Made by a program: the position numbers and the translations under genes. A stretch of DNA of 64,000 nucleotides. It comes from Octopus vulgaris. Its lineage: Eukaryota. The notes under the pieces were generated by a model that saw only the letters and a program-made list of their open reading frames with translations, made no database searches and was not told the DNA's origin. The stretch covers positions 70,370,001 through 70,434,000 of the forward strand of contig OX597823.1 of NCBI GenBank assembly GCA_951406725.2, written 5' to 3'. Positions 1-64,000 of the stretch are shown piece by piece; the first letter of the stretch is position 1; every line of letters starts with the position of its first letter.

Positions 1-209
1 ATATTGAAAAGCCTCTTGCATATTTTTGTATATATAAAACTACTCTGTTCTTTCCTCATGTAAGTTGCTTGGGTTTAATTTAAGGGAAATTTAGTTACTG
101 TTTACTATAGGTTAAGTTATGGTGGTTTGTATAAGAGTTGTAAGTTAATAAGGAATGGTGTGACATAGTGGCTGGAAGAAATGACTGGCAATATTTTGAT
201 TACCTAAAT

Positions 210-430
210 CGGTGAGCTGGCAGAACTGTTAGCACACTTAGCAAAATGCTTAACAGTATTTTGTCTGGCTTTACATTTCTGAGTTCATATTCTGCTGAGG
301 TCAGCTTTGCCTTTCATCCTTTCAGAGTTGATAAAATAAGTACCAATTGAGCACTGTAGTCAATGTAATAACTTAATAACTGTAGTCCACCCCCCAAATT
401 GCTGGCTTTGTGCCAAAATTTGAAACCAAT
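210..430 (+). mobile_element. SINE family B
   Basis: ggtgagctggcagaa head, gagttca B-box and conserved gcctttcatccttt..gataaa.taagtacca domain. Confidence 0.75.
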
Positions 431-1563
431 ATTTTGGTTACCTTCCCACCACCAAATGTGGGGAAAATATCTAATCTATGAAAAAAAGTTATATATTTTA
501 TTAGAGGCTGAAACTTCTTCAGTCATTACCTAGGGTGTTACATTTCCAATTATTCAGTTGGTGAATGACAAACAGAATGACAATACCTAATGAAAAATAG
601 GGGAAAAAAACTTATTGAAATATTATTAGTTAACAGCACAGAAATGCATTTTATCTATTTAATTCCATACACATAACTATTTTCAATCACTTCAGTACCA
701 TGTACAAGAAACAGATAAGTATGGGAAATAACTTTTGTTGACTATATCAAATTCATTCTGACTTATATCAAATTTACATTTGCTACTTTTGCATTTTGGG
801 ATTGGAAAGAAAATTATCTTTATGATCTTTAAGTGTAAAGTATGGATTCAAGTGCCACTAAAAATTCTACTTTACCATCTATTATTAGGCTGGTAGTTAA
901 TTTTTTTTTTTTTTCCAAATTAATAACATGGAGTTGTTTTTGATATGTGTTAGTATTAATATCTGAAAGGAATCTATAGGATATGTAGTTATCACTTTCA
1001 TGTAAATTTTTAGATATGTTGAAAGAAACCTGGGTGTTTTTGACTGTTAAACCGTAAGGGTCGACAAAATGATATCCTTTTGATCTTTCTAAAACAGGAT
1101 TCTAGTCACTGCTCTGCTATAAATGCCCAACTTCAAGATTCTCAGAAATGAAACTGCCCCCCCCCTACACACTTCCTGAATAAGTTTTCAGCTATAGTTA
1201 AATCTATGCTCTGCTACTAATGGAGTTGTTGGGTTATCATTAATATCTTTTCCCTTCTATAGGAATATCATTAAAATCCTTTTCCTTCTGTATACCACTA
1301 CAATTTATTCCCTTCTCTGGGGATTATACTGCAGTGGTTCCGTCATTGCCTGGCTTAGGCTTATGCAAGGGTTTCCACTTAAAGGACTTATCAATTATGC
1401 TGTGTGGCATGAGTGCAAAATTGTACCACTGCTTGGGACCTTCATACTTTGAATTGATTTTTTTTGTTTTTTTTTTTGTTAGAATTAAAGTGTAATGCCT
1501 GTATCAAATTATGGACTATCATGATTTTTATATGATACCTTTTATTTTGTCTTCTCTTTGCAG

Positions 1564-1833
1564 AATTACCATCTGACTTCATTACATTATTTTCATCTAC
1601 TGGAAGAGACAGGTATTTCCATTTCCATCGGTCAGCTACGCTGGTACACAACATGTTTCAATCGAGTATTTATCCGTCTCGGTCAGTTCAAGCCTTTCTT
1701 CTTGCATATGTGGTTTTCATTTGGTGTTGCTTTTGGCTTGATTTCCATGGTGATATCTCTGTTTGTTCTCACTCTGATGGTTTTCAACACTTTAAGTCAA
1801 CAGCCTGTCGACCAGCAAGTATTAACACCAGTG
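1564..1833 (+). CDS. MBTPS2: MBTPS2 (site-2 protease) coding exon A, the first found in the window; the N-terminal exon was not found
   Basis: ttgcag acceptor at 1562-1563 and GTG|gtatgt donor at 1834. Translates NYHLTSLHYFHLLEETGISISIGQLRWYTTCFNR...WFSFGVAFG...QVLTPV, matching the animal S2P N-terminal region as recalled; 270 nt, phase 0. Confidence 0.9.
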
Positions 1834-2064
1834 GTATGTTGTTTTGATTTATCAGATGATGGAAGTGGTTGTAGTGACATTGGTTTTTGTTGGTGTTGTT
1901 TAATCTTAAAATAATCTTCAGTCTTATAGGTTTGAGTATGAAAATTATTTAACAATTTTTTAAAATGATATGAAATATTTTCTAGCTTTCTTGGCTCATT
2001 CAAAGAAAATTAAAATGTTCTGTATAATAACTATAATAATTTTATAAGCCATCAATATTCATTT

Positions 2065-2293
2065 TTAACTCTTTTGTTACCAACCCAGCTGAAACCGGCT
2101 CTGGCTCTGTTGTACAAATGCCTTGTTTTCTTAAGGTTTTAATTTAAATCTTCCACCAAATCTTAGTGACAATTTATGTTCCTAACACTAGCTGAATGAT
2201 AACTAAGTTATTTTACTAAATTCTTTGTTATATTTAAAGTAATTGAAAGAAACACAGAGCATCTCAAAATTAATACAGTAACGAAAGGGTTAA
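2065..2293 (+). mobile_element. TTAA-flanked (piggyBac-like) MITE
   Basis: ttaaCTCTTTTGTTAC...GTAACGAAAGGGttaa; an inverted second copy lies at 27743-27971. Confidence 0.82.
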
Positions 2294-2753
2294 AGGTTGA
2301 TGGATGATAGAATTAATAAAACTCTAATAAAAAGGCCTTGCAGCATTTAGGTACATCCTTTTATGTTCTTAGTTCAAATTCAGCTGCTGAAGTTGACTCT
2401 GCAGCTCATCTCTTCCCAGAGCCAAAATTTGGTACCAATAGTATATTGAGAATCAATTGAAATGACTATGTCTGCTACTTATGCCAATATAAGAAATCAG
2501 TTTTACTTTTGTATATTTTCTGAAATATATGTACAAGATTTATTTGCCAACTTACATATCTCATATCAACAACGCTTAAGCTATCCCTTCTATATATTTT
2601 CTACTTCTTATGGCAAAATCTATTGTACATAGTGATCTATAGACCTTTCTTGGACACCAACATATTTTGCTTACATTTGTAAGAGCTTTGCTTTGAAAAT
2701 GTGTTGTATCAAATATTGTTGTAGGTTGGAAGAATATGTTTACAAATATTAAC

Positions 2754-2796
<43 letters not shown>

Positions 2797-3109
2797 TTCT
2801 CTACTTGTTAATATTCTCTCAGAGCCAAAATATACTACCAGTAATATATTGAGAATCAACAGAAATGGTTGATGTTTCCTCTCCTGATCTCTGCTATTTC
2901 TGTTACATATCTGCTAAAATCTGTATCTGTTAAATTTTCAAGCAGTTATTTCTTATTTGCTAGCTGTATATTCATTTAATATTAAAACAAACTATTTAAA
3001 AATTTGACATGCATCAGAGATCATTGAAGAGGTCACATGACAAAGGATTTTGGAAAACGACAAATGGGAAGTTATAACAATGTGTTGTGTTAACATCATC
3101 ACCATCATG

Positions 3110-3360
3110 TGGAGATATTTGGCTTAGTGGTTTGGGTGTTGGACTCATAAACATAAGATTGTGGTTTTGATTCCTGGACTGGGCGACGCGTTGTGTTCTT
3201 GAGCAAAACACTTCATTTCATGTTATTCGAGTCCACTCAGCTGACAAAAATGAGTAACCCTGCGATGGACTGGTATCCCATCCGGGTGGGGAATATATAC
3301 GCCACGAAACCAGGAAACCAGCCCTTATGTGTCGCTATGACTCTAGAAAGTAACTTTACA
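3110..3360 (+). mobile_element. tRNA-derived SINE, further family
   Basis: tggcttagtggt / ggttttgattcc boxes followed by ttgtgttcttgagcaaaacact; a related reverse copy lies at 42440-42768. Confidence 0.7.
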
Positions 3361-3596
3361 TCATCATTATCAATTTAATATCCCCTTTTCCATGCTTGCA
3401 TGGGTTGGATGGTGTGCATTGCAGCATACTTTCTACAGTCACATGGCTTTCATGTTGCTAATCCTTACCTGTTTTCAAACAAAGTAATAATTCCCCATGG
3501 CCAGACGTTTTTTCAAAATATTGGAAATGAATGACGTTGCTACTATGACCATGGCACTCATTTACGACTGTCTTGTTAATTTCAACACACACTCAC

Positions 3597-3627
<31 letters not shown>

Positions 3628-3665
3628 ATGCGTGCACACAAAAGCTTGCCATAAATGTAAATAAG

Positions 3666-4183
3666 TACCGTAAATCCTCGAGTATAGTCTGCTCTTGAGT
3701 ATAATACGCAGGGGATTTTTAGGGGGCTGTACCTCTGAAAAACCTAAACGTTGTGTATAATACACACCCCTTCTCTAACTTGAGTCAAGGAGGTCTATAT
3801 AACGTCCTTGGTTTGTAAAACTGTATATGGTAACGTCCTTTATTATTATTGTACATATAACATAATGCAAACAATTTAGCTTTTTAGCGCATTTTGTTTG
3901 CAGAAAATAAAAGAAATAACAGTAATAAGGTTTAATAAATGTTGCTTACTGCAAGTTATGGATGATTCTTTTATGACTTCATTGCTTTCAGGCTTTGCTT
4001 AAGGTGTTTTCATGCCCGACATCACAAAATGCATCTGAATAAACATTGCGGGACAGCAAATAGAGACTCAGACATTGCTTAGAAAATAATTTTCATTTTT
4101 AACCTCGTGTATAGTACGCACTAGGGATTTTGACCTTTAAATTTTGTGGAAAAAATGCGGATTATACTCAAGGATTTACGGTA
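3666..4183 (+). mobile_element. TA-flanked MITE (Tc1/pogo-type)
   Basis: ~27-bp TIRs taccgtaaatcctcgagtatagtctgc / gcggattatactcaaggatttacggta. Confidence 0.85.
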
Positions 4184-4329
4184 ACCATCAAGTACTAGAA
4201 ATGATGTAATCAGCCGTACCTTTAAGATGATATCCCAATATGACTCCTTTCCAATGACTGAAATCAATAAAATAATAGGGTCCCATTTACTGTAACATAA
4301 TTTACTTTATATTGAAAATATATTTGCAG

Positions 4330-4433
4330 ATGCCAGGTGTGAACTTACCTACAAGCCAGATGTCATACTATTTACTGACTCTTTTAATTTGTGGAATCCT
4401 TCATGAATTTGGTCATGCCCTTGCAGCTGTCAG
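4330..4433 (+). CDS. MBTPS2: MBTPS2 exon B, containing the zinc-binding HExxH motif
   Basis: ttgcag|ATG acceptor and AG|gtaatg donor. Translates MPGVNLPTSQMSYYLLTLLICGILHEFGHALAAV(R), with HEFGH at 4402-4416. Absent from the ORF track. Confidence 0.95.
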
Positions 4434-4573
4434 GTAATGTTGATCCTTGTTCTAATTTACACACAGTTCTTTTCTTTTGTGTTTGATTTTAGTCTTTGCA
4501 ATACAATAGTACAGTACTGAAATGAAATTTTGACTATATCTAGCTTATATTATTGATTAAATTCATATATCAG

Positions 4574-5300
4574 TGATATACTTGCTATCACATCCAACAA
4601 AATCTAGTCAAAATGTACTTCCACTCACTTCAAATAAACAAGTCCACTAGTCCTGATGGTGTCACTTCTATAATTCTCAAACATTGTGCCCCAGAGCTAT
4701 ACTTACCAAACTCTTCATTCTCCCTCCCCCCTCTCTCTCTTTCTCTTAGATTTACCTTGCACTCTAGAAGTGTGTTAAAAATGTGTCCCATTCCCAAGAA
4801 AAGTAACTTACATTTTGCCAACTATCACTCCAACCATTCGTTTCTAATATCTTTAAAGTAATGGAGACAGCCATTAACAATGATGCCCACTTCTACCTTG
4901 AATCTCTCTCTCTCTTTAATGACCACCCTATGGTTTCTATAAAGCCAGATCCACTGATGACTTTCTATCCTTTGTCACCTACCATTGGGATTTCTATCCT
5001 TTGTCACCTACCATTGGGATTTTAGAGTAAATTGATAAGAGGCTCTTGCCTTGGAGAAATTCAGAGAAAGTTTTTGATCGTCTGATGTGCAAGTCTCCTA
5101 TAGAAATTTTCCTCCTATGAGCTTCACCCATCTCTTGTCCCTTGGGTCACTAGCTTCCTATCAGGTCGTAATGTTGCTGCATATCTTGGAAGAGCTGTTT
5201 CTGCCTTTCATTCTGTTTATGCCAGCATGTCCTAAAATTCTCCACCACTCTCTTCCTTGTATACATCAATGATATACTTGCTATCACATCCAACAAAATT
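4574..5300 (+). mobile_element. Degenerate CR1/Jockey-like LINE RT fragment
   Basis: KSTSPDGVTSIILKHCAPEL..PIPKK..ANY and FLVYINDIL motifs; bounded by a 30-bp direct repeat. Confidence 0.65.
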
Positions 5301-5627
5301 TATAATGTATGTACAAGTGTGGAATGGTGCTAGCTGTATTATTTTGTCTCAGGGAAACTTTTCAAAGCTACTTGCTTGCTAAAAAACAGAGGATTCCACT
5401 TAGAATGTCACCAGCCAATAGCCAGACACCAATGTTTTAACCTAATTTCATCCTCTCGGTGACGAATACCCACCACATTCTCAAGACAGTCTGAGCTAAG
5501 CCCAAAATTATTTGTTCCAGTAAAAAACACATTCACTTATTTGTGTGAAAGGTGACCAGGCTAGGATTATATATGTGCATCTGAAACAGCATTAGATTAA
5601 AATGATATATATATGTGCGTATGTATG

Positions 5628-5687
<60 letters not shown>

Positions 5688-6483
5688 CACACACACACAC
5701 ACACACACACATATAATTAGTGGTTTGGACTTTAGCTGTTCCTTCTAGCGTAAGGGAGTCCTATGATGGAAACTTCTTAATGTGTTTAAATATACACTGT
5801 ATTTCATATGAATAATATATAGTCTATTGACTAATTTTTCTATATGCTTGGCCACTGGTAGTAAAAATTTTAAAAATCTTTATTACCCTGATTTTATTAA
5901 TTATACACACATATAGATACTTATATCTATCTAGCTATCTGCCTACCGACCGATCGACCCCCCCCCCCCCACACACACACTTAGATTGTAAAGTTACATG
6001 TCTAAGTACATGTTATTCCAATACTGTTCTTTTTAATTCAGGTAGATTAATCCAAGTTGTGGGTGTTAGGTTTACATTAATTAGGTATAGCTAAGACTGT
6101 AATTTGTAAATGTGTATTTAGTAGTATGTAGGCATCTGGGTAATTGTTCTGTCAATTTGTTTATAATGTGCTCCTTTGTTAACAATATTGAGAGTGACTC
6201 TTTGGAACATAGCTGGCATTTCCACTATAATGTGTTGTAGGGACTTGCATGTCCCTACAGATAAAATCAGCTAGTGATGTTACATGTCATTTAAGGATTT
6301 TTTGAAAGCTAGCAATGTGGATATGATATCGAACTTTGAAAATATCTGCAAATTTCCTGAAGTAAATCCAACGGAAATGTACCACAACTACGGATGACAA
6401 CAGGTAGCTTAAACTGTGTCGGTGCCCTAATCAACATTTTAAACGCACTAATCTAATTATACGTAGACATCTAAATTTTCTAT

Positions 6484-6529
<46 letters not shown>

Positions 6530-6697
6530 GTAAATGTAATAATATTGTGGTCTCTTTCATTCTTTTGTTGTTTTACAATTTTTATCAATATATATATATA
6601 TATATATATATGTAGTTCCCGGGTTGATTCGGGGTTAACCACAGTAAGTAAGGTACTCAATACATAGCAGAGTAAAATTAATTTATTATATAGAAGG

Positions 6698-6748
6698 AGC
6701 TTCTACAGGACTAGTACTGTTTCATTCAAGAGAAATCTTCAGGAAGCT
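6698..6748 (-). ncRNA. Type I hammerhead ribozyme motif (PLE pseudo-LTR)
   Basis: Exact reverse complement of the motif at 11111-11161. Confidence 0.82.
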
Positions 6749-7171
6749 ATTTAACAAGAATTGTATTAGCATTTATACATTTAGAGGAGTGGTGGTGGGG
6801 GACTTTTTGGGGGTAGGCATAGCGCAAAATATCATACTTGGGGGAGTGGTCAAGGTAATAAAAAAAAAAAATAATAAAAAAAATAAAAAAATAAAAAAAT
6901 AAAAAGATAAAATAAAAGAATAAAAATAAAAAATATAAAAAATATAAAAAATATAAAAAATATAAAAAATATATAAAAAATATATATATAAAAAATATAT
7001 ATAAAAAATATATAAAAAAAATATATAAAATATATATATAAAATATATATATAAAAATATATATATAAAAAAAGGGGGGATAGAGTTATAGGTAAATAAG
7101 GAGATTCTCACTTATACCTATACACACATGTATACGTATCTACACACACATACGCACATACACATATATCT

Positions 7172-7228
<57 letters not shown>

Positions 7229-7579
7229 CCTACACATACACACATACATACATACAAATATACATATACATATATATATATACAATCCAATACAGGCCCA
7301 TTCCCTAATTTTAATTTTATTATCTTCATTTATTACTTTTGTTATCTTTGATCGCTAGGCTAAGAATCCTGGCAATAGCTGCTTGTCCGTTTGTCTGTCT
7401 ACTAGAAGGCAAGTACTCATTCCCGCACGCACACTCATTAGCACGTACATTCACCCATTCGTACACTCATACACATACACGTACGCACGCGTTATATTCA
7501 TACATACAAACATCTACATACGTTCACGTATATACACATACGTACTCGTACCTACAGATTCGTGTCTACACTTTAGGAG

Positions 7580-7601
7580 GCTAGTCTATACATATACACC
7601 A

Positions 7602-7636
<35 letters not shown>

Positions 7637-7686
7637 CGCATATACATACACACACACACATATATACTCCTACATACAGATACATA

Positions 7687-7744
<58 letters not shown>

Positions 7745-7934
7745 CATACACATACATACACATACACACATACACATACACACACATACATACACATATA
7801 TATACATACACAAACATATATACACACACATATATATACATACACACATACACACATACATACGTATACATACATACATACATCTATACATCCATACTTA
7901 CATGCATTTATACGCATACACACACCCATCTATA

Positions 7935-7971
<37 letters not shown>

Positions 7972-8252
7972 TCACACATACATATACAAATCTACGCACA
8001 CACATACATACATACACGTATACGCATACACGCACATACACATATACATGCGTACCCATACACGTGCACACACGCACGCGCATCCATATAAATACACACA
8101 CACATATATATATATACACGTGTGCAAGCATACATACATACTCATACGCGCACACATACTTACAAATACATATATGCACACACTTACACACATATATATA
8201 CATACACATATACATGCATACATACATATATGCATACATACACACACGCACT

Positions 8253-8314
<62 letters not shown>

Positions 8315-8627
8315 TATACATACATAGACACATATACACATACATACACATACACATACGTACACACACATATACACATATATATATATACATATATATA
8401 TATATACACATATACGCATACATATATACACATATACATACATATACATACACACACACATAAATATATACATATACACTGATACACATACCCATACATA
8501 CACATGCATATACTTATATTACTACATACTCACATATATAGACATATATACATATACACACATACATATATACATGTACATACACATACGCATGCATATA
8601 TATATATATATATACATACATATATAT

Positions 8628-8664
<37 letters not shown>

Positions 8665-8944
8665 CATACACACACACACACACATACATATACACATATA
8701 CATGTATACATACGCAAAAATGATACGCATATATACACATACACACACACAGACAGATGCATATACATACATATATATATATATAAACTACATATCTATA
8801 TAAATACATACATAATACACATATACACACACATATATATACATTCATGCATATACATATACAAGTATACATACACAAACATACACACACACGCGCACAC
8901 ATACATATACACACACACATATACAAATACATACATACACACAT

Positions 8945-8989
<45 letters not shown>

Positions 8990-9359
8990 CATGTACACAT
9001 ATACATATGTATATATATATCAACAAGGGGGGTAAAGTTAATTAGTTATTAATCAATTTCATCAAGTGTTCAGTATGTAAAGGGACCATTATTATTTTGA
9101 GTAAACAATGTTAGAGGGAAAAAAATTCTCTAAGTAGTGGAAGAGGCTAAAAAACTTTATTGGCTGCTATTTCTAGAAAGTTTAGTATGTGGCAAAGTAA
9201 TTTATTTTATTTTCCTAAGCCCTAATTATATAATATTTTATACATACATACACATACATAAGCACATACATTTACACATACATATGCATATACATATATA
9301 CACATATACATACAAACACATATACACATATACACACACACACACATACAAGCACATAC

Positions 9360-9398
<39 letters not shown>

Positions 9399-9413
9399 CA
9401 CATATATATACAC

Positions 9414-9454
<41 letters not shown>

Positions 9455-9630
9455 CACATATACACATACACACATATATATATATATATATACATATATA
9501 TTTTTTTACATGCATACATACACACACACACACATAATACATGCGTATATTCCTACTGTACCCATGCATTTCTATACATATATACATACATACATACATA
9601 CATATACACATATACAAGCGTGCACATATA
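7580..9630. repeat. Compound (TA)n/(CA)n/(TACA)n microsatellite tract within the PLE tail
   Basis: Directly visible; the source of dozens of spurious YIYI/HTHT ORFs. Confidence 0.95.
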
Positions 9631-9716
9631 ATATGTGAAAGGTCTTAGGAGAAAAGGTAATCGGGGGTGCTAGGGGAACAGTGGGGTTGGGGGGGGGGTT
9701 GTAGGGGGGGTTGTCA

Positions 9717-10337
9717 TCAATCAGGTTGCCGGGTAGGTCTATAGTTCTTGTAGTTCGCATACTTCTTATGCATACAGTTTGGGGAGTGTTCTGAAAATTT
9801 GTTAAGGAGAGGGCCTTTGGCGAACAAGATCTCTAGGCTCTCTGATATGCATAGGTCACAGCAGGTATGTCCTCCTGTGTACGAGCGCGCCTTCTGTAGT
9901 AGTTTCCACTTGGTCTTGAAGGGGATTGAGTTCCTTTTAAGGTACCAGATGTGGGCGGCGAGGGTAGTTTGGTTGGATTTATCCTGTCGCCGGAACGAGT
10001 GTGTATGTGCATGTCTTAAAGCTGTTTGACGTCATTCCAATGTAGGATTTACTTTTATCGTCAAGGCCTGATCTTACCTCGCATTTATATACTAGGTCCC
10101 TCTGTAGGCAGTTGTTGTTGAGGGGGCAGGTGGTTTTATCATGGCAGTTGCAATTGCTATCGGACGTTGGATGGGCCCCGGAGAAAGTAGATATGTTAAG
10201 TTTTTCACATTGTTGTTGGCTAAGTTCCTGGCTAGGTTGGGCGTGGTAGAGTAGGAGAGTCTAATAGTGTTCTTATTTAGGATAGTGTAGTACTTATGTT
10301 GGGTGGGGAAGTGTTTCTGTAGGAGAGTGAAAAAGAT
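9717..10337 (-). pseudogene. Frameshifted PLE C-terminus: RT thumb end, Cys motif and GIY-YIG endonuclease
   Basis: Manual minus-strand translation gives FTLLQKHFPTQHKYYTILNKNTIRLSYSTTPN / CNCHDKTTCPLNNNCLQRDLVYKCEV...SYIGMTSNSFKT / HTHSFR..TTLAAHIWYLK..KWKLLQKARSY..CDLCISE..LLNK..CMH, ending in TGA at 9717-9719. Confidence 0.88.
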
Positions 10338-10665
10338 CTTACATACGTGAAAAAGATCTACATACGTGAACGTATGTAGATGTTTGTATGTATGAATATA
10401 ACGCGTGCGTACGTGTATGTGTATGAGTGTACGAATGGGTGAATGTACGTGCTAATGAGTGTGCGTGCGGGAATGAGTACTTGCCTTCTAGTAGACAGAC
10501 AAACGGACAAGCAGCTATTGCCAGGATTCTTAGCCCTAGCGATCAAAGATAACAAAAGTAATAAATGAAGATAATAAAATTAAAATTAGGGAATGGGCCT
10601 GTATTGGATTGTATATATATATATGTATATGTATATTTGTATGTATGTATGTGTGTATGTGTAGG

Positions 10666-10724
<59 letters not shown>

Positions 10725-11110
10725 AGATATATGTGTATGTGCGTATGTGTGTGTAGATACGTATACATGTGTGTATAGGTATAAGTGAGAATCTCCTTAT
10801 TTACCTATAACTCTATCCCCCCTTTTTTTATATATATATTTTATATATATATTTTTATATTTATTTTTTATTTTATATATATATTTTTTTATATACTTTT
10901 TTATATATATTTTTTATATTTTTTTTATATTTTTTATATTTTTTATATTTTTTATTTTTATTCTTTTATTTTATCTTTTTATTTTTTTATTTTTTATTTT
11001 TTTATTTTTTTATTACCTTGACCACTCCCCCAAGTATGATATTTTGCGCTATGCCTACCCCCAAAAAGTCCCCCACCACCACTCCTCTAAATGTATAAAT
11101 GCTAATACAT

Positions 11111-11161
11111 AGCTTCCTGAAGATTTCTCTTGAATGAAACAGTACTAGTCCTGTAGAAGCT
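11111..11161 (+). ncRNA. Type I hammerhead ribozyme motif, sense to the MBTPS2 pre-mRNA
   Basis: AGCUUC-CUGAAGA-uUUC(UCUU)GAAu-GAA-ACAG(UACUAGUC)CUGU-A-GAAGCU. Stems I, II and III and the core are intact; the GUA triplet predicts cleavage after 11155. Confidence 0.85.
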
Positions 11162-11585
11162 CCTTCTATATAATAAATATATATATATATATATATATAT
11201 AGCATATATACTGTATATACAAATGTGAAACAGCACTTACCATAATATTTTATCTGAGAAACTTCTGAAAGAGACATGAATGTGTGTCATTAAGGAGACT
11301 AAATGAAACTGAAACATGTCTGATGATCCATTGATGACATTTTGAGCAAGCCCTGTGTTTTTAAACCCACAAGTCTCTTTAAGAAGTTTTTTTGGGTGGG
11401 AAGGGACAAAATATTACAGCTGGTGTCATTCCATGTTTGTATATACACTAAAAATGTTGTGCACGTAATTATTTTAATCTAATGTCATTTCAAGGATGTA
11501 TATTAATTTAATAAAGGCTTGATTTAATCGTTGATATCTAAAATGTCAAATGTTATATCAAATGTTATTTCTTAATTTTTGCTAG

Positions 11586-11832
11586 GGAACAAGTCCATGT
11601 GAACGGTTTTGGATTTTTCATCTTGATACTGTACCCAGGAGCCTTTGTTGAGATGTCCACTGAGCATCTGAAAGTGATAGCACCAATTCGACAACTGCGA
11701 ATATATTGTGCTGGTGTCTGGCACAACTTCATTATTGTACTTGCAGCATTGTTGGTTTTACTGCTGTTGCCCACATGTCTGTTGCCATTCTACACGATTG
11801 GAAACTCAGTTGTGGTCAGCTATGTAGTACAA
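11586..11832 (+). CDS. MBTPS2: MBTPS2 exon C
   Basis: gctag|G acceptor completes the Arg codon. Translates EQVHVNGFGFFILILYPGAFV...QLRIYCAGVWHNF...LLPFY...YVVQ. CAA|gtgagt donor. Confidence 0.95.
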
Positions 11833-11981
11833 GTGAGTGACATCTATCCCTTATTTGTTTAATTTGAAGTGTTCAGAACAGTTTCTTATCATAACTAAAA
11901 AATGTTGTAATATGTTAATTATAATTTTCAGAGAATGAAATAATTCAGTTACATTTTTAATTTTCTTTGTTTTAATTAATA

Positions 11982-12380
11982 CTAGCAGTATTGCTTGGCG
12001 TTGCTCGGGTTTGTTTTCTTTTCGACCCTTTAGAATTGGAATGTTTGAAAAGTAAAAATTTTGCTTTATGTAGCTTGTTATTCTCTTTAAGTTAACATTT
12101 TTCTGGTTGAAATACACCGAAAAATGGTGACACAGCTGTCAAAAAGTCTTTAAAAATTGGGATTTTCATAGGAAAAAGCACCTTTTTGATGTAAATAATT
12201 TTTGGTGTTAACATGGTCTGATTTGAATTTTTTCTTCTATGGAAGGAAGAGCATGCCTTCTTCTATCATACTCTCAATTTTGGTCAACTTGCGCTGCAGG
12301 GTCTCGGAGAAGATAGTGTTAGTTGAAGGCTACCAAACCTACCATACACAGACAACTTCAGCTTTATATATATAGATAGA
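11982..12380 (-). mobile_element. Non-autonomous Helitron
   Basis: Minus strand begins TC(tatctatatatataaagctg) and ends with a GC-rich hairpin remnant then CTAG, inserted between A and T. A related partial lies at ~24630-24835. Confidence 0.7.
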
Positions 12381-12397
12381 TTTAAAAGTGTAGCACA

Positions 12398-12786
12398 GAT
12401 GCAGGCATGGCTTTGTGCTACGCTTGCTTTCAAACCACATGGTTCTGAGTTCAATCCCACTGCTTGGACAAATGTCTTCTACCACAGTCTTGGACCAACC
12501 AATGCCTTCTGAGAGAATTTAATAAACAGAAACTGAAAGAAGCCCATCATGTGTACACGCATGTGTGTGTGTGTGTTTTTGTGTCTGTGTTTGTCCTCCA
12601 CCACCACTTGACAACTGGTGTTGGTTTGTTTACATCCTTGTTACATAGTAGTTCGGCAAAAGAGACCAATAGAATAAATACCAGGTTTAATACAAATAAA
12701 TAAGTGCTGGAGTTGTTTTGTTTGACTTAAATTCTTCAACATGGTGGCCACAGTCTAATGACCGAAACAAGTGAAAGATGAAAGAT
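12398..12786 (+). mobile_element. tRNA-derived SINE family A
   Basis: A/B-box head (ggttc..gttcaatccc), CORE-like segment, central microsatellite and gaaacaagtaaaaga-type tail; more than 12 copies in the window. Confidence 0.8.
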
Positions 12787-12874
12787 TGAATTATTAATTT
12801 AGACTGCTTACTTTGGACCAATCTCCATATATTTTTTAGGTGCATTTTATATTTATTTTGAAATATATTGTTAA

Positions 12875-14035
12875 GTGCAGGTGTGGTTGTGTGATAAGAA
12901 GCTTGCTTCCCAACCACATGGTTCTAGGTTTAGTCCCATTGTGTGGCATCTTGGGCAAGTGTCTTCTTCTGTAGCCTCGGGCTGACCAAAGCCTTGTGAG
13001 TGGATTTGGTAGGTGGAAACTGAAAGAAGCCTATCACATATATATTTGTATATATTTAAGTACATATCCCCAACAAAGATGTCCTCAGGCAAGCAGGAAT
13101 ACCAAGCATGTTTGCACTCCTCACACAAAGACGTATGAGATAACTTGGGCATGTTAGCCGTATGAAAGATGGCAGAATCCCCAAGGACATACTCTACGGA
13201 GAGCTTGCTAGGGGTACTAGGTCTGTGGGTAGACCGCTCTTACGTTACAAGGATGTTTGCAAAAGGGACATGAAGGCTTGCAACATCAATATCAGTGGTT
13301 GGGAGGCAGTTGCCGGCAACCGTGGAGACTGGCGACGTACCGTAAGAGAGGGAATACAAAGGAGTGACAGAGAGAGAGAGGAGAGATGGAAAGAAAAGAA
13401 AAGACGTCAACAAGAAACTATGGCATTACAACCAGCCAGGAACAGTCTTCACTACATTTGCGGTACCTGCCAGAGGGAGTGTTTGTCCAGGATAGGACTA
13501 CACAGCCACAGCAGGAAATGTATTAGGACATGAAATGTAAAAGCCGGACTAGACTACTTTATGCGCAACTCCATTGTCTCCCGAGACAAAATGGATGCCA
13601 ACAACAACCAATTTAAGTGTGTGTGTCTCTGTGTCTGTGTTTGTTTCCACCGTGTCTGTGTTTGTTTCCACCGATGTTGGTGTTTTTATGTCCCCATAAC
13701 TTAACAGATTAAGTCCTAGGGTCAATTTCTTTTCTACTCGAGGCATAAGCCCTGAAATTTTGGGAGAGAGGGGCAGTCGATTAAATTGACCCTAGTACGC
13801 AACTGGTACTTAATTTATTGACCCCAAAAGGATGAAAGGCAAAGTTGACCTCGGCGGAATTTGAACTCAGAACGTAAAGACAGACAAAATACTGCTAAGC
13901 ATTTCACCCGACATGCTATTGTTTCTGCCAGCTTGCCACCATAGTCCTGGGGTCAATTTTGTTGACTAAAACCCTTTAAAATGGTGCTCCAGCGTAGCCA
14001 CAGTCAAATGATTAAAACAAGTAAAAGAATAAAAA
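12875..14035 (+). mobile_element. SINE family A split by an RTE 3' end and an antisense family B SINE (13730-13940)
   Basis: Family A head at 12875-13050, middle at 13615-13725, tail at 13945-14035. Confidence 0.75.
13065..13610 (+). mobile_element. RTE (BovB-like) LINE 3' end nested in a SINE
   Basis: MKDGRIPKDILYGEL..GRPLLRYKDVCKRDMK...CGTCQRECLSRIGLHSHSRKC (C2H2 finger), then a short UTR and (CAA)n tail. Confidence 0.88.
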
Positions 14036-14721
14036 CACTGAACAGAAATGATGAGGCTAAAACTCTGCAAAATAAATATTATTATTGCAACAACCTACCT
14101 AGAAATGCTACCGCTAGTGTGGTTATACATTATTATAGTACTTAGATGTAAACTAGATGGTCATTGGTTGTTAAATATCTCTGTCAAGGATATAATGCGA
14201 TGTAAATGGTAAAATAGGACTAGTTTAAGTGACTACCTAGTAGCATGCTTAACTACTACCCTAATGCCTGTGTGTTTACTTTCTGCAAGCATCAGCCTGC
14301 AGAAAATACCTTTTAGAAATTTGGTAGTGGTAACAGAAGTATAAGAAGTATTTACCATATTACTGTAAATGAGAGTTTTTTATGGAGTCAGTTCTTTGAC
14401 AGCAATAACTTGTGTAGGTTCTTCTAAATGTCTTCACCACTACCTCATTCTGGCTCACTGTCATCATTCTACTTTGTAATCAGATTACCTCATCAAGCTG
14501 ATATCAAATATCTCAGCAAAATCTGCAGATCAGGAAGCAGCCTTTATGAAACCAGCAGCCTGTTGGTAGCTTTTGCAAAATCATCGGGAATTCTTGCAAT
14601 TTTTCAGACTAATATTCTAGAAGATTCAATGATGGAATGAGAAAGATTGTTAAATGGGCCATGTGAAATTTTATGGAGAATAAGATCTTTCTTGTCAAAT
14701 GAGATAGAAGTGAAAACAGCA

Positions 14722-14765
<44 letters not shown>

Positions 14766-15629
14766 AGAAAGATAAAGTCTGCAAGTTGTTTGTTCCAACC
14801 CAGCTATGAAAGAAGTACTTTAAAAAGGAAATTTGCCTGTTGCTAACAAGCTAATAACATTTAAAATTAGCAACATATAACCCTCGAATGTTATCAACAC
14901 CAGATAGTCATCTTTGATGACACTAACAATACCAGCTAATAATTTTCAAAGATGAGAATTATTAGCCAGGTTTTGAAGATTAGCTAGGCCAGCTAATCCA
15001 AACAGATTAGCAATACTAGTTAATCACCAACCAAAATTCACCACATCAGCTAATAGTCTACAGAGGTAAACGACACAAACTGATTGCCTTTGAACAACAC
15101 TAGTTAATCCCCCACAAAGATCAGTTACTTAGTTACTGATGTTAATCTAGTTGACAAAAATGAGTAACAGCTTCAGAATTACAATCAATTAAAATTAGAA
15201 TTATAGTGTAGTGAGATGAAAGCATTAGCTCAATGACTAAGTTAAATAACAAAACCAGAGATGATAATAGGTTTAAAGGTGAGGAGAAGATAGAAAATAT
15301 TTATAGTGAGTTTATCTTTAAAGGATACCTGTAAGGAAGATAGTAACTGGTGCAGTTAGTTCAAACAGAAAAGTGAGGGTATTGGTAAAGCAGTAATGCA
15401 AAAACTAAGGATTTAAGACTGGTGCTAATTTCAGAGAACAGTAAATTGATCTAGTCAAGTAACTACTGAAATTTGGGAGCCAAATAGCAAAATGTAGATG
15501 CTTGAGGAGTTCAGAATTAACCTTGCTATGAAATGAAATTTTTGATATCAATGAAACTCTGGATATGCCCCCAAGTTTCATTACAATCAAGATTAAATCT
15601 TTTAAATACATCAATATATATCAGTATAG

Positions 15630-16010
15630 TTCCAGGCATGACTGCTAGCTTCCTAATCACATGGTTCCGGGTTCAGTCCCACTGCATGGTACCTTGGGCA
15701 TAGTGTCTTCTACTATAGCCTCGGGCCAACCAAAACTTTGTAAGTGGATTTGGTAAATGGAAACTGAAAGATGCCCTTTATATGTGTGTGTCTTTGTGTC
15801 TGTATCCCCCCACCACCACCACCACTGCTTGACAACTGATGTTGGTGTGTTTATATCCCCTCAACTTAGCAATTCAGCAAAAGAGACCGATAAAATAAGT
15901 AATAGGCTTACAAAGAATAAGTCCTGGGATCAATTTCTTTGACTATACAATTATCCTTTAAGGCAGTGCTCCAGCATGGTCGCAGTGAAATGGCTGAAAC
16001 AAATAAAAAA
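15630..16010 (+). mobile_element. SINE family A
   Basis: Full-length homology to the other copies. Confidence 0.82.
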
Positions 16011-16141
16011 AATAGAAGAATATGTTATTACTTCCTTACTCACTTTCTCCAATTTCCCATTCATTATTATCATCATAAGTTTATACATCAGCCTTTATCT
16101 CTCTTTTTTTGTTTTATTTTTTTCCCTTTCTACATTCCAAG

Positions 16142-16340
16142 GGCTCTGCTGTATCTGGTCCAAGGGGACTGGTTGTAGGGGACCCAATTACAAGCATCAG
16201 TGGTTGCCGTGTGACTAGCATTGATGACTGGTATACCTGTATTGCTGTAAGCATCAAAGAGGGCAATCTAGGTAACTGCATGGCTCTGAACGTTATCCAG
16301 GACCTTGATACAAGTATGGCTGGTGCTTTTATGAAGAAAA
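16142..16340 (+). CDS. MBTPS2: MBTPS2 exon D (PDZ-like luminal region)
   Basis: Polypyrimidine tract then ccaag acceptor. Translates GSAVSGPRGLVVGDPITSISGCRVTSIDDWYTCI...AFMKK. A|gtaagt donor, phase 1. Confidence 0.92.
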
Positions 16341-16604
16341 GTAAGTGTTCGTTTGTTTTATAGTTGATGTTGGTGATTTTTGCAAATTGGTCTAATTACA
16401 TGGACAATCTCAGTAAATTGAATTGTTTCATCTCGTTATATTACTCTGCCATATTTGTATTCCTGATTTATAACTATTCACTTTAATTTCCTATTGTTGT
16501 GATTGCCTGTCTATTTATGCTAATTATTTTATTTTGTTTATAATAGTAATCTGATTCACTTATATTCTCTTTTTTAAAATTTTTATCATCATTTTATCGT
16601 CAGA

Positions 16605-17008
16605 CAGTTGCCAGAGCAGCTGTCTGGCTTCCATGCCAGTGGGCACGTAAAAAGCACCATTTGAGCATGATCGTTACCAGCGTCGCCTTACTGGCACTTG
16701 TGCCGGTGTCACGTGAACAAAACATTCAAGCAAGGTCATTGCCAGTGCCGCTGGACTAACTCCTGTGCAGGTGGCACGTAAAAAAAACACCATTTCAAGT
16801 GTGGCTGTTGCCAGTACTGCCAGACTGGTCCTTGTGCTGGTGGCACGTAAAAGCACTCACTACATTCTTGGAGTGGTTGGCGTTAGGAAGGCATCCAGCA
16901 GTAGAAACTCTGCCGGATTAGAGCCTGGCACAGCCATCTGGTTCGCTAGTCCTCAGTCAAACCGTCCAACTTCTGCTAGCATGGAAAGCAGATGTTAAAT
17001 GATGATGA
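16605..17008 (+). mobile_element. RTE 3'-tail repeat with internal ~60-70-bp units
   Basis: ggtggcacgtaaaaagcacc units, ttaggaaggcatccagc core and (GAT)n tail. Confidence 0.78.
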
Positions 17009-17011
17009 TTT

Positions 17012-17167
17012 AGGCACAGGAGTGGCTGTGTTGTAAGTAGCTTGCTTACCAACTACATGGTTCTGGGTTCAGTCCCACTGTGTGGCACCTCAGGCATTCT
17101 ACTATAGACTCGGGCAAACCAAAGCCTTGTGAGTGGATTTGGTAGACAAAAATTGGAACCTCTCCCC

Positions 17168-17227
<60 letters not shown>

Positions 17228-17457
17228 TATATATATATATTATACGTATATGTTTGTGCCTCTGTGTTTGTCCCCCACCATCGCTTGACAACCAATGTTG
17301 GTGTGTTTACGTCCCTGTAACTTAGCAGTTCGGCAAAAGGGACTGATAGCATAAGTACTAGGCTTACAAAGGACTAAGTCCTGGGGTTGATTTGTTTGAC
17401 TAAAGATGGTGCTCCAGCATGACCACATTTAAATGACTGAAACAAATAAAAGAATAA
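17012..17457 (+). mobile_element. SINE family A
   Basis: ggcacaggagtggctgtg head through gaaacaaataaaaga tail. Confidence 0.85.
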
Positions 17458-18325
17458 ATCTCTCTCTTCCTTCCTCTACAATCCCATCTATTGTCTGATC
17501 CTTGTTACTTGTGTGTATACCCTGGCACTTCACCACCATCTCTCTCTCCATCTCTGTCTTGCACTTTTACTGTTTCTCACTCTCTCTTTCTTTCCTTTAT
17601 TCTTCTTTGTGGCTGGGTAGCCATGTATCTCCTCTACAACAGCACACTTGTTTCTGCCCTCATTCTTGGTCACTCTTTCCCCTTCCTTCATTTGCTTTTC
17701 CCTCTGGCTAGGTAACCAAGTATCTCCTTTACATCAGCACACCTGTTTCTGTCCTCTTTCTTGTACCTCTCTTTCCCCCCTTTCTCTCTTCTCCCTCTTT
17801 CTTTTCCTCGCCCTCTCCCTCTTCTTTCCTCCCTCGCTCCCTCTCTCTCTCTCTTCCTCACCTCCTCTTCTCTGTCTTTCTCTATCTCTCTGGCCAGGTA
17901 ACCATGTACCTCCTGTATAGCAAGACACCCGTTTCTGCCTCTCTGTTTCTCTGTCACACTCTAACCTTTCATCATCTAACACAAGATCCTCTCCTCCAAT
18001 GCCCACCCCTCTCAAAATTCCTTATTTTGCAAGTTACTTGGTGACCCTGCCAGTGCTGGTGCCATGTAAAAGACATCCAGTCCACATTGTAAAATAGTTG
18101 GCATTTGGAAGAGCATCCAGCTTTAAAAACCATGCCAAAACTGACCCTGTCTGTGCTGGTGTCATGTAAAAAGTACTAAGTCCACTTTGCAGAGTGATTG
18201 GTGTTAGGAAGGGCATCCAGCCATAAAAACCCTGCCAAAACAGACACAATATCCTGGGGTAGTCTTCTACCTGGCTGACTCTGGTCAACCATCCTACCCA
18301 TGCATGCATGGAAGATGGACATTTA

Positions 18326-18716
18326 AGGCGGCAAGCTGGCAGAATCGTTAGCACAACGGGCGAAATGCTTAGCGGTATTTCGTCTGCCGAGATCGACTTT
18401 GCCTTTCATCCTTTCGGGGTCGATAAATTAAGGACCAGTTACGCACTGGGGTTGATATAATTGACTTAATCCGCTTGTCTGTCCTTGTTTGTCCTCTCTG
18501 TGTTTAGCCCCTTGTGGGTAGTAAAGAAACAGGTATTTCGTCTGCCGCTACGTTCTAAGTTCAAATTCCGCCGAGGTTGACTTTGTCTTTCATCCTTTCA
18601 GGGTCGATAAATTAAGTACCAGTTACGCACTGGGATCAATGTAATCGACTTAATCCGTTTGTCTGTCCTTGTTTGACCCCTCTGTGTTTAGCCCCGTGTG
18701 GGTAGTAAAGAAATAG
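18326..18716 (+). mobile_element. SINE family B, tandem 1.7-mer, inserted in an RTE-tail repeat
   Basis: Body repeated at ~18375-18532 and ~18532-18716; flanked by the duplication ggaagatggacatt. Confidence 0.82.
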
Positions 18717-19002
18717 GAAGATGGACATTAAATGATGATGATATGGTTGTTATAAAATGTTTACTTCATCAGGTCTTAAGTATTTCTGTATATGTTTTTG
18801 TAGCTCTTGGATTTATGTCGTGAAGATGTTTTTGTTAGTTTTTCCGCTTCACTTTTATTTCAGTCACTAATATCTTCCCCAAAATCACTTTGATTCCCAC
18901 ATTATTTTTGCTGCTTTATATTATCAGGCTGATCGAAAATAACAGCAGCTTTCACTATCAATTTTAAAACAAATAGGCTTGGCTTATTAAAAAGAAACTG
19001 AT

Positions 19003-19078
19003 CTCTTTTCTTTCCTTCCTTCCTTCCTTCCTGCCTGCCTGCCTTCCTTACTTTCTTTCTTTCTCTCTTTCTTTCTTG

Positions 19079-19121
<43 letters not shown>

Positions 19122-19429
19122 ATTTTTCTTCCTTCCTCCCTCCCTCCCTCCCTTCCTTCCTGCCTGCCTTCCTTTCTTGCTTTATTTCTTTCTTTCTCTC
19201 TCTCTCTCTTTTCATTCTTCTTTCTTTCTTTCTTTCCCTTTTTTCTTTCTTTCTCTCTCTCTCTTTTCATTCTTCTTTCTTTCTTTCTTTCTTTCTTTCT
19301 CTCTCTCTTTCATTTTTCTTTCTTTCCATCTTTCTTTCTCTCTTTCTTTCTTTCTCACTCCCTCTTTCTTTCTTCCTTCCTTTCTTTCTTCCTCCCTCCC
19401 TCCTGCCTGCCTTCCTTCCTCCCTTTTTT

Positions 19430-19469
<40 letters not shown>

Positions 19470-19470
19470 T
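19003..19470. repeat. Polypyrimidine microsatellite (TTTC/TTCC/TC)
   Basis: About 470 bp almost purely C/T on plus. Confidence 0.95.
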
Positions 19471-19857
19471 TGTGCCGTTGCTTGGTTGAAAGCATTCTTT
19501 TGGAAGAAGTTATTAAGCTGCTTGAAAAAGCAGTCAATTAGAGGTAGGTGTGCAGAATAAGCTGAGTGAGGTGGAGTTTAGTACCCTAGTTTGTTCAATT
19601 TCCATAGAGTCATTTGCAAAACATGGTTGGCTGTTGGAGAAGAATTGATCCTTCTCAGTTCACCAATGCTAGACATGAACAGAGCAAATCTTTGTGCTTC
19701 CCCAACTCCTGGCAATTCTTCTCTGCTTCAGTGCTTTTCCTGGGTTTCAAGGAACAGTCGCGGATGATATCACTTGCCACTGATTATCAAACAGTGACCA
19801 TAATTAGCTTCTTTCAATGCAGCTTTGATATGAGAAATTGTTTTCCTGCTTGATACA

Positions 19858-20260
19858 CTCTCTTTTCACTTGTTTCAGTCATTTGACTGTGGCTGTGCTG
19901 GAGCACCGCCTTTAGTCGAGCAAATCGACCCCAGGACTTATTCTTTGTAAGCTTAGTACTTATTCTATCAGTCTTTTTTTGCTGAACTGCTAAGTTACGG
20001 GGACGTAAACACACCAGCATCAGTTGTCAAGCAATGCTAGGGGGACAAACACAGGCAAACACACACATACATACATACATACATATATATACATATATAC
20101 GACAGGCTTCTTTCAGTTTCCGTCTACCAAATCCACTCACAAGGCATTGGTTGGCCCGGGGCTATAGCAGAAGACACTTGCCCAAGATGCCACACAGTGG
20201 GACTGAACCCGGAACCATGTGGTTTGTAAGCAAGCTACTTACCATACAACCACTCCTACA
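19858..20260 (-). mobile_element. SINE family A
   Basis: Reverse-complement full copy. Confidence 0.85.
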
Positions 20261-20389
20261 CATAAATATTTTGTAAACACAGGGTTTACTTTATTGCTTC
20301 TGTTGTTTTTTCTCATTTATTTTAATCAATTTTCATTATGGTTGTTACTGTTGTCTAATAATTATAGTTTTTGTTGAATGTCCTTGCAG

Positions 20390-20493
20390 ATATGACTAAA
20401 ACATCACCATTAAATCAGCCAAAAGACTGTTGTAACCAAACCAGTAATACTCATCTTTGTTTCATGTATCATGTTAAAAGTTTACCAAAGACT
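20390..20493 (+). CDS. MBTPS2: MBTPS2 exon E (Cys-rich region)
   Basis: ttgcag acceptor. Translates (N)MTKTSPLNQPKDCCNQTSNTHLCFMYHVKSLPKT, matching the S2P CC..CF pattern. ACT|gtgagt donor; phases fit both neighbours. Confidence 0.88.
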
Positions 20494-20752
20494 GTGAGTA
20501 CCGTATTTATTCATGTATAACATGCAGAACTAATTTGGGGCAATGAAATCTTGGAGAAAACTCTTGTGCGTGTTGTGCAGTATTTTTTGCTTGGTGCTTT
20601 GCTATTATTTTACATTTCAAACTGAAACTATATATTGCGTCTCACGTTTGATCTTTGACTTCTGGCCGGAATCAGATCGCCATGTTGATTCACTAGCTTC
20701 TGCACGCATTTTTTTTCTCTCCTTGTTTCTCTCCGTGTTTCTTTTCTGTGTA

Positions 20753-20790
20753 TCTTTCTGTTGAAGAGCATAGGCTCGAAACGTAAAAGA
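20753..20790 (+). ncRNA. Variant minimal hammerhead-like motif (CUGUUGA core)
   Basis: UCUUU-CUGUUGA-a-GAGC(AUAG)GCUC-GAA-ACGU-A-AAAGA, with palindromic stem III. It deviates by A6U and one extra A. Confidence 0.55.
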
Positions 20791-20886
20791 CTTGTTTTAT
20801 TTATATTCCTGAGCGCCATACTAATACAATTGTTTGTTTGTATTCCACCTGCCTTCGTCTTTTGTTTATTTTCATAAAGCTTCCCG

Positions 20887-20937
<51 letters not shown>

Positions 20938-21260
20938 TTAGAAAAAACTACCTTTTATCAATTCAAAATGAAGAATTAAATTGTACCATCTAGAAAATTA
21001 CATATAATAGAAATATTAAATATAAGATATAATATACTGATGATTAAGTAATGAGCAAAATAATAAATAAAACGTATATATTTTCTAGATGGTATAATTT
21101 AATTTTTCATTTTGAATTGATAAAAGGTGTTTTTTTTCTAATCTATATATATATATATATTATATTATATTTTGTGAAATTTGATTTAGTATTTCTAAAT
21201 TGAATTTTTCCCTGTAAGTTTGGAATAATATTCCCTCAAATTATTATTATTATTTATATA

Positions 21261-21320
<60 letters not shown>

Positions 21321-21920
21321 CGGGAAGATTTACGAAAATAAACAAAAGATGAAGGCAGGTGGAGTACAAACAAACAAATGTGTATATATATATATATATA
21401 TGCACGGGCATAGCTGTGTGGATAAGAAGGTCACTTTGCAACCAGGTTATTTTGGGTTCAGTCCCACTGCATGGCCCCCTGGGCAAGTATCTTCTATTAT
21501 AGCCCTGGTCTGACCTGGGAGATCATCTCTGCCCCTTCTTTATTTTATATATTGTTTCATTTATCCTCACTTATGTAATACCTTTGCATACATTTTATTG
21601 TAATAACAAATGGGCCTGGATTGTAAAAATATAGAATTATTATCTGTCTATAAATACAGTAGTACCTACTTACATTTTGTGTCACACTCCGGTCATTTTA
21701 TTCAAAAGAAGAAAGTTTTTACTTACAAAATGTTTATAATTATATAAAGTGGACTGTATTAATTCATTTAAATAAAAATGTTTTGGTCAAAAACTATCAT
21801 TTTGCTCACAAATAGATGCTACAAGATGCCATAGATATGATAATTGGGGACAGTAGGAATAAATAATACTTTTAGATTATTCAAAGAATAAGTTTCTTTC
21901 ATTAGTTATGTTCCTATACA

Positions 21921-22114
21921 CTTTTACTCTTTTACCTGTTTCAGTCATTTGACTGTGGCCATGCTGGAGCACCACCTTTAGTCAAGCAAATCAACCCCAG
22001 GACTTATTCGTTGTAAGCCTAGTACTTATTCTATCGGTCTCTTTTGCCGAACTGCTAAGTTACAGGGACGTAAACACACCAGCTTGGTTGCCAAGCGCTG
22101 CTGGGGGGACAAAT

Positions 22115-22199
<85 letters not shown>

Positions 22200-22514
22200 G
22201 AGGCGCAATGGCCCAGTGGTTAGGGCAGCGTACTCGTGGTTGTAGGAACGCGGTTTCGATTCCCAGACCGGGCGTTGTGAGTGTTTATTGAGTGAAAGCA
22301 CCTAAAGCTCCACGAGTCTCCGGCAGGAGGGGGGGGGGTGATCCCTGCTGTACTCTTTCGCTACAACTTTCTCTCACTCTTTCTTCTGTTGGCCTGCTCG
22401 CTTAGCCAGCGGGGTGGCGTCATTGAAGGCTAAAACAATGCAAAGCGCATTGTGACCAGCGATGTGTAGCAACATCTGATAGCCTGGTCAGTCACAGTGG
22501 TCACGGTGATATAT

Positions 22515-22567
<53 letters not shown>

Positions 22568-22731
22568 CAACGGGCTTCTTTCAGTTTCTGTCTACCAAAT
22601 CCACCCACAAGGCTTTGGTCGGCCCGAGGCTATAGTAGAAGACACTTGCCCAAGGTGCCACACAGTGGGACTGAACTCGGAACCATGTGATTCATAAGCA
22701 AGCTACATAACACACAGCCACTCCTACGCCT
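21921..22731 (-). mobile_element. SINE family A with a different tRNA-derived SINE (22199-22510, +) inserted in its (TA)n centre
   Basis: Family A tail at 21921-22120 and head at 22560-22731; the insert has its own A/B boxes (tggcccagtggttagg, ggtttcgattccc). Confidence 0.8.
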
Positions 22732-23423
22732 AATATATGTATATATTTATTTATGTATATATTGATTTAATTTTTTTTTAATTCAAGGTTTTATATTTCC
22801 ATATTCCTATTAAAAAGAAATCTGAGTAAACAGAATAGAGAGAGAGAAAGAGAAAGAGAGTGTGTGTTTGTATATGTAAGAGAGAGGAAGGGTGGTAAGT
22901 CCATGTAAATAATAAGAGATAATTATAGAGAGACAAGTTGGAGAATGATGGTGTTAGTTGTAGTCTTTTGTTTACATTTTTATTCTTCCTTTATAACAGC
23001 CTTATCAAGTGGATTGTTATCTATGGCAGCAATTTTTCAGGAAAAATATGTCACTTGTTGAAACGCTTAAGCTGTGAAGTTATTTTAATTTTGAGTTAAT
23101 TCTTCTTCAAAGTAATTTTTTTAACAGCTACATATAGCCAATAGATTTAGTGAAATGTTATATTGGTCACTAAAAAGGAGGGGAAGTGTGTTTTTTTCTT
23201 TCTTTCTTTCTATTTTATTTGGAGAAAATGGAACAGCCAATGTTTGAAACTTTGAATTGCAAAGAATGCTTTGGAATAAAAATGCAAAGCAAAAAATTTC
23301 AAGGGCAGTTTAGGATAATTAGCCTAAAGTATTTAATTATTCATTTTCATAAAACAGGCATAGAGATCTCAGAGTTATATTTTCCTATCATTTGCTAGTT
23401 ACAGTTTTACATACATACGTACA

Positions 23424-23810
23424 TAGGTGCAGGAGTGGCTGTGTAGTAAGTAGCTTGCTTACCAACCACATGGCTCCAGGTTCATTCCCACTGCATGGCA
23501 CCTTGGGCAAGTGTCTTCTAATATAGCCTCGGGCTGACCAAAGCCTTGTGAGTGGATTTGGTAGATGGAAACTGAAAGAAGCCCGTTGTATATATGTATG
23601 TTTGTGTGTCTGTGTTTGTCCCCCCCAACATCGCTTGACAACAGATGGTGGTGTGTTTATGTCCCTGTAACTTAGTGGTTCGCCAATAGAGACCGATAGA
23701 ATAAGTACTAGGTTTCCAAAGAATAAATCCTGGGGTTGATTTGCTCGACTAAAGGTGGTGCTCCAGCATGGCTGCAGTCAAATGACTGAAACAAGTAAAA
23801 GAGTAAAGAG
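23424..23810 (+). mobile_element. SINE family A
   Basis: Full copy. Confidence 0.85.
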
Positions 23811-24049
23811 TATACATACATACATTTATTTATTTATTTATTTCCATCATAACATCTGTCAAGTGTAAGCATAACAGGCCAGATATTCTTGTTTGGGATG
23901 GACAAAAGAAGATATGTACCATCATAGAGGCCAGCTGCTCTGCTGATGTGAATATCTCTTTGAAAATCAAGGAGAAAGAGGATAACTATGCACAAATTGC
24001 CAGCTTCTATATCCAAATTACAAGTTTACATTTCTACCAATAATAGTTT

Positions 24050-24540
24050 GCCCTTGAGTATAATACACAGGGGATCTTTAGTGGGTTTTACCTCTGAAAA
24101 ACCTAAACCTTGTGTATAATACGCACCCCTTCTCTAACTTGAGTCGTGCGTAATTAAGCAGCAGTACCTAGTCGAACAAACACTTCCGCGCATGCGTAAT
24201 ACAACAATGGTGATGTTCTTAACTGTTATATGGGAATGTAAATATGTTGGCAAATTGTTTTTGTTACATATTATTCTGTGTTCTGAATACTTTTATTTTA
24301 ATATATGTTGCTTACTGCAAGTTATAGATGATTCTTCATTACTTTCAGGCTTAGCTTAAGGTATTTTCGCACCCGACATCACAAAATGTGTCTGAATAAA
24401 AATTGCCAGACAGCAAATAGAGACTCAGACATTGCTTAGAAAATATTTTTCATTTTTAACCTCATATATAGTATGCACTAGGGATTTTGTCCTTTAAATT
24501 TTGGGAAAAAAATGCAGATTATACTTGAAGATTTATGGTA
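24050..24540 (+). mobile_element. 5'-truncated copy of the 3666-4183 MITE
   Basis: Shared internal sequence and right TIR (gcagattatacttgaagatttatggta). Confidence 0.8.
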
Positions 24541-25460
24541 TATACATAGTGAAAGTAATGGAAATTGAAACGATATAATAGTGAAAGTATTATATCACAT
24601 TACAATAGAGATGTTATTGTTCCACTTTTGACATATAATACCAAAACAGTGTAAGAGATAAGAGATTGCTTGCATTAGGCAAGAAGTTGAAAATTTTTGG
24701 GGCCCATGACACACCATCGACCCTAAGTATGGTGTGTGTAAAATTTGAATGAAATCGGGTATTTCTCAAGTTTTAGTGGTGCACACATACAGACAGACAC
24801 ACACACACACACATTCTCAGTTTTATATATATACACACTCATATAGCTAGATAGAGTGAATCCCAGCTGTTTCCCCTTAAAGCACATCTGCTTTATGTGT
24901 GTGTATGTATGCATATGTATATATGTGTGTGTGCATGTGTAGATATGTGTGTGTAAATACATAAGTACAAGGTACTTAAGTTGGATAGAATGAGAAGTAA
25001 AGTTGGTGACAGTTATATAGATTTCTGCTGCCCTGAGGTTTGTCTTTTATTTCATTTAACTGTCAAAATATCTGCTTGGTTCTGATGACCTTTAGTGTCA
25101 ACTCAAGATTACAACTTGTTTGTTATTCTTGTACTTCTCAATGCCAATGTTAGCTATAATCTAATTCAAATAAGTGAATTTAAACAATATAGTCATTTGC
25201 TCTCTTTACTTCTCATATGCTTGTTCAAGCCACACCTAATTTTCCTATAATTTTGAATCTTATTTTTTTTTAAAGAACCACTTCTCTAACAACTTTGGAT
25301 TCATCATGTTCAGTGTATGAAATCTCACCTGTTTGATATCTTAGCTGTTTAAAATTTTACCTAAAGATGGTTGATTATATGTTATGATGTAACTTATGAA
25401 TACATCAATAAAACTCTACTGAAACAGTTCCAAATTTTAAATGCCATTTGTGTTCCCTTA

Positions 25461-25517
<57 letters not shown>

Positions 25518-25521
<4 letters not shown>

Positions 25522-25866
25522 GGCCGATGCCAGCGCCGCCTCGACTGGCTTCCGTGTCGGTGGCATGTAAAAAGCAGCATCCGAATCGTAGCCGAAGCCA
25601 GTGCCGCCTCGACTGGCTTCCATAAAATGCACCATCCGAATTGTGGCCGATGCCAGCACAGCCTCAACTGGCTTCCGCGTCGGTGGCACGTAAAAAGCAC
25701 CTACTACACTCACAGAGTGGTTGGCGTTAGGAAGGGCATCCAGCTGTAGAAACTTTGCCAGATAAGACCGGAACCTGGTGCAGCCTTCTGGCTTCCCAGA
25801 TCCCCAGTCGAACCGTCCAACCCATGCTAGCATGGAGAACGGACATTAAATGATGATGATGATGAT
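25518..25866 (+). mobile_element. RTE 3'-tail repeat
   Basis: Same family, with (GAT)n tail. Confidence 0.8.
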
Positions 25867-26025
25867 ATATATAATATCAGGGTAAGAAAAAATTTTAGAA
25901 ATTTTTGCTACAATAAGTCACAGATGCTACACTTCCACCTGTGATTAAGCTATTATAGAATCAGAGTAAATATAGAATTGAGTTAAATATCAACAGACAT
26001 AATTCATTTTTTTTCTCTCTTGTAG

Positions 26026-26221
26026 AAGTTTGCTTGTCTACCAGCCAGAACCACAACAGATCGTCCAAGTTGTAAATTTCGAAGTGACTGTTACACTCCA
26101 AAAGTAGAGACAACTTGTGTTTACCCTGCATTAGATAATAAAACCCGACTTCTTCGAATCATTCATGGTCATAAACCACCATTGCTTTTCCTTGGAGATC
26201 CTCTAGACCTTCATTATTCCG
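26026..26221 (+). CDS. MBTPS2: MBTPS2 exon F
   Basis: ttgtag acceptor. Translates KFACLPARTTTDRPSCKFRSDCYTPKVETTCVYPALDNKTRLLRIIHGHKPPLLFLGDPLDLHYS. G|gtaatt donor. Confidence 0.93.
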
Positions 26222-26400
26222 GTAATTATTGCTTATTCTTTTTCATCTTTTTTTGATGGTGGTGGTGGTATTACAATAGAGATTTTTTCCTGGTACTGAT
26301 TTTATTTTAGCTTTTTTTTTTAAATATAGTTTATATAATATTGTACTTTACTTTTCAGTTTCTTTTTCTGTCTTGTTAGATTTGAAACATATTTATTTAT

Positions 26401-26572
26401 AGGCGCAGGAGTGGCCGTGTGGTAAGTAGCTTGCTTACCAACCACATGGTTCTGGGTTCATTCCCACTGCGTCACATCTTGGGCAAGTGTCTTCTACTAT
26501 AGCCTCAGGCTAACCAAAGCCTTGTGAGTGGATTTGGTAGACAGAAACTGAAAGAAGCCCATCGTATATATT

Positions 26573-26615
<43 letters not shown>

Positions 26616-26810
26616 CTGTGTTTGTCCCCCCAATGTCGCTTGACAATCGATGGTGGTGTGTTTACATCCCTGTAACTTAGCGGTTCAGTAAAAAGAGACT
26701 GATAGATTAAATACTAGGCTTCCAAAGAATAAGTCCTGGGTTCAATTTGCTCGACTAAAGGCAGTGCTCCAGCATGGTCGAAGTCAAATGACTGAAACAA
26801 GTAAAAGAGA
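26401..26810 (+). mobile_element. SINE family A
   Basis: Full copy. Confidence 0.85.
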
Positions 26811-27374
26811 AGCATTTTGCCCAGCATGCTAACGGTTCTGCCAGTTTGCTGCCTTAGAAATTGTGATATTAATTTACTTTCGACATGATGCTAGAACAAT
26901 TTTTTTGACATTGTATTGGTAATTATTTTAATGCTCTTTCTTTCACATTTGAACCGATAAAATGTAAAACTAACCTATGGCATGTGAATTCTGAAGAATG
27001 AACATCAGTAACTTGATAAATAAATATCAGTAACTTGGTTTCATTCAAGTCTACTTTGGCACTTGTGCTTATTTAAAAATAAATTAATATTTCTGCAATT
27101 TAAGGGCAGCAGTGTGGCAAAAAATATCGAAGCATTGGATTAAATTTCTTATAGTTTTATCCCTCTATATTGTGAGTTCAAATCTCTCGAGGGTTGACAT
27201 TGCTTTTCATTTTTTTCATAGTCAGTAAATTATCTTTTATAAACTAGATGAAAATTCATTTTAGACTATATCTTTTTTCTTCAGTTTTATTTTTTAAATA
27301 GTATAAAGTTTGTTTGTTTTTGTTTTTTTCTTACGTACTAAATGAAATATTTCTTTCTTTTTTGTTTTCACTAG

Positions 27375-27450
27375 TTGCTGTCAGTAATTATGTTCCAAAC
27401 AATTCCTTCATACCCATCAGTTTACCATATGTCATTGAAACATTCTGCAA
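27375..27450 (+). CDS. MBTPS2: MBTPS2 exon G
   Basis: cactag acceptor. Translates VAVSNYVPNNSFIPISLPYVIETFC(K). The donor is AA|gtatcctt (U12 consensus). Confidence 0.92.
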
Positions 27451-27742
27451 GTATCCTTTATCAAATAAGTATCATTCATACAAGAATATTGAATGATTCC
27501 AGTTATATCAGTTACTTTCAATTGGTTTCATTTTATTTTTCTTAAGATATACATACATCTGTGTAAGCTAAAAGATTATATATTTGTCTTTGTTGGCAAT
27601 GTATGTCAGAAATATGCTGTGTATACCAAAGTTGGCATGTAAACACAGTACATGTCAAGGGTATTAATTGTACATACTGTACTCATAAAACGTTGAACTC
27701 TTTGTAGATAGTGTATATCCAAATCTAAGGGTTGTACGAGCA

Positions 27743-27971
27743 TTAACCCTTTTGTTACCATATTAATTTTGCGAAGCTCTGTGTTTCTTTCAATTATTTT
27801 AAATATAACAAAGAATTTAGTAAAATAACTTAGTTATCATTAAGCTAGTGTTAGGAACATAAATTGTCACTAAGGTTTGGTGGAAGATTTTGATTAAAAA
27901 CTTATGAAAACAAGACATTTGTATTACAGAGTCAGAGCCAGTTTCAGCCAGGTTGGTAACAAATGCGTTAA
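27743..27971 (-). mobile_element. TTAA-flanked MITE, second copy
   Basis: Reverse-complement homolog of 2065-2293 with TTAA at both ends. Confidence 0.82.
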
Positions 27972-28489
27972 ATGTCAAAGGACGAAGTTTACATTTGTAG
28001 TACATGTTGGAGGATGACAGCTATACCTTCAGTACATATTGAAATGTAAAAGTTGCACCTACAATGCATATGAAAATGTGGAGACTGCACTATGTGTCAC
28101 AATAAGAAGTGGAAGCTACTACTGCTGCAGTGCATGTCAAAAGGTGAATATAGTGTATCTTGTTGACATTAAGGAGTGAAGAGTATATCTAAAGTGAATC
28201 TTTTTTTATTGATTTTTTTTCTGTTACTCTTAGTGTTGAAGCTGTCATGATTTTTTGTGTTAAGTAGTGTTGTGGACACTGGGCAAATGACTATAGCTAC
28301 AATTTTACAAAAATATTCTATCATTTGACACAGGTGATATCCACAGAGTGTATGGATGGGATAAAAAAAAAGCCATTCTGAACTCCTCTTTACAATAAGC
28401 ACTAGATACAGGGAAATATCTGTGTCTTGTAATAAAGGAACTTTATGTATTACCAATCGCTGAAGAGCTGAATAAAGCCTCTGTTTTCC

Positions 28490-29240
28490 TTATTGGAAAA
28501 GTATCAGGATTTGATGAAGTTCCACCAGAGGCCATCAGGTGTTGAAAAGGTGTCCTGTTGCACCATCTACACAAAGAACTGAGCAAGTGCTGAAAAAGAG
28601 GGAAGAGTGCCACGGAAATTGAGAGACTTCAGTATTGTCAGTTTATACAAAAACAAAGAAGATAGAAGTGATTGCAACAAGTACAGAGGGATCTCCTTGT
28701 TGAGCATCATTGGAAAGGTCTTTGCTCATATGGCCTTAAACAGATAAAAGAAAATTGCTGAAAAAGTATGTCTTGAGTCTCAGTGGGGCTTCAGGCCAGA
28801 GCATTTCCATAATTACAAGATAAATGCAAAGAGCAAAGGCAATCAGTCTACATTGCTTTCATTGAACTCACAAAGACCTTCAGCCTTGTCAGTAGAGATG
28901 GCCTCTTCTGTATTGTTATCAATATTGGGTGCCTTCCAAGTTTACTCAGGATTGTTCAGTCATGAGAGACATCATTCATTCTGATGGTTCTTTCTCAGAA
29001 TGGAAACTGCTCAGTCTATTCTAATTGAAGGCATAAACCAAAGTATGTGAAGTACTCATCATTGATATACTGTTTGTATTTTGATGTGGTCACTGGCAAC
29101 ACATCTGGAGGAGTAACAGCAATGCCTTATAGACAGACTCACAAGAACTGTCAAAAATTCACCCTAACTATCAGTCTAAAGACGACAAAAGTGCTTGGAT
29201 GTTGAGTACTTCCCTACTTTTGTAACATAGGTATGCTTAA
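28490..29240 (+). mobile_element. Degenerate RTE RT fragment inside the U12 intron
   Basis: IVSLYKNKEDRSDCNKYRGISLLSIIGKVFA..ESQWGFRP..YIAFIELTK. Confidence 0.8.
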
Positions 29241-29580
29241 GTGATACTATAGTAGTAGACACTTGCCCAAGGTGCTACACAGTGGGACTGAACTTGGAAC
29301 CATGTGGTTGAAAAGCAAACTTCTTACCACACAGCCACGACTATTTATTTATTTTTTGCTGGTTACTTGTGATGTACCAAATGAATATGTCCTGTATAGT
29401 TTCCTATATATAGCTGACCATTAGAAGTATAGGATGCAGTTTCTGGTGCTTTTGTTGTAATCTATCTAATCAATAAATGAATCTGAAATGTACAACTTTT
29501 GCTTATCTTCTAACAATTAAATGGATGTGTGAAATTAATTTTAAATAAATGTCTTTGCTTCCTTAACTGTTTTCTTACAG

Positions 29581-29800
29581 ATATTTGATCTCTTTATCTG
29601 GTGCTTTGGTCATCATCAATGTGATTCCATGTTATGCCCTTGATGGACAGTGGATATGCCGTGCTTTTATTGAGTTTTGTCTTCGGCCAATCATTCCTAA
29701 TGTTGAAGTGCGAAACGCCATCTATTCTGTCATTCTGATATATGGCACAATAATATTGTTGGCAAATGTCTTCATTGCCATGTGGACTTTGTTTTCATGA
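29581..29800 (+). CDS. MBTPS2: MBTPS2 terminal exon, containing the LDG zinc-ligand motif
   Basis: ttacag|A completes the Lys codon. Translates YLISLSGALVIINVIPCYALDGQWI...AMWTLFS, with TGA at 29798-29800. The eight exons total 1416 nt and stay in frame. Confidence 0.95.
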
Positions 29801-30840
29801 TACCTATAAGGATCGTTTGTGTGGGAGAAGTTTACACTGTAAAAGTTACTTTTATATATGTGTCAGTGGCATACCTTGGATATCAAAATAGGATGTATAT
29901 AAAAAAATGATAAAGTACACTCAAACAATGTTTTATAAAAATAAATGCATATGTTTATATTATTGCTATAAATAGTGCAGGAAATGTAAAATACGTCTAC
30001 TCTATCTCTCTCTCTCAGTGATGCAAAATTTTTATACCCTGCCCTGTTGTTTTCATTCTCCTCTACTAAGTGTATCTAACTGCCTCTCAAAACTAATTTT
30101 ATTACATTCGTGTTTTTTCAGTCTGCTCTTGAAGCTGAGAATTTACAATTTTTTTTTTATCAGAGGTTCTAAAGCAAAGTAAGCATTTTAGGCAAGCTAT
30201 TGGGATATTAAGTACATGGCCTCCTATTTCTAGTTAATATATCATATGGTGATCAAGGTATGAGTTGTGTGAATAGATAATCAATTACACAAAGAATAAA
30301 ATACAATATACATACTTCACATGCACAATTATAAGGCAATACAGTTTCTTCCAGTTATTCATTGCTGCAATAGTTAATTGTCCAAAATACATTTAAACAC
30401 TTTCTGCATATACAAAAAGAAATATTCCTGTTTATTTCATTTAGTAGTTTATTACTGTATTGAATGTTTCTTCAGATTATCTAAGGCAATGAAAAGGTAT
30501 TGTACTGAACATAGCCTTATGTACTTTTAAGGTAGTTTTATTCTACTTTTATCCAGTATAAACTGTGCTATAATATCAAAAGGAATCTGCATTCATGCTA
30601 TTTATAGTTCCTTTCCACATAAATCCAAACATTCTCACCTGACCATATGTGCCTCCATGCTGGGTTATAGACAGTTGCTCAGTTGAAAGACTAAGATTAT
30701 TTGCTGTCATGAACTATATCAATTTTATGTATAATCCATCTTCTGATTTCTTAAATAAAACACATATATTGATGATCAGAGTGATCTGAGTTTTTTCTTT
30801 TTTTTAAAGATAATAAAAAAGTAATTTATAAAAACAAATT
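29801..30840 (+). promoter_or_regulatory. Probable MBTPS2 3' UTR with candidate polyadenylation signals
   Basis: Repeat-free AT-rich stretch after the stop, with AATAAA at 29940, 30295, ~30754 and 30812. Which one is used cannot be determined. Confidence 0.45.
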
Positions 30841-30896
30841 TATTTCACTCCATATTGTTTATGACTTTTCCACTTGAAAATATTTTTTTAAGTACA

Positions 30897-31285
30897 TTAC
30901 TCTTTTACTCTTATATTTGTTTCAGCCATTTGACTGTGGCCATGCTGGAGCACCGCCTTTAGTCGAACAAATTGATCCAAGGACTTATTCTTTGTAGGCC
31001 TAGTACTTATTCTATCAGTCTATTCTGCCGAACTACTAAGTTACGGGGACGTAAACACACCAGCATCGGTTGTCAAGCGATGTTGGAAGGACAAAACACA
31101 GACACACATATATACATATATGCGACAGGCTTCTTTCAGTTTCCGTCTACCAAATCCGCTCACAAGGCTTTGGTCGGCCCGAGGCTATAGTAGAAGACAC
31201 TTGCCCAAGGTGCCATGCAGTGGGACTGAACCCGGAATCATGTGGTTGGTAAGCAAGCTACTTACCACACAGCTACTGCTATGCC
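30897..31285 (-). mobile_element. SINE family A
   Basis: Full reverse copy. Confidence 0.85.
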
Positions 31286-31643
31286 TTAAGAAATATCTAT
31301 AGTTCTCTGTATTTAACCCTTTTCTCTGTTTTCTGTTATGTATCTGTGCTCTTGAAAAAAGAAAAAAATCTCCAAGGGAATAACTATGAAAATTTAAAAA
31401 AAAATTTTTTTCAATCTGTTAATGTCACATTGCTTTAATTTTCAATAATCTTTTGCTAAAATTCAATGAATTTATTCCTATTTTTCTGTGCTATATTACC
31501 TCAAAAAGATGTAAGATTCAGCTGGAATTTTTTCACTGAATTTTATGTGTTCATGTATATTTTCTTGGGCCACCATGAGTATCTTTCAATCTCTCTCTCT
31601 CTCTCTGTGTCTGTTTGTCTGTATGTATGTATACGTGTGTGTG

Positions 31644-31678
<35 letters not shown>

Positions 31679-31715
31679 ATATATATATGTATGTATGTAT
31701 ATATATATATATATA

Positions 31716-32480
31716 TATCATCATCATCGTTTAACGTCCGTTTTCCATGCTAGCATGGGTTGGACGGTTCAACCCGGGTCTGGGAAGCCAGGAGGCTGCA
31801 CCAGGCTCCAGTCTGATCTGGCAGTGTTTCTACAGCTGGATGCCCTTCCTAATGCCAACCACTCTGTGAGTGTAGTGGGTGCTTTTTACATGCCACCAGC
31901 ACAGGTGCCAGGGTAGGCTGGCAACAGCCACGATCGGTTGGTGCCTTTTGCGTGTCACCGGCATGGAAGCCAGTCGAGGCAGCGCTGGCATTGGTCACGT
32001 ATGGATGGTGCTTTTTACGTGCCACCGGCACAGGCGCCAGGGTAGGCTGGCAACGGCCACGAACAGTCGATGCTTCTTACGTGCCACCGGCATGGAAGCC
32101 AGTCAAGGCGGTGCTGGCATCAGCCATGTATGGATGGTGCATTTTACATACCACCAGCACAGGTATCGCAACTACAATTTCCATTTGATTTTTTGATGCT
32201 GATGTACTTGACACAATAGGTCTCCTCAAGCACAGCAGGTCGCCCTATGATCCAAGGTAAGTACAGCAGGCCGTCCTGCGATCCAAGGCACTTTGGAAGG
32301 GCTGGGGCTTCTATGTGAAGCTAGTACAGGAAACAGCCTTGAACTCACATTATTTGTCGGGTCTTCGCAGTCACAGCATATCTCCAGAGGTCTCAGTCTT
32401 CCGTCATTGCCTCTGTGAGACCCAACGTTCGAAGGTCATGCTTGACCACCTCATCCCATGTCTTCCTGGGTCTACCTCTA
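31716..32480 (-). mobile_element. RTE 3' end including the ORF terminus
   Basis: 32330-32480 matches the reverse of 60330-60450; tandem units and (ATC)n on plus. Confidence 0.82.
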
Positions 32481-33829
32481 CCCCAGATTCCTTCATATAT
32501 ATATATGCTTACTTCTCACTCCCCAATCCCGTCCTTTTGGCCCTGTCTCAACTCTATCATTGCTATCTGCTAGCCCCCAATCTGCATGTTCCACCCATAT
32601 GTAACAAGAAAACTTTTCACACACCCTAACCCAACAAACGAATCTGCATCTCTACAACTCTTCTCTTACTCACATTTCGCATTTCTTCTTTCATGTACTA
32701 TGCCTGATGATGGCCCTGTTTTTCTGTATCATCACTATCCAGTAGCCCCCTGCCACGCCACTCTGTATACCCAGATTTTCACCACTCATTTCCTCTCCCC
32801 ATTCTCTATTGACACATCTTTGGCAATATCCTACCACTTATATTAAGATCTTCAAATCTCAAGAGAATATAAACCATCCCATTTATATTCTGATCCTCAT
32901 TCCTTGTGCATGTGCCTGGCACTTTATCCTGATGTCTCTCTCTCACTCTCTCTCCTTCCCCTGCACTTCCCTCAGGTTTGGTAACCATGATCTTTATGGC
33001 AGCACACTTGTTTCTGTCCTTATTTCAGATCTCTCTCTCTCTCTCTCCAGCCAACTGCTGCACATATGTATAAATATGTATTAACCTTCACCACTGCCAT
33101 TGTCAACCCAGCCACTCCTTAGTAACCCACAACAACAGCAACAAAAGTATGAATTAGATCAGTGGAAAAATGCTGAACAAAATGTTTTGATATTCGGTCA
33201 ATGAGGATTGACCTAAAACTAAACAGCAACAACAATATAATTATCAAGGACAATATGACCACCACCGTCAGCAACAAAAACATTTCTTTCCTCACCAGCA
33301 CAAAACCAGTGCAAGCAACACAACCACCACTTCCAACCCACCAGCTTTTAGATAACTGCAATAATATCAGCATGATAGCAATGTCAGTAGCTATGTATCT
33401 TGTATGTGTGAGGTTATTGTGACTCAAGTTAGAGGTGCAAGGAGCAAAATGCCAAGGACCTGATAACCCTTCTACTAACTGTTAACATACAGTATTTCCT
33501 CCCACCTCACTCTTTCATCTTTTTATCATCTTATTCCCATGTGAATAAAACAATTTTTTTGCTTTCACTGAGCCTTTCTTATCTGGTGCTATTTTACTAC
33601 TGCATATTTGTTGTGGATGATTGTTGATCGCCAATGATACTGGATTTATCTACAATTCATGTCTGGTAAGAAGCCATTAAAAAGAATTGCAATCTGTAGT
33701 GTTGAAAAGGACAGTAAACACCTTTATTATCATATTTGTGATGAAATACGTTACCTTTGTTTCAATTATTTTAATTTAAATTACCTTAAAACGGAGTTTA
33801 TATCCTAAAACCAGGGGCAGTCTCAGGCA

Positions 33830-34870
33830 AAGGGAATAAACTTCAAAAGGCTTGTCATAGAAGAAAAAAAATCAGTTATGTTGCCAACAGATTAAAGCTT
33901 GAAATGTCTACAGAGGGAAGAATGTGTAACAGTAGAAAGAAAATTTAGGCAACTTACCATTACTCCATCAACTGCTCAGCCCTTATTTTTTCATAAACCT
34001 AATATGAAGCTTAAAATGAACTGATTCTTTGGTGTGTATTTCAATTTTTTCCATGACTTTACTAGTCCCTCAAGTAGAAAATCTACATGAAATTCAGAAA
34101 GATATTGTGACACTTGTAAATGATGTAGGGTTTGAAGAAGTCATAGGCAATGATGTGTTTGATTTGCTAGTAGCCTGTTGATTTGCTAGTTTATTTGATA
34201 ATGAGCAGATGTTGTAAGAACAAAAGCAAGCCAAGAATGATAAATTCCACCACTACATTTAAGTAGGCTGCAAAGAATATTGCTAAAGAGTTGGCACTTA
34301 TATAAGAAGGTCTGCAAGTTTTTGCTGATAACAACCCTAATCATGAACATAGCATAAAAATTACATGAGAAGTTTACAATGAACTCAGTTCCTGCACTCA
34401 ACTGTACAAAGAGATGATTCACCATAGACAATGAACAATTTTGGATAAGTTCTTCACCCATTAAGTAGATGTTGATAATGATGATGATGAGCTATAAGAT
34501 AGAAGATATTGTTCTGTATCCTCCCCAAAACACTTATTTCACTGCCACCTCTTACATAGTAGTCAACATTTTTTGTGGTAAGCATGTACCATACTACAAT
34601 ATAACAATTCCTATTTACTCCCCAAAGGAATTTCACTTCAAATGTTTTTACACATAAATATTGTACTGTGTATGTTTAGAAAGTGTTATTTTCATGTGTA
34701 AAAGCAGCTGTATTGTTTTTTTTTGTTTTTTTTCCTTTACTGTGTTTTTTTTTTTTTCAAAAATCTCTATCAGAATGTGTTATCATTTTACAACATAAAA
34801 ATCAATGGGAAAATAAAATTTTTATGTTAAAGTTTTTCAGGGACACATCGCTCACATAACACAGGGGGAT
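33830..34870 (+). mobile_element. Possible Tigger/pogo transposase relic
   Basis: IVTLVNDVGFEEVIGNDVFDLL-like segment at ~34100-34170 resembles pogo/Tigger C-termini; heavily decayed. Confidence 0.35.
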
Positions 34871-34984
34871 TTTTTTTTAATATCTATATATAGATCCCAC
34901 AGCATGGCACCTTGGGCACCTCGGGCCAACCAAAGCCTTGTGAGTGGATTTGGTAGACGGAAACTGAAAGAAGCCTGTCATATA

Positions 34985-35020
<36 letters not shown>

Positions 35021-36485
35021 TATATGTATGTGTGGGTATATGCTTGTATGTATAAGCTGATAGTACTAGAATGAAAACATACTATGATAATATAGGTTGA
35101 TAGTATTATAATCCAAACCTGACAGTAATCTAATTAACAAATGGGAGAAATTAATTGGCCACGAGGAAGAGGGAACCCTTACTTTTGACCCCAATGTCAT
35201 ATGCCAAGCACACTTTTAACAAGCATCCAAGTCTATGGTCAATGTAACTGACCATGTTGACTGTACTTAATATACTACACAGCACAGCTTTCAGTCTCTG
35301 CAATGTAGTGCTCATAGGAGAGACAGATTGGTATTTGGTTGACCATTGCTGGAAATATCTTGATGTTTGTAATAACACCCTGTAACCCTGCTATTCTATT
35401 GACCACCTTTCATCCATGGTTTAAACTATATGGCTGAAATGAAAACCAAAAATTAGGCAAAGCTTCTTATCTTCACTCTAGAACCTCTTCTAAATCTGCT
35501 TTCGTTTATTCTACTTTCATGCCATCCTCCTCCTTCCCAAGCTCATTTCCTGTACCCTCTTCTTCTCTACTCCTGCTATTTAGATTTTCCTAGATTTTTT
35601 TGTATAAATATTGAATGTGTTTATAAGCATGCATGTTGTAGTACATATGCATCCATCAACTTGTTCATCAGCAACAACGGTAATAATAAATATAAACTAT
35701 TGGCCAATATTTCTGCCTTTCTTACTTTAGCAGTTCCTTCAGCTACTTTATTTTTTGTAGTCATTGTCTTTGTTTCCCACTTCCCATGTCTTCTTTATTT
35801 TATCTCCTCCTTGACTTTCCTTAAATGTTTGGTTTCCTTTATCTCTCATTTAGTTCTTTCCCCCTCTTTTTTCATTCTCTACCTTACACCACTTTTCTCT
35901 CTAATTTTTTCCTGTTATCTTCTCAGTTACAAATAAACAAAAACTTTTCTGAATGCATGCTGGATATGCAATTTGTTTATCTCTCCTTTAACTTTTTTTT
36001 TTCTCCACCTTCTCCTTTTCACTTGAACACTAACTACTTCCTCTGTGGCTAACCTGAGATTTTGTATTTTTGCAACCAAAGCAAAACCATGACTCTTCCT
36101 TACTCTAAAATGGATAAATGTCTGAAACAGATTCTTCACTCTGCATAGCAGTTAAATTTTTTATCAAACACTTCTAGGAACTCTCTTAACTGTTGTCAAT
36201 ACAGGCCATTACTTATTTCCTCATTTACCAAATTTTACCCAACAATTAAAATTAGTCAAGGTTTGATGACATTGCTTATGTCTTGATGAAGTATTGTTGA
36301 AAGAAAAGAAAAACTGAAAGGAAGAGAACGTCAAAAGGAATGGGTGTATTAGAAAAAAATTGGAAAAGAGAAGTTATATTGACAGAAAGAAAAATCTGAA
36401 AGAAGAGGAGAAATAGGAGAAAGTGAAATAAATGGAAATGAATAGGGTTCTGAAAGTTCAAAAAATAATATATGTAGAAATAATG

Positions 36486-36523
<38 letters not shown>

Positions 36524-37465
36524 CTTCAAAGTATTCAGACATGGTAAAAGAAGGATAACATCAAAGTAATGAGGCACAGGCGTTGGTTGGTGCATGCATG
36601 ACCGGGTGGTTACAAAGTTTGCTTCCCAACCACATTGACTTTAGGTTCAATCCCATTGCATGACACTTTGGGCAAGTATTGTCTACTGTAACCCTGGGCC
36701 AAACAAAACCTTGTGAATGGATTTGGTTGGTGTAAACTGAAAGAAGTGCATCATGTGTGTGTTACTATTTTCTTGCTTTGATATTGCGTGATAACACATG
36801 TAGGCAATCAAAAAAATTCTTTCATACTTATTGAATGAAATTGATCAATTTTTACCTGTTGATTTCAAATATGACAAAGACATTATCCTATCATGTACAG
36901 TTTCTGCACAAAATAGATTATTGCATATTACCATTATACTCAGATTTGACTATTGTCTTTTATTATTACTATTAATTACTATATTTAGATAGACAATAAC
37001 AGTATAACTAATAGGCATAATTTTGAAAAATAAACATCTGGCAATGTTTAGACCACTTCAGTTACACAGTGGTGCCTACATCACAGTAGCTTCAGTCACC
37101 TGCAGGCAGTGAGGAAAGACATGCTTTACAAGGTCATGTGACTTAAGTTAAAATGTATCTTTATTGTTATTATTCCCTGTTTTTTTTTTATCAATGTATA
37201 TTTGCTACATACATTGTTTAATTGTGTCATATGTTACGTTGCAATGCTATTCTAATATATATACATTTAGATGGTAAGTCAAATACATGCTGTTAAAAAA
37301 TGTTCCCTTCACCTTTCCTTATAAACCTCCACTTCATTTGAAGCAAGGATGACTTCTAGAAAATTAAAATACTTGGATAACATACCTTCGTGTATATGAG
37401 TACAAATGTATATGTTCATATGCAACAGTAGTTATATGCACCAACATGGTAGAAGAGTATTATAT

Positions 37466-37695
37466 TTCTTTACTACCCACAAGGGGCTAAACACAGAAGG
37501 GGACAAACAGGACAGACAAACGGATTAAGTCGATTACATTGACCCCAGTGTGTAACTGGTACTTAATTTATCGACCCCGAAAGGATGAAAGGTAAAGTTG
37601 ACCTCGGCGGAATTTGAACCCAGAACGTAACAGGCAGACAAAATACGGCTACGCATTTCGCCCAGCGTGCTAACGTTTCTGCCAGCTTCCCGCCC
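37466..37695 (-). mobile_element. SINE family B
   Basis: Full reverse copy. Confidence 0.85.
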
Positions 37696-39169
37696 TTGTG
37701 ATAGAGTATTAGTAACTAAAGATGTTTGATTGCCACACAGTATGATGGAAAGGAGGGGAAATTGTACAAGAGTGTATGTACCACTATGTGAGCATAGATG
37801 CATTATTGAACATGTGTGTGTGTATGTACATGCACCTATGCTTGGATGTTTAGGCCTGGTATAGTATTCATGGGTGTGAGTTGGCAACCATATGTGGGTT
37901 TGGTGGATACATTAAAACGAAAGAGTGAGGAAGTGAATGGCACACTATGTGTCACTCACTACAAACTATGGAAAATTTTACAACCACCCACTATGTCTGT
38001 CCATCTGAGAGCAATTAATTTGAAGTTATTATATTATAGGCATGTCCACACGTGGACATGCCTACAAAGTCAGAAAACAACACAGCTCCCATGACTTTCG
38101 GAAACATTTTTTCGCGCTCAGAGTTGCTGAAGCATGGAACAAACTGCCTGCGTCAGTTGTTGACTGCCATGACACTGCATCCTTTAAGGCTCTCATGCTT
38201 TCCGAAATCCGCTGAAACTACACCTGATTATACATACACTTTAGATGAGTTGTAGTGCACCTGAGCACTGTACACAATGTTTTTATTATTATTATTATTA
38301 TTATTATATTATACTATATGATATATTATTGACTTATCAGAAGGAGTCACCACTGATATATGACAGTAGGTCTTCATACTATAGTTGATACTTTTGCTGT
38401 TATTATTGTCATTGCTGTTGCTTCTGTTGTTGTCCCTACCATTGAGTCTACATTGCTCCAGAGATTATCTCTTCACTTTTTTTCTTTCTATTGTATATGT
38501 CAATGGCTGTGAATATGTATGTTAATCTCTAAATATGTAAGTGTGGGTATGACCTCCACCACCCTTTTTGCATCAACTTTTCAATTTACTCCATCTTACT
38601 ACATTACAATATTTCACCCTGTATTCTGCTACTCCATTGATGTTGAGTTAATTTGCATAACAAGCATATCTATTGAGCAAACTTAATATTATAATTTGCA
38701 TTTTTTGCCAAAACACCAATGCAGTAAATTAATACAGCTGCAGAATTTCCACCCTACAATTGTGTAATCTTGCCAGTTACTTTACAGAAACATGTGTTGT
38801 TCTTACACATGAGGTGAAAGTGGTTGTGAAGAGGATAAAACAGTGCACATTTGAATTTTTTTCTAAGATTATTCATGAGTTGGATTCAGAAATGCAAATG
38901 CATTATTTGTGAAGACTATAGTACCTTTGCATACATGTGCAATTTAAATGACCCATCAGTTAATATAAAAATTATGCCCTCTTTTACATAACTCTCAGTA
39001 GACCTTCCTATATCTTTGTCATATATGTACTCATAGCTGAAACCACAGATTCACTGCAGATCATACTGAGAATGGCTGAACACCATAACTCAGCAGCAGG
39101 CTTTAAAATGGACTACATAGAAACAAAATATAAGTAGTACAAAGACGTAACACAAAGCTGAATAGAGGA

Positions 39170-39670
39170 GGTAAAGGAGTACATCTACTTGAAGCACACA
39201 TTGAATATGTACCAAGACATGGATGTTGAAATCTCAAGGAGAATAAGGGCAAGATGGAGGGCATTTACCTTGATAAAAGATGTGCTCAAAACAAAACTGT
39301 ACAAGACTCTTTGTGCCAGTCTCTTCAATAGCACTGTTCTATATGTGCTCTTATAGACAAGTGAGACATAGGCTAAAACAAAGAGGGTAGAACATTGATT
39401 TGTAACAATACAAAGAGCCATAGAAAGATACAGGTTAGGAATATTGTGAAAGTATAAGCAATTCAAGAATGTGGCAGAGTGAATGATGTGATTGCAGAAT
39501 ATCAAAAGCATAAGTTCCACTAGACTGGACAAGTCAAAAGGTTTATGGACAACAGGTAGACATGTGCAGTTGCTGAGTGGTATCCGAGAGATCAGAAAAG
39601 GCTACTCAGAAAGCTTCCACAATGATGGGAAGACAATTTGGGCCAAGATGTAAAAAGAATGATACAATCA
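39170..39670 (+). mobile_element. Degenerate RTE LINE fragment
   Basis: EYIYL..EISRRIRARWRAF..LFNSTVL pattern of the RTE RT C-terminal region. Confidence 0.65.
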
Positions 39671-39764
39671 TCAAGACCAGTGGTGTATAATAGCAGCCAA
39701 TAGTCTGGTCAGTACAGGTAATACAAATGATTATAAAGTCATGAATATTTATCAATCAATCTCT

Positions 39765-40058
39765 CTCAACTGAGACCTTTGGCAATATGCTGCACTGGAG
39801 AAGGAAGATCCATCAAGCTGAGTGAAATTGCAGACGTGGCAGATACTGGTGTCACACAATTGGTACCCATGCCGGTGGCACATAAAAGCACCCAGTACAC
39901 TCCCAGAGTGGTTGACGTTAGGAAAAGGCATCCAGCTGTAGAAACCATACCAAATCAGACTGGAATCTGGTGCAGCCCCTCAGCTTACCAGCCTTGGTCA
40001 AATTGTCCAACCCATGTCAGCATGGATAATGGACGTTAAATGATGATGATGATGATGA

Positions 40059-40062
<4 letters not shown>
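39765..40062 (+). mobile_element. RTE 3'-tail repeat
   Basis: Same family, with (GAT)n tail. Confidence 0.78.
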
Positions 40063-40102
<40 letters not shown>

Positions 40103-40420
40103 ATACAGAAACTATTGTTTGCTTGCTTGGACTTTTTGGGGTGTTGCATGCTGCTTTTTGTAAACAAATCTTCTCCAGTCATAGAAAGGGTTTTGTTTGT
40201 TTCCAGTCCTCCATAAAATTATGTCCAAGCTGTTCATTGTTTAATAAACTAGAACATTTATTATTTTGTCTGAAAAAAGGTAAAAATCAGGAAAGGCATC
40301 AGACTGGAAAAACTCTGCCTGAACACAGTCCCCTCAGACCTGTGTAAGCATAAGAAAGTAGATGTTAAAAGGATAATGATAACGAAGATAGTCAAATACA
40401 TACATATATAGTTATAGAAA

Positions 40421-42383
40421 TACAGAGGGAATCAAATAGATTGTAGCAAATTAACTAAGATGCACCTCCACATCTCTTTGGCTCAGAAAAATTTCAAGTA
40501 ATTCAACTGGTCAATTCAGCAGTCCATTCAATTAAACAGTTGTTCACTGGCCCTGGGTATCCTGCAAATCTGTATATGTAGCAAAGGCAAAATTGCTACA
40601 TAGTATTATGTGGTATAACATTTAGTAAACAAAAGTGAATGTATAGTTTTAATCATCACCACATGCATTTCAATAGTGTGGCTTAATTCATATATGAATC
40701 CATTATTAATTTGTTAAGTAAAATTATGTAAATTCATTTGTCAAAAAACCATTCTCAACAGTTTATATTGTCAAATAACTGTTCTTGTTACCTTAGCCAC
40801 TAACCACAGTTTTTCTGAGTTTGCAGCCTTCTTGAATATCATCAGAACTTTTGTGTTTAAAATCAGAAAAGATGTGATGGTCATGGAAGTTGTGAGCAAT
40901 GAGGGACATGGCATACCTCCTCACTTTTTCCCATAGGATCTTTGGGTCAATGTGACAGTCTACATCAACACAATGGAGATGGTTGTCAAGCCCTGGATTG
41001 AGAGAGTTGCTTGGTAGAAGCAGTATATGTTATTGATGAAAGGACCCTACACATTTATGTGGGAATGTATCGTCTGTGATTGAAAGAAAAAACATTTGCA
41101 GCAATAAGATAAAGTTGAGTTTGTTCAGCAACAAGAATCTCAGCAAGGCATTGAGCATTATATATCATCTCTAGGTGTCAGGGTCAACAATTAGATGTGT
41201 GGTACACAAAGACATCTGGTACAAGTCCTATGTAATGTGAAAAGGGTAGTTCATGTCCGATAAGACCCAGGAGAAACATGTGACTCTCTTTCTCTTTCTC
41301 TTTTACTTGTTTCAGTCATTTGACTGCGGCCGTGCTGGAGCACCGCCTTTAGTCGAGCAACTCGAGCCCGGGACTTATTCTTAAGTAAGCCCAGTACTTA
41401 TTCTATCAGTCTCTTTTGCCGAACCGCTAAGTGACGGGGACAAACACAGACACACAAATACACACACATACATATGTATATATACATATATACGACAGGC
41501 TTCTTTCAGTTTCCGTCTACCAAATCCACTCACAAGGCATTGGTTGGCCCGGGGCTATAGCAGAAGACACTTGCCCAAGATGCCACACAGTGGGACTGAA
41601 CCCGGAACCATGTGGTTGGTTAGCAAGCTACTTACCACACAGCCACTCGTTCAAAGTCCTTGCTAAACAAATCCAAGCACTCTGAAGAGCCTTGTTTCGG
41701 ATGAGAACATTGTTCAAGATCAAAAAATGAACAGAAGGAATGATGGATGGTTCTGCTCCAGCCTCAGTGAAGTTTCCAATGTCATGCACACCAAATTCCC
41801 ATCATCTACGATGGTCTTGGAGGTTGTGAGCAATGAGGGCCATGGCATGCCTCCTCACTGTTCCTATAAGGTCTTAGGGGGTCAATGTGACAGTCTACAT
41901 CAATACTATTGTAATGTTTGTCAAGCCCTGGATCGAGAGAGTTGCTTGAGGGAAGCAGTACAAGTTCCAGCAAGACTCCTGGCCATACAGCCTGAAGAAC
42001 CCAAGAGTAGATGGTTGAAAATTTTCATGATTATGTTACCCCTAACATTTGGCCTCCTAGCTCTCCTGATTTAAACTGTTAGACTGCTATGTCTGTGAGA
42101 TGTAGGTGAGAGGAATATCAACAAGCATGCCCACAATACCAAGGACCTGTTGATGTCTGCTATTGGAGATGTTATGGTGAAATTGAATAAAGATTACCCA
42201 ATCAATGCAGTTAGTAATTTGAGAAATGTATCAAGGTTGGTGGTGCTTTTATTGAATAACCTTTTGTTAAGTGCATATTAAAATGTGTGTACCAAATTCT
42301 ATAAAAATATATTGGTTCTTTTAAAAATATTTTTATTTCCCTTAAATTAAAATTTTCTCTTCAAATAGTTGAGGCACTCTGTA
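40421..42383 (+). mobile_element. Degenerate Tc1/mariner-superfamily element with an internal duplication and a nested SINE
   Basis: TKFPSSTMVLEVVSNEGHGMPPH, QQDS and WPPSSPDLN-like segments. 40876-41020 duplicates ~41808-41960. Weak tacagag/ctctgta termini. Confidence 0.6.
41300..41649 (-). mobile_element. SINE family A
   Basis: Reverse copy with an internal deletion. Confidence 0.82.
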
Positions 42384-42439
42384 CACACACACACATACAT
42401 GCCTACATTTGTGTGTGTGTATGCATATTTGTAAAAGAC

Positions 42440-42768
42440 TCCCTTTAGTCATGAAAGACCATGGGATTGCACCTAGAAAGTTACCCTCCGAGGCACAAGT
42501 CTGGGCAGGGTTGTTTATAGAAGACCACCCATCGCCCATACATACCAGCCTCCCTTCTCCATGCTTCTGATACTGTCCAGTGGGTAGGTAAGGGCCAATA
42601 CAGCTTGGTGCCAGTGCTGTCGCAACTCATTTCTCCAGCTGAGTGAACTGGAATTATGTGAAATAAAGTGTCTTGCTCAAGAACACAACACATTGCTCGG
42701 TATGGGAATTGAACTCACTACTCATGGCTGTGAGCCAGATGATTTAACCACTGAGCCATGCACCTTCA
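42440..42768 (-). mobile_element. tRNA-derived SINE related to 3110-3360
   Basis: Minus strand tggctcagtggtta..gagttcaattccc..ttgtgttcttgagcaagacact. Confidence 0.72.
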
Positions 42769-43144
42769 CATATTTGTATTTCTGTATGTAATTATGAATA
42801 CATGTATATATGTATGTATTATTTAGGAACCAACACAGCATTTATAGATGGAAAGACTCTACACAGTAGGGTAAAATAAATTTGATAACATTAGTTTCAC
42901 TGGTACTTTAGGTTTTGCCTCTGACAACCAATCTGGTTGTGTGAGTTGTTAAAGGTAAAATATGAACTTATTCACTACTTACCTTTAGATAAGCATTGAA
43001 TGAATTCTTGGGAACTAATGTTAGAAGTTGCTCACCTACATATACACACACCCCACAGCATTCATTCCTCAGATGTGTTATATCATTTCTCTCTATCTTT
43101 TGTACTCTTACTTCAGTGACAGCAGCTGCAGGGAGTTGGCAATA

Positions 43145-43530
43145 TCTTTTCTTTTCTACTCTAGGCACAAAGTCAAAAAAATTGGGGGAGGGGCCAGTCA
43201 ATTAGATCGACCCAGTATGTAACTGGTACTTAATTTATCGACCCTGAAGAGATGAAAGGCAAAAATCGGCCTTGGCGGAATTTGAACTCAGAACATAAAG
43301 ACAGACAAAATACCTATTTCTTTACTACCCACAAGGGGCTAAACACAGAGAGGACAAACAGATTAAGTCAATTATATCGACCCCAGTGCATAACTGGTAC
43401 TTATTTAATCGACCCCGAAAGGATGAAAGGTAAAGTCAACCTGGGCAGAATTTGAACTCAGAACGTAGCAGCAGACGAAATACTGCTAAGCATTTTGCCC
43501 GGCATGCTAACATTTCTGCCAGCTCGCTAC
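43145..43530 (-). mobile_element. SINE family B, tandem dimer
   Basis: Two reverse bodies sharing one head. Confidence 0.8.
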
Positions 43531-43774
43531 CATGCAAATTTGGCAAATATCACATTAACTCAGGCATTTCAGAATCCTGTCATCTCATGTACCAATCTCT
43601 AGACCACAAATTACTGTCCATTCATGCCCACCCTCCATTAAATTGTTGGTTTTCTGGACTGTGGGTTGAACTCACCAGTTTTAGGGGGTTATGAAGCCCA
43701 TGGGACAAAGCTCTTTACTTCACATAAATCCATAACAAAACACAAAAGAACAGAAAAACAAAATCCAGTTAGCT

Positions 43775-44136
43775 ATGTGGTGAACAAGCATACTTTGCAA
43801 CAATGTGGTTTTGAGTTCAGTCCTACTGAGCAGCACTTTGGACAAGTGTGTTTTACTCTAGTCCTAGGCCAACCAATGTCTTGTGAATGAATTTGGTAGG
43901 CAGAAACTGTATAGAGGTCTGTCATGTGTATGTGCGGATGCGTGCATGTGTGTGTGCATCTCTTTGTCCCTTTCCCAGTCATTTGAAAACTGGTATCGAT
44001 TTGTTTACATCCTTGAAACTTAGTGGTTTAGCAAAAGAGACCAATAGAATAAGTACAAGACTTACAAAATAAGTACCGGAGTTTATTTGTTAAACTAAAA
44101 CCTTTCAAGGTGGTGCCCCAGTTCAATGACCAAAAC

Positions 44137-44140
<4 letters not shown>
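43775..44140 (+). mobile_element. SINE family A, diverged
   Basis: Homology across head, body and tail. Confidence 0.72.
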
Positions 44141-44218
<78 letters not shown>

Positions 44219-44927
44219 CATACATACAATAGCACACTTATTTCTACCCTCATTTTTGCTCACTCACTCTCTCTTTCTCTTGTTAGGTAACCATGTACTT
44301 CCTCTATAACAAGACACCTAATTCTTTGTTACACTCTAACCTTTCTTCTGATACTGGATCACCTCCTCCAGTGTCTCCTCTGTTATAGCAAGACACCTGT
44401 TTCTGCTGCTCTGTCTTTCTGTCACCCTCTAACCTTTCATCCTCTGACACAAATTCCCCTGCCCTCTCATAATTCCTTGTCTTGGCAGTTACCCTGCCTG
44501 TGCTGGTGCCATGCGAAAAGCACCAAGTCCACACTGTAAAGTGGTTGTCATTTGGAAGGGTATGAAGCTGTAAAAATCATGCCCAAACTAACCGCGCCTG
44601 TGCTAGTGTCACGTAAAAAGTACTGAGTCCACTCTGTAGAGTGGCTAGTGTTAGGAATGGTAACCAGCCATAAAAACCCTGCCAAAACAGACAGAATAGT
44701 ATAGGGTAGTTGTTCTACCTGGCCAGCTCCTGTGAACTGTCCTACCCAGGCATGCATGGAAGATGGATGTTAAACAATGATGAAGATACATATATATATT
44801 ATACATACATGCGTCAATTTTGCAATTAATAAATAATTAGATTTAATCATCTCTATTTTCTTATATACATATATATACATACACATATATATATATACAA
44901 ACATATATATACATACACATACATACC

Positions 44928-44963
<36 letters not shown>

Positions 44964-45097
44964 GAGGGCATTATACATACATGCCAGAAGGCATTATATA
45001 TACATGCCAAACGCTAAGAGGGACAATTAGTCATTTCTACCAAAAATATTACTAATCCCACCGAATGCAATTTTTCAAAGTAAGACATTTAAAATAT

Positions 45098-45145
45098 AGA
45101 CCTGTATCACAGTGATTTCATACTTACGTACTCATCAGCAGGCCT
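45098..45145 (-). ncRNA. Type I hammerhead motif in the inverted partial unit
   Basis: Reverse complement of the array hammerhead. Confidence 0.82.
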
Positions 45146-45654
45146 GAATGCATTATAAATAAACAACGACCCTGCCCCGCTTAAGTCGATCAGCTAACTG
45201 TTCAACATCAACGAAGCACATATATTTTTTTAAATGTCTTACTTTGAAAAATTGCATTCGGTGGGATTAGTAATATTTTTGGTAGAAATGACTAATTGTC
45301 CCTCTTAGCGTTTGGCATGTATATATAATGCCTTCTGGCATGTATGTATAATGCCCTCTATATATAAATTAATATGTTCAATAAGAAATAATTATTTTCG
45401 AAATTTTTTCTCTTATGAGGTTTTTACGCTATCTACCTGACAATTTCTTGTTAAGTTTTCCTTATTAAGTAGTTGTCCTTAATTGCTAAATTTTTATTCC
45501 GAAAAAACTTTTCCTCTCCCGAAATGCAATTCGTAAAAGTTTGCCATTTGACCGGATGTAATATATGTAAACTCACCCATGTGCTTCGTTGATGTTGAAC
45601 AGTTAGCTGATCGACTTAAGCGGGGCAGGGTCGTTGTTTATTTATAATGCATTC

Positions 45655-45702
45655 AGGCCTGCTGATGAGTACGTAAGTATGAAATCACTGTGATACAGGT
45701 CT
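45655..45702 (+). ncRNA. Type I hammerhead motif, array copy 1
   Basis: AGGCCUG-CUGAUGA-GUAC(GUAA)GUAU-GAA-AUCAC(U)GUGAU-A-CAGGUCU; predicted cleavage after 45695. Confidence 0.87.
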
Positions 45703-46135
45703 ATATTTTTTTAAATGTCTTACTTTGAAAAATTGCATTCGGTGGGATTAGTAATATTTTTGGTAGAAATGACTAATTGTCCCTCTTAGCGTTTGGCATG
45801 TATATATAATGCCTTCTGGCATGTATGTATAATGCCCTCTATATATAAATTAATATGTTCAATAAGAAATAATTATTTTCGAAATTTTTTCTCTTATGAG
45901 GTTTTTACGCTATCTACCTGACAATTTCTTGTTAAGTTTTCCTTATTAAGTAGTTGTCCTTAATTGCTAAATTTTTATTCCGAAAAAACTTTTCCTCTCC
46001 CGAAATGCAATTCGTAAAAGTTTGCCATTTGACCGGATGTAATATATGTAAACTCACCCATGTGCTTCGTTGATGTTGAACAGTTAGCTGATCAACTTAA
46101 GCGGGGCAGGGTCGTTGTTTATTTATAATGCATTC

Positions 46136-46183
46136 AGGCCTGCTGATGAGTACGTAAGTATGAAATCACTGTGATACAGGTCT
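46136..46183 (+). ncRNA. Type I hammerhead motif, array copy 2
   Basis: Identical to copy 1, offset +481. Confidence 0.87.
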
Positions 46184-46616
46184 ATATTTTTTTAAATGTC
46201 TTACTTTGAAAAATTGCATTCGGTGGGATTAGTAATATTTTTGGTAGAAATGACTAATTGTCCCTCTTAGCGTTTGGCATGTATATATAATGCCTTCTGG
46301 CATGTATGTATAATGCCCTCTATATATAAATTAATATGTTCAATAAGAAATAATTATTTTCGAAATTTTTTCTCTTATGAGGTTTTTACGCTATCTACCT
46401 GACAATTTCTTGTTAAGTTTTCCTTATTAAGTAGTTGTCCTTAATTGCTAAATTTTTATTCCGAAAAAACTTTTCCTCTCCCGAAATGCAATTCGTAAAA
46501 GTTTGCCATTTGACCGGATGTAATATATGTAAACTCACCCATGTGCTTCGTTGATGTTGAACAGTTAGCTGATCGACTTAAGCGGGGCAGGGTCGTTGTT
46601 TATTTATAATGCATTC

Positions 46617-46664
46617 AGGCCTGCTGATGAGTACGTAAGTATGAAATCACTGTGATACAGGTCT
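46617..46664 (+). ncRNA. Type I hammerhead motif, array copy 3
   Basis: Identical to copy 1, offset +962. Confidence 0.87.
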
Positions 46665-46929
46665 ATATTTTTTTAACTGTCTTACTTTGAAAAATTGCAT
46701 TCGGTGGGATTAGTAATATTTTTGGTAGAAATGACTAATTGTCCCTCTTAGCGTTTGGCATGTATATATAATGCCTTCTGGCATGTATGTATAATGCCCT
46801 CTATATATAAATTAATATGTTCAATAAGAAATAATTATTTTCGAAATTTTTTCTCTTATGAGGTTTTTACGCTATCTACCTGACAATTTCTTGTTAAGTT
46901 TTCCTTATTAAGTAGTTGTCCTTAATTGC

Positions 46930-46961
<32 letters not shown>

Positions 46962-47383
46962 TACACAAACACATCTATATACTTTATCCACAGCTAAAAT
47001 ATATATAGAATCTCAGTGTCTAATCAGGTACTGGTGCCTGATTAGACACTATGTATATTATAGACAGCGGAATCAATCACTGCAATCTCTTGCCGTGGAT
47101 GTCTACCATTGACAAGACCAATGGAGGCCAAAATCATGTGACCAGGTAGATCTGGGGTAGTAACATACGATTATCTCTTGCTAGCAATATAACACAAGTG
47201 CTTATTTGCACCACAAGTCCAATATGAATGATTCTCTCATGATAAATAATGCAGTATTGTGTGTTCTGAAACAACATCCACTTTTAAGTGGGGATAAATA
47301 TTACCTTTGATATTAATACCAATTCTGTCACTACTAATTATATGTATACATGTAAAATACATATATTATATTTATAACATATA

Positions 47384-48647
47384 TGAGGGCAAGTCAAAAA
47401 TTATCTGCACTTTTGCCATAACATATCTTCATTATTGTCACTCTGTCTCCTATGCATGCATGCTTATAGTTGGTACTATTGTGGTCATGTGATCGAAGTT
47501 TGAGCCTGATAGGACCGTTTTTCTTTCTGGTTTTACAGTGTAAGCATGGCCACTCCACTCACACTGTGCACCAAAGAAGAACAAAGAGCAGTGATCTGAT
47601 TTCTCTGGTTGGGAGGTGTATCAGGTGCTGAAATCCATTGGAGGTTTTTAGCACAATATGAGGACAGTGCACTACTGCGTAGAAGTATGTATGAGTGGAT
47701 TGAGAAGTTTAAAAGTGGCTGGACAAGCATGACGCATAGAAAGGGAGCAGAATGCCCATCAACCTCCTCTGCTGATGAGAAGATTCAGCAAGATTGAGAG
47801 ATGGTAATGGTGAACCGGCAAGTTATTATTGGTGAGGTAGTTCATTCTCTGCACATTAGTTATGGTTCTGCCAATCAAATCATCTATGATGAGCTTGGCT
47901 TCCATAAAGTTTGTGTAAGATGGGTGCCGTCTTGAAATCTCCCAATGTTTATTTGATTGCTACAACAATGAAAGCATGAAATTTTTGGGTAGAATAGTCA
48001 CAGGAGATGAATCGTGGGTCCGTCATTATGAGGCGGAATCCAAAAGACAGAGTATGGAGTGGAAACATCTTGGCTTGCCAGCGATGAAGAAATTCAAGAC
48101 TCAGTCCTCTGCGAAAAAGGTGATGCTAACCCATTTTTGGGACTCAAAAGGGAAGACTACTTGGAAATGGCGTGTACGATCAACAGTGCAAGGTATGGTG
48201 CTTTGCTGGCTAACAAATTGAAGGCAGCAATTCACACCAAACACCGAAGCATATTATCAAAGAAAATTTTGCTGTTACATGACAATGCACGTCCACACAT
48301 GGCTGCCCAGTCCATTGAAACCATTAACCAATTGGGTTTTGAGGTACTAGAAGACACTGCCTACAGCCCAGATCTTGCCCCTTCCAACTATCATGTCTTT
48401 GAACTGCTTAAAGATGGTTTATGTGGTTTCCTATGGATAAAGATGTGAAAGAAGTAGTGCATAAGTGGTTGCACGACCAGCTGAAAACTTTCTTCTTGAA
48501 GGGAATATACAAATTTGCGGACTGCTGGACCAAGTGCATCGAAAAGGAAGGAGACTATACAGAAAAATGATGTACTTGTTTATCCCCTGCTTTTGTGTAA
48601 ATACATTTGAAAAAACAAGAGTGCATTTAATTTTTGACTCACCCTCA
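47384..48647 (+). mobile_element. Degenerate mariner transposon with both TIRs
   Basis: TA-flanked TIRs (tgagggcaagtcaaaaattatctgcac / gtgcatttaatttttgactcaccctca). Transposase motifs WVP, IVTGDESWV, HDNARPH and YSPDLAPSNY are broken by stops and frameshifts. Confidence 0.92.
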
Positions 48648-48667
48648 TATATATATATATATATATC

Positions 48668-51055
48668 CTGTGCTGGTGGCACATAAAAAGTATCATCCGA
48701 ACATGGCCGATGCCAGCGCCACCTTGACTGGCTTCCGTGCCGGTGGCATGTAAAAAGCACCAACCAATTTTGACCGCTGCCAGTTTCCCTTGGCACTTGT
48801 GCTGGTGGCACGTAAAAAGCACCCACTACACTCACAGAGTGGTTGGCGTTAGGAAGGGCATCCAGCTGTAGAAACACTGCCAGATCAGACTGGAGCCTGG
48901 TGCAGCCTCCTGGTTTCCCAGACCCAGGTCGAACCGTCCAACCTATGCTAGCATGGAAAACGGACGTTAAACGATGATGATATATATAAATAATATACAG
49001 GGTGTTCAGACTAAACTTGAAGAATTTTTATATCTCCTTTTTCAAGAACAATTTGATGTATTGGTAAACAGTTAACAATATTGGAGAGCATAAAGATTAC
49101 AGTTGCCATCATCATTTAACATCTGCTTTCCTCGCTGGTATGGGTTAGATGATTTGACTGGAACTGGTAAGCCGGAGGCTTGCACCAGGTTCTAAACCGA
49201 TTGGGTATGGTTTTTACAGCTGGATGCCCTTCCTAACAACAATCACTCCAAGAGTTAACAGGCACTTTTTATGTGCCACCGACATTGGTACCATTTACAT
49301 GACACAGGCAGCAACTACAGTTTCACTTGGCTTGATGAATCTTCTCAAGCACAGCATATCACCAAAGTCTCAATCACTTGTCATCGTCTCCATGAGGCCT
49401 AACATTCAAAGATCATACTACCGCCAATGGCCACAATTACAATTTCAGGGTTGCCATTCACATGACACAGTTGTGGTTGAGAAAAATTTGACAGAGGACT
49501 ATAAGCCATCTGAATATTGAAAAACAGTTACTGTATCATAGTGATTTACACTGTTCTGTAAAAACTGTAAAGGATGTAAGATACAGCACTGACAGCTGCA
49601 ATGGATATGTAGCTATGGTCAGCAAGAAGGGACACAACAGGTGTTCTGGCTGTGTCCACATGCAGCTACTTTTGAGTAAACTATCTCCTCGTCCTAATCT
49701 AGTTGATATTTTAAAATACTTTTACTTTTGGATGGGATAATCTTTTTCATTTCATCATCATCATCGTTTAATGTCCGCTTTCCATGCTAGCATGGGTTGG
49801 ACAATTTGACTGAGGGCTGGCGAACCAGATGGCTGCACCAGGCTCCAATCTTGATCTGGCAGAGTTTCTACAGCTGGATGCCCTTCCTAAAGCCAACCAC
49901 TGAGAGTGTAGTGGGTGCTTTTACGTGCCACCAGCACGGCGGCCAGTCAGGCAGTACTGGCAACGACCTCGCTTTTATGCAAAGGGAAATTTAGCTCAAA
50001 CACCCTCAGACTGGAGCCTAGTGCAGCCTCCTGGCTTCCTAGACTTCGATTGAACCGGCCAACCCGTGCTAGCATGGAAAACGGACGTTAAACGATGATT
50101 TATATACATACATATATATATCATCACCATTTAACATCTGCCATTCATGGGTGATATAATATAATTAAGTATCTGGTTAAATTACGAAAGTAGAAGAGAA
50201 TGTTTCCTCCAAAGAAGGAATAGATTACCACTAAAATGCTGGTTAGAGAATTGCACCACCTGCACATCTATTCTCAAACAAGCTGTTAGGGATTGCCTGC
50301 ACATTTTCTTATCCAGGTTCGGGCTTTATCTTTGATGACCTGCCTCAACCCACTACTAATATGAACAACATAGACTTAACTATTGCTGGAGTAACCATGT
50401 ATCACAATCATTATTAAGTCTTCAACTGAACTCATTGATATCTTCTGATTTAATCTCTTATAACATTCTACCTTTAAGTTCTAAAGGTATGTCATAATCT
50501 AACCAGACACCAGTTGTTTGCCTGTCAACATTATTATTCTATTATACCTGTACTAGCTTGATTGAAACATGGCCTATAGCTAATTATCATTTAAGTGGTT
50601 ATAACATCCCTGCATTTATTTTTAGTTGTAATTCAGAGAGTTTGTGCAGGAAGCCAACCCGAGTACAAATTATGTACATCTATAGTCTTACATCATCAAA
50701 TGTAATGTTACCAAAAATTTTATACTATAAGGAATATCTTGTTCTACAATGCATCATCATCATCGTTTAACGTCCGCTTTCCATGCTAGCATGGGTTGGA
50801 CGATTTGACTGATCTGGCAAACCAGATGGCTGCACCAGACTCCAATCTGATCTGGCAGAGTTTCTACGGCTGGATGCCCTTCCTAACGCCAACCACTCTG
50901 AGAGTGTAGTGGGTGCTTTTATATGTCACTGGCACGAGGGCCAGTTAGGCAGCACTGGTAGCGGCCACGCTCAAATGATGCTTTTTATGTGCCCCCTGCA
51001 CAGGAGCCAGTCCAGTGGCACTGGCAACGACCTCGTTTGAATATTTTTTCACGTG
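48668..51055. mobile_element. Cluster of RTE 3'-tail repeats in both orientations
   Basis: Copies at 48668-48980 (+), ~49108-49420 (-), ~49752-49975 (-), ~50008-50098 (+) and ~50752-51055 (-). Confidence 0.75.
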
Positions 51056-53486
51056 CAGACTTTATAAATTTCTCTCTCCAGAAACTTTTTGTTTACTTTC
51101 CATAATGACTTGTCAATTTGCAGTTAGTCTGACATGTATTTTTTTTTTAAAGAAATGGCAATTTTTTTCTTTTTACAAAAGTTAACTAAATGAAGCTATA
51201 GGACATTTAATTATTCACTTCCTAGCATTTACCTATTTATCTCACTTTAGATTTAGTAAATACCCACCTTCATTTTCAGTCCTGCGCTTGTAATATCCTT
51301 GTTGCATAAGATTATCAAAGATGTTTGTAAATGGTTCTTACATTTTACAACTCTGTGATATGCATATACAACCAGAACCAAAATTGAATATGCATCCCAC
51401 CCGCTTTTATTTTTTTTTTCAAAAATTTTTCCAGAATCCTATGTTTCAACAATGGAGATATGATTTTGCATGAAAAATAACTTTTCAAAAATTTTCAGTC
51501 CCCACTTCATAATTATTCATCTTTAACTTTCTATAAAGTCTTTTAAAAAAATTTCCTGTGAACTAAATTTGCATAACCTGTTGAGTACTTCTATGCAAGG
51601 ACAAATGAAAACTGAGGAGGGGTTACAATTGTCAGTTTAAAAAGTGTTAATGTATTGTTTCTCATAAGAAGGACAACCATATATCCCCAGCTGAGTCTGT
51701 GAGGACAGAAACGGTATGAATGAATTGAAACTTCCAAAACTTGTCTAACTCCAAGACGAAGAAAGCAGAATTATATGGATGAACACTGCTTCCACGTTAT
51801 TGCCTAATATTCTGGTGATGGTTGGGGAATAAGAATAAATGAGAATTCTTCATTTATTCAGGTGCATGTCAATATTTTGATATTCAGAGAGGGGACGATT
51901 TTAAAAATTGGAATTTTGTAAAAAAATTTTTTAAAAGGGTAAATGGGATCCGAAATCGTGTAATCTCTAGTTTTGTTTGAGGGACAAAGTAGGAACTATT
52001 TCGTTTTGTAATCCAGAGAGCGTAATTAAGTTCGCTATAATAAAATGAAAGTAAAATTATAATGTGCTCGACTAAATCCGGCAATGAAACAAATGTGGGA
52101 TGGGAACTGAATTGAGAGAACGGGATTATGTCGTACGTGACATTTGTATTAAATACAATGAACACTGAAAAAGCATTTTGCATTGTTGGCAATTAATTAA
52201 TTCATAATTCAGCGATATGTAGTAATGAACCAGGGCGTTTAGTGAAGTGGATTATGTCCTATGCTTTCTTTGATTTTACAAGACTTTAGAAGTGCATGGA
52301 TTGAGGGAGATTTAGCTTTCATTTCTAGCATACAGACTGAACAAGTAACTTGGCCTTTCTTATGTCGTCTGCTTTGTAAAGCAGACCTTCCACGCACGCG
52401 CAAATCAATGGACGAGTTTAAAAACTTCCGGAAGGTTGGTGTCGGACAGACGTGGGTGATTCTCCGTCGATGATCTTTCAATGAAATAGAAATCGGAAAT
52501 ATGCAAAAATGAATTTATCTATCCTCTCGATTAAGAGAGACGTAATCGCGAATGCTTCAAAGTAGGTTATTAAACATTATTGTACATTTCTGTTTTCATT
52601 TCTCAACAAAATCATTTAGTTAACTTATTATGAAAGGAGTTTCATACAAAATAAAACATTTCTCATTTGTAAACTTTCAAATAAAGAATTTTTATATTTT
52701 TCGAAATTTGGTCAATTTTCAGTAGGTTTTACATGCATTTTATTTTTTATAGGAAATGTTTTATTTTCTATGACGCTACCTTCATAAAGTAAATAAATGC
52801 TGATACTAAGTAATGAAAACAAGTAACTAACAATGACATTTCATAACATACTTTTTTAAGCAGTATTCGTTTCGTTTCATCAAGATAGCCACCAAGCCAG
52901 ATATAGTTTTGCATATACCCAATCTCATTTCCTTTTATGTTCAATCCCGCACTTAACACGTCCCCAAAAGATTGACTCGCAGTTTTAAAAGCGTAGAATG
53001 GAAGGGGGGAAAAAAATCATTCAAAACAAAAACATTTGCGGGAGGGAAATTGAAAATTTTAAAACAGTTGTTTTTTGAGGAAAATCACAATCTCCGTTGT
53101 TGGGAAACATTCGAATCTGTATAAATTTTTGATTAAAAACAAAACAAAAAAGGGCGGGGTGCCTTATTGGACACGTCCGCCCTACATTGTTTTGTCTTTA
53201 TTTCTTCATCACGACATTTTAGCATGGCAACATGGTGGAAAGCTGGAAGAACTGAGATACAAACTAATACTGTACACAATTATATATTCTTCTCATGCAC
53301 AATGATATATATTTTTCAGTGCATGTCAAAAAAAGGTTATAGCTTTAAAAAAAATATAAGAAACATTTAGAATGATATTCTTAATTACGTTAAAAATGTG
53401 TCCGTAATAATTATGGGATGGAAAAATGTTTGTTGCGTATTTTTTTTTTTTAATACGGAAAGTTTCGACAAAATTTTATGTTTTTT

Positions 53487-54909
53487 TTAGTTCCATATAG
53501 GTGTTTTAACCAAAAATATTTCATGTAATGGCCTTATAAAGTGATAGTCTTTGATTTTACAGTATGGACATTCTATTATATGGCTGTACTCACTGTAGTA
53601 AGGTAAACCCGTAGTAACATCGACGACAGCTCTACAGCAGTGCCTGCATGTTAAACGTTTCGGACAACACGGCATAGCAGCAAATATGTCGTAAGAGTAC
53701 ATGGTACCTAATAAAAGCGTACTCCCATCCCACCTTTTCTTGCAGGCTGAGCATCGTATGTCTGTCTTGCCTTCCAAACAATGAATACAGACGGCGTTAA
53801 GATATTGAGGTTTCCCATCAAAAACAACTTGAATTTGGTGATGTTGAAAGTTGGTGTCAGTAGAATCTCCACCGATGCTATTTACATGGGCTGTCTCTTT
53901 CACCGTGTTTTTTTGGTAGGGTTCTGGAGAGAGAAACAGAGTTCCATCTATGAGTGGATAACGATCGAAGACGGGAAGTTCACATCTGCAGAGTACGCAT
54001 GGTAAGGATCCCATTTTGTGGATGCTAAGAGTAGACAGCACGAAGATCCTTGTATCATCGTTTCCATGCGAGCATTCGTCCTCCATCTTTATATAGTACG
54101 GGTTTTGTTTATAACGACGCAAATTTTTAAAAGCAGACAAGTCATTTCTTCGTTTAAATATGCTTCCACTAACCTCATTGCCAGTGCCATTTCCACCACT
54201 GCCACATATAGTGTTTCCAGCAACTACAGAATCTCCGTTTTCGGGCTTGTTTTTCTTTAACTGATTATTTACATTGTTAGTCTGAGATGGTGATCCAGCT
54301 GGAGTGGTTGGCGAACTCGATAAATAGTTGTTTGGCGGACTGGAGCCAGTACTAATACTATTGGTTCTAAGTCGGCCACCGTGTGTGTTAGTGTTATGGT
54401 TCGGATTCATCCCGCTTTTACTGGTCATTACAGCAATAGGTTTGTCATTTTTCTTTTTATGTTTGCGATTCTTCTTGGCGTTGTCATTCTGCGGTGGCGG
54501 GATGTAGTTGAGGTCTTTGCGCAGGTGACCACGGCTGCATCTACAGTCACAGGCTTTGAAAGCCAAATCATAGCCTTTTTTGGTCCAGAGGTTTTGCAGC
54601 CTCTGCTTCTCGCTCCAGCTGCGGGCTCGACCGCATGATCGAAGGTAGGCCAACACTCCTTGCTCCCATGTTTCAAAACAGAATTTGTGCATCCACTGAC
54701 CAACGGTGCAGTTTTCGTTATTGCACACAACTCTAACTGCATCGCACGGGTCAGAAGGGTCTATTAAATCCTTAATGTCGCTGCATCCGTTAGGCACACA
54801 ACATTGGTTGCTGGTGTTTTGATTGTCGTTGGCGCCCTGGCCTTGTTGTTGGTTGTTGTAATTGTTGTTGTGCTGTTGACCTCCTCCACCCAATCCGATA
54901 TCTTGATAC

Positions 54910-54940
<31 letters not shown>

Positions 54941-55007
54941 CGTCAACATTGTTATTGTGTTCGTCCTCACGTGTGCGGTTATGGCGGTTGTGTTTGTGGG
55001 CTGGCAT
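53487..55007 (-). CDS. HECA: Headcase protein homolog, intronless CDS, 506 aa
   Basis: Uninterrupted ORF with the headcase N-domain (VVCNNENC..GQWMH..CFETWE..LRSCGRARSWSEKQRLQNLWTKKGYDLAFKACDCRC.RGHLRKD) and C-domain (DRYPLIDGTLFLSP, WDGSTLLLGTMYSYDIFAAMPCC..RL.C, YSEYS...CPYC...DYHF). Confidence 0.97.
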
Positions 55008-55879
55008 GACGCGATGGAAGGGATAGCGAAAAATATTTGTGTGTTAAGTCTTAATTATTTTTGTTTCTGATTGCTGTTTTAACAAAGGACTGCCACCACC
55101 ATTGCAACCAATTACCACCACCATTAAATGATGCTCAAACCTCAATACAATCCACACCCATACATACACAACTTTATGTCTCCAGAGTTCTTTTACAAAA
55201 GCTAAAGAAAAAAAAAAAAAGTAACTAAAATAAAAGGAGATAGTCGGAGGAAGGAAAGAGATGTTGCGGTCGAATCAAAACAGTGTCGTTGTTTACAAAA
55301 TATTTAAAGCACGGGTCGATGTAAATTGATAGTAAAATTCAATTTACAATGTATTTGCGAAGGAAATGCAAGCGTCATGTGTGTGCAGATGTACATGTGT
55401 GTATGTGTTTACACGTTAAACTTGTTTTTAAAGTATACCGAAACACGGTTCCAGTGAGAAGAATCTGGTAAAAATAGTCATAACAGTAGGTAGTGAGGTG
55501 AGGTGACAATGCAATAATGATGCTGAGTAGTTAGTAGTGGCGAGATCGTTTCCAAATAAATTTCAATATACGTATTTTTTTGTCTTTTTCCCTTTTTTTT
55601 TTTTTTTTTTTTTGCAAATTACTTTGTAACGAAATGGAAACCAAAATATAATTCTCCGTACATCAGAGTAGTTTTCCCTTTAGTCAGGATTGATTGTAAG
55701 AAGATACAAAATAAAAGAAAAGCTGGTAAGTGTGCTCGCAATGAATTGCCTTGTTCACCCGTATTATTTCCCCATCTTGGTAACTTGGTTTAAGCTGCAA
55801 CGTTTAGTGTTGATATAAGAGAAGAAGTTAAAGAGTAGCAAGAGTAGTAGTTGTAGCAGTAGAAGTGGCATATGACAAT

Positions 55880-56080
55880 ACCTTTCAAACCACGCCTCCT
55901 CGGGTAACTGTCTCCGCTTCCCATTGGTCAAATTATTTCCATGTTATTGCTTTATTTTTATGGTGTGCATGTTTATTTATTTTTTTCACAATCTATGATT
56001 GACACAGTAACCTCGGTCGTGGCGCGTGCGTGATGAGTAAATTATGTTTAAAATGTTTTCACACGCGCACGTAAACACAT
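55880..56080 (-). promoter_or_regulatory. Candidate HECA promoter region
   Basis: CCAAT box on - (plus strand ccattggtca, 55922-55930), GC/KLF-like ccacgcctcc at ~55890 and CpG-containing gcgcgtgcg motifs, about 0.9 kb upstream of the ATG. Motif-level inference only. Confidence 0.35.
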
Positions 56081-57929
56081 TTGTGCACACAAAAATGTAT
56101 GCATATAAGGTAGAAATCTGTATTTTATACTTTTATAGAGGGTCTTGCGTGTAATCTGCACTTTAATAAATATAGCGATTTGAAGAACTACGACTATGGG
56201 ATTAGTCATGCAAATTAATAAACAAAAACTATCTCGGCGATCAGTGAAAGAAAAGCAATTCGGAGAAATGCAAAACTTGATTTGGGTATCCTGAGTAAGC
56301 GGAACGAATATGTTAAGGCTTAGAAGTCGCTAAATATGTTTAATAACCCGTTAATATTTTATTGTTATTTTTTTTTTTGTTTATTTAAAAATTTAACTTT
56401 TTCCATTGCTATAACTTCAGTGATGAAGTTGTTGAATAACTTCGAAAGGCCTACAAATAAAATTATAATTATATCGTCACACTTCTATAAACACGTTACA
56501 AATTTGTTTTGCCGTAAAGAATAATATGAATGATTACCCATGAACAATAACAATAATAATAATAAAAACTGGAAACATTCCTAAGACATCTTAAAAATAA
56601 ATTTGAAAGTATTTAACCAAAAGGAACATTAGTATATTTTCATTGATTGATTTAATGACTCATAATCATGTGTATATTTCTTTCGCTTACTCGAAATACC
56701 CAAGTCTAATTTTGTATTTCACCAAATTGTTTTGATTTATCTACTTAAATCCACTTCGGCAAAGAAAAGGTTAAAATTAGTAAGGTAGATAACTCCAATA
56801 AATAAATTGAAATTAAAGAAAATAGAGAAAATGTTTCTTTAGAAGCAATGGACATAGGATTTTTTCGGTTTGAAATGTCTCATTCAATATTATTGAAAAT
56901 TTCTACTCAGATGTAACTTTTCGTGCCAGTTACAAAAATTACATTCAATTTTGAAGAAAACAAAAAAGTTATGCTTCTGCAAAGATTGAATTATTTCTTT
57001 TAATTTTAGCCAATCAGATTTATTCATTCTTGATTATGTTATTTGTATATGCCCCCTTAACAACCAATGGGAACTATCTTGGGACAAGGGTTAGGGTTTG
57101 TAGTGTATTACAAAATTTCAGTCAAAACGTGAATTTGTTGTCTTCTTTCGTTTTCATTAAATCATCATAATCATCATCATTGGTGTTGTGGTCGTTTAAC
57201 GTTCACTTTTTTCATGTTTGCATGGATCAAACGGAATTTATTGAAGCAGATTTTTCTATAACTTGATACCCTCCCTATCACCAACTTCCATCTGTTTCCA
57301 AGAAAAGTAATATTTCGTTATGGCTGGATGTATTTTCATGGCAGATTGGAGACAAACAACAACACTTGTGTGATTGTGGTGCTCATTTACATATTGCATT
57401 GTGTCAAGATAAGGAAACAAAAATGTGCACAACATGCACACACACAAACATATGTCATTGGCACTGTCATGCAACTGGTGTCTTTTGTTGGATCTTTACC
57501 TTTGACCGACAGATTTTAAAAATATTTTTTTGTTACTAAACACTTCCAAACTTAGGATACTGGCAGAATGTGTCATATAAAACATCTTTTACACTAAGCA
57601 TTTTTGAGAAAAACTTATATTTATGAAGTTATTTCACGTTAAATTTGTCCTATTTCAGTAATTTCAACCAATCAGTGATGTGTATTCAGCTGAATAAAAC
57701 TACTGCTGTTGTTTGTCAACAACAACTTCCGGCAGTGTATATTTTGTTTGTCACTGTTATTTATGACAACCCTAATCCTAAAACTCTAACCCTAACACCC
57801 TAACCCTAAAAGCCTAACCCTAAAACCTTAAAGCTAAAACCAGTACAAACACACGGACAATGTCATAAATAACAGTGAGAAATGAAAAATACACTGCTGA
57901 TATATATATATATATATGTATATATAATG

Positions 57930-60900
57930 GAGGTGTGTTGATGTATTTTGCATCCAAGAGGTAAGGCAGAGAGGAGCTTCAGCCAGGTTCTTCACAGGCA
58001 AGACACATAGGTATAAAATCTTCTGGAATGGTAAAAGTGATGTAGTAGGTGGTGTGGGCATACTTCTTGCAGAAAAATGGGTGGATAAGGCCATAGAGGT
58101 AGTCAGAATGTGTGATAGAGTACTTAAGATCAGGCTAGTCTTGCAGAATAGTATAGCTTCAATTATATCTGCCTACACTCCACAAGCAGGCCTACCAAAT
58201 GAACGGAAGGACCACTTTTATGATATTCTTCTGCAGGCCATCTTAAAGATGAGTGGCAATTATCTAATCTTCATGGATGAGGATTTCAATGGGCATGTTG
58301 GACGGCAGCCTGGTATCTTCCATGGTGTTCATGGGGGCCATGGAATTAGTTCCTGAAATGAAGAGGGAACTAGCCTACTAGAGTTCTGTGATGCAAATAA
58401 CCTTTTGGTCTGCAATACCAACTTCAGGAAGCCAGCCAACTACCTGATAACCTATCAATCAGGTGACTCTGCCCGCCAGATCGATTTCATTCTCACCAGA
58501 CAGCGGGATGCGTGGTTGCTCTTAAATATAAAGACCCTCCCTGGTGAAGAATGTAAGGCCCTCCCTGATGAAGAATGTATCCCTCAGCATAGACTAGTCA
58601 TTTGCAACTTTAGACTCCTGGCCGGAAGAATGCCAAGAAACAGACCAATCTGGGAAAGAAGGATTTGGAAGCTTAAAGACCCTTCATATGGTCAGACATT
58701 TAGGGATATCCTAATTGAGAAATTTGATGAGAGTAAGGAGGAGCTACAAACTTGTGACATAGAGGGCAACTGGGAATTCCTGTGAGACAGCTTGCTGAGT
58801 GTCACAGATCAAATCTTTGGCTGATGCAAAGACCCTTCCAGACCTAGGGTAATGTACTGGTGGAACAATACTGTAGACAGGGCCATTAGAGTAAAGAAAC
58901 ATGCCTGGAAGAGTGGGGGCAGCAGGGAACTATATCAGGTAGCTGGAAAGGAATCTAGGAGACAGGTAAATCTAGCTAAAGGAGAAGCAGAAAAGAAGTT
59001 CGCCTTCTTTTCTGCAGAAGGAGTGGTCCAGTGTCGCGAGGACCAAAGGACTGAAGTATTTCGGATTGCAAGACAGTGTGTGAGAGAAAATTGTGATGCT
59101 ATTGGAGAGTAATGTGCCCACATGGATGATGGTGCACTTACTTTTAATGATTCTGCAAAGAAAGAGACTTGGAGATGTCATTATGAAAGACAGTTAAACC
59201 TAGAGAATGAATGGGAGGAGGAGAGTCTGCCAAATGTTGACCCAATTGAGGGACCAGCTACCCGAGTTGACAGCACCTTGGTAGATAAAGCAATTAAGGA
59301 TATGAAAGCAGGGAAAGCCCCCGGCCCCTAAGGAATTATGGCTGAGATGGTTAAAATATCTAGTGGTGTAGGTTATGGTCTAGTCACCTATATTGTAAAT
59401 CAGGTAGTTCATGAAGGAGTCATACCCAATAACTGGTGTAGCAGCACCATAGTCAACTGCTACAAAGGGAAAGGTGATGCCTTAGATAGAAATAATTACA
59501 GAGGTATCAAATTGTTGGTTCAGGTGATGAAAGTTATGAAGTGGGTCATGGCCCAGCTTATTAGGGAGACAGTTAGTCTAGATGAGATGCAATTTGGTTT
59601 TGTGCCAGGTAGAAGCATCACTGATGCTATATTTCTGGTAAGGCAGCTGCAGGAGAAATACCTAGCTGAAGATAAACCCCTATACTTGGCTTTTATTGAC
59701 TTGGAGAAAGCCTTTGACAGGGTCCCCTGATCCCTTATCTGGTAGTCAGTGCAGAAACTAGGGATAGATGAGTGGTTGGTGAGAGCTGTACAAGCCTTGT
59801 ACAGGGATGCTACCAATAAGGTGAGGCTGAGCAATGAGTACAGTGAAGAATTCAGGGTACAGGTAGGGATTCACCAAAGATTGGTGCTAGAGGTAGTGGA
59901 TAGCTTCCGTTATCTAGGTGGCCAAGTTAGTAGTGGAGGTGGTTGCTCTGAGAGTGTAGCTGTGAGAATAAGATTAGGCTGGGCAAAGTTCAGAAAGCTC
60001 CTACCCCTGCAGGCAACAAAGGGCCTCTCTTTCAGAGTGAAAGGCAGATTGTTTGATGCGTGTGTGTGAACAGCTATGCTGCATGGCAGTGAAAGATAGG
60101 CTGTGACAGCCAAGGACATGCATAGGCTTGAAAGAAATGAAGCTAGTATGCTTTGCTGGATGTGCAATGTCAATGTGCATGTTTGACAGAGTGTAAGCAT
60201 CTTAAAAGAAAAGTTAGGCATAAAAGGAAACAGATATGGTAGGCAAGAGAGATGACTGCACTGGTATGGTTATGTGATGTGTATGGATGAGGACAGCTGT
60301 GTAAAGAAGTGCTGGTCTCTAACTGTGAAGGCGAACCTGTGGTAGAGGTAAATCCAGGAAGACATAGGATGAGGTAGTCAAGCATGATCTTCGAACTTGG
60401 AGCCTCAGAGAGGTAATGACTGGTGACCGAGATCTTTGACAATGTCCTGTGCTTGAAAGGACCTGTCAAGCCAAGTGAACCCATGCTGGTGGCACGTAAA
60501 GAACATCTTTTGAATGTTGGGCCTCAGGGAGGCAAAGTGGTTGAGTTCCTCTTGAGTGATGGGTCTCACGGAGGGTAGCTGAGTGTTGGGTCTCATGGAG
60601 GCCAAGTGGCTGAGTTCCTTTCAAGCGTTGGGCCTGATGGAGGCAAAATGGCTGAGTCCCTTTTGAGTGTTGGGCCTAACGGAAGCATTGACCAAGACCT
60701 TTGGCTTTATGTTGTGCTTGAGAAAAAGTCCCTTTAAGCCAAGGAAAATTGCAGTCATGGCAGGTACTGGTGTCATGCAAATTGGCACATAAATGCATCG
60801 TGGTGTCATGCAAATGGCACCTGTTCCACTGGCTTGTAAAGGCACCCGTTTCACTCTCAGAATGGCTAATGTTAGGAAGGGCATCCAGCCATAGAAAACC

Positions 60901-60930
60901 ATGCCAAATCAGATTGGAGTCTGGTGCAGC
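57930..60930 (+). mobile_element. Degenerate RTE-clade LINE (APE endonuclease, RT with an internal deletion, repeat-containing 3' UTR)
   Basis: CIQEVR, GILLAEKW, DFNGHVG, QIDFIL, KAPGP, YKGKGD..NYRGIKLL, QFGFVPGRS.TDAIF and FIDLEKAFDRVP, with many stops. The 3' UTR matches the dispersed (GAT)n-tailed repeat family. Confidence 0.92.
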
Positions 60931-60931
60931 C

Positions 60932-61750
60932 TTATAAACTAGGAAAATATATATTTTTTTAGTGAATGTTAAATATAAAAAGAAAATTAATGTTTAAATA
61001 TTATCCATCCCTCTAGAAATATTAATAACAAGGTTATTGTATCTGAAGTCAATTCCAACAGAATTAAGTTTATGTCAAGTAACTCTAAAATTAAAAATTC
61101 TATATGTTGAGTATATATATTGCTCAACATTTAGGGATAGGAATACACGTAACAGTACAGGGCTCAGTAAATTAATTTGGGATCTAAAAGACCACAATGA
61201 ACAATTTATTTTAGAATGGTTGATTCTCTCAATCTCGATACCTTTTGACAAAGGCAAGGAATTCTGTCTTCTCTGTAATTCTGAACTATTTTTCATTATT
61301 TTTTTCTAAAAATCACCTAGTAAACATGGTTATAGAACGTGCATACCAATGTAAACATTGGCAAAAACACACCTTTAGTTCATATAAGTAATCTCTATCA
61401 TTATATATAATTTAAACATTAATTTTCTTTTTATATTTAGCATTCACTAAAAGAATATATATTTTCCTAGTTTATAAGGTTTTATTTAATATACATATAG
61501 TCATATACTTCTCATTTATTTAACTTTTCCTTAATTTATCCCTCCTCTTTCTATAGGCTACTTCTGATGTTATATCATATAACGATTTTTCAAACAATAT
61601 TAATAGCGTTCAGTAAATCACTAAACATATCCATCATTTTCTGTTAAAATGTCTTATTGACGAGTTTCATTTCTTCACTTCCCTGAAGAGAAGATTACAT
61701 TGTTTTACACCATTTTATTCTTTTGGAATAATATCAGTGATATCTTATAT
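60932..61750 (+). mobile_element. Second PLE relic (GIY-YIG C-terminus) with a short inverted terminal segment, truncating the RTE tail
   Basis: STFRDRNTRNSTGLSKLIWDLKD..LEWLILS..PFDKGKEFCLLCNSE parallels the 9717-10337 peptide. 60932-61003 is an inverted copy of ~61408-61478. Confidence 0.78.
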
Positions 61751-61798
61751 ATATATACACGAAAGAAGGTTTGAAAATGCAATTTAAAAGATGTTTAT

Positions 61799-61843
61799 TT
61801 ACTTTACCGGTTTCACTCTTTGGAAAAAGATTGTCAAAAGTAA
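61799..61843 (-). ncRNA. Type I hammerhead motif with U3-A8 core
   Basis: Minus strand reads UUACUU-UUGACAA-UCUUU(UUCC)AAAGAgu-GAA-ACCGGU-A-AAGUAA. Confidence 0.68.
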
Positions 61844-61898
61844 CAAATAGAAACCTTCGAACAGAGACGTCAGTGGCGACACCTGCGGGTCTGACTGC

Positions 61899-61940
61899 GC
61901 TACATTGACAAGGGGCAATACCCCGAAACGCGTCTGTAGC
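61899..61940 (+). ncRNA. Type I hammerhead motif with U3-A8 core
   Basis: GCUACA-UUGACAA-GGGG(CAAUA)CCCC-GAA-ACGCGU-C-UGUAGC: perfect stems I and II, palindromic stem III and a GUC cleavage triplet. Confidence 0.8.
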
Positions 61941-62199
61941 TGTCGGACTGGCAGTGTGAAGCGGCTGACCTCCCTTGTTCGAAGGTTATAATGGATACAG
62001 ATTGTGTATCAATAGCTATCTTGATGGCGGTGGCCTCATGGAGCTGACCAGCGGCAGCGATTATTCTTATATCTATAAGAATGCCATACTAATATGGCGA
62101 TAACAATTAATTTCCAGTAAACGCTGCCGTAATCTCTTTTATAGAGACTTAGTAATTTTAATATTTCTATTATATATATATATATATATATACATATAC

Positions 62200-63670
62200 A
62201 CTGTGCTCCCAGAACAACAGTTTCTGAGACGAGCAGGTCTTTTTGCAAGTGATCCTGGTCTTTTGTTATCTCCTCCATGACTTTCAAGGTCCTGAGATCA
62301 GCCTTCACCACTTCATTCCATGTCTTCCTGGGTATTGTTCTTCTGCATGCTCCATCTACATTAATTGATCAGCATTTCTTTATACAGCTGTTCCCATCCA
62401 TATACATCATGTCTCTACCAGCAGTCTTCTTTTGCACACTACATCTGATTTCTCTTATGCCCAGTTTTTCACTCAACACTTTTATACTAAGTTGTTGATG
62501 CACACTTATGTTGCACATACGGTAGCACTCTAGTTTCACTATTTTCCAGTCTTCTACATTCAAGGACCCTGTCTTATTACTATGCATCATTGCAGTTCTA
62601 ATAGAAGTGTCATATAATCTACTTTTCACTATATGTGAAAGCATAGCTGTAGTAGTTCCCTGAATTTTTTACCAACCTGTTCTTACTTCACCTGCTATAT
62701 TTTTAGAGTAATCACCTATTTACTTCTCCTAGGTAACAAAAGCTATCAACTACTTTTAGCAAGCCATTCAGGTATTTAAGAGAATCAATTTCCAGCCTGT
62801 TCTCAGTAAGTATTGCTTTAGTGCATGCCACATACAAAGCTTACTGTCTCTGTAGTTTACTTGCGATTCCACCACTTTCCTATATTTTGTGTGTCTGTAG
62901 CTTACAATGGCTGCAATATAGGAATTTTATATTCCTCTTTTCTGTATATTGAGTGAAACCATTTCCTTGAAGATACAAGAACCCTGTCTTCTGTGTTGGG
63001 AACTATGTCACCAGCATATAGTAGTGTCCATAGACTCCCAGTCTTAAACTTATTTTTCATGGCTTGTAGGACTATGATGAATAAGAGAGGACAGAAAATT
63101 GAGCCTTATTTGACTCCTGCCATCACATTAAATTCATCACTGAAATTGTTGTTGACTCTGATTTTACTTATCTGCATCTTTGTACATAGCTTGAACAACC
63201 ATCATAAACCATTTGTCTGCATCTAGTTTCCTTAGTGAGTAGCAATTAATGAATGCGGTACCCTGTCAAACACCTCCAAGTCAACAAATCCCAGGAATAG
63301 TGGTCTATTCTCCTGCTGCTGCCTCACTAGGCAGATTGCCAACATAGTATCTCTTCTGGGAATGAAGCCAAACAGTATCTCACCTAGGTCTACTCTGTTG
63401 TCGATCAATTGTGCTATGATTCTCTAATGACCTCAATAACCTGATCCAGTGGTTTGATCCTCCTGTTATTTCTTCTCTCAAAAGCAGCTCTTTTGCCTTT
63501 GTAACTGTTTAGAATGATACTGCAGTTTAAATTATTGGGTATGACACCCTCATCTATAACTTGGATTAACTATCTGGGCAGTAACTATGTATCCTACTTT
63601 GTCAGATATTTTGAGCTTCCTTACAGCTATTTCTGATGAACCTACAGCTTTCCCTCTCTTCATGTCCTTT
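62200..63670 (-). mobile_element. Second degenerate RTE LINE of a related family
   Basis: The minus strand parallels 59300-60450: YKGKRA..NNRRIK, FGFIPRR, FVDLEVFDRVP, KSRLYD..RTAMMH, EKLGI. Confidence 0.82.
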
Positions 63671-64000
63671 ATTGTTAATGTAGTCTAAGTATAGTCTCAT
63701 AGAAGAGACCCTTTTTGTCATGCAGTCAACCTTGACTATGGGATGAAAGCGAGATAAATGTTTCTGTTGAGTTATCTGGAACGTGTTTCATCTTTACCCT
63801 ATAATAGAAAGCAAGGTTTACGATATCGGAAGAATATCGTCTCCTTCCATCATCTTTTTGTTCATTAAGTAGTTCAGGCTTCCGGCAGGCGAAGAGAGAA
63901 GACTTCAAGTACAAATGCTATTTACAACTGGTTTATTTACAGGATTCACAGGATAGGTGTAGTGTGCTGCTCTCAGCTACCATCTTTAGCTGTATGCATT

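Follow-up and report, generated by a model that had tools for sequence, protein, structure and literature searches.

Hammerhead motifs on opposite strands at the junction of two repeat families in Octopus vulgaris

The 64,000-nt stretch of the Octopus vulgaris genome analyzed here (assembly GCA_951406725.2, contig OX597823.1, positions 70,370,001 to 70,434,000; termed “the window”) carries two divergent hammerhead ribozyme (HHR) motifs near its right end, one on each strand and 55 nt apart, with TA tracts on either side (Table 1). Each has the features of a type I HHR, namely a Watson-Crick 3-8 pair, G5, A6 and A9, GAAA, an NUH site and stems I to III. In both, the 3-8 pair is U3-A8, which we accept as valid following an earlier paper (PMC4209133). 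A preliminary description made from the letters alone had reported an HHR on each strand between the TA tracts, both with UUGACAA cores and palindromic 6-nt stems III (ACCGGU and ACGCGU), and all of these were found as described. A relaxed descriptor, in which any Watson-Crick 3-8 pair is allowed, returned both HHRs and one weak match from the 64-kb window, and one match from ten shuffled windows. Rfam scans of the window end and of five loci reported no HHR family, and searches built on CUGANGA do overlook these motifs, as had been predicted.

Table 1. Features at and beside the A/B stretch (positions in the window).
Feature	Position	Strand	Details
Family C, broken coding PLE-type copy	61000..61746	+	GIY-YIG-like C-terminus; neighbor, outside the A/B stretch
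Family C canonical-core HHR	61683-61689	+	CUGAAGA; truncated mid-ribozyme at 61746
Left TA tract	61747..61759		likely target; between B and family C
Family B 3' end	61760..61845	-	truncated just upstream of HHR; outer end is the family's short (tail-less) end
Family B type I HHR	61843-61799	-	stem I UUACUU/AAGUAA; core UUGACAA (U3-A8); stem II UCUUU/AAAGA (5 bp), 2 extra bases, then GAA
Family B HHR, A17	61805	-	preceded by ACCGGU palindrome; predicted cut after 61805
B/A junction	61845..61852		flush, no TA spacer; one base in common at 61845
Family A (subfamily A1) unit, 5'-truncated	61845..62172	+	monomer positions 37-364 of 364; long (tailed) end outermost
Family A long imperfect hairpin	61853..61986	+	HHR at tip; z -7.85
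Family A type I HHR	61899-61940	+	stem I GCUACA/UGUAGC; stem II GGGG/CCCC, then GAA
Family A HHR core	61905-61911	+	UUGACAA (U3-A8)
Family A HHR, C17	61934	+	preceded by ACGCGU palindrome; predicted cut after 61934
Right TA tract	62173..62198		likely target

Several neighboring features lie outside this stretch. Family C is a high-copy family (2,702 candidates in a genome search) whose HHR has some 45 extra nt inserted in stem II. A sequence of about 65 nt occurs in two inverted copies, one at 60933-61000 to the left of family C and the other at 61408-61480 inside it, which suggests an inverted arm of the same family C insertion. On the other side, 62198-64000 of the minus strand translates into a degenerate LINE-type RT fragment, which we take to be RTE-like. 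Farther away, 45221-46931 is made of a 481-bp unit in 3.6 tandem copies that are 99% alike, and the relaxed descriptor finds no HHR in it.

The stretch between the TA tracts had been regarded as one structured, GC/CpG-richer element of about 400 bp. It splits instead at 61845 into two repeat families, here called A and B, and the higher GC belongs to the A part alone (44%, versus 29% in B and 36% in the window), while CpG observed/expected is high in both parts (1.08 and 1.13 versus 0.41). The folding of the 411 nt is indeed stronger than that of shuffled sequence, with z -8.8 and -7.0 for the two strands; however, a single 140-nt hairpin of family A matches this with -7.85 on its own, whereas the isolated HHRs have no advantage over shuffles (z -1.34 and +0.38). 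When the whole stretch was used as the query, all matches except the self-match started at or after 61845 (107 matches; best 40 of 3,085 candidates scored), and with the left part as the query the other matches stopped by 61855 and then ran into different sequence (44 matches; best 40 of 1,372 scored). A junction-centered query gave 53 matches (best 40 of 2,285 scored), among which the self-match alone covers both sides. The genome holds many copies of each half and, among the scored candidates, no second copy of the whole; because such searches score top candidates alone, the uniqueness of the A/B locus is likely rather than proven. The two halves differ from their family majority at 2 of 321 sites (A) and 0 of 83 sites (B) and, by this measure, appear equally young. 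The origin of the HHRs in two different families comes close to an outcome that the preliminary description had named as overturning its reading, that of independent adjacent insertions. The stretch is almost certainly a pair of repeats of known type, both dependent on Penelope-like elements (PLEs), rather than one element; family A is of the non-LTR retrozyme type and family B a non-coding PLE derivative, both with a published core variant. No paper on either family or on mixed-family PLE junctions was found in our literature search, which covered neither Repbase and Dfam nor most subscription papers, so that both families may already be catalogued.

Family A consists of 360-364-nt units in tandem arrays of up to about 8 units with one type I HHR each, which agrees with known retrozymes, whose tandem units measure about 170-400 nt and likewise contain a type I HHR. 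The unit is too short for an RT, and its GC of 44% and strongly folding hairpin agree with a non-autonomous, low-GC, highly self-paired retrozyme. At least 1,416 exact matches to its HHR pattern occur in the genome (reversed control, 0), and no HHR was found on its opposite strand. Three subfamilies (A1, A2 and A3) are about 83-85% alike. Across these three lineages only, 4 of 43 predicted pairs are changed on both sides, HHR stems I and II included, and stem III differs yet stays palindromic, which is the covariation expected of an HHR. Subfamily A2 (core UUGAAAA; L060-L064 and L194-L223) includes many copies without a single difference over 201 nt, as well as arrays of up to about 8 units, and is on these grounds probably the most recently active.

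The minus-strand part of the stretch belongs to family B and represents its 3' end, in line with the earlier suggestion of a PLE terminus. The family B HHR pattern has 567 exact matches in the genome, and in longer copies CA-rich sequence precedes the HHR for over 1.1 kb, with the 5' end beyond the region read. In the copies examined, the 1.1-2 kb ahead of the HHR contained no RT and GIY-YIG open reading frame, and family B, like family A, has no HHR on the opposite strand. An apparent 2.5-kb tandem of B (L055; G000:C2:178200500-178208000) was rejected as a duplication, flanks included, on the two sides of an N gap, which probably reflects an error of assembly. Downstream of the HHR, family B resembles a coding PLE family of the same genome (z 4.1; 0 of 300 shuffles). 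This coding family emerged from a GIY-YIG search that gave 150 matches, 16 of them within 781-aa open frames. It is young and carries RVT_1 and GIY-YIG domains, a CX4CxxC linker and U3-A8 HHRs (UUGAUAA...GAAACAUGU) near the 3' end, with TA-tract ends and the same short and tailed ends as A and B. An RT, a CX2-5CxxC linker, a C-terminal GIY-YIG and an HHR near the 3' end are all as in Neptune-type PLEs; the linker motif is common to Neptune and Nematis (PMC8557442), and we regard the family as a candidate Neptune-type helper, a label taken solely from linker motif and TA targeting. Members of this family (L101-L103 and others), a source of a candidate active enzyme, have a 0.6-1.1-kb 3' region of internal repeats ahead of the HHR. 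Further coding PLEs vary in the core: L091/L108 (G000:C4 near 868,500) and L107/L112 have A3-U8 (AUGAAUA) and C3-G8 with U4C (CCGAAGA), and L092/L109 has a U3-A8 HHR in which GCAA replaces GAAA.

These cores bear on how U3-A8 arose. Within the first 100 HHRs listed for each family, 99 in A are U3-A8 and one is C3-A8, with no G8, and in B all 100 have U3 and 98 have A8. The family consensus is U3-A8 itself, not CUGACGA, and the canonical-core pattern (CUGANGA...GAAACGCGUC) gave 14 matches (control, 4), none of them with the family A stem II. C-to-T and G-to-A changes are common, and eight of the nine retrozyme dimers assayed did not cleave in vitro (bioRxiv 10.64898/2026.07.22.740005), which is what dead motifs decayed by deamination from CUGACGA might look like. 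Such decay is nonetheless barely credible as the source of the variant, as the preliminary description had also argued: U3-A8 is near-fixed in both families and recurs in several families of coding PLEs, A3-U8 or C3-G8 is found in others, and the palindrome of stem III is preserved in four different sequences (ACGCGU, ACAUGU, ACCGGU and AGUACU). The preliminary description had further argued for selection from the same double change in two different HHRs. The presence of U3-A8 in A and B is most likely shared inheritance, since the same core across several coding PLE families makes this the simplest reading, with 3-8 pairing itself being retained.

Viroid-like circular replicons carry ribozymes in both polarities, and the stretch had been read tentatively as one ambisense, viroid-like element of this kind. 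Two intact divergent HHR motifs within a well-folding 411-nt stretch would suit such an element, and these are the only features that the window shares with viroid-like replicons. We consider this reading very improbable, because the halves are near-identical pieces of separate families, each with HHRs of a single polarity and none antisense; family A builds its 364-nt tandem unit without B, no repeating unit here holds both HHRs, and the pair was seen once, with no second copy among the candidates scored.

In family A, in family B and in the coding family alike, insertions finish at either of two fixed 3' ends, a short one or a tailed one. In 223 loci, which are best matches and not a random sample, 74 distinct head-to-head junctions (gap <45 nt; two loci may be one duplicated segment) were counted: 24 of A1, 18 of A2, 6 of A3, 23 of B, 2 of the coding PLE and 1 mixed. 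The mixed one is that of the window, and the remaining 73 join a family to itself. At the 73 junctions away from a locus edge, the outer ends are short plus tailed in 63 (window included), never two alike, and unclassified in 10; same-family junctions alone give 62 of 72, again with none two alike. No TA run lies in the gap of any of these 73, and 53 of the 74 are flush within 8 nt. The window junction (-1) has the same form, with the short end of B and the tailed end of A joined flush over a few bases in common, and TAGAA at 61848-61852 occurs in both parent families. An inverted 5'-truncated arm, a tail at one end and a microsatellite target, here the TA flanks, were found for A and B alike, and this inverted-arm-plus-tail form has been described for EN+ PLEs (PMC8557442, PMC3846280). 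According to PMC11167929, the two ends correspond in vitro to two RT start sites, both target strands being cut and extended, with a dimer predicted.

Based on these observations, we propose that the A/B junction is a single chimeric insertion, to which we give a probability of about 0.55. A Penelope-like (Neptune-type) RT-endonuclease is its likely maker and would have used two different RNAs as templates in one integration event. The enzyme would nick both strands of AT-rich DNA, as suggested by in vitro work on another PLE clade, and reverse transcription would start at two internal RNA sites to give the short and the tailed end (both steps after PMC11167929). One cDNA may have been primed on B RNA at the short start and the other on A RNA at the tail start, after which the two truncated cDNAs would have been joined at a few shared bases. 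A single insertion is favored by the rule of short and tailed ends, the flush junction and the equal youth of the halves, as well as by the existence of a young coding family with a U3-A8 HHR, TA targets and the same ends, which the B 3' end resembles. The more specific picture of a frozen two-template event, in which a dimeric PLE complex primed the two strands on retrozyme and PLE-derived RNAs, is put forward tentatively and is less likely than not. Against a single insertion, there is one case only, and about one in two independent pairs could combine a short with a long end by chance. Inverted arms share alleles beyond unrelated copies (in B 11 of 15 recurrent alleles, 0.73, versus 0.15 between loci; in A1 0.24 versus 0.03), so that they usually come from one source, and none of the 48 family A junctions mixes A1, A2 and A3 arms. 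Against a shared enzyme, the family A 3' region has no similarity to that of the 781-aa PLE (z -0.6) or to other PLE loci tried, and no coding PLE with an end matching family A was found among loci L065-L115.

The site has also been rearranged, since PLE-type elements pile up at TA tracts (three families here) and family C is truncated here. In a real, though less probable, alternative, A and B were inserted separately in one TA tract and the spacer was removed by target-site loss or by a later deletion at the shared bases. The two families have TA targeting in common, different families adjoin at several loci, and the broken family C beside the site and the usual single source of inverted arms are in keeping with it. 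Dividing 1,416 x 567 by some 1.7 million TA tracts puts the number of tracts shared per genome at about 0.5, a rough figure that assumes uniform targets and extrapolates the tract number from the window, and that clustering would raise. However, in all five other cases where A or B lies beside another family (L011, L023, L146, L151 and the C-B pair in the window) TA is retained between them; this list leaves out L113 and L158, where the N107 reference may match through the flank, and similar caution applies to L011. The kind of junction and the kinds of outer end likewise fit the single-insertion form, and the halves are equally young. An assembly error that fused two repeats over a short overlap would also account for a single occurrence. 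The contigs of four public runs at 61300-62700 are swamped by repeats, and none of those listed spans the stretch or skips the element. Such an error is nevertheless quite improbable, as 2.8 Gb in 227 contigs implies long-range assembly, the overlap is just a few bases and the structure obeys a biological end rule.

Returning to the ribozymes, cleavage is predicted solely for dimers formed within one family by pairing of the palindromic stem III, for which the computed duplex energies are -8.9 (A/A), -9.7 (B/B) and -1.8 kcal/mol (A/B). In this model, tandem transcripts of A would thereby yield monomers or circles. The solo pair at 61760-62172 is probably inert, because neither HHR has a same-strand partner and the two, being on opposite strands, would not act together. 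In published assays, many motifs of this kind had little activity or none (PMC4209133, bioRxiv 10.64898/2026.07.22.740005), and in one PLE the HHR needed protein and was dispensable for insertion in vitro (PMC11167929).

Metazoan non-LTR retrozymes include mussel units of about 350-390 bp (PMC7229834, bioRxiv 10.64898/2026.07.22.740005). Family A is like them in its non-coding tandem units, single type I HHR per unit, GC of 44%, self-pairing and co-occurrence with PLEs. It differs in the U3-A8 core, no homologous pLTR was found for it, and its TA targeting, its inverted arms of the PLE kind and its pair of fixed 3' ends go unmentioned in the available part of the published account. As for the PLE HHRs, PMC4209133 already reports about 1,300 matches with U3-A8 covariation in Schistosoma, a small palindromic helix III with a dimer model, and HHR pairs on opposite strands 100-700 bp apart. 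A and B share all three traits of core, helix and opposite-strand pairing; that paper describes no two-family origin for such pairs, whereas the window pair comes from two families, and it gives one extra base at the 5' side of stem II where family B has two at the 3' side. The EN+ Neptune-type PLEs (PMC8557442, PMC3846280, PMC11167929) show the same 5'-truncation, partial tandems and inverted truncated 5' arm, and their one-end tail and microsatellite targets are also seen at A and B insertions; in contrast, the window arms come from different families, and the A tail is about 60 nt, as opposed to 30-40 nt in the published cases.

The A/B stretch is thus not a new class of element, and supplements of the cited papers may list related HHR motifs; its mixed junction offers a modest lead on mechanism. 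In this one genome, thousands of young repeats that carry an HHR escape CUGANGA descriptors and Rfam, and the 3-8 pair can be U-A, A-U or C-G. The PLE insertion marks of family A (TA targets, inverted arms and two fixed ends) support the proposal, already published, that retrozymes rely on PLE enzymes. The inverted-insertion mechanism of PLEs would be directly testable with two RNA templates if the A/B junction arose in one event. Should the two-template event prove true, inverted arms of PLE insertions could derive from separate RNA molecules, and the locus would be direct genomic evidence for a Neptune-type enzyme that mobilizes both animal retrozymes and PLE partners.
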